DNA from: Negaprion brevirostris
Taxonomy: Eukaryota
Reading direction: 5' to 3'
Length of the DNA: 64,000 nt
NCBI GenBank assembly: GCA_030324005.1
Contig: JARDVH010000124.1
Coordinates: 50,895,029 to 50,959,028, forward strand
Shown: positions 1-64,000 of the stretch, piece by piece
Layout: every line of letters begins with the position of its first letter
Numbering within the stretch: position 1 is the first letter of the stretch
The notes under the pieces: model-generated
The model's database searches: none
What the model was told of the DNA's origin: nothing
What the model saw: only the letters and a program-made list of their open reading frames with translations
Translations under genes and position numbers: made by a program

Positions 1-260
1 CACAGGTTTAGGGTGCTGGGGAGTAGGTACAGAGGAGATGTCAGGGGTAAGTTTTTCACTCAGAGGGTGGTGGGTGAATAGAATCGGCTGCCATCGGTGG
101 TGGTGGAGGCAAATTCCTTCGGGTCTTTTCAGAGACTTCTGGATAAGTACATGGGACTAAATAGGATTTAGGGTTATAGGTAAGCCTGGTAGGTAGAGAT
201 AAAATCGGCGCAACTTGTGGGCCGAACAGCCTGTTTGTGCTGTAGTTTTTCTATGATTTG
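1..260 (+). mobile_element. CR1-type LINE 3' end
   Basis: Typical CR1 terminal coding/3'UTR pattern (ttttcactcagagggtggtggg...gggccgaacagcctgtttgtgctgtag...ctatg). Confidence 0.75.
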
Positions 261-661
261 TGTATCCCAGAAGCATTTAAATGCCCAACGTGAAAATTAA
301 TGGATGGGCAGGCTGGTCACTGTGGTGAAGAGTTGGATGAGGTGGTAGTCAGGAAGATACTTGGGTCTGATCAGAGAGAAGTAGTCGGGTGGTTGGGAGG
401 TGAAGCTAGGGATGGTCAGGTCAGGGGGTGGGCGAGGTTTGGTAATAGGTCTGGACATCAAAACAAAAATTGTATACAACAGGAAAAATAGGAAAATGAA
501 CTAGATTTTTAAAAACTTTGTAAAGAAACTAAAACCTCATCTAGATGATTATCACAGATAAGTGAATACAGCTTTGAGATTTTTAGAAGCGCAGACTTTC
601 AAAAAGAATTACTTTTGTGGGACCTATATTTCAGCAAATCAACACGGCTAAGCAGTTAATG

Positions 662-829
662 TAGAATTATAGAATCCTACAGTGCAGGAGGAGACCATTC
701 GGTCCATTGAGTCTGCATCGACCACAATCCCACCCAAGCCTATTCCTGTAACCCCACATATTTACCCTGCTGACACCCTGACACTAGTGTCAATTTAGCA
801 TAGCCAATCCACCTAACCCACACATTTTT

Positions 830-883
<54 letters not shown>

Positions 884-1038
884 GGGGGTGGTGGTGGTGG
901 AGAGAACCGAACACCTGGAAGACACCCATGCAGACACAGGGAGAATGTACAAACTCCACACCGACAGTGACCCAAGGCCAGAATTGAACCCTGGTCCCTG
1001 GCGCTGTGAGGCAGCAGTGCTAACTACTGTGCTACCCC
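662..1038 (-). mobile_element. HE1-type shark V-SINE (tRNA-derived), with an internal (TG)n expansion
   Basis: Reverse complement has tRNA head GGTAGCACAGTAGTTAGCACTGCTGCCTCACAGCGCCAGGGACCAGGGTTCAATTC, a V-domain core and a GATTCTAT tail. Confidence 0.9.
834..900. repeat. (TG)~23 microsatellite followed by a G8/(GGT)n tract
   Basis: Directly visible. Confidence 0.97.
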
Positions 1039-1504
1039 ATATAAAAAGCATGACATGTCCTTTTCTGTCACAGGTTAATATATTGTGCCATCTCAACATC
1101 TAATGTCCAATGTGCAATACTTAAGATTGCAATATACAGATGTATTTAGAAATAAATCCAGGAGGTAATTAATATTAAGCTTCTTCAAGCAATAAAATAA
1201 ATCACAATGCAGTTTACTGTAATCTTCAAAAAATGGTATAATTAAGTATAACTAAAAATCATCTGCATATAAAGCCACATACATGCATACTGGAGTTCAG
1301 GTGAGTTAATCATCACTCCAACATTATACATTTGAGTAAATTAATCAAGATTACTGCTTTATTATTTCCAGACACATAACCATTATTCTTTATTTAAAGA
1401 AGTGTAGCAAAATGCAACAACCAGATAACTATAATTTGCAGACTGGAAACACTGGAGCCTTTCACACCCCGCATTAAATAATTCTAATTGTCTTAAATAC
1501 TCAC

Positions 1505-1648
1505 ATGAACTGCTGGACTGTTTTGGTTGGAACGAGACCTTCGTCTTGATGTGATGCCTATGTTTTCACCTTTCAGCAGAGAATGAACAACATCATCCAA
1601 AAAAGTCATTTGTACCATGGATGGGTCAACATTTTGTGGTTCTAGCAC
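1505..1648 (-). CDS. JMJD1C: JMJD1C coding exon (equivalent to human exon 6), 144 bp
   Basis: aaaccag|GTG CTA GAA...GTT CAT|gtgagta; translates VLEPQNVDPSMVQMTFLDDVVHSLLKGENIGITSRRRSRSNQNSPAVH, matching JMJD1C. It is absent from the ORF track. Confidence 0.96.
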
Positions 1649-2119
1649 CTGGTTTGTTCACAAAAACAGAACAGCGTTTACAATATGTAGCAAAAAAAAA
1701 CAGCATTTTAGGTGCAGTATCTAAAATATTGCACTGAATAAGCACTAATGGTACTTAGCATTTGTACTATATACATTTCCCACCCTTGACTGTTATCCTG
1801 TGACCCATGCTAGAACGTGCATGTGTTGGCAATGTGTTTCACTACAACGAATAGCCTGTTGACATTTACTATCAAGGTTCATCTATGAAAAAGAAACACT
1901 GCAGTCAGATATTGCAACTTCCGACATCAGTGAGGCTGAACTGTAATATGGGTCTCATCACCTTTCTTAAGGTGGAACACAAATGGACATTTATAAAATT
2001 GCATAGCTTAAGGTGGTGATAATTTAACTAAAATTTGCACATGGTTCACATCGTATTTTTTCTACATTTCAGAATAGTCAGATCAATAAATTCATGTAAC
2101 AACAATAAGAAATCTCTCC

Positions 2120-3757
2120 AAATCAGTATTCATCAAAGAGGAGGGCATGGAGGATAGAAGTTAGTGTCGAGCTAATATGCTGGGGCATTTTGAGATCAAG
2201 AAAGAAGCGGTGTTGGGTCTCTTGAAGAGCGTTAAGGCACTTAAGGCCCCAGGGCCCGATACGATCTATCCCAGGTTACTGAGAGAGAAGCGCAAGAGAG
2301 GAAATTGCTGGGGCCCTAACAAAGATTTTTGTATCCTCACTAGCTACGAGAGGGGTCCTGGAGAGTAGCTAATGTCGTTCCTCTGTTCAAGAAGGGGAAA
2401 GGGGGCAAATCCAGGAAATTATAGACTGGTGAGTCTCACGTTGGTGGTCCGGAAGCCAGTGAAGAGAATTCTTAGGGATAGGATTCCCGTGAATTTAGAA
2501 AAGCATCACCTAATTAGGAAAAGTTGGCATGGCTTTGTGCAGGGCAGGCCATGTCTTACTAACTTTTTTTCGAGATGGTGACAAAAGTGATCAGTGAGGG
2601 TAGAGCAGTGGATGTTGTGCACATGGATTTTATTAAGGCTTTTGACAAGCTACTTAATAGTAGGTTCAGCCAGAAGATTAAGACTCACATGACTTAACCA
2701 CTTGAATTCAGAATTGGCTTGTCCATAGAAGTCAAAGTGTAGTGACGGAAGAGCATTTTTCTGGCTGGAGGTGCGAGACTAGTAGATTTGGATGAAAACA
2801 TCGATGGGTGGGTTAGTAAGTTTGCAGACACAGAGATAGGTGGAGTTGTTGATAATGTAGAAGGTTGTCGAGGGATACAGCAGCTTACAGATCAGCTGTG
2901 GATATGGGTGGAGAAATGGCAGATGGAGTTTAATTCAGACAAGTATGAGGTGCTGCACTTTGGGAGATCAAATGTTAGAAGTAGCATACAGTTAATGGCA
3001 GGACCCTGAACAGCACTGATGTGCAGGGGAATCTCCGGGTTCAAGTCCGTAGCTCCCTGAAAGTGACCACACAAGTAGATAGGGTGGTAAAGGAGGCATG
3101 TCATTTTTGTCTTTATTGATTGGAGCATTGAGTAAAAGAGTCAGGTTGCAGCTTTATAAAAATTTGATGCCGCTGTACTTAAGAGTATTGCATCCAATTC
3201 TGGTCACCACATTACAGAAGATATGGATGCTTTGAAGAGGGAACAGAAGAGGTTTACTAGGATGATGCCTGGATTATAGGGTATGAACTGTAAGGAGAGG
3301 CTGTAAAAACTAGGGTTGTTTTCTCTGTACTGACAGTGGCTTAAGGGAGACTTTATAGAAGTCTATAAAATTATGAGAGGCTTATATCGGGTTGACAGCC
3401 AGAATCTTTTTCCCCAGAGTTAAAATGTCTAATACTAAGGGACATGCACTTCAGGTGGCTGGGTGGGTAGGTGGCTGGGTGGGTAGGTGGGGGCGGGCAG
3501 TTCAAAGGAGATGTGAGGGGCAGGGGTTTTTTTTTTTTACACGGAGAGTGATAACTGTCTAGAACGTGCTACCAGGGATGGTGGTGCAGGCAAGTCGACA
3601 GGGGCATTTAAAGGGATTTTAGATAAGCACATGAATATGCAAGGAATAGATGGATATGAACCATGTTTAGGCAGAAGGGATTAGTTCAATTTGGCATCAT
3701 ATTTGGCACAACATCATGGGCTGAAGGCTCTGTTTCTGTGCTGTACTGTTGTATGTT
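2120..3757 (+). mobile_element. Decayed CR1-type LINE (RT region plus 3' tail, internally deleted)
   Basis: ORF fragments KAPGPDTIYPRLL, NPGNYRLVSLT, HGFVQGRPCLTN, SKFAD.EIGGVV and WQMEFNSDK; tail gggctgaaggctctgtttctgtgctgtactg. Confidence 0.92.
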
Positions 3758-3771
3758 TTAAATCTGTTTAC

Positions 3772-3896
3772 CTGGTCATTCATCACGATCATAGTGCGGC
3801 TTAAAAGATCGTGATAGGTAATGATACCAGTGAACCACTGGGTGGCAGAATCTTGCCTGTATACTCGTACTCTATAGCCGTTCAATGAATAGGGAC
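3772..3896 (-). CDS. JMJD1C: JMJD1C coding exon (equivalent to human exon 5), 125 bp
   Basis: cttacag|GT CCC TAT...GAC CAG|gtaaac; translates (G)PYSLNGYRVRVYRQDSATQWFTGIITYHDLLSRTMIVMNDQ. The phase-1 junction with the previous exon restores Gly. Confidence 0.97.
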
Positions 3897-4134
3897 CTGT
3901 AAGAATCAAAAAAAGAACTGATAACGGCAAAGATAAAAGAGAGAGAATTGAAAGTAATGTTTTATATCAGTTCCTGGTGTTACAAGGGTTAAAAAGCTGG
4001 CCCCAAAATAAACTAATTGTGTCAAATATGTTGCTCATCATTTTGCATTAAAATGAATTTTAAAATAAAGTTGGTAATATTATTTATTTTTCCACGTAAC
4101 AATACAAATGCACAAGGAGAACGCAAAATAATAC

Positions 4135-4240
4135 CTTGCATAAAAATCTCCTGAACTTTTTGTTCTTTAACCCAAGCTTTCACTTCTTCATGAAGCAAAG
4201 GGTTGTCCCTGAGAACTGGGCTCAGACTGTCTATGTCGTC
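4135..4240 (-). CDS. JMJD1C: JMJD1C coding exon (equivalent to human exon 4), 106 bp
   Basis: ttttaaaaag|GAC GAC ATA...ATG CAA G|gtatt; translates DDIDSLSPVLRDNPLLHEEVKAWVKEQKVQEIFMQ(G), nearly identical to the vertebrate JMJD1C N-terminal region. Confidence 0.96.
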
Positions 4241-4489
4241 CTTTTTAAAAAAAAACAGAAGTGTCTTTGTTATTTTGTGAAGCTCAGTGTAGTTGTCGTG
4301 CCATGTTCCACTTGTCACAGCTACCTTTTCTTTTAATCTTCTGTACCATAGACCTATATTCTTACATTCATCCAGAGTCTTTGCCTCTCTTTTCTCACAA
4401 CCTCTCTTCTTTCCCTTCAGACCTGCCTCTTGAACAAGTTTTAAACCACCTGCCCTAAAGTCGCCTTCAACCTTTAATAGTCACTGCGT

Positions 4490-4985
4490 TCGTCCCACCT
4501 GGAAAATTGTGTCCAGTCCTGTGCGCCACAGATAAGGTGGATGCGAGACTTCAGTCAGGTGGAGAAACTAGCTGGCTAGGATAGTTCTCCTCAGGACAGA
4601 GAAAGTTAGAGGAAGGTTTAAAAGGGTTGTTGAAAATCATTAAAGATTTTAATAGAGTAAATGAGGGGAAAATGTTTCCAGTGACATGAAGTATGGCAAT
4701 CAGAGGAAATAGATTAATAGTAATAAGCAAACGAACGAGAGGTAAGCTGAAGGTTTGTTTTCTTTTTTAAACACAGCAAATTTTCATGATTTGGAAGGTA
4801 TTGTTAGAGAGAAGGTAAAGCAGGTTCAAAATTAACTTACAAATATAAATTGGATATTTAAAGAAAACTTTGAATAAAAGAAAACTTTGCAGGTCAATGA
4901 GGAAAAGATAGGGCAATGGGGACTAAATTCTAGTAATGGCACGATGGGACACATTCTCCTCTTATACTGTTCCAATCTTTGATTC
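4490..4985 (+). mobile_element. Old CR1-type LINE 3' fragment
   Basis: ccacctggaaaattgtgtccagtcctgtgcgcc (HLE.CVQ.WAP-like) and a CR1-like tail. Confidence 0.7.
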
Positions 4986-6037
4986 CATTTGAAAAGACGA
5001 CAAGTTACAACTCAAAATACCACGCAGTTTAATGGACAATCAAGCATTTGGACAAGGGCCTGAAAATTGACAGACCCAATTCCTACTCCTTAAATAAGGC
5101 ATATTGCTTTCATTATATGTGGTCATTCCCATTTCTCTTCAAATTAAGGCACATGTTCAAATGAATTTAAGAATATACCCACAGTCTCCTGCTGAGTTTT
5201 CAATCTGTGACAGGTCGTAAGGACCTTACACAAACGTTCAAATTTAAATTAACATTAGCAACTATCAGAAAAAGCATATAACCTATCATTTTGTACATTA
5301 ACACATCAAACTAGAGTATATTTTTTAGAAAGGCAGAATTTATGTAAAAATAGATTTCCTTTCTTCTACATACTATAACTGTGCACAAGTCCAACAAATC
5401 TCAATAAGATTTCCTTTGACAGTTAACCGAATTATTCTATTCCAAATCTTTCCTATTCCAAACCAGTAGTATAATTTTATCTCTCCTCAACTGGGGATGA
5501 TGCACCAGGGAAAAGGGACTATATTTGTATCGCCTGCAGGTATCAAAAGGGCTCACACTATTTGATATATTTGCAAAAATAAAATGACCTGAAAATGATT
5601 TCAACTGGAGAGAGAAGAAAAGTAGATAGCATTAGGTGAGATTTAATGAAAAACTCTTTTTCATGCAAGAATTCCTATTTTAGTCTCCAACATCAATGCA
5701 GTTGTACAAAGGGAAATCAGTGACAAGCCCAAAAGCAAATTCTATTCAAAATCCTGCTGTAGAAGATAAAAGGATAGGATCATACTTCTCATTTCACAAT
5801 GTGAAAAAGGCCAACCAAAGTAAGCAACCTACTTTATTCCATTAATTTGCTCTGAACATTACACTTCTAGCCAAATGACCTTACACTTTTACAAGAAATA
5901 AACATATTAATACACCGAAGTGTGAATGCGCATGTATGCGCATGTGAATAACCTGTATGTAATGCTTTATCTTTTTAAACTTATTTTCTACTTTGACCCA
6001 AGATTTATTCCGTATTGCATACAATAACAGGCATATT

Positions 6038-6428
6038 GGAAATTGTGGGTTCAAGTTCCATCATCAAGGCTTGGGCACAAAATCTATGCTAACATTTCAG
6101 TGCAGAATTGAGGGAGTGTTCCACCAAAGGTATCTTTTTTGGATGTGATGTTAAATTGGAGCCCCAAACTGCCTTTTTATGTGGACATTGGAATTGAGAT
6201 ATGGCCACTTCGAGAGCAGCACAGTCTAAGTCAATACTTTTCCCTCAACTTGTATGGATGATACAGATTATTTGGCAATCATACTACAGTTTGACAGACC
6301 TTGCTGTGTGCAAATCAGCTGCTATGTCTCTCCACATTACAGAAATGATCACATTTTGAATGCACTTCACTAATTATAAAGATTGTTGGAACAACCTGAG
6401 GTTGTGAATGGTGCTTTGTAAGCGTAAT
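6038..6428 (+). mobile_element. Deu-domain SINE (SacSINE1/AmnSINE-like), degenerate
   Basis: gtgggttcaagttcc...gggcacaaaatctatgctaacatttcagtgcagaattgagggagtg...ttgctgtgtgcaaatcagctgc; similar to the copies at 44.6-45.2, 58.3, 62.1 and 63.6 kb. Confidence 0.75.
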
Positions 6429-7734
6429 CCAGAAGCCATATAGAAAACATTCTAAGCGATTGCAATCTTCAGCAAGAACCATCCAAAGCCATGACTGCCA
6501 CTAACATAACAACAATATTGGACCCCACCGCAAGTTTCACATTCTTCAAAGTAAATTTTCAACCTTCTGAGAATTACGTCCAGGGTTATCTGCATAACTG
6601 CCTAAAAATGAAATCACAATGACGATGAGCTCCAAATCTTGACTTCAGTGACAGTGGTTAAAAAACAACATGCTTTATAACAGTACAACTCATTATCTCC
6701 ATTTATCCTGAACATTGTCAGCACCAAATGGCTCCCAGACTCAGACTGCATATCTAAACTGAACCAATTTAACCATTACAAAAAAGCCTTCCATCACCTC
6801 ATGCACTCCAAAACAAATTAAATTATTCCAATGTTCTGCTTCTCCAAATACATTAAGATAATGATTCTTAACAAGCTCACTTCAAGATGTTCAATCACAA
6901 GGTGCAAGAACCAAAATATCTGCAACCTACCTCATTCTGATGGTTTTGATCGAGTTGACCTTTGTTCAAATTGAATCATATTGCATAACTGATATTTTTG
7001 AATATGCCATACTTGATTCAGAAATGAAGTTATGTGAAGGAATCACATCTCCTACTGACTACCAATTAATTTCAAACACTGTGGTTACTTAATAAGTTAA
7101 CTACAGCCTTGGCATCATTACCGAGTTGGGAAAACAGAAAACAAGTTCATAAGTTGGCAGGTCAAGATTAATGTTCTCTCTAAATTGCACACACAACTTC
7201 CACATTGCAATGCGGCAAGTTAACACACAGGCTGCTGACAAAAAGCCTCCCTTTTAAGATATTGCACATGTGGGGTCAAAGAAAAAAAAAGGTACTGTGC
7301 ACTGAAATCAACATGCCATGCCTAATCAAAGAAAACTAGAGTGAACACTGGTTAAGAGGCTGCAGCATACACAGCATTTTTGTTAGTATAAAAACATGAC
7401 TTGGACTGATCAGAGCAACCAGCATAAGACAAGCCAGGAACTCCAGAATCCATTCCACCCTCAGTCCTAGGTAAGGCAAACAATGTTTGCAGAGATGGGA
7501 TGTTAAACAAATGAAAAGAAACACAGCTGAACTGAACTACATATCTTGGAACAGCTTGATCCAAATTCGCATTGAAACAAAAGGTTTATTGTAGAAAGTA
7601 CAGGGAGTGTTCTTACTGGCCACAAAATAAATTTGCTCTACTTACATGGTGCAAGTTCAATTGAAACATCTGTTTCAAACAAATCCAAAAATGCAGTACT
7701 GCACATCCACTAATGTTTCATTTTTCAAATTTAT

Positions 7735-8072
7735 TTTTAAGATGCAAGCGTTGCTCGGCAAGGCCAGCATTTTTTTGCCTATTCCTATACTAAATTGTTT
7801 ATTTGTGCCACTTCAGGAATGAATTATGTTGATGTGGGAGTTGAGTCAGAGTTTTGACAGACAGCATTGGTTAACTTCCCCAAAAGGTGTTAGTATGGCA
7901 ATTGGGTTATTATTACAATTCATCAGAATCATGGCCAATTTAATTGATACCAACTTTTTTAACATGAATTTAAATTTTCAGATCATATTGGATTTAAACC
8001 TGTATCCCCTGAATTAGTAGGCTAGGCCTGTGGATTACTTGCTCAATACATAACCAATAAACTACTGTATCC
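7735..8072 (-). mobile_element. Old tRNA-derived SINE with a LINE-like tail
   Basis: Reverse complement begins acagtagtttattggttatgtattgagcaagtaatccacaggcctagcctactaattcaggggatacaggtttaaatcc; the tail resembles the repeat at 42.6 and 49.7 kb. Confidence 0.55.
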
Positions 8073-8396
8073 TGTGAGATTGCTTCACCCTCTTCAACAA
8101 ATACACAGAACACCTTCACATCACCACATACTGGTAATGCATTGGATGAGAATAAAAATGCTAAACTGTTTACTGTACAGACAAAAACAATATTGTTAAG
8201 AAAAAAGCCACAATCCTATAACATCAAAACTCAGCTGCAAAATCTATATGTTACATTTTAAAAGTGGGTCAACATATTTGTCATGGCAAGTTACATCAGC
8301 ATTTATGCCCATCATCTTCCTCAAACACCACTGTTGTTAATCATGCAATCATACGGTGACAGAGTCCAAGCACAATCCAACAGACTAGAGTAATAA

Positions 8397-8696
8397 NNNN
8401 NNNNNNNNNNNNNNNNNNNNNNNNNNNNNNNNNNNNNNNNNNNNNNNNNNNNNNNNNNNNNNNNNNNNNNNNNNNNNNNNNNNNNNNNNNNNNNNNNNNN
8501 NNNNNNNNNNNNNNNNNNNNNNNNNNNNNNNNNNNNNNNNNNNNNNNNNNNNNNNNNNNNNNNNNNNNNNNNNNNNNNNNNNNNNNNNNNNNNNNNNNNN
8601 NNNNNNNNNNNNNNNNNNNNNNNNNNNNNNNNNNNNNNNNNNNNNNNNNNNNNNNNNNNNNNNNNNNNNNNNNNNNNNNNNNNNNNNNNNNNNNNN
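8397..8696. other. Assembly gap (300 N). Other gaps: 16043-16052, 16536-16635, 32364-32382, 46818-46917, 49391-49400, 54247-54256, 60410-60419
   Basis: N runs are directly visible. Confidence 0.99.
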
Positions 8697-8719
8697 CGAA
8701 TGGTTTAGTATTACCCCTT

Positions 8720-9263
8720 GTTTGTATTGTAAGTAGTTTTCGGCCCCTTATTTAAGGAAAGATATTATTTCACTGGAGTCAATTCAGAAGGTACATCAGG
8801 ATGATTCCCCAATGTAAGGATTCTCTTATGAGGAAAGATTAAACAGGTTGGGAGTCTATTCATTGGAATTTAGAATGGGAAATGATCTCATTTTAACATA
8901 TACAATTCAGAAGGGGCTTGACAGGTAAGTGCTGAGAGGATGTTTCTCCTCATGGGAGAATCGAGGACCAAAGGGTCTAGCCTCAGAATAACAGGGCACC
9001 AATTTAAGACTGAGATGAGGGGGAATTTCTTTTCTCAGAAGGGTGAGAATCTTTGGAAGTCACTGCCACAGAGAGCTGTGGGGATAGTCAACGTGTATAT
9101 AAAGCTGAAATAGCTGGATTTTTTTAATCAGTAAGGGAATCAAGAGTTACGGGAAAGGGCAGGAAAGTGGATGTGAGGAATGTCAGATCAGTTATGATCC
9201 TATTGAATGGGGAGCAGGTTTGAAGTGCCGAAGGGCCTACTTCTGTTCCTATTTCTTATGGTC
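8720..9263 (+). mobile_element. CR1-type LINE 3' end
   Basis: atttaagactgagatgagggggaatttctttt...gaagggcctacttctgttcctatttcttatg tail. Confidence 0.85.
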
Positions 9264-10909
9264 TGAAGAGGCTAATGAAATGATCATGAAATAACTTGAT
9301 TGCCGCATCAGTGATAACACCCGTAGGGCCAGTGTAGTTTACAATAGGCATGCTTTATTCTTGAAGCTCCAGCTCATAAAAAGGGGTTGGAAAAACTATT
9401 TTAGTTGAATGATGCAAACAAGAGATGCAGGTCAGGTAAATGGATTTCAAAAAGCTTAAAACATTCAAAAAAGTTGCATGCAAATTGCAGCTATTTGAAG
9501 GTGTTCAAGATAGTTTTAAAAAACAGATTCACGCTAATCTTACAATTTTCAACGAATTGATGGAATTCATGATACTTTTAGTAGTTCATTCAAAAAAGGA
9601 AAACAGCACAGATGGTCAAGTACCCAGTCGTAAAGCTCAGTATACTCAAACAATCTATTTAAGTTTGACTTCAATGACCAAAGACAGCGATTCACAGCAA
9701 AGGATGCAGGAAGGTTTTGCAAAGTAGATATACCTCCATCCAGGAAGAATACACATTCTACCACATGGAATGTATAAAATGACAACCTGGAAATTAATTT
9801 CACTTACAAATCACCTCTTTAAGAAAAACCTAAATTTCCTGTTTACTTTTTGTTACTGTTATGGACTCCATTCTTAACTTAAACTAGTGTTTCAGATTCA
9901 ACTTTACAATTCACTTTACAGTTGTAGTCTGCTTTATGAGGTCACCTCCTTTCTCTGAAAAACACATTCTTAATAGCTCAGTGGCTGTGGGACTGTGAAG
10001 CAAATTTGGGGCTCTTCCTTGCATCACCGCCAGAACTAAGAGTCATATTTGTGTGTTGCTGATTGAAATTCATCACAGTGCTCAGAGAGTTATCTGATTA
10101 TTGATGACTCAGTGGTCAAACATTTGTTTTGTTGATATGACCGCAACATTCTAATTGCTTTGTTGATTTGCTGCTCCAAAAGGTTGAACACTAAACCCAC
10201 CAATGTCCCTGGTTCATTCATAGCTTTTTTTTTTCATTTGAAATCAATGATCCAATCTATATAAAACATTCCCATACTTGTAGCTGGCTAGAACTAGTTT
10301 CTCCTGTGGATTATCAGTGCAATACACGAAGAATTTTCCCTTCCTGCAGAAAGCTGCAGGAGATAAGAAACAGCTGTTTATACAAATGTCATACATACTC
10401 ATTGCCAGAACAGGCAAACAAGACAAGAGAGTTGTGACTCCACACACCACAGCAATCCTGCAACGCTTACATTGAACCACTTAATGCAAGTCAGCTATGA
10501 ACTTGCAATAAATGAATCTTTGATGTGCCACAAATGGAATGTTTTGACCATAACTACCCAAGACAGCATGCTGCAAAGAGAAAAGAGAGAAAGAAATAGG
10601 CAGTCACATGTGCAGAAAAACATCTCACCAGTTAATTGCAGTGCAGACTGAACATATCCCAAGATGTCTGCAGCTTTTGTCTCATTGGACCTGTAATCAG
10701 GGAATGAAGGAGAGGGAGAACTGAAAACAATTAACAGCAACATGGAAAGGATGCTCAGAAAATGATTAGAAATAAAAGAAAAATATTAGAACTAAAAGCA
10801 AACAAATCCCAGGTCTTCACTCGCTTCATCTGAGGGTCTTTAAAAAAGTGGCTGCTCAGATAGCAGATGCCTTGGTTTTGATTTTTCAAAATTCTTCACG
10901 TCCCAGCAT

Positions 10910-11700
10910 ATCACAGAATTGTTACGGCACTTGGCCACTTGGCTATTGCATATGTACAGGCTCTCCAAATGAGCATCAGAGTCTACTGCCATTCCTGTAC
11001 CCCTGAACATGGTCTCTACTCAACTAATCATCTAATGCTCTCTTGAATATCCCAATTGATCCTACCTCCACAACACTTCCAGACAGTGTATTCTAGGCCC
11101 AAACTACTCATGTGAAAAGGGTTTTTCTTGCATTGTATTTGCTTCTTTTGTCCCCCCCAATCTTGATCTTTTTACAAGCAGAAACAGTTTCTCTCTGCCT
11201 ACTCAATCCAGACCATGCATCTCAATCAATTCTCCTCTTTAAGGAGCACAGTTCCAATCTATCTTCATAACTGAAGTTTCTCATCCCTGGAACCATTCTT
11301 GTAAATCTCTCAACATAACCTTCTTGTTGTGTACTCTGTGCCCATATTAATATAGGCCAGAATATTATAATCTGTATTAAGTGCTTTCTCCACCTGCCTT
11401 GCCAGTTTCAATGACTTATGCTTAGACACACCCAGGTCTGTGAAGATTTTGCCCCTTATTTTGCATTATCTCTCCATGTTTTTCCTACCAAAATGCATAA
11501 ACTTACACATCATCTGTCACCTATCTGCCCACTCCATCAACTTGTCCATGCCCTTTTGAAGTTCAACACTTTCATCTTCACAGTTTAAAATACTTCAAAG
11601 TTGTGTGTCATCTGCAAACTTGGAAATTGTCCCCTGCACATTAAGACCTAGATCATCAATATATATCAGCAAAAGCAAGGATCGCAATACTGACCTGGGG
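10910..11700 (-). mobile_element. CR1-type LINE 3' fragment; a short plus-strand CR1 piece precedes it at about 10720-10890
   Basis: Minus-strand KFADDT motif (tgtgtcatctgcaaactt, about 11605-11620) and a CR1-like tail at the left end. Confidence 0.75.
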
Positions 11701-11711
11701 AAAAACACAAA

Positions 11712-14110
11712 ACACAAATAGAAGCAGGAGTTGGCCACCAGGCCCTTCAATACACTCATGGCAGGTCTATGCCAGCTTCAATTCCTTTTCTGTGTCATTT
11801 CCCCAGAGGTCTCTATTCCCTGATCTATCAATACTTATTCGTCTTCACTGTGAATGCTTCTAATGTTCCAGTCTCCATCATCGTTGGGGCAGAGAATTCT
11901 GGAGATTCACCACCCTCTGCAAGGAGGAATTTATACACACCTCAGTTTTAAATGACCAGCTCTTTATCTTGTATCAATATCCCTTGGTTTGTGTCTCTCC
12001 CACTCATGAAAACATTTCAACATTTATCCTATCAAGCCCCCTCAGGGTCTTAGATGCTTGAATAAGGTCATCCTTTACTCTTCTAAACTGCAAGGAATAC
12101 AGACCCAGACTATTTAGTCTCTCTTGATTGGACGACCCTCTCCACTCCCAGGAATTAGCCTGATAAATCTGACTGCCTCCAATGTTACTACATCCTTTTT
12201 AGATAAAGGGATTTAAACTGTATGCAATATTCCAGGGTGAGGCCTCACCAACATCCTGTACAATTGCAACATAACCCTCCCTATTTTTAAACTCCAATCA
12301 CTTTACAATGAAGGCTAAAATGCTGTTTGCATTCTTAACTACTTGTTGGACCTGCCTGCTAGCTTTTCATGATTGATGCACTGGAACACCCTTTTCACTT
12401 TGTATTTCACTCACCTGCAGTCTCTCCATTTAAATAATAATCTGCCTTTTGATTTCTCCTACTCAAGTGCATGACCTCACACTTCCTCACATTAAACTTC
12501 ATTTGCCAGTTTTCTGTCTAAGTCACCCAATCTATCTATATTCCTTTGCAGAAGCACAATATCCTCATTACAACATGCTCTACCACCTATCTTTGTATCA
12601 CTGGCAAATTTGAAAACCTTACCCCAGGTCATTAACATAAATTGAGAACAATTGCAGGCGATGTGGTGCTCCACTATTACATCTTTTCACTCTGAAAAGA
12701 ACCCATATATTTCAACTCTCTGTTTCTAAGTGACATGCTAACACGCTTCCTCCAATTCCATTGCCTTTTACTTAATGCACCAGCCTCTGAGGTAGCACCT
12801 TATCAAATGTCTTTTGGAAATCTACGTTAACTACATCTACAGATTCCTCTCTATCTACCCTCCTTGTTACATTCTCAAAGAATCCGAGCAAATTTGTCAA
12901 ACATGATTTAACTTTCATAAAACCATGTTGACTTGGTTTGATTTATTCAGCTTTCCTAAATCATTAGCTTTTTCTTCTTTGATTATTGACTCCAACGTTT
13001 GGCCAATAGTAGATGTGAAACTAATTGGTATATAGCTTCTGCCTTTTTTTATTTTTAAACAAGGGAGTCACATTTGTTGTTTTCCAATCTTTCTAGTTCC
13101 TTCCTGGAATTTAGCAAAAAATTTCAACCAATGGGTCCACGAACTCTGCATCCACTTCCATTAAAACCCTATTTTGCAGTTCATCGGGTCCTAATGATTT
13201 GTCCACATTGAGCCTGTCCAGTCCCTCTAAAACTCTATCCCTTGTGATTGGGATTTTTCAAAGTTCAGCCATGTTATGTGAAATCAGCCCATCTGATATC
13301 ATCCAGATTTTCGCAATGTCTTCCATGGTGAAAAATTTATTTAGCATATCTGCCATTTCTTTGTATGCTGTTATTAATTCACCAGTGGTGTCCAGTAGAG
13401 GTCCCACATTTACCATAGTCACTCACTTCCTATTTAAATGCACTGAAACTCTTACTGTTTGTTTTTATGCAGATTTTTTTTCTCAAAATTCATTTTCTCC
13501 TTATGAGCTTTTCAGTCTTTTGCAGCTGGGTTCTAGATACTTCCTAGTCCTCTGGTCTACCAATATTCCTTGCCGCTTTGTATAGCCTGCTTTTCAATTT
13601 AACATTACTCTTGACCTTGAGTGTTAACTATGGATTTTGCATCTTTCTTGTGGAATCCTCTTTCTGATTGGGATATATTCCTGCTGAGCATTTTGGATCA
13701 GCTGTTTGAATATGCTGCTCAGCCACTGACCTGTACCTTAGCTTGTTTATCCAGTTCACTTTGCATAACTTCTCCTTCATATCATGATAATTGCCCTAAT
13801 TTAAGTTGAAGACCCTGGTCATAGACCTAGGGTGTTCACCCTCAAACTGTATCTGGAATTCTATCATACTATGATCATTAATCCCGGTGGGATGCTTAAA
13901 TGCCAAATCCCTTATTAATCATTTTTCATTGCACAAAACCAAATCTAAAGTAGCCTGTTCCCAGGTAGGTTCCACAACATACTGTTCTAAAAAGCAATCC
14001 CTGATGTACTCCACAAATTCTTCTTCTACACTACCCTTGCTGGTTTGGTTAATCTATTTGCAAATAATATAAACAAATTAAAATCTCCCATGATAACTGC
14101 AGTTCCCTTC
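11712..14110 (-). mobile_element. Long decayed CR1-type LINE (endonuclease remnant through 3' tail)
   Basis: ORF fragment KFASDTKIGG; minus-strand DFQKTFDKV (caccttatcaaatgtcttttggaaatc), QHGFMK, YVVEPTWEQATLDLVLCN and MGDFN. Confidence 0.88.
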
Positions 14111-14114
14111 CCCT

Positions 14115-14302
14115 GTGGCACACAAATGGCACTGACTGTGATGCAAGATGGCACACAAATTATGCTGACTGCAGGGCAAAGCAACACACAAACAGTGCTG
14201 ACTGCAGGGCAAAGTGGCGCAAAAATAGCACAGGCTGTGGAGTAAAGCTACACCAACTGCAGGGCAAAGCGGGAACAAACGGCGATGACTGTGAGGCAAA
14301 GC
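14115..14302. repeat. Degenerate 33-bp minisatellite, about 5.5 units
   Basis: Units start at 14115, 14148, 14181 and 14214; consensus approximately GTGGCACACAAAYRGYGCTGACTGCAGGGCAAA. Confidence 0.85.
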
Positions 14303-14479
14303 ACCGCATCGAGGACGCAAACCCCAGATCTAGGACATCTCATTCTAATCCGACAGAATAAATTGGAAAGCTAAAAACCCAAACATTTGAACAGTTTTGA
14401 GTGAATTGACAAGACCACAGGATGTTTCATGAACATGCAGCACTGTCCCAGCAAAAACTGGGACGTCTGGGCACTATCA

Positions 14480-14925
14480 AGATAGTGCTGTTTCACCCAA
14501 CAGATGCAGGAACTTAGTAAGGAAAGGCTGCATAAACCTGTATTGATTGTCTTCAGTTTAGAAGATTAAATGAGGGGGTGATCCAATTCTCTTTGAAATA
14601 ATAGACAGTGATTGCAAGTGTATATCCATGCAGATTAAATATTTCCAGTGTTGGGGGACTCCAGAGTAGGGGAAAAACATTAGAATTAGGTTATTTAACA
14701 GTGAAACAAATAAGTTTTCCTTCTTTAAATCTGGAATTCTTACCCCCCAATAACTTGATGCTGGGTTAACTGAAAATTTCAACACTGATGCTGATGCACA
14801 GTTTTTGTTTCATTAAAACTATCAGAGAATATGGATCAAAGTCGGGTGAAATGGAGTTGATGTACAGAACACCCATGACCTAACTAAGTGGCAGAACTGG
14901 CTTAATGTGCCAAATAGTTTATTTA
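14480..14925 (+). mobile_element. Old CR1-type 3' fragment
   Basis: gaagattaaatgagggggtgatc...tctggaattcttacccc... CR1-like terminal pattern. Confidence 0.55.
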
Positions 14926-16395
14926 TAGTCCTATGGAAAAGCTGTGAAGTAATTACTAAAATTCTTCCCCTTTCAAACAATTCATCAGAGCAGTTTGCTA
15001 GCTTTTTATTCTGGTAGATTGATGTATGAACAGAATTTAAATTTAATTCTACGAGAAAGGCCTGGGAGAGAATCATTAATTTGTCTGGAGTTATTGCATG
15101 GCTGGAAAAGCTGCATTCCAGGTTTCTTTCCAACAAAACTTGACTGCAATTGGAACATTATATGGCAAGAAATCTGTCAAACATGAGAAAAAGAACTTGA
15201 GAACTTTCCTCCACATGATCCCAATGAAACAACAAAATAATAGGCTTTACTTGAGAAAGAATTAGCCAGATGTTTTCTCACATCAAAAAACTCCACTCAC
15301 CCTATTTTTAAACAGTAGGTCAACAAACTACCTCCAGTCAATTATTACAGGGCAGTATGCTGACGACCTTTTCTTGATCCTATCAATGTGCCTGAAATTT
15401 CATTTTAATAGTCATGCAGTATTTGCACTGCCACAAGTCTGAATGATTCCTAACTGTGAACTTTGCTCCAGTTATGTTCTTCATTTACAACCCCCAAACA
15501 TTAGCAGCATTTAAATTCTGTGACAAAGGCATGGAACTCAACAATCATTAAGTTAATGATTTACTTTGATCTATTTTGGTGCATTGTGACACTGAAGCAT
15601 TCACTACCCTCGATCTTCTCCAGGTCATTCTTTTGTAGTTCCCCGTAACTTCCAAATACTCAGGGTTGCCGGGTCATTTTCCCTTCATAAAAATTATAAA
15701 ATGGATGGATTAAAAACAGTCAAACATATAACTAGAAAAGCCTAACCCTTCAACTGTGTTATCTGAACTCAATAAGAAATTGCAAAAAATCAGCAAAGGT
15801 TTATCTGGCAGATTAAAATGCAGCAAATTTTTGTTTCGTATAAATGGTTGTGTGTGGGGGAAGGGTGGAGAGACTAAATGATCTGTTTGCTTATCTTACA
15901 GGACCAATTTAAGAAAAAAACAATGGACATATTTATGCCAAAACCGACTGTCTGTCAGCCATCTGCTCAATTGATCCACATCTTGGCCCTATAATTATTA
16001 GTAAAACTTCTATTATGCAAGTCATCTCATGCAAGACACTTCNNNNNNNNNNAACTTACAAACACAAAGCCACATCCTATCTGTCTGTGTAACAGCACAC
16101 CTCGTAGCTTTATCAACGCATTGCAACTGCTGATTCTTTTCCCTGATAAACTCGCTTTATAAGTGAGTGATGGAATTTCAGCTGTGCAAGTATCTAGAGC
16201 AGTGTAATGGTTATAAGCTTCCCTAAATCTAACCTAGACAAACAGCGACAGAAAATCTACTTTATTTGCAAATGACAATTAACTTGTGGAGGTGTAGCCA
16301 TGCATACAGCAAGATGGAGGGTTGCACTTTTGCACTCAAAGCACTGAAACCTGAATACACGAACAGAACAAAACACCCTGGCTTATAACTCATCA

Positions 16396-16535
16396 GAACA
16401 CCAGGTTAAAGTCCAACAGGTTTATCTGGTAACAAAAGCCACTACCTTTCAGAGCGCTACCCCTTCGTCAGGTGAATGGGAGTTCAATTCACAAACAGGG
16501 CATAGAAAGACACAAACTCAATTTACAAAATAATG
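16396..16535 (-). mobile_element. 3' terminal fragment of the same Penelope-like element family as 22.6-23.6 kb, running into a gap
   Basis: Reverse complement aligns closely by eye to about 23442-23581. Confidence 0.9.
16439..16475 (-). ncRNA. Minimal type I hammerhead ribozyme motif (PLE-associated), probably impaired
   Basis: Minus strand reads TCAC-CTGACGA-AGGGGTAGCGCTCT-GAAA-GG-TA-GTGG: core boxes, stem II and stem I (TCAC/GTGG) are present. Confidence 0.7.
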
Positions 16536-16635
16536 NNNNNNNNNNNNNNNNNNNNNNNNNNNNNNNNNNNNNNNNNNNNNNNNNNNNNNNNNNNNNNNNN
16601 NNNNNNNNNNNNNNNNNNNNNNNNNNNNNNNNNNN

Positions 16636-16742
16636 GTCCATGTAGACAACATCAACTGCACTGTCCTCATCTACCTTCTTGGTTACCCCTTCAAAAAACT
16701 CAATCAAATTTGAGAGACATGATTTCCCACTCACAAAGCCAA
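16636..16742 (-). mobile_element. Young CR1 RT fragment abutting a gap
   Basis: GFVSGKSCLSNLIEFFEGVTKKVDEDSAVDVVYMD. Confidence 0.9.
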
Positions 16743-16744
16743 AT

Positions 16745-17300
16745 AGTATGTCACCTTTATTACAAGGAGGTTTGAACAAAGGAATAAGAAAGTCTTGCTG
16801 CACTTATATAGATCATTGAGACCATACCTGGAGTATTGTATGCAGATTGATGGCTCCTTACTATAGCAAGGATGTACCAGCCATAGAGAGGATGCAACTT
16901 ATATCAGGATGGCAGGATTGTCCAATGAGGAAAGATCGAGACTCAGTATATATTCTCTAGATTTTGGAAAATTGAAATGTGATCTCATTAAAGCTTACAA
17001 AAGTTCAAACATGGATCAACAGGGCGGATGGAGGAAGGATCTAGAACCACAATACAGTCTCAGAATAAGAGGTAGGCCATTTAGGAGAAATTAGGAGTTT
17101 CTGCAATTCTATCTCAGAGGGTTGTAAAGGCTCAAGTTATTGAGAATGTTCAAAGCAGAGTTTCATTTCTGGGTACCTTCGCTGCCAAAGGATACAGGCA
17201 TGACGCAGGAAGATGACACTGAGGTGGAAGATCAGCCATGATCTATTAAATGGCAGAGCAGGCTTAAGGGGCCAAATGACATTCTCCTCTTTGTATGTAC
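16745..17300 (+). mobile_element. Older CR1-type LINE 3' fragment
   Basis: gagaccatacctggagtattgtatgcag (RP.LEYC.Q) and tail agcaggcttaaggggccaaatgac. Confidence 0.8.
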
Positions 17301-18743
17301 TGACTGTTCTTCAATCAAATCAGCAACTTCACCATGCTACAAGATCACATCTGCTGATTAATGTAGAAAGAAGAAATAAAGGCAACATTGTAAATCAAGA
17401 TTCTAGATATTATAGACCACCTAGAGTGTCGAATCATTAAAACACCATTTATCATCAATAGATGTCGTTATTATGGCAACATTCGAGGCCCTGAAGAAAC
17501 ATTTTTATCTGGGGCTGGATTAACCCATTTCCTATCAGACCATTTTAGCCTTGATGGGATCGATGATACGCTCTCAAATGTTCCTCAGCTGTATAATAAA
17601 AATAATTTTCTTTGAAATATACCTCTAATTACTGCTTAACTTGAGCTAAGCTATATGTTCTTCAACGCAAGGGATGCCAGCACTGGAGATCTAAATTTTT
17701 TTAAAATCTTTTTTACTATTTAGACAGTCACTTGGTAGTACAAGAATTTAATATTGCTGAAAAGGGAGACATGGTGCAGAAGCTTTTCATCTTGCAGCCA
17801 TCTGCACAAATGCAAGAATGGCAAATTTCAAACAAGCACAGCGATTTGCATTATGAGAGAAAAAGATGTTGATCTGTTGGCAAGTCAACTCCAGTCAGCA
17901 CTTTGTTGCTATGGGGAAAGCAAGAAGCAACTATAAGCTTTCCATGCTTCAGAATAATTCAATATTCAAAATTTAAAAATGGCAAACGGCTTAAAATATT
18001 TCTTATTTTTACAGAGAACTGGTCCCTGCTTATGAATGTAAGTCACTTCTAGCAAATGTAAATGAGCCACGTTATGAATTCAAAAACTTAAACTTTTTGT
18101 TAGTGTTGGTATTAGCACATTCATGATTGTGTAGGTGCTGTCCAATTGGTTGACTGAATCAAACAACATTGTCCTCCAACTGTTAGTAATAATCAGTATA
18201 CAAGTTGTATTCAACCAGCCCATGCTTGCAAAACACAAAAAATGTCCACTGTTAGTTATGATTCCACAATTAGGCAATACTTGCCAACAATCCTGCCTGT
18301 GCAAATACCTAAACAAATAACCAATTTAAGATAATCAACTAAGCTCATAACATGGCTCATTCGTGCTGGCTAGAAGCAACTTACATTTAAATGAATGGAC
18401 TCCTTCTCTGCAAACATATGTTCAACCCTCATAACTTCTCCAAATTACCCAGAAGCAAGGAGAACTATAATTCCCCATTGTTTTCTTCATGACAACATTT
18501 TGGCGAGAGTCAACTTGCCAAAACAACCAGTGTCCCTTTTCTCCTGCAGGATAAATTATGGTCATTCAGAATTTGGCATTCTGGAATTTGATGTGATGAG
18601 TGCAAAATAAAAAGATGGAGAACAGGTCTCTCTTTTCAATCACTGCCACATGGAACAAATACAAATATTCAACTGACTGATTGAGCAAGACTGTAAAATT
18701 GTTCTGTGATTCCACTGTGAAAGACCAATGGTCTAGTCCATTG

Positions 18744-19470
18744 TGTGATAATGCTGTGCCTTTAAGAAATGGACGTATATCATGTTTCTTGCAAAGAGTA
18801 TGTTTAAAATTCAGCTCTGTTTTACACGGTGCTAATTTGTCAGCAAAACAGGCAGCTCACATGCTGAGAATGCAGGCTAATGACTGATTTTAGTATGCGA
18901 AGTGTTTGTTTGAATCTGAGTGAATGTATTTGTGTTTATTTGTTTTTTCCACTGGATTTCATAATAGGGTTTGATTAGCAGGGTCATATGCTAAACGGCA
19001 GAGCTAAGCTCACAGGGAAAAATAGTTCTCTTTGATTTTAAAACAGTTTCTGCTCGGTTTTGAAAGAAGCAAGAAGTCTTTCTCTCCCTCTGGAGGTTGT
19101 TGTTTGGGGCCCAAGAAAAGTATGTCTCTCTCTTTCTCAAGGTGTTCTAGAGCCTTGAGGCGTGGCAGCCCAAGCACATAAGCCTGTGTGTTGCTAACTG
19201 ATTTTGAAGAGGAATCTAAGCCTATTAGAGGAATATTGCTTAAATTGGAACTAATAGAGATAGATTAGCAGTTAAGAATTGTATCTTGTCATGTTTAAGT
19301 GTTCCAATTGATAAAAGTTAAACTAATTCATTCATTATGGTTAAAATGTATTGTTAAATAAAGCTTATTTTGATCTAATCACACCTGAAGTGAAACTCCT
19401 TATCTTCACAATAACGCTAAAAATTAAATTGTTAGGGTATAATCCGGCTTTATGTTCAGGTACCCTAACA
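18744..19470 (+). mobile_element. Solo LTR (Gypsy-like), 727 bp
   Basis: TGTGA...TAACA termini flanked by a perfect 4-bp direct repeat ATTG (18740-18743 and 19471-19474); AATAAA at 19357-19362; shares its 5' motif CTGTGCCTTTAAGAAATG with the element ending at 61315. Confidence 0.82.
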
Positions 19471-20687
19471 ATTGTATCCCCAATTCTGCCTTTCTAAAAT
19501 TGGGAGATCAAGGTAAAGTGGTAAGCAATGGAAATTTACAAGACTAAAAAAGACTGAGAAAATATCAGGAAATGTAAGATCTCACTGGTAATCGCCAGTA
19601 AATAAATAAATCATAAATTGAGAGGCGCAAAGTATTTTTTAAAAATCCATAAAGCAGCAGAAATGTTGTGCACAGTTATTGGGGAACAGAAGAAATCAAA
19701 ACATAAAAACAATCAAGAATGTGTAAAACTCCTGAATAAAAACTAATGGCTATTTGATATGATTGGCAACTTTTAGACTATTTGTCTGGACCAGTTTGGA
19801 CTGATTTTTAACTTAAAATCTCTAAAGCTATTGAAGGCAAGGAAGCAAACCTGCAAAACCAAGGGGGTGACATTGATTAAGCATAGTCAAGCAACCAGGT
19901 GGGCTGGGAAAAAAGTGAACTGCAGGTCAGGAAGCTGGGTGCTGCTCAGCAGGAACTGGATGCAATTAACATTAAGTTTGTTCAGCGGCACTGCAGGCCT
20001 TTTTACTAATACAAAGGTGTTTGGCCATATAAAACAATTATCAGCAAGCACTTCCTAATCTAAAATGTATTCTGTATTTATCAAACCCAAGAAAAAATGC
20101 AACTTTTGCTCAACTCAATAAAATTATTGGAGAGAAAAGAAAATAGCCTGCATTACATAAAATGCTTGCAAACCGTGCATTAATTTTTTTGGCAAGTGCA
20201 TTTAAGAACATTATCACGTTACAACTGACAATGTACCTGTATATTATTGTGACCTATAAATGCAATTTCATTTATCATTTATTTGTGGAATCAAGCTATA
20301 TAAAATGAAAATTGAAAAAAATGATAGATGATGGTCATCTGGTTTTACATTTTTATCCTTGTTCTTCTGAAGATGGTGATGGTTCATGCAAGGTACAATT
20401 CTTCTGGTACTTTACTCAAGCGACAACTTTTCACAGTTGTCCCAGAAAGGCATATCACCACTGATTACTTGACATCAAACAGAGCTACCTTTCTTCACCT
20501 GTTGCCTAGGGATTCGGACAATACCCACTGTTACCCTGAAATTAGTTAACTCAATGTTAGCCAAGAACAAAACTCAAGGACTGACTGCTTCATATGTCGC
20601 AGTGACCAAGTCAAAAATCAGAAGATCGGTTACAACTTTTATCAGTTTTTAGGAAAATTATTACCAAATGAGAACATCAATTCTGAT

Positions 20688-20982
20688 GGAGCACGGTGGC
20701 ACAATGGTTAGCACTGCTGCCTCTCAGTGCCAGGGATCTGGGCTCAGTTTTGGCCTTGGATGACTGTGTGGAATTTGCACAATTTCCCCATGTTTGCATG
20801 GGTTTCCTCCGGGTGCTTCGCTTTACTCCCAAAGTCCAAAGATGTGCAAGTTATGTGGATCAACCATGGTAAAAGCTTGGGGTTACAGGGATAAGGTGAG
20901 TATGGGTAAGATGCTCTTACTGAGAGTCAGTGCAGATAGGATGGACTGAATGGCCTCCTTCTGCTCTGTAGTGATTCTATGG
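20688..20982 (+). mobile_element. HE1-type V-SINE
   Basis: gcacggtggcacaatggttagcactgctgcctc...gggtttcctccgggtgc...gaatggcctccttctgctctgtagtgattctatg. Confidence 0.9.
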
Positions 20983-22129
20983 TAATTTATCATGTTAGTG
21001 CCATCAGATCTCATCATTTCAGGAGATAGTGATAGGTTAATGTAATTTGAGAGACAAAAATTAACAAATATACTTACACAGATATAAAAATTGTACATGA
21101 TTTTGCTCTTGACAATGAAATGTCATGATATCCAAAATTTCCAGTATTATGACTGGGTTGAAACATGACAATTTGTGACATTCTCACAAAAATATTAGAA
21201 CAAAAGAATATCATTGCAAAACGTAGGATTGCTTCCTTGTTCTTTTAACAACATTGCACGTTAATACCACCATGATAAACAGATTGCAATCAAGTTGGAG
21301 CAAAAGAGACTTGCAAAATAAAACGAATAAAACTACACATTTGCTTACGAGTACAGCTTATCCTGCGCAATCTTTCTTTCTGAAACATCTATACTAAATC
21401 AATGAAACCAAATTACAAATACTGAAAATTTGGACAAAAGCAATACCTCTTCAAACAACTGCCCTGAAGAGCATCATCCACACTCAATATTATTGAAACA
21501 GTAGATTGTTAATTCTTGTACATTAATTGCTGGTCCCACACACATCAGGAAAAAGGGTCTTGAGGGAGGATGAAGAGGCAACAAATTCAAGAAAAAAAAC
21601 TGTTCAACACCAGCAAGTTGCTTCTTCTATTGCAAATCTTCAAAATGCATTCCTGTTCACTGAGTCAATGATACCAATTCCGCAAGGTGATCATATTTCA
21701 CCTTATCCAAACAAACTGCAGATAATAATGTTTGGACCAATGCTTTACTGCTAATTCTACTGAAACAAAATACTTCACCGGAAAAAGGGGCAACAAAATT
21801 TATCAGTAGAGATATAAAAGTGCAGTGGTGATGGGGGTGAAGGGCAATAAAATTTCACCATGTGTGCAGACTACTGATTTGACCAACCATAAAAGAATAT
21901 ATTAAGTAGATTACAGACACTGAAGCTGGATAAAACATTTGACCTGTCTTTATAACACAGTTTCAAAAGACAGTGGGCACTTGAAAGTTATTTTCTTTAA
22001 AAATATTATTGAACACGTTGAAGTGGATTCAAGTATTGAAAATTTAACTCATTGTTACTGAAGATGGAAGCAGGCTATTTGCAGACCCAAAATTCTCATG
22101 AATTGTGAGAATTCCAGAATTCGATTTCA

Positions 22130-22620
22130 TAGTCAATTAATTATTTTTGCTAAATGTAAACCAACCAACTTGATTGTGTTTTTAGATGAGATAAAGAGTT
22201 GATGAAATTAATGCAGTTCATATGATTGATGCACATTGACATGTGGTCGAAAAGCGATTTAAGTGCCATGAAATTGGCTCATCAGCAAATGAAGTCCATG
22301 GAACAGAAGAGGCAAAGGCAGCACAGATACAAAATTGGTAAAGTGACAGGAGAGAGAGACTATTGGTGAAGAATTGTTTTTCATACTGGAAGTTGCGGTT
22401 TCCAGGGGATGGTTCGAGGGCCACTATTTTTCCTGATACATATTAATGACTCAGATGTACATTGCAAAATTGCACATTTTCACAGTAATTTCATTGCAGT
22501 GTTAATGTAAGCTTATTTGTGACAGTAATAAATAAACTTAAACTTGTAGATGACAGAAAACTTGGGAGTAAATTGAACCATAAAGAATAGTCATCAATTT
22601 GAAGTACAGGTAGGCTGGCA
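22130..22620 (+). mobile_element. Old CR1 RT fragment, with a SINE-tail piece inserted at about 22478-22545
   Basis: Degenerate CR1 RT segments; the insert ttttcacagtaatttcattgcagtgttaatgtaagc...aataaataaactt matches the tails at 33.0-33.1 and 56.7 kb. Confidence 0.6.
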
Positions 22621-22639
22621 GAATGAGTCGATGGTCCTC

Positions 22640-23630
22640 AGCAGACAAACATGGGACACGGCGAACAGAGTACCCTTCGTCATCCAGTACTTCCCCAGAG
22701 CGGAGAAGCTACATCATCTTCTCTGGAGCCTTCAACATGTCATTGATGAAGACAAACATCTCACCAAGGCCATCCCCACTTCTTGCCTTCAAACAACTGC
22801 ACATCACACAGACCACTGTCTGCAACAAACTAACCAGCCTTCAGGAGAATAGTGACCGAGACACCACACAACCCTGCTACAACAGCGTCTGCAAGACATG
22901 CTGGATCATTGACACGGATGCCATCATCTCATGTGAGAACACTACCCACCAGGTACATGGTACGTACTCTTGCAACTTGGCCAACATCGTCTACCTGATG
23001 CGCTGCAGGAAAGGATGTCCAGAGGCATGGCACATTAGGGAGACCATGCAGACGCTACAACAACGGATGAATGAACACCACTTGACAATCACCAGGCAAG
23101 ACTGTTCTCTTCCTGTTGGGGAACACTTCAGCAGTCACTGGCATTTGGCTTCTGATATTCGGGTAAGCGTTCTCCAAGGCGGCCTTCACGACACACAACA
23201 GCACACAGTCGCTGAGCAGCGACTGATAGCCAAGTTCGGCACACGAATACGGCCTCAACCAGGGTCTTGGTTTCATGTTACACTATCTGTAAATCCCCAT
23301 GACTTGCCTGGACTTGCAAAATCTCACTAACTGTCCTGTGTGGAGACAATACACATCTCTTTAACCTGTGCTTAACGCTCTCTCCACTCACATTGTCTAA
23401 ACCTTTAAGACTTGATTACCTGTAAAGACTCGCATTTCAATCATTATTTTGTAAATTGAGTTTGTGTCTTTCTATGCCCTGTTTGTGAATAGAACTCCCG
23501 CTCACCTGACGAAGGGGCAGCACTCCGAAAGCTAAAGGCTTTTGCTACGCAAATAAACCTGTTGGACTTTACCCTGGTGTTGTGAGACTTCTTACTGTGT
23601 TTACCCCAGTCCAATACCGGCATCTCCACA
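22640..23630 (+). mobile_element. 5'-truncated Penelope-like retroelement: linker plus GIY-YIG endonuclease (frameshifted) and 3' terminal repeat
   Basis: RVPFVIQYFP...; PLLAFKQ...PCYNSVCKTC...YSCNLANIVYLMRCRKGCPEAWHIRETMQTLQQRMNEH...VGEHFS. The VY-YIG-like motifs, RxxEH and Cys/His cluster are typical of PLE endonucleases. Confidence 0.92.
23502..23538 (+). ncRNA. Minimal type I hammerhead ribozyme motif (PLE-associated)
   Basis: TCAC-CTGACGA-AGGGGCAGCACTCC-GAAA-GC-TA-AAGG: intact core, stem II GGGG/CTCC and palindromic AGCT stem III; the 3' strand of stem I is mutated relative to the other copy. Confidence 0.72.
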
Positions 23631-23726
23631 GTATAACTCATCCTGTCCTGCAGAGAGTCAATGAAAAATGATCATTTTGTCAAAGAATCAGAAGCACGTG
23701 GTATCCATGAAACAGTGCTTGAACAA

Positions 23727-23950
23727 ACCGGTTAGCTCAGTTGGCTAGACAACTGGTTTGTGATGCAGAGCGGCGCCAACAGTGCAGGTACAATTGCTGT
23801 ACTGGCTGAGGTCATTTATGAAGACCCCGCCTTCTCACCTTTGCCCTTCACCTAAGATGTGGTGATCCTCGGGTTAAATCACCACTAGCCAGCTCTCCTC
23901 CTCAAAAGGGGAGAGCAACCTGTGGTCATCTGTGGCTATAGCAACTTTAT
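23727..23950 (+). mobile_element. tRNA-derived SINE of a different family
   Basis: A-box ggttagctcagttggctaga, degenerate B-box ggtacaattg, and body ccttctcacctttgccc...gtggtgatcctcgggttaaatcaccac. Confidence 0.65.
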
Positions 23951-24474
23951 CATTCACTTTTTTTTGCTTGAACGACACAACATTTCAGAGAAGAGGAAGA
24001 AAAATAGACAACACAAAGAAATATTTGCCAAAGCTGCACAACATTTACCTATTCTAGATGTATCATTCATTCCTTTAATCACGTACAGGAAGAACCTATC
24101 CCTGAAAAATTGCTGAAATTACTTCAAAGCATTCAAATCAAAATCCAAATCCAAATAACAGGAATTGGCATATGCGGCAAACACTTTGCAATGCACGTAG
24201 CCATTTGACTCAAAATAGACTCAAATAATTGATTTGCTATGAATTACACAAAACTATGAATAATACAATATACAGCTAATTCCGGTTCCACATTAGAACA
24301 GGTATTTACTATGTTCACATCTCAAACTTGAGAACCAAGCATCAACAACTTCAGTTTGCTATCTGATAAACCAAACAAAATGATTACAAATGCAAGTTAC
24401 CAAACTATAAAATTACAATCATCTTAAAACTTAATGCTCTCACTGTACCAACATGAATTAGATAAGAAGATTTT

Positions 24475-24642
24475 GGATGGGATTTTCTGGCTAGTTCAGC
24501 CCCAGTACAGTTCCCCAACAGAGGACGGTGCAAACAAAGGGAAATCCCGCTGAGAGCTGCGGATGAGGAGATTCCACCAATGGTCAATGGTGAGCTGCCT
24601 CTGCCACCACAAACTCATCACAGGATGTGAAAAATCCTGCCC
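24475..24642. mobile_element. Short MITE-like element with imperfect terminal inverted repeats
   Basis: GGATGGGATTTT ... AAAATCCTGCCC; GC-richer than its flanks. Confidence 0.45.
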
Positions 24643-25479
24643 ATCATTGTAGAATTCAAATTTTTAAACCTGATTAACTTGTAAAGTGCCTCAAACAGTA
24701 GTTGTGCATTCCTCATGAATGACGTTCAAAGTTAAGCATGTTGCATAATCATGATCCGTAAATTTATCCCTGAAGGGTCTACTTGGTATCATTAAGTGCT
24801 TACAATATGCAGTATTTTAAAAGGTACTCAAATTGCATACATTAGAAGTCTGCAAAAAATATCTTCAGGCAATCTCTGCACATGATATCAAAACATTTGT
24901 CAATTTCACCTGAAGATTATAATTACTGCCACCAGGGCAAATTTTAAATGTTATCTCGTCTTTGATGTTTTCTTGTTCTCTTTTGTATGCAAGTGCAAAG
25001 GCCGAATTTAACTTCTGTTTCAGGAATCCAACACATCATTTCGCGTTTCATTGCAACTTTAAAAGACTGATACTGTGAACTCCACATAGTCTCAAACACA
25101 AACAGAATATTGAGAATTTGTAATACATATAATCTAGCACTTAACTGCATCTATCAGCCAAAGAAATCATAAGATGCATTTCAGTGCAGTAGATCCAACA
25201 ACCAAGCTCACTGCCTGCTGCAATATTAATGACAAGTAAAAATGAGTAGCAATTACAATTTTAATACTCATGCCTATTTTGACACAAAATCCTGAAGCTC
25301 TAAGCAAAATTAAACTTTTAATATCCATTAAAACCTACGTGCATTTACAGTCCTCAATGCCTCACAAATAATTCCAAGCAAAATTAAATTCAGTCATTCC
25401 CAAAGCCATTTACAATTGATTCTTCAAGGAAATTGTCAGCTTCTCTCACACCCCCTAACTAAAGACACTGAAACAAAAT

Positions 25480-26090
25480 GACCATACAACAATGTCTTCT
25501 CCTTTATTCATTCCTATCTCATGTTCAATCACTTGGCAGTCTCTCTAAGTGGTATAAAAACCCAAATTGGGTGGTGGGGTCAACATGCAACAACACATTG
25601 TTTCTCTTAAACAGGTTGCAAGATATCACCACTTCGTCACCTCAAATATTTCTCTTTTCCAACCTATTTTGGAAAATTAAAATCTCCTGCAGATAAAACT
25701 CTAATGTTAACACATGACTCTTTAATTTGTCTACAAGCTTTGTTTGAAATTTGCTTTCCACTATTCGATAGTCTACAACATGGTCCAATTTTCTTGCCAT
25801 TCCTCAACACAATCCAGGGATTTCATTTGGACCATTTCTCTACTCAAGTACCACTCCCCATTTCCTTTTTCCTTTCGGTTTTGTCTTTCCTTAACATTTT
25901 AAATTCAAGTATATTTAACTGCCAATCCTGACCCAGATTCAATTACTGCTACAATACTATGATTTCCTATTTTAATCAAATTTAGTTCTTCTATTTTGTT
26001 TTCTAGTCAGTGAATTTATATGAATCCAACTTAATTAGAACTGCTGAGATTTGGTTAATTTTCTCTCTTTACCTTTGCACATCCATCTTT
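25480..26090 (-). mobile_element. Very old CR1-like remnant
   Basis: Degenerate minus-strand similarity to the CR1 endonuclease/linker region (e.g. ccaaatctcagcagttctaatt, catagtattgtagc). Confidence 0.4.
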
Positions 26091-26224
26091 TAAAATGAAA
26101 CTATCTTGTTTTGTTTAACCCTCTTTCAACTTTCCCAGTTCTCCTTTATATACGCACTCTTGGATTTAAGTTCTTCGCTTGCAGCAGCCTGTGGCTTTAT
26201 GAAAACATTGCCCTTGCAGTTCAA

Positions 26225-28280
26225 TCTGCAATTTACTTAATGGCAAGAGAAGTGGTTTCAGGTGAGGAAAAAAGATGTGTCCAAAGCCCTGGTACGGAAG
26301 GCTGCATCATTAGAATCCAGTGGAGATGGAAGAACTGGGAAAATGGAATGGAGTCCTTCCACGAAGCAGGGTGTGAGGAAGAGTTGAGGTAGATGAGGGA
26401 GTCAGTGGGCTCATAACAAATATTATTTAATAGCCTATCACCAGAAATGGAGACAGAGAAGGGGAGGGAAGAGTCAGAGATGGACAAAGTGAAACTGAGA
26501 GCAGAGTGGAAACTGTGGGCAAAAGTTAATGAAGCCCTTCAATTCAGAATGAGAACAGGACATGGCACTGATACTGTCATCAATATATCAGAAAATGAGC
26601 TGAGGGAGGAGTTCCAAGTAGCATGGGAACAAGGAATGCTCTACATAACCTGCAAAAAGGAAAGCATAGCTAGCACTCATATGAGTACACATGGCAACAC
26701 CTTTAACTTGGAACCAGTAGGGTGAGTTAAAAGAGATGTTATCCAAGGACAGGTCAAATTCTCCCAGGTGGATGAGGGCTCTGATTGATGGAAATTGGTT
26801 GGAAGAAACTGAAAATCCTCAGATCATCCTGGTGAGGGATGGCGGTGCAGAGCCATTGGCCATCCATGGTGAAGAAGATACAGTTTAGGGCCAGGAAATC
26901 AGAAACTGTTAAAATGAACAAGGATTTTAGAACAGTCACAAATGTAGGCCAGGAGAGACTGGACAAGTGGAGAAAAAAAGTCAAAAGCAGGAAAAAGTCA
27001 GTTCAGTCAGCAGGAACAGACCAAAACAATTGGTCCACCAGGACAAACCTATTTAGGGATCTTGGGAAATAGGTAGAAGCAAGCTGTCTGGGGAAGGGGG
27101 AACCATGAGCTGGAAAGCTATGGAGAGATGATCACAGGAGGAGGTGATGAACTCAATGCCTGTTCTGGAAAAAATAATTTGATATTCAGTGGTGAGATCA
27201 TGGTCCAGGGATAGGTAGAGCAAAATGTTGGTGAGCTGCAGTCAGTCAGTTTGATGTCAGGGTTAAACCTGAGAACACAAAGTAGAGCAAAAGGAGAGAG
27301 GTTAGCTTCAAACAGCAGCAGAGAAATCAAGATGGGCAACATCATGTTGGCAGTTCTCAACAAATAGATCAAAATAGAAGTCCAGAGCGAGAGATCTTAG
27401 CGTAGGCAAAGCACTGGAGATTGATGAAAGAGTACATTGAGCTGGGAGAGAACTCCTAGCGTAAGAAGTGTTTGTGGAGCCAAAGATGCCAGAAGATCTT
27501 AACGTCATGCTGAGCTCAAAATTAAAGGTGCTAAGGTAAATGTGAAAGACAAATCATTCAGCATCACAGAGGGTGTCGTGAACATACATCAACAGGTGAG
27601 ATAGGAAGACTGGGATAAGAGAGAAGTGTAAAGAAAGCGATCTAGAGGCATGTTGGTGCCCACGATTTGTTGGAGCTTGCAATTTCTTAACACCTGAAAG
27701 AGAAAATGCTTTCTGCTAAAATACTGGATGAGTCGAATGATGAAAATAAACTGCAGAACAGGACAGTTTTGACATGGTATGTGTCAACACTGATGAAGAG
27801 AGAGGTCAAGATTGTGCCATCACCATGAACAGAATGTTGACCTCTGGATCCAACAAGAACAGCCCAAGGTCTGTTGAATATTTAGGATTTACTTGTAATC
27901 ATGTGGATCAGAAACAGAAGAGCAGAATTTTCAATAGAATCCACATGGAATAAGTTGAGCTGAAGACAGCTGCTTTGAAAGCAGATTTTGATGGATATTG
28001 ATCAAACATAAGGAAGGAAATGAGAAAGAATGAAGGTGAATAAGGTAAAAGAGACAAATGAGAATCCTGTCACAGAGAACAGCAGAACTTCTAAGTTGGC
28101 ATTTTTGGAACAGAAGTAGCAGTGAAATAGGCCTGAATCAAAAAGCACAATACTGCAGATGCTGGAAATCCTGCTTGAAACCTATCATATCTCTAACTTT
28201 TCCCAGGTGATCAAACGTTAACTTTGCTTCTCTCTCCACATATGCTGCGTGACTTGCTGAGTGTTTCCAATATTTTCGCT
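26225..28280 (-). mobile_element. Decayed Penelope-like element (second family): RT/thumb region plus an oppositely oriented terminal-repeat piece at about 28140-28280
   Basis: SISDSSLPFS.VSISGDRL...YEPTDSLIYLNSSSHPASWKDSIPFSQF and LNCIFFTMD...LCTAIPHQD resemble PLE RT motifs; the terminal piece is aaacgttaactttgcttctctctccacatatgctgcgtgacttgctgagtgtttcca. Confidence 0.82.
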
Positions 28281-29369
28281 AAAATATCTTCAACAGTATT
28301 TGAAAAGTAGTAAAATAATAAAGTTTCGGTCAGCCTGCTGAGTTCTAATATACTGTGTCTAATTGAAATGTTAATCCATTGTTACACATGCTGATAGTCC
28401 TGCAGAGATCAGAGCACCAGTTCACTACATGGTTACTTTCAGACTGAGTCCCTCAACCCAGAACACAAGCTGTTGAAATCTGAGGAAAACAGGTACTGAA
28501 CTTGCACCCATTTACGACCACACATTTTAATCCCCCTCGGGGAACAATATAGTCGAAACTGGCCATTTCTAAACAGATTGAGAGCAGGACTGAATGAAAA
28601 CTCAGACTTGATTATCCTGATTCCTACAGCACTCATGATCCTAAATAATTAATTTTGGATTTGACAGAGAAACTAGAATAGATTTTGTAAGCTCTACACT
28701 GTCCTGTGACAACATACAATCTAACCACCAGCTATGTCAGTAACTGGTAAAGGCATTGCTATTTTTAGTGCACGACTGAATTTAAATGTCTTGCAAGACA
28801 GACAAAATGAAATGCAAAAGAATAGATTCCAGTCTGAGGGGAAAAGCAAATGTGGTCTTCATAAGGCACAGCTGTCATTGCACAAAAAAAAGAGAAACGT
28901 TAAATGCATTACACTATTGACATTCATGTGTCTTAACGATATCGTAATGTGTGTGGTCTTACAATTTTAGTGTGTAGAGGATGCCATGAAGAAGGATGCT
29001 GGAGAATTATACTCTTGCACACACACTTCACTGAGTAACGGAGTATTGCAGCATAAACTTTCCATAACCTTCATTCCTTCTGATGAATCTGACACAGATC
29101 AGTTAACTCAGGAAGTCCTGGGGTTTTGAAAAGGCAGCAGACATCATAATTGCACTTTGCACGTACAGGCTTATGGTAACATGTGGACTTTTAAGATTTG
29201 ATTTGCAACTGACTGTTATAAAATAGTTTGCCATTACATTTATTTTGTTCTCAAAGAGCAGTAATTGAAACAATAGATAGATTTGATTCTTTTTAAATGT
29301 ACCTTAGTTGTGAGTTTCTCAACACATTTTCTTGACGAATGACCTTAACAGTAAGCAATGTACCAATAA

Positions 29370-29720
29370 CGTTTTGAATTAATTCTCAAATGCCAGATGA
29401 TAGCGGTTTGGTTCTCGATCCTGAAGGCTGTAGGTTTAAGCCCTACTGCAAGACTAGTGTACTTCAGTACTGAGCAACTGTTACCACCCAAGTTTATTCC
29501 TGAGATGTCCCTTTTGGATCTAATATTCAATAACGGTCACAACTTGTCAGTTGAGATGAACATGAAAGGTCACATTGCAGATCAACATCTGAAGATGAGG
29601 ATGGTGCTTCAGGGATCCAGAGGCTCTGATAAGCCAATGAACAAAAGCAACTACCTTGTTTTCTTTACCAAAATTCCTCCATCAGCATTTCGGTGGAACC
29701 AGGCCCAGATAATGCCCTGA
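29370..29720 (+). mobile_element. Highly degenerate Deu-domain SINE
   Basis: gaaggctgtaggtttaagccctactgcaagactagtgtac...cagttgagatgaacatgaaagg resembles the other Deu-SINE copies. Confidence 0.4.
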
Positions 29721-31689
29721 ATAATTGCAATATTTAACTGTGGTTGCCTTTTTGTGAGTCATGGAGAGAGTAGACATCAGCTTAGTCACTTAAAATAAAA
29801 TTTTAAAAATCTACTCAATTAACTGCATTTACAGAAAAGAAAATGAGAAGCATGTTTAAGAAAAACTGGTGTGAATTCTGAACATTTCAATTGATGATGA
29901 TTTCTGAACGTGATATGAATTATTTTTGTTTAAGATCGAATAGGTCAGCCTATTAATCAGGGGTTCACAAGTTACTATGCTTTACTGACCACAAATTGAA
30001 GTCAATGGCTAAACTGACAAAATATAACACAACATAAAGATGCAAACCCTCTGACTAAAATTGACCTGAAAATCTAAGGAACGGTACACAAGTACAAAGA
30101 GCAAACATTCAAAATAGTCCTAGCATACAATTAACTTGTTTCACAGTAATTACCATGTACAGAATTCTTGAAGGAACTTAGCAGATTTCAGTGTTTATGA
30201 TTTTAAAAATTTGCTGTTTATTCTGTCCTTCAGATAATCTTTCCCTTTTTGGCAGACTTTCAGCAATATTGGCTTAGTGATGTGCAATTGCAAAATTCAA
30301 CAACCTCCTGTCCAACCCACACATAGAACCTTCTTACCACATGCCTCAGACATATTCTCTTAGAAATGTAAACAAAAATAATGACTAGTTTAACTTCAGT
30401 ACATATTTACATCTCCCAAAATGAGAAATCATTTTCAAAGGCTATATCCTTTACATCAACCATGGATTTATTTTCTGAAGGATACAGCTTTTATTGCTGA
30501 ATATCACTTCAGCTGTTTACATACAGGACTAACAAAACATATGTTGAGAAACGCCAAAACAGACTGTGGCCACAGCCTTGAACCATTGACAATGAGCATT
30601 ATTCTCTTTCACAGGAACAGTACACGCTGAACACATGAAATGAAACCTTGCCAGTGTGGCAAGAAAGAACAGGCTCAATAGTTCTAACATCTGTATTGTT
30701 TGCGATATGGACACACTGCATGATTGTGCTCCCGGGCATGCCAATAAAACAGTTTGAGGCTTCAGGCCACAGCAGTGGTGGTGCATATGAACGCATCAGC
30801 CCGTTGTTACCACGGTTATTCACCCTGCCGTAAAAGTGAATCTGCCATGATATTACTGCTTGTCACACAGCTGCGCCAACTCATCTGAAATGCAAATTCT
30901 GTCTATGTATCCACCAGCTGCAGTCACTCATGTCTTATCGAGCATATAAGAAAAACTTCATCCAATTTATTTTTGTAACTTGGTATTCTTTTCCTCTTCT
31001 TTCAATCAAATATTTTTACTCCTGTTTTTCATTCCATCCTCCCTGATTCAGTATTTCTCTCGCAAACTATATTTGCCTTTTCTTTCTTTTTGTTTCCTTT
31101 ACCTCACTTTTACCCCTTTTCATAGTTACCATATTTCTTCTCCTCCTCAAACTGAGACAGTCTGCTGTACTGGGATCCCGTCCAAGTCTGTCATACAAGG
31201 GACCCTGCTAATGGGATGGACCAGGAAGATCAATGCTCACACATTTATCACAAATAATCAGATGCCCTAAGATGGCTTTCACTGGACATAACTGATGGGA
31301 CTGCAAATATCTCTGACAGGCAGATTACAGATTAATGCAATTCTGGGAAAGAAAAGGAGGGTCAAGTTAAGACCTGCCATCTTTAGTAGAACTGATTCCT
31401 TCTTTAACAACATTCTGTACAAGATCTACAGCTTCAGGATTATAGCTTATGGAAACACCCACCTAACAATGCATTTTCTTGAACTGTCCAAATTTTGCCT
31501 TTTCCATTTGAGTACTCCCTTATCATTACAGCACAAATTCTTTCACTATTACATCTTTAAAACTTTGGAGTCCTATTATCCCATACCAATGTTATTTAAT
31601 ATGTTAGTCATTAGACACGTGTCTAATTGTATTTCTGAATAAATTTTTAAAAACTGATGTTGGTCATGTGATCTCAAAACTCATTTGCA

Positions 31690-32480
31690 TAGTGTAACCA
31701 AATGGACTTTATTTATGCATTTGTTGGTATGATTATAAGGTGAAAAGCAGAGTTCGAAAAATGTCGGAGAGGCAGAATAATAAGGTTAGAGGATTTTGAA
31801 AGTGATGAGTAAAGTTTTAGATAGTAATATGTTCAAGACTCAGAGGAAAGGGAGACTGGAGCTCGGATGATGAATTAAGATCGGGCACAAAAACAGCAGT
31901 TTTGAAAAGATGTGGGAGATTACCTGGAGGAGAAGGACAGTTTGAATGGGATCAGAAACATAAGCAAGCAGTAGTTTAGTAAGAATGGAGTCAAGGGAGC
32001 AGGTGGGGCTGTCTGGCGGAAATAAGGTTGGAGAGGGAATGGGCCAAAATAGAAAACAAAACCAAGTTCAGGCAAGGATTAGAAGGGGCATAGAGGAGGT
32101 TTGGTTTGGTGCAAAAGGAAAAGCAGGGAAGCAGCAAAGGCATTTTATTGGATGGTCTCAATCTTGGTGATAAAGATACCCATGAACTCCTGGCATTTGT
32201 TGGGAGCAAAGGATGGGTGAGATGGGACAATCATGTTAAATGAAATGGTTGATCACTTAGAAACAAAGCCTGTAGTTGTCTTTGCATTCAGGATGATCCA
32301 AGAACAGCAGCTGGATTTGGCTGAGGTGAGTGAAGTAGAACTTCCTGTGGTCAAACCAGATTTNNNNNNNNNNNNNNNNNNNTGATGAACAGCTAAGTGC
32401 AGCACTCATTCAAGACTGCAAAACCTGAAATGAGTTGGGTGTGAAGGAAGTTGCTGACATTAGCTCCCATCAGAAGTGCT
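31690..32480 (-). mobile_element. Old L2-type LINE RT-region fragment
   Basis: Minus strand ...HPSSSLPFL*VLE... resembles the L2 motif NYRPISxLPFLSKxLE. Confidence 0.55.
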
Positions 32481-32514
32481 TGGTTTGAAAATAAAATGGA
32501 TCCTTCCCCAGCAT

Positions 32515-32925
32515 ATCTGCTGCTGAAACCCTGATCCACGCCTTTGTTACTAGCACACTTTTGTCTGGCCTCTCACACTCTACTCACTAAAGTCATTCAA
32601 ACCTCTATGCTTGCCATCCTACATGGGGCTCTGGTTAAATCTTAGATTTTACAATTCTGTCTTTACTTTCAAACCTCTCCATGGTCTCGGCCCTCTCCAA
32701 CTCTTAATTCCCCTCACAGCTCCATACCCTGCGGGGCATTTGCACTTCCTAACTCTGGCTTCTTTCGCATCCAGAATTTTAATTGATCCACCATTGGCGA
32801 CCATGCCTTCCGTTGTACAGGCCCCAATTTCTGGACTACCACCGTCAACCTTTTCATCTGTTTATCTTCATTTCTTCCTTCAACATACTTAAAATGTATT
32901 TTGTTGATCAAGCTTTTGGTCATTT
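32515..32925 (+). mobile_element. L2-type LINE 3' fragment
   Basis: ctgctgaaaccctgatccacgcctttgttactagc (AETLIHAFVTS) ...ttcaaacctctccatggtctcggccc. Confidence 0.7.
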
Positions 32926-32928
32926 GTC

Positions 32929-33107
32929 TGGGTGCTCCGATTTTCTCTCACAGTCCAAAAGACGTGCTAGTCAAGTGCACTGGCCATGCTAAATTCTCCC
33001 TCAGTGTACCCTAACAGGTGCCAGAGTGTGGTGACTAGGGGATTTTCACAGTAACTTCATTGCCATGTTAACATAAGCCTACTTCTGACACTAATAAATA
33101 AACTTTA
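32929..33107 (+). mobile_element. 5'-truncated V-SINE with the alternative tail
   Basis: gggtgctccgattttctctcacagtccaaaagacgtg...gactaggggattttcacagtaacttcattg...aataaataaacttt. Confidence 0.8.
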
Positions 33108-33436
33108 AAACTTTGTGTGTTTGATAACGTTCCATAGAAGGGGCACCGAAATGCATTAAAGATTCGAAATAAATACAAGTTTTTGTTAATGGGGTAGTTA
33201 GGCGTTGTTGCTGATGCAAATACAACAATGGGTGTCTCAATGAGCTCTGCAACTCTCAATCATGGACAGTGCAATAATGAGTCGTGTGTATTACAACGTG
33301 GTTTGAGGAATTTTTCTAACTAAATCTAAATTTATAAAATGTTTAAAATCCATAAAGAAAAGTTGAAATATTAAATAATTAGACATAATATTTTTCAACA
33401 TTACAAAAATTTTGGTCACAATAATGGTTGTCCTAC

Positions 33437-33550
33437 CTGGTAGAGCTGGAAGGCACTATCCCCAGGTATAAAATTCAGTTGTTTATCCACAAAGAATTCT
33501 ATTGCAATTAACAAATGAAGCACAGCCTTTCCCACTACAGACTTGAAAGT
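33437..33550 (-). CDS. JMJD1C: JMJD1C coding exon (equivalent to human exon 3), 114 bp, phase 0/0
   Basis: Reverse complement reads ctttgtttag|ACT TTC AAG...CTC TAC CAG|gtagga and translates to TFKSVVGKAVLHLLIAIEFFVDKQLNFIPGDSAFQLYQ. This resembles human TFKPLVERNIPSSVTAVEFLVDKQLDFLTEDSAFQPYQ (recalled) and joins in frame to the 4135-4240 exon. It is absent from the ORF track. Confidence 0.93.
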
Positions 33551-35689
33551 CTAAACAAAGAAAAACAAGGAAATAACTTAGTTGGAGTTTGATTGATTAA
33601 ATGCAGAGCAATTCGAACATCATTTTTGTCAGAGGACCCAAAACTAGTGAAAGAACAAGTCTGCCACTGGAGTAATATAATGCAGATAGCCAACAAATGT
33701 ACAACAGCATCTCAAAATCTGATTACAAGTTGGACCAACATCAAAGCATGCACATAATTATGCATTTGAAATAAATCCAATTCAAATGTCTTTTATTGTA
33801 TTCTACATAAAGTCAAAGCCCACTTCCAAATTATTGATAGATGTGATAAAAATTCAACTTGAAACATTTTTGCTTTGACTGGAATACAGTATCACAATCT
33901 AAACTGTATTCTTAATAAAAGTTGGCAAAATAATTTTACAAATATAATGAAGTAGAAATGATAGTGGGAAACACAGGATAGGCAAACAAAATTCCAGTAA
34001 ATGATGGTGCAATACAACTATAACACTCAGGGAAGAACATGAATCTCTCAAATTACTACCAGACATAAATTATTAATATAAAATGGTACACAGTCCAAAG
34101 CAGCACACAGAAGCAACTGCAACAAAAAACACACAGTGGACTCATCCTAAGTTCACAAAAGAGATCAGCATACAGAAGAGCAATTTTGGTCTAGTGCTTA
34201 GGGGCACTTGTTCCTCACTCTGAATTCTTGACTTGGAAAATGAGGAATAGTAGAGGAAAATGTTTACTTTGAGTGTGGGGGTTTACCTTCAGGATTTTCC
34301 TATTGCACACATTTTACATTGTTATATTTGTTAACGCAAATGAATTTTGCACTTTTTACACAGGCTTAGTGAAACACTCACTACAGTACAGAGGATGTTC
34401 AGTGCATAGACAAGCATGCCGTCTACTTTGAAAGGCCAAGTCACAGAATTTGAACTTAAAAGAAAAACTCCAAGACGTGTTCAAATAATTCTTGAAATTT
34501 TAGCTAAACCAAACATGTGTACTCTAAGACTGAAAATAAAGATTGCTATGATTCTTTTTAACTTGAACAACAAAAACAGGGTTGAAATTTTCTTCCTGGA
34601 GAACTGGAAAATAATCTCCTCCAGACCAATGCTCTACACTTTTAACGTAATAATTTTTGTTGGCACTTCCAACATTCAGACACAACAAAGTTTTTTAGTA
34701 AAATAATCCACAAGACAAATTAAAGTCCTCATTCTACTGGATGCCAAGGTCCTTGATGAAGGTCATACATGCATCTTCAACGCAAGCAGCAATGCAGCCC
34801 CAATGTGAGAAGCTAGACGACTCCAGAAACAGTAAATCACCCAAATGACTTTTTTCCTCTTTCTCTAGATGCAACAATTGCTGCCATTTGCTTGCTAGCC
34901 CATTTGAACTGTCCCCAAAACACAAAAGGGGAAGGGAAAGTGAAAATTTGTAACCTTAAAACAGCAGCAAAATGTACAAACTTGAACATGCACACAATAG
35001 TTGCTCTGTTGCTATCGAGACGGAATTTGCACAGCAATGTAAACGGGGGAGGATTCTGTAGGAACAGGGGGATCAGTATATTACAAAACTGCTTCAGCTA
35101 AGTACTTCATGAAATAAATTGAGACATACAATCCATGATGCATTGAAAGCGACAATAATTTCACCTTTGCGCTGCACAAGTTTTTAAAAAATGCTTGATC
35201 ACAGAAAATGGAACTACTGTTTAAGGTGCTGAAAAAAATGGCATGACAAAATTTAAACCAACAAAGCAGGCAGAGGAAGAGTAGTAATGTTAGCTCCAAT
35301 GCAAGAATAGGGGAATTCTTACATCATCCCAAGAGTTACTTCTTAAGTACTTAACGTGCTGTGGAACTTTCCTCAGAGCAATAACCTAGAATTGGCAGCA
35401 CAACACTTTAGAGCAGTGGAGGTTTTATAAACTGTTCCATTAAATGGTAAGACGTGGGTGTGAAGGCTCAGAGGCATTTTCCAACCACCTTTCCTTCAAT
35501 AAGCAGCTCAATGACAGTTTCTCGAAGCAGATAGCACCTCTTACAAATTGAATTCTAACAGTTTTACTGTCTGCTGCACTGAAGAGCTTTGATGTGTAGC
35601 AAAAATTGTATGTATTGTTTTTACTTTTTTTGATCAGCTTCAAATTTATTTTAAAAATCGAGTTCCTCTCACACTGGAAACGTGGCCAC

Positions 35690-36010
35690 CACTAAAGGTG
35701 CTCTCTCTCTCTGCCTGAAATGTTACTGGTCCACATTCCACAGATCGTAATTTCATTTTAATTGCTATGCCTGCAACAGTCTCCAAAGCTTTCTCCACAT
35801 TTTAAAAATTTTAATTAATTCCTTCAAAAGTTTACCTGTCATACCTCCACACTACTTTGTCTTTAATAATCTTCAGTGGAATCTTATTTCTCCCTAAGGG
35901 TCCCAAAATCTTTTACTTCTCCTGACTTCCTTTCTCCAGTCTCCTCTGCCACCTCACTGTCAATGACTTCATCGACTGGTTAAATGTTCACTCACGATCA
36001 ATCCGTAAAT
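35690..36010 (+). mobile_element. Possible old L2 fragment
   Basis: Pyrimidine-rich, with ctccaaagctttctccac and cttctcctgacttcctttctccag resembling the L2 linker. Confidence 0.35.
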
Positions 36011-37025
36011 TAAACCCTCAATGCCTGCTACAATCCCTCTATCTCATGCTATTAGTGCCTCTTGTCCTGAATCTACTTATATATCCATTCTCACTCTTTC
36101 CCAGGCTGTCAACATTTTTCAGTTTATTGAAAATCTCCATGCACTTCCTGCAATAGTCAGAGTTTCTAAATGTCTCCCATCACAATGTCAAACCATCCCA
36201 GTTGTCATGACACATGGAAGTCACTGATTCAGCATGAATAAAGTCACAATCTATCAAAAATATTGTGTTTGCTGGTCATTTGTCACACTGTTCTACATGT
36301 GAGAAAATTTGGTAGACTAAGAAATTCAATCATTCATTGCTGGGAACTTCGCACCTGCCCCTCAAACTTACAGGTACTTCCCTTTATTTCCAAGTACAGT
36401 TCCCTTCAAACAACTGAACTAAACAAGATGTTTCCAATCAGACTTGGCTTTAAAGGTAAACACAAATTCTGTTGCAGCAGGTCAACACATTGCACAGAAC
36501 ATCCAAACAAACAGGAGTACAAACTGCCTGATTAATCATTTTTCAGATGTTTAAATCAATTACTTCAACAAAAAAAAGCAAACTGTGATTCTGTACACTT
36601 GATCTAAAAGTTTCCAAAAGTCATGCATATTAAAATACTCCAATGCAACTGCCCTCCAAGAACATGAAAGTTACCACCAAGCAAGATGATTGAAGATTTG
36701 TTCATGTATTTATTATGGCCAACAAGTTATACGTCAGTATTTACGTCTCTAATTATATCAGTCTTAAAATAGAATGTTAATTATGGAGACTTATGCCAGG
36801 GATTCCCAAACTAGGATCCACAGAGTCTTCAGGATGTCCACCACCAGCACATTTGCAAAATTTGAAAAATGCTGCAGAGTTGCTCATCCACAACCAACCA
36901 GAGGCACATTTCTGCAGAAGGTGGCCTCAGAGCGGCTCTCGGGGAGGGGAACAACCCTTGGAGCTGGCGGGGGAATGAGTAAACGCCCACAAGCGTGAAA
37001 TAGACTGCCCGCATGTGAGCCCAAG

Positions 37026-37140
37026 AGAGAGGGTGGGGTGGGGGTGGGGGGCCAAGTGCGCGCACGAGGGAGGGCGAGGGGGCCGAGCGCACGAGGGAGG
37101 GGACAGGGTGTGTGTGGGAGGGATGGGGTGAGGGAGAAAG
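37026..37140 (+). other. G-rich tract with G-quadruplex potential, including two copies of GCGCACGAGGGAGGG
   Basis: GGGTGGGGTGGGGGTGGGGGG plus further G3 runs, directly visible. Confidence 0.75.
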
Positions 37141-39307
37141 AGGTGCCTGTATCCTACATGAGTAAGAACTTTCCAGCATCACTCCTCCCATTAAAATTGG
37201 CAACAGGTAAGACTCCAATATTTTTAGTTAAAGGAGGTTGTAGATCTTGAAATGGGTATTACTTCCAGGGGTTAATATTAAGAATGCACGGGAGGGTGGC
37301 ATCATCAGGAATTAATGAGAGGAGGCCATGTAGCTGGTGAATGTCCTTCTGACTGTGTGCCTCTTCCTAATTCCTAATACATGTACAAGATATAGCCATA
37401 AAGACTTGGCTACACTTGCGCACATTTCTGTGTTCGCACTTATTTTGCAGCAAAAAAAAAAGGGACATCCAAATTGTGAGAATGTTTGGGGTTCCCTGAT
37501 GCACTTGGGCAGTGTTCGCTGCTCAAAAAATTTAGGAAACCCTGACTTTTGTAAATACATGCAAAAAGCATAAGTATTTCAAAATTAAATGAAAACATCA
37601 GCCTACTTTTAAAAAGTATTGAAAAAGGAGATGCAAGTCCCAGTCATTTCATTGCAAAAGTTCAGCTAGATGAAGGGATTAAGGTCTCTTACTATTCTAT
37701 ACAAACTGAAGGAGAGCTCTTTTGTATTACTTCTACGCTTTGGTGATCTGTCCTGCAGTATGAAAACTTCCACAACCACCATACATTGCTTTTCACATTG
37801 GATCCAATATTCTCAGTACGGCCTGCTAAAAATCAATCTGTGCTTTGGGTGCTCTTAAGACATTTCAATTTTTTTTAAAAAATCGAAACCATCCTTTTGC
37901 AACAAGCCCTTAAACTGGCAGATGTAGAACGGAGTCAACCCACAGCCAGAATAAATGTTGACAGCTGCCAACAGGGACTGTGTTTAAAATGCACTATTAC
38001 CTTCAAGTTCCAGACAAAACCACTTCCTCAGGTATGTTCAGTTTCGCCAAACAGCACCACCCATTTACTGTATAATATTCCCACAAATGCCAAGCAAACC
38101 AGCAGTAAGCGCAGTGTGAATTAATTTCTGTTTGAAATAGTGATGGGAGCACAAATATGTATTTTTAATGTTCAATTGAGTTAATAACTGAATAATCATT
38201 TATCAATTTTTCAAATATTTATAATTTGCATGTTAGTGCCTTGACTGGAAATATGGAAGCAGGTTACAGTAGCCCGTTCTATAAACAGAACATGCAATTT
38301 CATGTTGATCACAATGTTCTTGCAACAGGAACATCTATAAATTAATTCAAAGAACTTTTACAACAAATATAATTTCTCAATCAGTAAATTATATTGCGCA
38401 TGAACTCTCAGGGGGATGATAATTCTGAGTCGTCAAACACCCAAAGCAACTGAATCTGTCCGACACAACGTCTGCGCCCCTTCCTTCTGATTTTACCACT
38501 GCAGTCATTAGTTTTAGAATTTATATTCATTTCAGTGCTCAATCTTTAAAAGTGCCTGCACAGCAGAACGTGGAAACCACAGGGAGAAAAAACCTAATTT
38601 GAAAATGATTTTCTCAGCATTAAACAAAGATCATAAATTATTCAGTCCTCTATGTTACACCTCTCCCTCTCTTTCCTGCTAAGGGTAGAGTTGCATTCAG
38701 ATATGCTAAAGCATTCTATTTTCAATTCCAAAATTTTCTGCCATAATCCCATGATCTCCCTACGATCAACCCTCTTTACATACAAAGAAATACCAAGAGT
38801 GCCATCTGTACCTAGTTTATACCTAAAAGTTATCCAAACTCTTGAGCCTCAACAGTTTTTTTTTCATTTCATCCGTTTCCTTTCAATGTCGTCTCCATCT
38901 TTTCAGAGGTGTTTGTGCTCAGATGATCTCAAATAACTTTGTCCAAATGGCAATTCTTGACATGACCCTCAAATATCACACTAGCAGGTTATATGACTCT
39001 CAACGGGACTGCAGCTGAAGTCCAAGTATTTTAACTTTGCAGCTTCACGTAATGATTAGGGACTAAAATTCTGGGAGGTGTTCGGGTATAGGCGCTAAAA
39101 TGAACTGTAGTACTGGCTGAGTTTAGCCCAGGTTAGAGTTGCAGGAGAATTACAATTGATTATATTAAGTACAATTTACAATAGTTTGGAAGAACAAAAA
39201 TTGTTATATCTTTACAAGAACCTCCCAACTTACGAGACTTATTCCTTGAAATTGTACAGAAACAGGATGACTTTAATAGTGGACATTAACTGGTCCCAGA
39301 GATGTGT

Positions 39308-39450
39308 AAAAAAAACTGTAGATGCTAGAAATGTGAAGGGAAAAAAACAGAAAACGATGAAACAACCCAGCAAGTCAGACTGTATCCATGGAGGAATCAC
39401 GCAAGTTAACATTGCAAGTGAAATGATCTGAACAGAAGCACCTGAAACTT
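39308..39450. mobile_element. Degenerate PLE terminal-repeat fragment
   Basis: aaactgtagatgctagaaatgtga...cccagcaagtcagac...gttaac resembles 28140-28280 and 40290-40385. Confidence 0.5.
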
Positions 39451-40289
39451 GTTTACTTTCTCTATTTGTGAAATAACATTACACATCTTGGCCAATTGTG
39501 ATGATATGCAGTTTGCCACTTATAAATAAATGTAATCTTTTAATACCTTTGAAGTTAAATGAACAGAAGTTCATCTTAAGCAATGGGGCACTGAATTAGG
39601 AAATCTTGCACAAGTTCAACTTATAATAATTCTTTTAATATCAGAATACCACAATCATCATTTAATTATTGATCATGTAAAATCACTATATGACTTGAAA
39701 TTAATAAACAAGATTGTTCATGAAACTGAAAGACGACAGACACACTTCTACATCTAATACACCAGTGAAATAACACAGTTGTCACTTGAACAGCTGTACA
39801 TTTGCAACTGTTTGCCAAATGACTGAGTTTTTCAGGTTCATTACTGCATCTGTATGTATTCCTATGTTGATTTTATAGCACCAGTACCGTAGCACACAAA
39901 CAGAGACCCACAACTATCACTATTATCTGGCAGTGTGCCATGAGCTCTCATTGCATCTGTTGAAGGGCCAGTTAAGATAATGAAAAACACAGGTGCCTGT
40001 CATCAACCACAGTTCTTGCAAGACATGAGCAGTTAGGTCCTCAACATTGCTAAAGGCACAGTGTTCGACTTTTAAGCTGGTAATTTGCTGGTTTACAATG
40101 ATAGAAGTGCCATGTGCAATGCTCCATGATACAAAGTCTGCAAACAGAAACTGACGATGCGCTATATACAGCATTTTAAAATATACTAGATTTTTAAAAG
40201 ATCAAGAGGAATAAAGACAATTTAATTCGATATGAAACAAACGGAATGCCATTCAGCTCCATCAAAATGGAAAGCTGCTTACATTTATA

Positions 40290-40385
40290 AAAACAGACAA
40301 TGCTGGAAAAACTCAGCAGGTCCGGCAGCTATAGTGGAGAGAGAAACAGTTAACGTCTGGCTTCTTTACAACTTCTTCAGAGTCC
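40290..40385 (-). mobile_element. PLE terminal-repeat fragment
   Basis: aaacagacaatgctggaaaaactcagcaggtccggcagc...gagagagaaacagttaacgt is the reverse complement of the family at 28215-28280. Confidence 0.7.
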
Positions 40386-41599
40386 ATATTTCACTCAATG
40401 TAAAATTGGCAACTCCATATTGCACATTGCTTATGAAAAGTCATCATGTGTTACACCAAAATCAGATGCAGTGACACAACTATCTTCTACTGTATTAAAT
40501 CCTTCACAGCTGTCCATATCATCAGATATCCATACTTCAGCGGGATACACATTTTAAAAAAAGCTGTGATTGCCTGAGCTGTGTATCAAATCTACAATAA
40601 ATATTTGACTAGGCAGTGCAATAAAACGTACAGAAAAGCTGCTTGAATTCAAACATAATTTAACTGTCCAGTTTCTGCGCAACTCAACAGATATGTCCAA
40701 TGTCAGCTTGCCAAATGCTAAAATGATATACAGTCTAGTTGTACAAATGCGCAACAAGATTAAACATAAGTGACCATCGATAAAACAATGAAGAAAATGT
40801 TCCAACCTATAAATACATGAAGCTAACACAGCTGCTAATAGTTGAACAACTGGGACGAGTTTGAACCTGTCTACACACAGTTCTATTAATAAACAAGATC
40901 TTGATGGATCTCTACCCAGAATGCATCGCTGCCACAATGTTAAGCCAGCCAGACACCCAGATTTGCAAGACTTCTGCATTCTTTATAGCCTACACGATAC
41001 TTTGACTACGGAAATGTCTGCAACAACTGTATCCTGTTTTGGGCTTGGTGCAGTAACACATTCCATTCACATGAAAACAGGAAAACAGATGAGCTTCTAC
41101 TGAAAAACCTTCATATTTAAAATCAAATGCTTCAAGCAAGTAGTAACACTGATTTAATTTTAAAGTTATAAACCAGAAAGTTAAATGAATATTGCAACTT
41201 TAAGTATTTATTAATTATAAATATCAACCACAGACCTTTGTAAAGTAAAACTTACGAAACGCCTATTCCCTAAATAACTTTCTAATCACACACTTACCAA
41301 AGCGTATCCTATAAAGAGGACTGTAAATTAAGAATATCTTTGTTATGCAATAAATGTTAATCCTCATGTCTGGTGTGTTATATATTGGTAGAAATTATAA
41401 AATATATCTCCGCTGCAAGCCTCGTCACAGCAATCAATTCTCATTATGCAGACATGTTGGAATGTCAAAGTCCAGCTGCCACCCATTCAGTCAACACATT
41501 CAAGAAAAAGCGGTTACACTTCAATCAGTTATACTAGTGTAGAAAATTCGATTTCCACCTTTTGTTATTTCCTGCTACACGTGTTAAAAATCTCCGCAT

Positions 41600-42600
41600 T
41601 TATTTTATTTCGTATTTCAGTAAGAATTCTGTATCCCAACAGGATTAATTCTGTTATATGTACAGGGCTATCGACGCGGTGTTAAAATAAATCAACCTCA
41701 CCAAGCCGATTTTTGTTCAACAAAAAAAAAGGCACGTTACCCACCTAATGGTCCATTCCAACCCAAACAAGCAGGAACAAAATCCAAAAAGCTATCAGAC
41801 TGCCGGGATTTGCTCTCGGATCTGCAGCTAATGTGCAGTCGAGCTGTCCACGATTACACAGGCCGATATTCAGGCTGCGGATGATAGACTTCCGATCAGA
41901 ACATGCTCACTCGCCGAGTGAGTGAAGCATTTCTGATCAAAGAAAAACGAAAACAAGGCGGCGCGTTACACTCCAGCCCATGCGGTAATTAACGGTCCCA
42001 ACCTGTGAAAACTTCATTAAAAAAATAAGAATCGGATCTTCGAAAAGCTACCGCGAGTGCTTCAGTTGTCTCTTTCTCTCCTTCAAGGCTGAATGCGGAG
42101 AGTGCAGAGGCGGATCACTGATCTCCCTTTGTCATCATTACGTACTGTTAACGAATGAGAAACCCCACAACTGCTGCACTCACTGTAAAGATCTAGGTCA
42201 CGAACATTACACTGCGATTGGCTCTCTAACCAGCTACCCAAAACAGACAGGCGAAAACAAGCAACATTAAATTAATCAACTCGTTTGATGCCATGAGGAC
42301 TTAAGAAGTGAAAGAAATTTTCAAAGTCGACTGCACATGGGCTGATGGCTCGGACGAAGCGGAAAAGGGCGGTGCTTCCCGAACTAAACCCAAGTCACAG
42401 GTGGCAACAGTCACTTACAGCATGAGTCATCTGATTACTCATTGTCGCACTAAGACTTTCAGACAACAGACAAAATCCAGATTAATATTAACGTTCACAA
42501 TTTTCAATTGGCTTCGTTGAAATGTTTCACTTTCCACAACTTTCTGGAGAGACAATTAGCATGTTTTCCCTTTTTAGCGATTAAAAAAAAATCATGCCAC
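41600..42600 (-). promoter_or_regulatory. CpG-rich intronic island; candidate internal JMJD1C promoter or alternative 5' exon
   Basis: Visibly high CpG density against a CpG-depleted background with no recognisable repeat. CCAAT on minus at 42217-42221 and 42507-42511, GC box 42367-42372, AP-1 TGAGTCA 42423-42429, donor-like TAG|GTGGGT at 41745/41744. Confidence 0.65.
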
Positions 42601-43105
42601 GTGGAAATGACTGGCCAGGCCAACATTTATTAACCATGCCTGGCCAGGCCAACATTTATTGACCATGCCTGGCCAGGCCAACTTTTATTGACCATCCCTG
42701 ATTGGCCCCCACAAGGAGGTAATGAGCTGCTTCTTGATTTGCTGCAAACCCTTGTGACTCAAGTACACCCACAGTGCTGTTGGAGAGTTAATTCCAGGAT
42801 TTTGACCCAGTGACAATGAAGAATATATTTCCAAATAACAGTGATGTGCACTGGGTAAAGGGGAAAGGCAGACTTCCAGGTGGTGGTGTTCCCATGCATC
42901 TGCTGTCCATGTCCTTCTAGATGGTAGCAGTCAAGGGTTTGAAAGATGCTGTCCAAGGAACCTTAAGTGCATTCTGTAGATGGTACACATGACTGCCACT
43001 GTGCACAGTAGTAGAGGGAGTGAATATTAATGGATGGGATGCCAAACAAGCGAGCTGCTTTGGCCTGGGCAGTCTTGAATGTCGAGTGTTGTTGGAGCTG
43101 CCCGA
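42595..43105 (-). mobile_element. 3' end of a common shark LINE-like repeat; another short piece on + at about 49705-49795
   Basis: Minus strand tcactgggtcaaaatcctggaattaactctccaacagcactgtgggtgtac...aagaagcagctc...aataaa; the tail matches 49720-49790. Confidence 0.7.
42611..42697. repeat. 29-bp tandem repeat, 3 copies
   Basis: CTGGCCAGGCCAACATTTATTRACCATGC at 42611, 42640 and 42669. Confidence 0.95.
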
Positions 43106-44571
43106 CCTATTGTAAATTATCTTTTTCTTTCAGATATCCTATTTTCCTGTTGTTTTCATAAATTACTTACTAGAGTGGAGGGGAGACAGTGATGGGGGGA
43201 GGGAGGTTTCTAATAATGTAATCCAGGCCAAGGAGGTTGTTGGCTTTTTTGATAGAGTCACTGAACAATTGATTTCATCTCCAACCAGTGCCAAATTTTA
43301 AGGTCAAGCTCTTTATACCCTAAATCAACTATAATTACAATTCAAGTTAACAGCACTCCTTTTGCAGATTTAAGTATATAATACTTGTCATCATTGTATA
43401 CTATAGCTTGGTCCAAGCAACAAACACTGACATGAGGCAATAAAAATAAAATGTTGCACTACACAGCTGGCTAGTTAGCAACTGTGGAGACAGCAGATAA
43501 ATTAATGTTTTGATTTGAAAGTTTAACTTATCTGTTCTAGCAGTATGCAATACATTATTTTTTGTTGTATAATTACAGTGTTATTGAATTGTAATAAATT
43601 ATACTTGCAGCATTGCATTTTATTCATCAGTGTGTGGAAGGATCCAAACACAAGAATGAAAACACTGTCTATAATGGAAGGAGGAATAAACATATTCAGC
43701 CCCAATGAAAACTGATGCTCATACTGTATTCACTTCTGATGATCCAGCATAACTTGACCCTTTTTAAATGGACATCTGGTCCATGCCGAAAAGCGAGCAG
43801 AGATTGTGTGACAACAGCTCTATACCATAAAATGAAACACAGAGCGTTCTTTGTCTGTATGCCTCTATCAGTCCTCTATGAGATCAAGAGCCCACAGTAC
43901 TCCGTATTAACAAATACTCCATGACCTTCAATTACAAACTTGGCAAACTGCCAGGAAATGGTTATAGCGGTAGTGCATAATTAAATTCTGCTGGATTAAC
44001 ACATACAAACCTGTTTATAGCAGGAAATCCATTATCTGCTATAATTATTAAATTAATTCATACATTAAGATAAATTATTGTTAATTCTAATGAACTGTAG
44101 CATTACGAGTTAACTTGACTAATATATTCCACAGCTGTTAGGAAGTGTTACTGTAACAGATTTGTCTGAATCCAGTGCAGCATAGTTAACACACAGACCA
44201 CACCAAATAAAAATGAAAGTTTATTCAAGTAGTCGGCAGAAAAGCTTCGAATGGTAAAGGTCTTGAAAGTACAGAATCCCACGAAAGAAAAATCTTAGAT
44301 ATATGCATTGCTTTTTAAGTTTAAATTCAGTTTGAATTCATTTACATTCTAATGTATACATTATGAAAATAACTTAAAAATTGAAAGAAAAATGCTGTTT
44401 TATCTTTGCGATAACACTGCAAAGTTTGTTAGGAAACAATTTATTAGAATAAGCTGGAGAACCTTTCCCCTCCTTTGGGTAACTTTTTTTTTTAAACAGA
44501 ACATTTCATTTAGTGATTTTACTGAGGCCTAATGAAGTTTCTCAGTTCATGTGATGCTCAAATCGCCAAAA

Positions 44572-45185
44572 ACTTACATTTACATAGCACCTTTGCTATC
44601 TAAAGCCTCAGGTCTTCCAAAGTGCTTTACAGCCAATTAAGTCATTCTTAAGTGTCCTCACTTTTGCAACGCAGGAAACACATCAGCTAATTTGTCCACA
44701 AACAATAATGTGATAATGACCAGATAATACGTTTGAGTTGTTGACTGAGTGTAAATATTGGCAGGAAACCTGGGATTACTCCCGTTTTACTTTGAGCTAG
44801 TACTAAAGAGCAGGTGGTCATGCGAATACTGAAATGACACAGATATATGTAGTGGTAGTGCAGAAATTCTCCCTACAGCGTGAGCAGAAACAGCATGTAA
44901 GAGCCACTCAGAGTATATAATAAACTGTTATTGTTCTAAATTCTTGATTACAGTCATTGGAACCCAGCACTTCTACAGTATCCACTGAGATCTTTTATAT
45001 TTACCCAAAAGGGTAATTGGGGCCTCAGTTGAAGATCTTAAAAGACTATGCCTCTAGCAGTGCAGCACTGCATCAGTATTACACTGATCAGCCTGCATTT
45101 TTGTGCTCAAGTCTCCAGAGTGGAAATTGAATCCATAAACTTTTGACTCAGAAATGAGTGTGCAACAACTAAGCCAAACTGACAC
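44572..45185 (-). mobile_element. Deu-domain SINE, interrupted at about 44800-44970
   Basis: aaagtgctttacagccaattaagt...aataatgtgataatgaccagataat...agcagtgcagcactgcatcagtattacactga...tgtgctcaagtctccagagtgg. Confidence 0.78.
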
Positions 45186-45548
45186 GAAACTCAACTGGGG
45201 AAAGTACCAGAATGTAATGTGACAAATGGATTACATTTGGATGGGGAAAGAGTCAAAATATTCTGGAATGGTGTTAAAGCAAACAAATCTGACAAAAGAT
45301 GAAAATTCATTAAAGAGAAAAGATTAATGAGGGTGAATCTTTGTTAAAAAGTTAATCTTTCTTAGGACTTCTGGATGCTAATTACCAGGCTGAGCATTTC
45401 TACAGTTTTCATTTTGGTCCAGTGCAGGCAGGGGATGGGAAGAAGGTGTTTGTCCCTTCTGTGCCAACATTGTAAACCATAAAAAGTTACAAAAATACCA
45501 CTGCCCATGTCCATTTTTTACATAACCTTTGTATGCATCAGTCACCTG

Positions 45549-45821
45549 TAGAATCCCTACAGTGCAAAAGCAGGCCACTCGGTGCAGAGTCTACGCCTAC
45601 TCTCCAAGAGAGCATTTCATTCAGTCTCTACCCACATATTTTCCTTGCTAATTCCCCTATCTTACACATCTAGGGAGACAGAGGCATGAGCAATTTAGCA
45701 TGGGCAACCAATCTAACGTGCACATCTTTGGACTTTGGGAGAAAACAAGATCACCTGGAGGAAACCCATGCAGACACGGGGAGAATGTGCAAACTCTACA
45801 CAGTCACCCAAGGCTGGAATG
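45549..45821 (-). mobile_element. HE1-type V-SINE, 5'-truncated
   Basis: tagaatccctacagtgc...cacctggaggaaacccatgcagacacggggagaatgtgcaaactc. Confidence 0.88.
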
Positions 45822-46414
45822 AGGTGAAATAATTTTGCTAAAAACATCAACTGATTGGAAAATGAGAAAAATCAACCAATGAATAATATCTAAACAAGGA
45901 TTAATATCTTTGGTAAAAGGAAAAAAATAGAATTAGCATGGTTAAAAAATGGGTCAACGTCTTTGCACTTTCCCTCTCTCTTTTGAAACTTCTCTTTTAG
46001 AGCTTTCCATTAACATCTAAAAATTCCCAAAAGCTGGTTAAAAATGCGAAAAAGGTACATTTTCGAATAGTAAGCAACTTTTAGCCTCAGGTACAACTAA
46101 ACTAACTTTCTCTTGGGTAAAGTTATATTATGTCTCCCAGTTGTCTCTCATTGGAAAATTCCACAAATGTGTGTCAAGTTATCTTTGGGATGTATGTTAT
46201 CTGATCAATTTGTTTTCTGAAAAATTACCATCAAATCACCAGCAATGCATCAACCTGCTAATCTAGATTGTAAATAAATGGAACATGGTCCTCACATATA
46301 AAAAAACTTATCTTTAAACTTGGAAGCTTTTTTTCCCCCCAATTAAAAGGGAAAATAATCAAATAAGGAATGCTCCAATACAGTCAATGTCATAACAATA
46401 TTGATTGGAACCTT

Positions 46415-46817
46415 TATAGGTCAAATAGTTTGAATGGGACACTTTTTGTATAGTGTGTGCAGGAGGATTTCCTGATACAGTATGTGGATAAACTGACAAG
46501 AGGTGGGGCCACATTGGACTTGGTACTGGGTAATGAACCGGGCCAAGTGTTAGATTTGCTTGTGGCAGAGCACTTTGGAGATAGTGACCACAGTTCAGTG
46601 TCCTTCATTATTGCAATGGATAGGGATAGGGTCACACTGCAGGTCAAGGTTTATAATTGGGGCAGAGGTAATTATGATGCAATTAGGCAAGAATTAGGGA
46701 GCATAAGATGGGAACAGAAACTGTCAGACATGGGCACAAGAAAAAGTGGAGCTTTTTCAAGGAACAAATACTGCGTGTCCTTGATAGGTATGTCCCTGGC
46801 AGGCAGGGAGGAAATGG
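46415..46817 (+). mobile_element. Young CR1 fragment (endonuclease C-terminus), running into a gap
   Basis: QEDFLIQYVDKLTRGGATLDLVLGNEPGQV...HFGDSDH. Confidence 0.92.
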
Positions 46818-46917
46818 NNNNNNNNNNNNNNNNNNNNNNNNNNNNNNNNNNNNNNNNNNNNNNNNNNNNNNNNNNNNNNNNNNNNNNNNNNNNNNNNNNN
46901 NNNNNNNNNNNNNNNNN

Positions 46918-47126
46918 ACCGCTGGTCACAGGCCTCCAGTTTGAAAAACAACTCTCTACAATCACCCTCTGGCTTCTGTCAAGAAGCCAATTTTCTGTCC
47001 ATTTAGATACCTCACCCTGGATCCCGTGAGATTTAACTTTATGCAACAACCTACCATGCAATACCTTGTCAAAGGCCTTGCTAAAGTCCATGTAGACAAC
47101 ATCAACTGCACTGCCCTCATCTACCT
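46918..47126 (-). mobile_element. Young CR1 RT fragment on the other side of the gap
   Basis: MDFSKAFDKVLHGRLLHKVKSHGIQGEVSKWTENWLLDRSQRVIVE...VTSG. Confidence 0.92.
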
Positions 47127-50100
47127 TATAAATCTAATATTTACACTGTGCTCTTCTCTACCATTTAAACCTATTGTTCCATATCACATGGAATATATTT
47201 TAAAGAGGAACTACTACTTGTACTCACAATGCTTTTTTTCTAAGCCACCCCATTTTCATGAACCAGTGATGCCACTGTCAGACTATCTTTCATACTTTCA
47301 CCAATGCCAAGTTTGAGTAGACTATAGGACAATTCCACTAGTTGCCAGGCATGACTTGCCCTCTGAATATCCCCAGTTGGGAAGTGCCTGGTCTCCAATT
47401 ATATTTTGACACTTTATTACAGAAGTGCAACTCAGAACGTCATTACAAAGTGAGTGAGAGAGACAAAGTACCATGATATGAACAAAATATTCTGAAAAAT
47501 ATATGCAAATGCAGACTATGGCAAAAGAACAGAATTAGTAATGATTATCTCTCTTGTGTGTAGGTCACTAAAAGGCTTGAGCATCAGGAATACTTCCTTA
47601 ATTACCTAGTGCAATAGGCAAAAGGATTTCAGTATGCTATTTTTGTTTTCAAGCCTGAGGCAAAACGTACTGTATGACGATACCAAAGCCGTATAAAAAT
47701 GAATTGATAGTATGTACTGAAGGGTGAATGTGGCCACACAGATCTGTACTGAGTCAGCTGTATAGTGGATTCTTCTCATTCCATCAGTCTAATGGATAGC
47801 AATTGAATTTAATTAGTAAAGCAGCTCAGAGTAACAGCACGCTGCGCAGAGTGAAATGAGAAGCTCGCTACAGAAGACTTGCAAAGAATGTCTTTTTAAC
47901 TGCCAGTCTGACCAGAGAGGAAAACCAAATCCTGTCCTCAATTTATACAGCAAAATATAGAAGGGAGTCCTTCTCTCCTCACTGTTTTTTTTAAAAAAGT
48001 GAAGAAATAGCAAGCAGACCCTCCTCTAATTTTGTTGCTAACAAAAGAGACTCAATTTTGCCTGGCTGGTCACAGCAAGCAGGCAAGTTCCAATGATTGA
48101 TTATTGTGGTATCTCTGTATCTTTGACTTTGAACCATGACCTCTTTGTGTACAAAGAGGGTTGGGACCTACCATTTGCCATCTGGAAAGAGGGACTGTGC
48201 ACAGGGAAAAAGATCTAGTATTAATCATCCAATTAAGAATGAACCAAAATAGCAAACTTAAGTGCTATGAAATTCAGTCAATTTAATAATTTTCTGCTTT
48301 AATTACATTCTTGTACAGCCTGCTCTCCAGAACTAGCAGAACTCATTTACACATTTCCTATTACTCCCCACCCTAAAAAGTAAGCTCAAGTTTGCCTTTG
48401 CTCGACTAATCTGCAAGCACTTTAATTAGCCTGAAGAAAAGTGATTGTTCACTTAGAACCAAAAGAAGAAAGGACCGAATTCTCACCTATTGTGGGCCGT
48501 GGAACATTTTGCTAGACAAATTCACCAATTAGTCTAGTCACATACAGCGGTATTCTCTTGATTTCTGGGGACCAGCTATGCTAAAACACCTCTTTGAACA
48601 TTCAGTGCAATTATGCTGAGAGCTTAAGTTTCTACCAGGAGGGGTGAGACTACAGGGAAAAAGTTATCTTCAGGGGCATTCGGACTCCCCACCGAGGACA
48701 TTTTTTTTGCGTAAAAAGAATGTTGTATTGATCTGATTACACTGCAAACCCACAATAGAACAGCATACTTGATGCAAAGAAAACAGTTGCATGATACCCT
48801 GCATCTGTTGTGATCTCACCAAGGGTAATTTGGGCAGCATCCCTGATTAGCCTACCTAGGTTTTATCTTTTCTTTCAAGCGCCAAGGTGTCCTCCTTTAC
48901 AATATAACAGAACTTGAACTTTTTAAATTATATTACAAATGATTTTTTTAACAAATCCTATAAAAATGTAGATGGTCGCTTCTCTGGAACATCACTCTGA
49001 CTAACTTCCTACAACATCTAGAAGGCCAATTTAACAGCTTCATCCAAGTGATTAAGTTTCAGGTAAAACTAGCACTCAAGCCTTCCTGTACATACTGTAA
49101 TGAAATCTTACAAATTACATCTACCAGGGAGTATGTGCAGAATATTATTATTTACACTGCATTTTGCTCACAGAATCACAGTTTGTTTTGACCACACTGC
49201 TTGTTCCAAAGTCACAGAGTCCTTTTTGTTTTCTTCACTTAATGCCACAATTTCTTTCAATTTTATCCACATTTTTTCTTTAACATTCCCAATTGTTCTC
49301 AAAAAGTAACTTCATACCCCATAACAGTCAATGACGGGAGCAACCCAACTTGGAAAAACAAATCAGGTTCAAACTAAATTAACTCTTTCANNNNNNNNNN
49401 TCTCCTATGGGCTGGCCTCCTGAAAGACATCCACTTGCTTGTTTGGATATATTTGTATTTTCAACAAGGGTCTGAACATTGGGGCTCCTTTAGAATACCA
49501 GTGAGGGAAGTTGGCATCCCGCCATCCTGATATGCAGACATTATGAGATTGGTGTTACATTTCTTTTCCTCTCAGTTGAGATCAGTTCTGATTGTGTAAC
49601 TCCTTCTGGCACTTGGCGCACTTAACCGCTGACTCTGTTTAAGCTTGCTTAGAGCCAAACTGAACCCAGTGCAGGTGGAATTGAATGACTTCAACGCAGC
49701 ATCAGGAGAATACACCACCACATTCTCAAGGGCAATTAGGGATGAGCATGAAATGCTGGTCGAACCAGTGATGCCCACATCATGAACAAACAAATAAATG
49801 CACAATATTATATTTTGTGCATAAAAACTTTGACGTTAACCAACTCATATGGGTTGTTACACTTATTGGGGAGTTTGCAATTGTGGATGAAGTGTGAGGA
49901 TAACAAATTTAAGAGTGAGTTTTAAATTGTAGTCCTATCACTCAATAATACTCAATACAAACTTTACAGGAAGTCTTGAACTTTCTCAAAACATTTGTCA
50001 TTTAGGTTTGCATGCATTCCAAATGATCTAGATTGCTATGAGTCATCTACTGCAATGATATTAAAGCATCACTCTGAAAGGGCCAAAGTGCAAAGCAATT

Positions 50101-50144
50101 GCTATTTGGATAGGGATAGTGAGAATTACAAAGCATCAAATGTT

Positions 50145-50468
50145 GGCATGGTCACACAGTGGTTAGCACTGATGCCTCACAGCACCAGGGTCCCAGGTTC
50201 AATTCCAGCCTTGGGTGACTGCGTGCAGTGTGCACATCCTCCCTGTGTCTGCATGGGTTTCCTCGGGGTGCTCCGGTTTCCTCCTGAAGTCCAAAGATGT
50301 GCGGGTTAGGTGGATTAGCCATGCTAAAATTGACCCTAGTGTCAGGAGGATCAGCAGGGTAAATGTGTGGGGTTGCAGTAAAAAGGCCTGGGTGGGATAG
50401 TGGTCGATACAGATTTGATAGACCAAATGGTATCCTTCTGTACAGTAGGAATTTTATGATTCTATGAT
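50145..50468 (+). mobile_element. HE1-type V-SINE, near full length
   Basis: cacagtggttagcactgatgcctcacagcaccagggtcccaggttcaattcc...tatgattctatga tail. Confidence 0.92.
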
Positions 50469-51089
50469 GATAATAGGTTACACCATTAAAGTCAAAAGTG
50501 GTTCCTGTCTGTCATCTGAACTCTAAGATTAGACTGTTTTACCTGGAGTTATGTACAGTAAACACACATTTACAAATGTTTAATCTTTAGAAAGATACTA
50601 AACAAAAATGTTGCTATGAAGGACCTAAAGGAAAACTGATTTTATGATATGTAGCCAAAAGGACAGTGATGTATGATTTGAAGTACTTTTTGTTTTACCC
50701 ACATTAATGTATTAAGTATATTTTAAAATCATACTTTTATAACACCACATGCTGGCAATCTCTAAAAAATGTCCCAGCTTTCTTCTGTTCTCTGTACCAC
50801 ACTGTGTCAGGATATTACAATGCTACAGTAGCACAGCCCACACTCTCCTACCTGAAAACACAGTGGTAAAAATGCAGCAAATTATCACAACGGTAACTAG
50901 TATTCAGTGGTATTTTCAGCCTTCGATACTGAACACTTTAAAAGATAATTAATTATAGGTCCAAATAGGTAAAAGCATATGGCAAAGTGGACTGTTGACA
51001 GTTTCCCACTTGAACCAATGTAGACAAATGAAAGAGGAAATGTCCTTTTAAAATGTAGCTGTGCAACTATAAGGACCTAGAACTTTGGC

Positions 51090-51670
51090 ATTATGCACTT
51101 TAAATAAAAAAGGTGCACATTTGAATCAGCTCCACTTCTCTCGCTCTCTCACATATACACATACTTAACTAACAGCCAGGTGTAAATTATCATTATGACC
51201 CTCATTAGGAAACTATTATCACAGTCTTTTGTATAGTTTTTTTTGGGTAAAGAAATATTAACTAATGAATCACCAGCTTTTATTTTTTTTAGAAGGATAT
51301 CAACAGGATTGTTGTCATCTGTAATGTTCTTCTTAATTTGGTCCAATGAGTATTGAAACTCCCTCAAGGGAACAAATTTCTTACGTTCGATCGACAAATC
51401 TCATTCTCTTTTTTTATTTAGCAGCCATAAGGCAGTTTATTTTACCACTTTTTCTACCATCTGTACCAAGTTTCCCCACAGACCGTTGCAGCTGTCCAGT
51501 GTAATGTGTTCAGTTCCTTTTATTTTCTGTCCAAATAGCTCGTAAACAATTCAGCAATATTTATAACTGTTGTGTCCCTTTTGTTCTGACAACGCAAGGA
51601 AAGACTGGCCCTGTTCTTTTCAATAAAATATCACCTATCATGCGGAATATTGTCATAATATGTTGATACA
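51090..51670 (-). mobile_element. Very old CR1 RT remnant
   Basis: KNITDDNNPVDIL...KAGDS resembles the CR1 motif VTxxVDxGxxVDVVYLDFxKAFD. Confidence 0.4.
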
Positions 51671-52182
51671 GAGTGATAGAAATTTGGATTTAAAATACCT
51701 TAAAAACTATGCAAATATATCATTAATTATTAAAACTCAAAAACAAAATGGAAATGCACAAGAATGAAACTCTACAACAGAAGGCCACCATATGTCCTGT
51801 TTGTTTCAAAACATAAAAACATGAGATATGACGGCATGTCAACAGTTTTGCCCATCATTGCTAGCTGGAAGTTTTACTTTATACCTAGTCAGTGTTTCCA
51901 ATTTGAAGTTATATGTAGCACCTATCCATTTACTGCTCTTCTAGTATCTGTGAAAATATTTTTCAAATAATCATACAATGTATAAACTGTGCAGGGGAGA
52001 GGATGCATCTTCTCAGAATGGAAGCCTTTGTAAACACTGCAGGGTTACTTTGCCTCCCCAGCTGATGATCAAATGTAGGAAAAGTTGCACAAATACTATG
52101 TAAAGTACAACTACCTTATTTTCCTTACCATGCAGCTCATTTATCTCATGTCAACAATGGTTGCACTCACACGTCCAATTAT

Positions 52183-52800
52183 GGGTCGGATTTTGCAGTT
52201 CTAATGACAGCAGGATCGTCATTATCACTACCCTGTGAAATTGACCACAATTTTTGGCATCCACACATACACACACAGAATTAAATGCAAATAACCCAGA
52301 AGTTGCTATCAATAATTCCCCTCACCTCCATAGAAGTCTTCACAAATTTAAGTCTTAAAAATCACTTGAATAGACATGAATTTGCGCTTTTTACATTAGT
52401 CTCATGGTTAAAAACCCTAACTCTTGAAAAATCTATGTCTTGTTGATTGTGGTACAACTGGGATTTTAACTGTATACTAAAGCAACTTCTTTGATGAGTA
52501 GATTTTTTTTAAAAATTCTATGTCAAACATTCCATGGATTTTTAATTTGTTTAAAGTTTATAATACTTCAGTTTTTACCTTAATCCCATATATATGTGCC
52601 CTAGTCATCATTTTGCTGTTTGCAAAATGAAAAAAGTGAAGGATAAATGAGTGCTTTTAAGATATTAACATGCATTGAATGAACAAAAAGTGGAGGATAT
52701 TTTGAAAGCCTGAAGAGATTGAGCAGTATTCAAAAAGCAACAACAGGGATTTGGAGCATAATGAGATCAGACTTAAGTTCCGCAAACCCCAAATCCTGTC
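52183..52800. mobile_element. Possible non-autonomous DNA transposon
   Basis: GGGTCGGATTTT ... AAATCCTGTC termini similar to the 24.5 kb element. Confidence 0.35.
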
Positions 52801-54589
52801 AGACTATTAAATTATCGATTAAAAGGACGTAACCAAAGGAAAATCCATGCAAAACCTCTGGAAAAATTGAATATAAACTTCATCAATTCCTTTTCCCCCA
52901 TGCCATCTCACTTTTTTTGTTGACCCCGCCCCCACCCCACTTACATCCCTCTTGTGCAAATGCAGCAGATTAAGTCTTCAGGTATCTTTACATAAACAAT
53001 ACCAGTGTTCTCTTTGGTCAGATGTGGAACGTAGCCCTTACTTGCTATTACATTCAATCTGAAGAAAATGGAATGACAGTATTTACTGTGTGCAATGGTG
53101 ATCTAAGTTAAGGCTACTTTCAGTGCCAGCTACGCCAATTTGCAACTTCTAACAATGGCTTAACATGATGTGATCATGTCACATGGCCAGATTAAAAACA
53201 TCAATGACTGCAGAATAACTACAGTACAGTTTAAGTTTTTGTTTTATCATATGAGGTGATGTCAATAAAAATTAGCACTTCACTTGCACTGCAAAAGATG
53301 CAATAATTTCTCTTTGTTCCACATTATATGCAGCATTATGCTGAAAAGCCTAGACACAGCAGGGTGCAGATTTACAAGATGTAAATATCTTCTATGTAAA
53401 TATGTTCATTATGTCATGAGCCAAATAGAAAGATCACTGCATATGACTGAACTAGACAGAAACTATGAGAGTCACCTCAAAGTGCTAAAATTTTCCCATC
53501 CATATATACACTGAGAATGAAAGACTGGCAGGAGAAACGATTGGGTGCGGGGGTGGTGTTGGAAGAGTTGACGCAGGAAATACATCTTGCGTCAAAAACT
53601 GGGAAAGATACATATGGATAACAAAATATACAATACACTGTTAGTAGCCAGAGCAACTCAAAATTAAAATTGGAAAAATTTTAAAAATTACAAGTCCCTG
53701 TTGTACATAAAAATTCTATTTATTATTGAATAGTATGTGCCATATTAAAATAATATTGTATTAATGTAAGCTTTGCACATAATTTATCAAAACTTATTAA
53801 CTATTATCCATTTACAATATACTTGCTACTTCATTTTGGGTGAAACAGGAATTGAAGAGATCTCCCACAGGCTGGTGCTTTGAGAGTGGGGCCATTCAAA
53901 CACAAGTTATGGAAAAAATGTCCCAGAATAGCAAAATCTTTAGATCATTTAACAGAACACCAACTGGCAGAAAAACAACGGACAGTTGCTGACTTTGTCA
54001 GTGAATGGCTGATGTGCTCTACCAAATCTACTCAGCCTGATTGTATAATGCTACATTTACAATAGTACTAATAGACTACATACCAACATGGATATTCCTA
54101 ATGGGCAGATTCAGCAGATGCATACCTTGCTTTAGCAGGTTTCATTGATGATGGTGACATGGAAGGTCAACATCTGTTTGCTTAGCTGACATTTACCTTA
54201 GAGTATTTAGGCATACCTTCTGGTTTGTGTGTTGGTGCTTAGAGAANNNNNNNNNNGGATCCAGCAACAAGTGCAGCCTTTCCAAAGCTCAGTAAGCAGA
54301 GTATGGACTCTCCTCCTTGAGTGGCATATCTTCTGTGGTTGCCGCTGGTTTCTCCTCACCAAAGGACTTAATTTCACACTATCCACTTCATATCATCACA
54401 GCCTTAGAGCGTAATTCGGAAAAACTAGAAGATTTCAGTAGAGGCACGAAGGAGGAAGGTCCAGAAATGACATGTGACTAAAAATGCAATGAAATGCGGG
54501 ATTGCTGTTGAGGTGCAGAACAAGCTATACAATTAAAGTGCAGTTGAGGAATATGGACATATAACCTTATTCACAAGTAAATATATTTA

Positions 54590-55130
54590 CAGCAACAACT
54601 TACATGTGTATAACATCTTTCAATGTCATAAGCTATCAAAGACATTTCAGAGAAGTATTATCAAACAACATTTGTCATTGTGTTTCAAAAGGAGGTATTT
54701 GGCCAGATAGGTTTGAAGGAGTATCTTAAAGTTGGAAAAAGTTGGAGGAGGAGCAGCTGAGGGCAGGTGCTCCAAATATTATGACACAGGCAACTGAAGG
54801 CACAGTCAGCAGTTGCGGGGCAATTAAAATCAGGGATGCAAAAATGGCAGAGTTAGAGGAACGCCGATATTTCAGAGTGCTGTACGTTCAAAGAAAGTTA
54901 CAGAAATAGCTGAAGCTATGAAGGGATTTGAAAATACACATGGGAATTTTAACATTAAGATACCATTTAACCGGTACCCAACGTAGATCAGTAAGCTGAG
55001 GAGTGATGGGATCAACAAAACTTGGAGCACATTAGGATACAAGCAGCAAGGATCTGAACTATCTTTGGTTTATGGAGGGTAGAAGATGGGAAGCTGGCAA
55101 GGAGAGCACAGGAAAAGTAAAATTGTTAGG
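54590..55130 (-). mobile_element. L2-type LINE 3' fragment
   Basis: Reverse-complement similarity by eye to 32515-32925 (gctatgaagggatttgaaa..., caactgaaggcacagtc). Confidence 0.6.
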
Positions 55131-56069
55131 TAGCAAGATTGGGGAGGGGTACTTTGCACCCATGATCGCAGTGAGTGTAAACAGCAATGCTGGCACAAAA
55201 TCTCATGAGAGTCAGGAAACAAGATTCTCGCTGGTGACTTTACAAGGTTCCCATCCCTCATTTAAATACATTGTAATGAATTTGCATATCATTAAATAGC
55301 CTGCCCATCATATAATTCCCTGCACGGAATAATCAAACCTCGCCGACATAACTTTCTCGGCAAGGATCACAACAGTTTTACGACAACAGGAAATAGTCGC
55401 AAGGATTCAGCCAGGAACATCAAAGCAACTATAATCCCTGGGGGTACAGGATTATGCCTGAGCAGTGCCAAGGACACAGGTCCACATAGTGACATGTGAG
55501 GTTGCCACAGGCAGTGTCAACCTGTACCAGGGACAATGGAAAGGGCGGGCCCCTAGGGAGTAAAGATTTGTTGATGGGGTTGTGCAGATGTTTCCGTTGT
55601 GTGTGTGTGATGGTGGGGAAGGGCACCAATGGCTTTGGATCCTTACTTACAGTGGAGTACAACCAAAATCAGACATTAACTGGAACAAGATATTTTCACA
55701 TTGGATTGTTATTAACCTTTTGTTGGCAAATGACCAAGGCAACAAGTATCAGAAATAGTGTCTGTCTTACCATTTCTAATCTAAATGGGGGAAAAAAAAT
55801 CACATTTTTTTCAGTTTATGTTACCAAACAAAACATGATTTATGTATACATATTGAATAATACAAAAAGTAATATTTTAACTTGTAACGTGTCAACAGAT
55901 TGAAGGAAACTCCCATCTCTATAAACTAACTAGTTTGTTTATGTCCAGCTCACACACTGCAACATTTTCAATAAACATTATGAGAGATAAATTAATCAAA
56001 CATCACAAACGTTTACCACAATATTAACCCTAAAGTACTAAAACAAACCAGAACACAATTTCACCCTCA

Positions 56070-56460
56070 GTGACTACCACTGTTTGCTGTGCAGTTACAG
56101 GGACCCAGGTCAGATCTCCGACTTGGGTCGGTGTCTGTGGGAGTTTGCACATTCTCCCCGTGCTTGCATGGGTTTTCTCCGGGTGCTCCGGTTTCCTCCC
56201 ACGCCCCAAAAATGTGCTTTTAGGCTAATTGGTGTTAATAAATTGTCCCTAAATTGGATCTCCCCTAATCTGGCACACATATAATTCCCTAAATTTGCAC
56301 CCCTTTATTGTGGAGTCCATGGGATGTAGACAAAAGTTGTAGGTAGGAGGAGGATTGGAATGAAGCACTCACTGAGTGTTAAAATGGGCGGCACGGGTTT
56401 GTAATGTTATGGGGAAATTACAAGGGCCCGTTTCCTGTGCTGTGTTGTTCTTTGTTCTTT
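56070..56460 (+). mobile_element. V-SINE variant
   Basis: gggacccaggtcagatc...ggagtttgcacattctccccgtg...gggtgctccggtttcctccc; tail aagggcccgtttcctgtgctgtgttgttct. Confidence 0.8.
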
Positions 56461-56488
56461 AACTATGTTTCACTTCAGATCAATCCTT

Positions 56489-56750
56489 GCGGCATGATAG
56501 CACAGCGGTTAGCACTGCTGATTCACAGCGCCAGAGACCCAGGTTCGATTCCTGGCTTGGATCACTGACTGTGTGGAGTTTGCACATTCTCCCCCTGTCT
56601 GTGTAGGTTTCCTCCAGATGCTCTGGTTTCCTCCCACAGTCTGAAAGGTGCGATTAGGTGCACTGACCCGAACAGGCAACGGGACTGTGGCAACTAGGGG
56701 AATTTCACTGTACTTTCAGTGCCTTACTTGTGACTAATAAATAAACCTTA
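56489..56750 (+). mobile_element. V-SINE with the alternative tail
   Basis: gcacagcggttagcactgctg...ggttcgattcc...actaggggaatttcactg...aataaataaac. Confidence 0.88.
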
Positions 56751-58257
56751 CTTTTTTCTTCCAATTCATTATCCAATGTTTCTAAAATTGACATTAACTT
56801 TGCTCTTCATTGCCTAATCCAACTTTGTTTAAATGGTTCAATTCTTTATTCTTTAACTGCTTCCGTCCTATGATGCATTTTGAATCTGGTAACAACTGAT
56901 TTTAAAAATGGTCCCAAATTGGCTGAAATACAGCCAAAAATTTTACAAGTTATACACCATAAATGCATTCAACCAATTTTTTACAAAAACATGTATAACA
57001 TCAGAAGGATTTATTTTATGCTGAACAATGCTTTGGACACTAATGGTGAGGATTGGAATACTTCTAATTTTGTTCATCCATTTCACCATCAAACACAGTT
57101 GACTTTAATAAAGCACCTTAACAAGAATCTCAGAAGAGTATCCCCCTGACAGTGTGTATCAATTCTGCCAGTTTTTGGGGAGAATTAAATGTAGCACTCT
57201 TGTTTCAACTGACAAAACCCTGGACTTTTAAGTCTAGCAAGCAGAACAAGAATTTGAATTAAGATTCTAGGCATGGAACAACAGTGTGCTGATCTAATGT
57301 ATTTTTTAGTCCAAGTCAATAACTGCATTATTTTCAATGTTGCAGAATGGACAGATGTGCTAGATGGAGATTTAAGCCTATTTATATTTGAATATAAGCT
57401 ATAGAGGTGTACAGCACTTTGGTAAAAAAGCATATGCAAAGACACAAACAAATACTCAATATACATTGAGGAAATTGAATGCATTCCTTTGTTTCAGAAA
57501 GACAAATACACACTGTCCACATCTGGGCGGTGTAATTCAGTCACCCCTACCACTACAGAGAAATCCTTGCAGTAGAACTGATCTAATGTTATTTGTGAAA
57601 CCAACTCCCAATGGCAGAAGCGCTGCTCATCAGAATCGCATAATTCCACCAAGCTTTCTCTACTATAGAACTGGCATGCTCACAGCAACTACACATGATG
57701 ATCCAGTGACAGTGGAGGAGATAAAGGAGAAATAGCAGTTAAAAGACAGTTTGCCTAGTCCTACAGAAGAGCTCATTTGCCCTTCAGTTTTCAGTTCTGA
57801 CAAGGAGCCCAGATGTGAAATGTTGACCCATTTGCAGCATTTTCCATATTCAGTTCCTTGCTGTTTTGGATCTTGCTATACAAACATAGCTGCAACAACT
57901 GCTGCTGTACTAACCACAATCTCGAAAGTGATTCACAGAATATATTAAGTGCTTAAAGATGTGAGAGACAAATTACATAAATACAAATCACAGTCTAGCT
58001 CAGTATTAATGGGAGTCAAATTGTGGATTAAAAGGCCCCAAATACTAATTCTAGGCTGACACTTTATAGAATCTTACATTTCAGAAAGAGGCCATTTAGC
58101 TCATCATGCCTGTACCAGCTCTTTGAAAGAGCTGTCCAATTTATTCCTTGACTTTGTAAATTAGTCCTCTTCAAGTGTGTGTCCAACTTCATTTTGAAAA
58201 TTACTACAAAATCTGCTTCCACTACTCTTTTAGCAGTGCACTCCAAAGAAAAACATG

Positions 58258-58550
58258 AGCAATCTCCTAGTGCTTTATATGAACACCAGACAGCTCAAGA
58301 GTGCTTTACAGCCAACAAAATGCTTTGAAATGCAGTCACTTTTGCAATGTAGGAAATATGACAGCTAATTTGCATTGAGCAAACTGCAAATTGCCATGTG
58401 ATAATAATCAGATTTTATTTATGTTAATTGAGGGGTAATATTTACCAGGACATGAGGGATAACTCCCTTACACTTTATCCAAAATAATTTCATGGAATTA
58501 CTTACGTTCACCCAAGCAAACAGATGAGTTTAATGTCTCATCTGAAAGTC
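58258..58550 (-). mobile_element. Deu-domain SINE, inserted in a CR1 tail (58065-58245 to the left)
   Basis: gtgctttacagccaac...gtgataataatcaga...gagtttaatgtctcatctgaaag. Confidence 0.72.
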
Positions 58551-59847
58551 AATCTTAACCCTCCATGGAAATATATCTCCTAATGTCTTCCCCAGTTATT
58601 TTGCCAATTAAATCTTATATCTCCGATAACTGACCCATTTGTCACAGGAATCAGCTTCTCTCTACTTGTTCTAACAAACCCCTAATAAATGTTAAATCTC
58701 TCTACTGGGCCTCCTCTTAACCTACTTTGCTATAAGAGCAATTCCAACTTCTTCAAACTGCCCAAGAATAAAACTCCTTCACCCCAGTATGATCCAGCTA
58801 AACAACTTTTCACCATCGCCAAGGTCTTCAGACGTGAGATAAAGAGTAGGCCACTCATTGTGGCTGATCTGTAGTATCTGCCTACTTTGGTTATATTTCT
58901 TTTAATATCCTTGTCGGACAAAAATCTATTAATCTTAGACGTTATTGAACAAGCATCTATAGCTTTTTAAGAGAGAAAGTTCCACGTTTCTACGACATTT
59001 TATAAGAAGTGCGTCCAGCCTTCTCTCCTGAGAGGCCTGGCTCTGATTTGAAGATTATATCCTTGTCCTCGCGCCTCCACCAGTGGAAAAGATTTATCTT
59101 TATTCACCATGTCAATTCCTTTCAAAATCCTAAAAACACAATTAAATCACCCACTGACCTTCTTGATTCCAGAGAATGCAAGTTTAGTTTTGTAATCACT
59201 CCTCATCATCCAACCCTTCGAGTAACGTTTTGGTGAATCTATGCTGCAAATACTGCCAACGTCCATTTGAGATGCATGCATTCAGTACTCCAGATGTCGT
59301 CTTGTGTGTGTATTGTATAGCTGCAGCAGAACTTCCATCCCTTTATTTTCTAACACTTTATAAAGGTTAGCATTCTACTACCCTTTCTGATGATTTTTGT
59401 AGATTACAAGTCCACTTTAGTAATACTTGTACAAGAACTCTAAATATCTTCAGGTCTCCACTGTTCCGAGTTTTATCATTTAAATGATATTCAGATCTAT
59501 TCTCTTTGCCCAAATTGGATTACTTCACATTTTCCTTCATTAAAATCCACCTGCCATTGTTTTACCAGCTCATTTAATCCATTAAAATCAGTCCCCTGTC
59601 CTCAAAAAATTCAATTAAACACATTCGACATGACCCATTATTTACAAACCATGTAACGTCTCTTTGATCAGCTCAATTTTTTCCAAGTGTTCAGTCACCT
59701 TGTCCTTCATTACAGACTGCAATTAACTTCCCCAGAACAGATGTTAGACTAACAGGTTTATAATTTCCTGGTTTCTCACTGTTAATGACCAGATCAGAAA
59801 CTCTAAGATGTATTATAAAGTTAGCCTAGATGCTAACTTTTACATTT

Positions 59848-60000
59848 CATCGAATCATAGAATCCTACAGCACAAAAGGAGGCCATTTGGCCCATCAAGT
59901 CCACACTGACCACAATCCCACCCCGGCCCCACCCTCGTTAGCACCCATGAAACTAAACAAGCAATTTAGTATGGCCAATTCATCTAACCCGCACATCTCT
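59848..60000 (-). mobile_element. HE1-type SINE 3' fragment inside the LTR
   Basis: gaatcatagaatcctacagcac...gcaatttagtatggccaattcatctaacccgcacatct. Confidence 0.85.
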
Positions 60001-60244
60001 GATTTAGGCATTAAGGTAAACATAAGGTGTTTCACTCCAGGTATGATTCAAGTGACCTACGAGGAAGTTTTTATCAAAAAAAATTTATTTTAAGAACACA
60101 ATTAAAATATAACAAAAAGAATTAGCATAACTTTTACAAATGAAAATACTCAAACATGACAAAGTACAATTCTTAACAGCTAGTTATCTCTATTGTTCCA
60201 ATTTAAAGTACTACTCCACAGACATACACTGCTTTTCATAACTT

Positions 60245-60705
60245 CATAAGATAGAGGAGCAGAATGAGGCCATTCTGCCTATCGAGTCCGCTCTACCATT
60301 CGATCATGGCTGATATGCTCCTCATCCCCATTTTCCTGTCTTCTCCCTATAACCCTTCAACCCATTACCAATTAAAAATCTGTCTAAGGGCTACTTAAAT
60401 TTACTTACTNNNNNNNNNNGACCATGGCTGATATGCTCCTCATCCCCATTTTCCTGCCTTCCCCCCCATAATCTTTTAACCCGTTACCCAATTAAAAATC
60501 TGTCTAACTCCTCCTTAAATTTATTCACTGCCCCAGCATCCACCGCACTTTGGGATAGCAAATTCCACAGATTCACAACCCTTTGGGAGAAGTAGTTTCT
60601 TCTCAACTCTGTTTTAAATTTGCTACCTCTTATCCTAAGAGGATGACCTTTCATCCGAGAATGCCCCACAAGAGGAAGCATCCACTCCACATCTACTTTA
60701 TCCAT
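60245..60705 (-). mobile_element. Young CR1 3' fragment inside the LTR, spanning a 10-N gap
   Basis: DKVDVEWMLPLVGHSRMKGHPLRIRGSKFKTELRRNYFSQRVVNLWN. Confidence 0.9.
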
Positions 60706-62116
60706 TTAGAATTAGTTAGCACAAAAACAAGTACGCTCATGTCATGCTGAATTTTCAGCTTTTTAACACTTCAGGACTGAGATCCAGGCAGAGGTTCCAG
60801 AGAAGGATATATCCTCAAAACAGCGGATAAGTAAACTGGGTCTCAGCAGCTCCCTATCTCCTAATTTCAGAGGCTGAAAGGGATACCTCTCTCTCTGCAA
60901 CTTTCAAAGTAACAACACTCAGAGAAAGATCTACTGTCAGAGCAGAATCTTCAAAAAAAAGACTCATCTCTTGGCAGATTCCAGTCTCCAAATTCAGAGA
61001 GGGGAAAAGACAGCTACTGCTCTCTCAAATCAAAAGTAGCATTCAAGCTTGAATACTGTGTAAATCTAGTTGTACCCAGTCATCTGACCAACCATGTCAA
61101 TAATCCCAATCAAGCCTCACTCTGCAAAATTTTGATTGGGGAACACCAAGAACAACAGAACAGCATTAGTTCAGACTAAGCAAGTATGCTGCTTCAGAGC
61201 AATACAGGATGCCAGTTGTAGAGAGATATGGCTCCGATAAGATGGACAGGACTGTGAAAAATATCCTGCACAGAAACATGACTAAAATACATTTCTTAAA
61301 GGCACAGTATCAACACACTCTCACCTTTCTCAAATAATAGAATCATTTTTGAAATTTTCAACCAGAAAGAGGCAATTCCTGAATCAAGAGCACTTTGGAA
61401 GATGATGACTCAAATATCTGAAATTTGGAAAGCATATTGAGGATTCATCAATCTCTCATCCCATTACTGTTTCTAATATTGTTTGCTTGCTTACATTAAC
61501 TTCAGAGTTCAGGTCCTTGATTCATGATTAATTTCTCTATAATGTAGGTTTAACAGCCTTTTCCTCCACTGTGAAGTCTGGCAAAAAAATAATTATTTAA
61601 CAATTCTACCATTTCCTTATTTTCATTTGCAATATGAAGTCCATCTGTTTTCTGAAAAGCCAAGTTAGTCTTGCCTACCATTTTTCTACCAAGATAATTG
61701 ACGTCTTTCCAAAATGTGATGTCCAATTTTTACAGAACTGAGTGCTCTGTAAAGATTTAGCATGACTTCCTTGTTTTTGTATCCAATGCTTCTATTTATA
61801 AACCCAAATGTCACATTTGTTTTTTTAACATCAAAGTGCTTTTCCACCTGCAAAAATATGCATTCCCAAGTCCTTTTGCTTGTCTATCCCCATTCAAAGT
61901 AGTGCCATTTAGCTGACACTACCTGTCCCAAAATGTCTCATTTCACCAGTCAATATCTTCCTCAAGTATGCTAACCACTGCTGACTATACCAAGTTTTCA
62001 ATCATTCCTGAATTTCAAAATTGCATCCCTTACACCTGAAACCAGGTCATTTATACTACAATGTGAAAAGCAATGGTCCAGATAGAACCGAGTGCATCCC
62101 ACTGCTCACTCCTCTT

Positions 62117-62370
62117 TAGTGCAGGACTGAGGGAGTACTGCACTGCCAGAGGTTCTGCCTTTCAGAGTAAATGGCGTTCAGTTGGACAGAAAGGATGCCA
62201 TATAATTATTTGAAGAACACAAAGGTTCATCTTGGTGTCCTAACCAATTTTCATCCCTCAATGAACACCATCAAAATGAGACAATCTGGTCATTTACCTT
62301 GTAGCTGTTTGTTGGGCCTTGTGGAAATCAGCTTCTGCATTTGACCATACAACAACGCATATGACACTTT
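62117..62370 (+). mobile_element. Deu-domain SINE fragment
   Basis: agtgcaggactgaggggagtactgcactgccagagg...ggtgtcctaaccaattttcatccctcaa...tctggtcatt. Confidence 0.75.
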
Positions 62371-62371
62371 C

Positions 62372-63130
62372 TAACTGAATGCTAACTTTCAATGACTGAC
62401 AATCAAGAACACGGAGTACCTTTTGCACATCAACACTTCCCAGTCTCTCCTCATTCAAAAAAATATTCCGCATATCTGTTTTTCTTAAGTGCATAGTCTG
62501 CATTTTACACATTATATTCCATCTGTATTGTTTGTGCCCACTTGCAGCCTGTCTGAATCCCCTTAAAGCCTCTTTGCATCCTCCTCGCATCTCACATTCC
62601 CACCACATTTCTTGTCATTAGCAAATTTGGAAACATGTAGTCCCCACGTAAATTATTGACATAGATTGTGGATAGCTGTAGCCCAAGCACTGATTCTTGT
62701 AGTACCCCATGAGTCATAGCCTGTCAATTTGAAAACAATCCATTTATTCCTAATCTCAGATTTCTGTCCATTAACCAATCCTGAATTCATGCCAGTGTAT
62801 TACCCACAACATGCTCTCATTTTGCTTACTAATCTTTTGTGTCGAACCTTGTCAAAAACCTTCTGAAAATCAAAATACACATTTCCACTGGTTCCTCCTT
62901 AGCTATTCTGCCAACAACATCCTCAAAAAGCTTCCAATAAGTTTGTCAAACATGATTTCTTTTTCTTCAATCCATATCCATGCCCAAGCCTACCATTATT
63001 TTCTAAAATTATACAGCACAGGAAACAGCTTTTAACCCCATCATTCCCATGCAGGTCTTTTGAAAGAGCTATTTTATCAGTCCCATTTCACTGTTCTTCC
63101 CCCGACCCTAACCCTGCAAGGATTTCCTCC
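62372..63130 (-). mobile_element. CR1-type RT fragments
   Basis: tcattagcaaatttgg (KFANDK-like), gaaccttgtcaaaaaccttctgaaaatc (DFQKVFDKV). Confidence 0.75.
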
Positions 63131-63574
63131 TCAAAACTACATCCACTACCATCATTTTGCTACCATCAGCCACTCACATGGGGTCAGAACCTCTGCTTGC
63201 AGTCAAACACAATACCAATCTTGAAAACAAAGTGTTAAATGGGCCACATAGTAAGCTGTCCATCTCCACCAGGATTTCAAAACCTCAGCAGAGGTCAACT
63301 ATATTTCCACAGAATGGCAAAGGAAACCAGGAGGAGAATGACCTCGTCCAAACTTTGTACATCACTCAAGTGGTTGAAATGAGATTTGCAAACATTTGAC
63401 TGCACTGTCTCACCTTGAGCTGTGAATAGTACATAGTCTATAACTTAGAACAGAAAAATCACTTTTAAAAATCTTGGTAGGGAAACTGTTCAAGTCATGT
63501 TGCAACATTTTTAACTATAAAACATTACAGGCCTCCTCTTGTATTTACTTTGATTGTGCATTTAAGTAACCAAG

Positions 63575-63975
63575 TGTCCATTTTTGCCTCGAAATCATAT
63601 GATTCTGGTTCAAGCCCCATTCCAGACACTTGGGCACAATCTAGGCTGACACTTGAGTGCAGTACTGAAAGACAGCTGCATCGTCAGATGTACCATTTCC
63701 TAGGTGAGATGTGAAACCAAGGCCCTGTCCAGCCTCTTGGGCGGGTGCAAAACTGGAGGCACTATTGAAAGAGCAAGGCAGTATTCCCAATATCCTGACC
63801 AACATTCACCCTCTAAATAACATTAAGCAAGATCAAAGTCATCCATCTTTTGTTGTGGGGTCTTTCTGCAAACAAAGTGGCTGTTAAATGTCCCTGTAGA
63901 ACAAAATATTTTATTGGCTGTACAGCGTTTTGACACACAATGAGGTAAATGGAAGGCACTATAAAATACTTTAAG
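63575..63975 (+). mobile_element. Deu-domain SINE, near full length
   Basis: ggttcaagccccattccagacacttgggcacaatctaggctgacacttgagtgcagtactga...ttattggctgtacagcgttttg...ggcactatataaa. Confidence 0.8.
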
Positions 63976-64000
63976 TTTAAAATCATTTTCAGCCACCACA

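What the first reader, a model, noticed from the sequence alone, without database searches (positions are those of the whole stretch)
41600..42600. CpG-rich island about 8 kb upstream of JMJD1C exon 3: candidate ancient internal promoter for a short isoform
Seen: sharp CpG enrichment with no repeat signature, two minus-strand CCAAT boxes (42217-42221, 42507-42511), a GC box (42367-42372), AP-1 (42423-42429) and a donor-like TAG|GTGGGT at 41745/41744, all oriented with JMJD1C. Knowledge (recalled): mammalian JMJD1C has N-terminally shorter isoforms from alternative 5' exons that initiate at the Met of 'IFMQG'. Seen: exon 3 here has no ATG, and the first in-frame ATG downstream is that same Met (4139-4141). 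Inference: the long/short isoform switch may predate the shark-bony vertebrate split.
Basis: partly seen in the sequence, partly recalled or inferred. Interest (0 to 1): 0.7.

Follow-up and report, generated by a model that had tools for sequence, protein, structure and literature searches.

The report
Shark JMJD1C internal short-isoform promoter
A CpG-rich patch inside the shark JMJD1C gene holds an exon that is spliced to exon 3 in sequence assemblies from related sharks, so it is likely a second promoter for a shortened protein like the one known in mice, and this two-promoter layout likely predates the split of sharks from bony vertebrates.

Summary
The kilobase at 41501-42500 has CpG O/E 0.98 at 43% GC. 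That is the highest of 174 scored kilobases (median 0.26), and it is single-copy. It lies in JMJD1C intron 2, 8.2 kb above exon 3.

Contigs from 4 of 7 presumed-RNA runs of related sharks join 41745 to 33550 at GT-AG ends, exactly as predicted: two with long anchors, two with 29-letter anchors. A DNA-like run does not. The exon is at least 421 nt and ends in an in-frame stop, so the predicted protein starts at Met180 (4141). It lacks the DUF7030 and PWWP domains and keeps the Tudor domain.

Mouse has the same layout: an alternative promoter, short exon 1 joined to exon 3, and a protein 180 aa shorter. Database models starting at this Met exist in 13 of 19 cartilaginous-fish genera tallied.

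Not shown: the start site, methylation, the protein itself, or sequence homology with the mammalian exon. Verdict: a real alternative first exon of a known kind, probably ancestral to jawed vertebrates. Modest interest.

The parts
41401..42500 (.). CpG-rich, GC-poor island (O/E about 0.95-0.98, GC 43%) in JMJD1C intron 2
41745..42165 (-). Alternative 5' exon, minimal extent 421 nt; the 5' end is not mapped and other contigs reach 42343
   Evidence: X2 contig of 5587 nt begins at 42165 and runs through 41745 into exon 3; X1, X9, X10 contigs reach 42340-42343
41739..41744 (-). Splice donor GTGGGT, used
   Evidence: joint 33550/41745 with ends CT..AC on +, i.e. GT-AG on -
33551..41744 (-). Intron of 8194 nt skipped in the short transcript
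   Evidence: all 30 bins covered and no such joint in DNA-like run X15
33437..33550 (-). JMJD1C exon 3 (114 nt, no ATG); coding in the long form, predicted untranslated leader in the short form
   Evidence: mouse exon 3 primer matches with 3 mismatches
4135..4240 (-). JMJD1C exon 4; out-of-frame ATG at 4191 (3-codon uORF); predicted short-form start ATG at 4141-4139 (Met180 of the long form, weak context: T at -3, C at +4)
3772..3896 (-). JMJD1C exon 5, start of the Tudor_KDM3B domain
42093..42214 (-). Best-conserved core: 5 listed substitutions in 122 nt against 19 in the next 99 nt in the distant relative X9
   Evidence: Fisher P=0.0004, boundary chosen after looking; 25 of 35 X9 differences were listed; also present in a Scyliorhinus torazame ab initio model
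42215..42223 (-). NF-Y-type CCAAT site; the listed changes in X9 keep the consensus
   Evidence: shuffle P=0.14
42367..42372 (+). GC box, close to where three contigs end
   Evidence: shuffle P=0.12
42423..42429 (.). AP-1 site
   Evidence: shuffle P=0.17
42507..42511 (-). Bare CCAAT, not a full NF-Y consensus
   Evidence: chance level
42555..42562 (-). Octamer-like site; an E-box CACGTG lies at 42598-42603
   Evidence: octamer shuffle P=0.18
41745..41756 (-). Last uORF (Met-Asp-His-stop); its stop codon is the last three bases of the exon and in frame with exon 3. One of 7 upstream ATGs in the 421-nt exon
   Evidence: the ATG count equals the shuffle mean of 6.7
41894..41938 (-). Predicted hairpin in the leader, covering two upstream ATGs (41930, 41904)
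   Evidence: conservation not shown

Best explanation
The island holds a 5' exon of JMJD1C that is spliced to exon 3, and it is likely the internal promoter of a short isoform predicted to start at Met180, likely inherited from the ancestor of jawed vertebrates. Mechanism: a likely unmethylated, TATA-less CpG promoter starts transcription somewhere around 42165-42370. The donor at 41744 joins exon 3. Because the exon ends in an in-frame stop and exon 3 has no ATG, the exon, exon 3 and most of exon 4 form a leader of at least 634 nt with 8 upstream ATGs. Ribosomes would reach Met180 by leaky scanning or re-initiation. The predicted product lacks the first 179 residues (DUF7030 and PWWP_KDM3B) and begins at the Tudor_KDM3B domain, so promoter choice would switch that N-terminal module on or off. 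Shown: composition, position, splice in relatives, reading frames, domain boundaries. Inferred: promoter activity, lack of methylation, translation, common descent with the mammalian promoter.
For: Joint 33550/41745 with GT-AG ends in 4 of 7 presumed-RNA runs laid: X2 (anchor 115 letters, contig 5587 nt), X7 (anchor 71, contig 7602 nt), X3 and X4 (anchor 29); four organisms, four studies. These runs leave most intron bins empty, while DNA-like X15 covers 30 of 30 bins with no such joint. The X2 contig begins inside the island at its first letter. Highest CpG O/E of 174 kilobases. Exon 1 and its own island lie about 206 kb upstream and exon 2 about 67 kb upstream. Pfam on P0001: DUF7030 8-68, PWWP from 78; exon 4 matches the end of the PWWP profile and exon 5 matches Tudor from profile position 6. 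Mouse: alternative promoters, 2530 versus 2350 aa, short exon 1 to exon 3 (PMC5029890); mouse exon 3, 4 and 5 primers map to the same shark exons with 3, 1 and 1 mismatches. Models starting MQGPY occur in 13 of 19 cartilaginous and 8 of 10 bony genera tallied. Met follows the exon 4 motif in 187 of 187 proteins carrying that motif; the paddlefish KDM3B-like paralogue has Arg there.
Against: No run is on record as RNA, contigs cannot show a start or a strand, and none of the presumed-RNA runs is from this species. X3 and X4 anchors are under the tool's 31-letter bar. A CAG at 42344-42342 lies where three contigs stop, so an upstream exon is not excluded. GC is only 43%. Each motif is at chance level. 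The one mouse short-exon primer has no ungapped match within 7 mismatches in the island, and its best gapped match is equalled or beaten by 33 of 203 background blocks. Six of 19 cartilaginous genera, Amia and Latimeria show no MQGPY-start model (Latimeria has a Met in exon 3 and a model starting there). Such models are automatic and can come from any non-coding 5' exon or from an incomplete annotation; several accessions share one protein. A char protein has Leu at this position. In mouse testis the short protein was barely detected.
Confidence: 0.82

Rival explanations
1. The promoter is real, but sharks and mammals gained internal promoters in intron 2 independently. Any non-coding exon spliced to the ATG-free exon 3 would give the same Met180 protein.
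For: No alignable sequence between shark and mammal was shown; the mouse primer match is at chance level. Several RefSeq accessions per shark species share the same short protein, which suggests more than one 5' exon. No short model among 6 Amia proteins.
Against: Same intron, same splice target and 179 versus 180 aa truncation. Short models occur in chimaera, sharks, rays, paddlefish, reedfish, lungfish, caecilian, turtles, birds, monotremes and lagomorphs.
Confidence: 0.22
2. The transcript is made but gives little protein. The ATG-rich, structured leader and weak start context make it mainly a regulatory or translationally gated RNA, or shift initiation to a later Met.
For: Eight upstream ATGs in 634 nt; T at -3 and C at +4; a leader hairpin of -25.8 kcal/mol; short protein barely detected in mouse testis (PMC5029890); database models that start at the later MIVMNDQ.
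Against: The ATG count equals chance (7 against 6.7), so no enrichment is shown. In mouse testis the short transcript was itself the minority form. The Met sits at a domain boundary and is widely kept.
Confidence: 0.2
3. It is an internal cassette ('poison') exon spliced between exon 2 and exon 3, whose in-frame stop triggers nonsense-mediated decay.
For: The exon ends in an in-frame TAG. A CAG with a weak pyrimidine stretch lies at 42344-42342. X1, X9 and X10 contigs stop aligning at 42340-42343, two of them with 21 and 26 unaligned letters that the output did not print.
Against: A CpG island is typical of a start (established knowledge). The X2 and X7 contigs run unbroken from this exon through exon 3 in records of 5.6 and 7.6 kb, which fits a stable major transcript (inference). 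The mouse counterpart is described as a promoter. The loose tails are shorter than the roughly 30 letters expected at an assembly branch (inference; the exon 2 end was outside the stretch laid).
Confidence: 0.07
4. A young repeat insertion or assembly artefact whose CpGs have not yet decayed.
For: Repeats begin directly beside it, at 42607 and about 42761.
Against: Single match in G000; single-copy depth; the same sequence in at least seven other organisms at about 87-99% identity and in a catshark gene model; no Rfam family at its gathering score.
Confidence: 0.01

Closest known systems
Mouse Jmjd1c short-form promoter and first exon (NM_001242396; human 'variant 2'/TRIP8, whose exon is called 1B from recall)
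   Same: Lies upstream of exon 3 and is separate from the long-form promoter; its first exon joins exon 3; the protein is shorter at the N-terminus by 180 aa in mouse and by 179 aa here.
   Different: No sequence homology shown. Here the island is GC-poor. The OCT4 link reported for mouse (citing Katoh 2007) is untested; the shark has one octamer-like site at chance level. No expression data by tissue.
Non-methylated islands (NMIs) at promoters of cold-blooded vertebrates (Long et al. 2013, PMC3583005)
   Same: High CpG O/E with GC close to the background, as described for zebrafish.
   Different: Methylation was not measured here; it is inferred from composition.
RefSeq and Ensembl short JMJD1C protein models of sharks, rays and chimaera
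   Same: They start at the same Met.
   Different: They are automatic predictions; only the proteins were seen, not their 5' exons, so it was not checked that they use this island.
Alternative promoters shared by cartilaginous fish and mammals, such as Runx in elephant shark (PMC3974841, search listing only)
   Same: Dual-promoter gene structure kept across jawed vertebrates.
   Different: Here the alternative exon is non-coding and removes whole domains; it does not swap a short N-terminal peptide (the Runx arrangement is recalled).

Membership tests
Classical CpG island (Gardiner-Garden criteria, recalled) | CpG O/E above 0.6 over more than 200 bp | tested here: met
   0.94-0.98 over 1 kb
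Classical CpG island (Gardiner-Garden criteria, recalled) | GC above 50% | tested here: not met
   43% overall; one 200-bp window reaches 52%. Not filed as a classical island.
Non-methylated island promoter | High CpG O/E against the genome background, GC not required | tested here: met
   0.98 against median 0.26; reduced TpG/CpA excess; criterion from PMC3583005 section 7
Non-methylated island promoter | Unmethylated DNA and H3K4me3 | not testable with these tools
   no methylome or chromatin data available
Alternative first exon | Spliced to a downstream exon of the host gene at canonical sites | tested here: met
   joint 41745/33550, GT-AG, in 4 of 7 presumed-RNA runs and not in the DNA-like run
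Alternative first exon | Carries the capped 5' end, with no exon upstream | tested here: inconclusive
   contigs begin or stop at 42165, 42231 and 42340-42343 but cannot show a start; a possible acceptor lies at 42342
Orthologue of the mammalian JMJD1C short-form promoter | Same intron and same splice target (exon 3) | tested here: met
Orthologue of the mammalian JMJD1C short-form promoter | Same predicted protein start and truncation | tested here: met
   Met180, 179 aa removed, against 180 aa in mouse; prediction only
Orthologue of the mammalian JMJD1C short-form promoter | Sequence homology of promoter or exon | tested here: inconclusive
   only one 20-nt mouse primer could be tested, with a chance-level result; no bony-vertebrate genome was available to align
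Orthologue of the mammalian JMJD1C short-form promoter | Continuous presence in intermediate lineages | tested here: inconclusive
   short protein models in 8 of 10 bony and 13 of 19 cartilaginous genera tallied; their 5' exons were not seen

The most novel reading that the evidence does not exclude
JMJD1C has carried, since before sharks and bony vertebrates split, a two-level switch: an internal promoter that removes exactly the DUF7030-PWWP module, and a conserved leader (upstream ORFs, a hairpin, an invariant core) that gates translation of the short form. The shark core at 42093-42214 would then point to the functional elements of the human short-form promoter and leader.
Probability: 0.25. 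Interest if true: 0.55.

Novelty: new member of a known kind. Interest (0 to 1): 0.38.

Why it matters
JMJD1C/KDM3C is studied in leukaemia, spermatogenesis and neurodevelopment, and papers disagree on whether it has demethylase activity (PMC11208531). Its two isoforms are rarely told apart. If the short-form promoter is as old as jawed vertebrates, the isoform is under long-term selection and not mammalian noise. The truncation also falls on a domain boundary, which makes a clear test: what does the N-terminal DUF7030-PWWP module add? The result is an extension of known mammalian biology, and the short protein is already in automatic shark annotations, so a specialist would find it useful more than surprising.

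Tried and rejected
- No RNA holder is on record in the run search; the RNA label of the runs laid is a guess.
- X1, X9 and X10 show no joint. X1 and X9 have no cover on the exon 3 bin at all, and the tool filters human-like records, so this counts neither way.
- The alternative donor at 41741 was not seen in any listed joint.
- Mouse short-exon primer against the island: no significant match. The best gapped alignment overlaps the AP-1 site at 42430 but is at chance level.
- Coding reading of the conserved core: an ATG-less open frame (42271-42086, minus strand) shows mostly synonymous changes in X9 (6 of 9 listed). The best-of-six-frames P is 0.06-0.09, X9 and X10 have a stop at 42230, the catshark model differs by a frameshift and three or four amino acids, and a search of 1.84 billion representatives found 0 hits. 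Rejected as unproven.
- Rfam: one weak hit outside the island, below its gathering score.
- Fold of the 599-nt exon: z = -1.9, unremarkable.
- PDB search with the N-terminal 187 aa: 0 hits.
- Earlier scan findings: none.
- Literature: 'JMJD1C + exon 1B' gave 0 papers. 'jmjd1c + shark' gave 27 papers, 25 listed, none about shark JMJD1C by title or abstract start. Searches listed nothing on the evolution of this promoter. Katoh 2007, Wolf 2007 and Castermans 2007 were seen only as references, and subscription journals are not searched.

Full report
Setting. The window is from a 2.69-Gb genome. A large JMJD1C exon fetched from just downstream is closest to shark proteins, best Mustelus asterias at 96%. 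JMJD1C runs on the minus strand. With the window numbering continued into 200 kb of fetched upstream DNA, exon 1 starts at 248504, exon 2 is 109980-109816, exon 3 is 33550-33437, exon 4 is 4240-4135 and exon 5 starts at 3896. The finding lies in the 76-kb intron 2, 8.2 kb above exon 3.

The observation. The kilobase 41501-42500 has 45 CpG, O/E 0.98 and 43% GC. It is first among 174 kilobases with fewer than 50 N, of about 263 in the 264 kb; the median is 0.26 and the exon 1 island reaches 0.67 in the same tiling. TpG and CpA excess is reduced, as expected if the region escapes germline methylation (inference). It fails the classical 50% GC rule but fits the GC-poor pattern described for zebrafish non-methylated islands (PMC3583005, section 7 read). 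It is single-copy by search and by depth. Repeats start just outside, at 42607 and about 42761.

The decisive test. The run search listed 20 runs, 14 guessed to be RNA and none on record as RNA. I laid 8 of them: 7 presumed RNA and 1 unlabelled. The joint 33550/41745, skipping 8194 nt with GT-AG ends, appears in X2, X3, X4 and X7, from four organisms and four studies. X2 and X7 have long anchors (115 and 71 letters) in contigs of 5587 and 7602 nt. X3 and X4 have 29-letter anchors, below the tool's bar of 31. X15 has no differences in its 8 listed pieces, covers all 30 bins and lacks the joint; it behaves as DNA of this or a very close species, so it is a control and not independent support. 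X1, X9 and X10 show no joint; X1 and X9 have no cover on exon 3. All splice evidence is therefore from relatives that differ by about 1-6% in this exon. The donor and acceptor are intact in this genome.

Extent of the exon. The X2 contig begins at 42165, giving at least 421 nt. Other contigs cover 42072-42231 (X3), 42112-42343 (X1), 42062-42343 (X9) and 42062-42340 (X10). Contigs cannot show a start or a strand. The spread fits a broad start region between about 42165 and 42370 (inference), but a CAG at 42344-42342 leaves an upstream exon possible. In the distant relative X9 (about 88% identical), 42093-42214 has 5 listed substitutions in 122 nt against 19 in the next 99 nt (25 of its 35 differences were listed). 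The listed X9 changes at the NF-Y site keep the consensus. An ab initio Scyliorhinus torazame model translates the same core, which shows the sequence in a named catshark; I do not take it as coding.

Predicted product. The exon ends in a stop codon in frame with exon 3, and exon 3 has no ATG. The leader is at least 634 nt with 8 upstream ATGs, 7 in the new exon and 1 in exon 4 (its exon 5 boundary was off by one base and was corrected). The first ATG that opens the long frame is 4141-4139, Met180 of the long form. Pfam places DUF7030 at 8-68 and PWWP_KDM3B from residue 78 to the end of exon 4, and Tudor_KDM3B begins with exon 5. The short form therefore loses the first two domains whole. The ATG count equals chance, so the leader is neither enriched nor depleted. 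A hairpin at 41894-41938 ranks sixth of 8991 minus-strand windows of 56 nt; four of the five above it are the neighbouring tandem repeat.

Comparison. PMC5029890 (passages and primer table read) describes two mouse transcripts from alternative promoters, 2530 and 2350 aa. It lists primers in short exon 1 and in exon 3, reports the short form highest at birth and predominant in spermatogonia, and barely detected the short protein. The mouse exon 3, 4 and 5 primers map to the same shark exons, so the layout is the same. PMC6999878 (passages and supplement search) shows exon numbering shifted by one in variant 2, in agreement; two of its supplements are pictures that could not be read, and figures of the exon maps were not visible. 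PMC11208531, PMC4233403 and PMC13540958 were read as passages only. From recall only, Katoh and Katoh 2007 call the human exon '1B' and list POU5F1, AP-1 and bHLH sites upstream of it. The shark has an octamer-like site, an AP-1 site and an E-box at 42423-42603; the first two are at chance level and the E-box was not shuffle-tested.

Distribution. Among the proteins fetched, models starting MQGPY occur in 13 of 19 cartilaginous genera, including the chimaera Callorhinchus, and in 8 of 10 bony genera tallied. The tally used genus names as printed, some of them cut short. It left out birds, turtles, most mammals, one ray record with a cut name and most rabbit rows, and large clusters were listed only in part. 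Birds and turtles also have such models. These are automatic models; they show the short protein is widely predicted, not that one promoter makes it. Met follows the exon 4 motif in 187 of 187 proteins with that motif; a char has Leu, the KDM3B-like paralogue Arg and a copepod homologue Ile.

Verdict. The island is a real, spliced alternative 5' exon of shark JMJD1C and most likely its internal promoter (0.82). Common descent with the mammalian short-form promoter is likely, about 0.7, on position, splice target, start codon and distribution, without sequence homology. It is a new member of a known kind. I found no paper on it in the searches listed, and the short protein is already in automatic annotations. 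Interest 0.38.

Noticed in passing
window 41894-41938 (-): Imperfect palindrome predicted to fold as a hairpin (-25.8 kcal/mol, z -5.7, window chosen by eye) in the leader, covering two upstream ATGs; one listed change in X3 falls in the stem.
   Followed up: partly
window 42086-42271 (-): ATG-less open frame of 62 codons across the conserved core; substitutions in X9 lean synonymous (best-of-six P 0.06-0.09); translated in a catshark ab initio model; no homologues found.
   Followed up: yes
window 40800-41139 and 41416-41507: Intronic stretches just below the donor are held by contigs of the distant relative X10 at about 88-93% identity: possible conserved non-coding elements or unspliced RNA.
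   Followed up: no
L015-L016, about 203.5-205 kb in continued window numbering (intron 1): A third CpG-raised patch (O/E about 0.6, GC 40%); could be another 5' exon.
   Followed up: no
window 42607-42700: Three tandem copies of a 29-nt unit, each containing the palindrome CCTGGCCAGG or a near variant, directly upstream of the island.
   Followed up: partly
window 40287-40349 and 42761-42960: High-copy repeats, abundant in the contigs of related sharks.
   Followed up: no
P0200, P0204 (Latimeria): Coelacanth exon 3 has an in-frame Met, and its short models start there or at the start of exon 3, so its short form would keep part of the PWWP domain.
   Followed up: no
P0294 (Eptatretus burgeri): A hagfish model begins MQSGPY at the equivalent place; it may be an incomplete model or a hint that this start is older than jawed vertebrates.
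   Followed up: no
P0011, P0015, P0122, P0142, P0178, P0186: Models in five shark and ray genera are 38 residues shorter before Met180, which equals the length of exon 3: a likely exon-skipping form that would break the PWWP domain.
   Followed up: no
P0001, P0009 (Rhincodon); P0136, P0138, P0140, P0147 (P0147 named Chiloscyllium plagiosum, the others on a contig of the same length): JMJD1C is annotated as two separate genes (N-terminal piece and remainder) in these assemblies, probably an annotation or assembly split.
   Followed up: no
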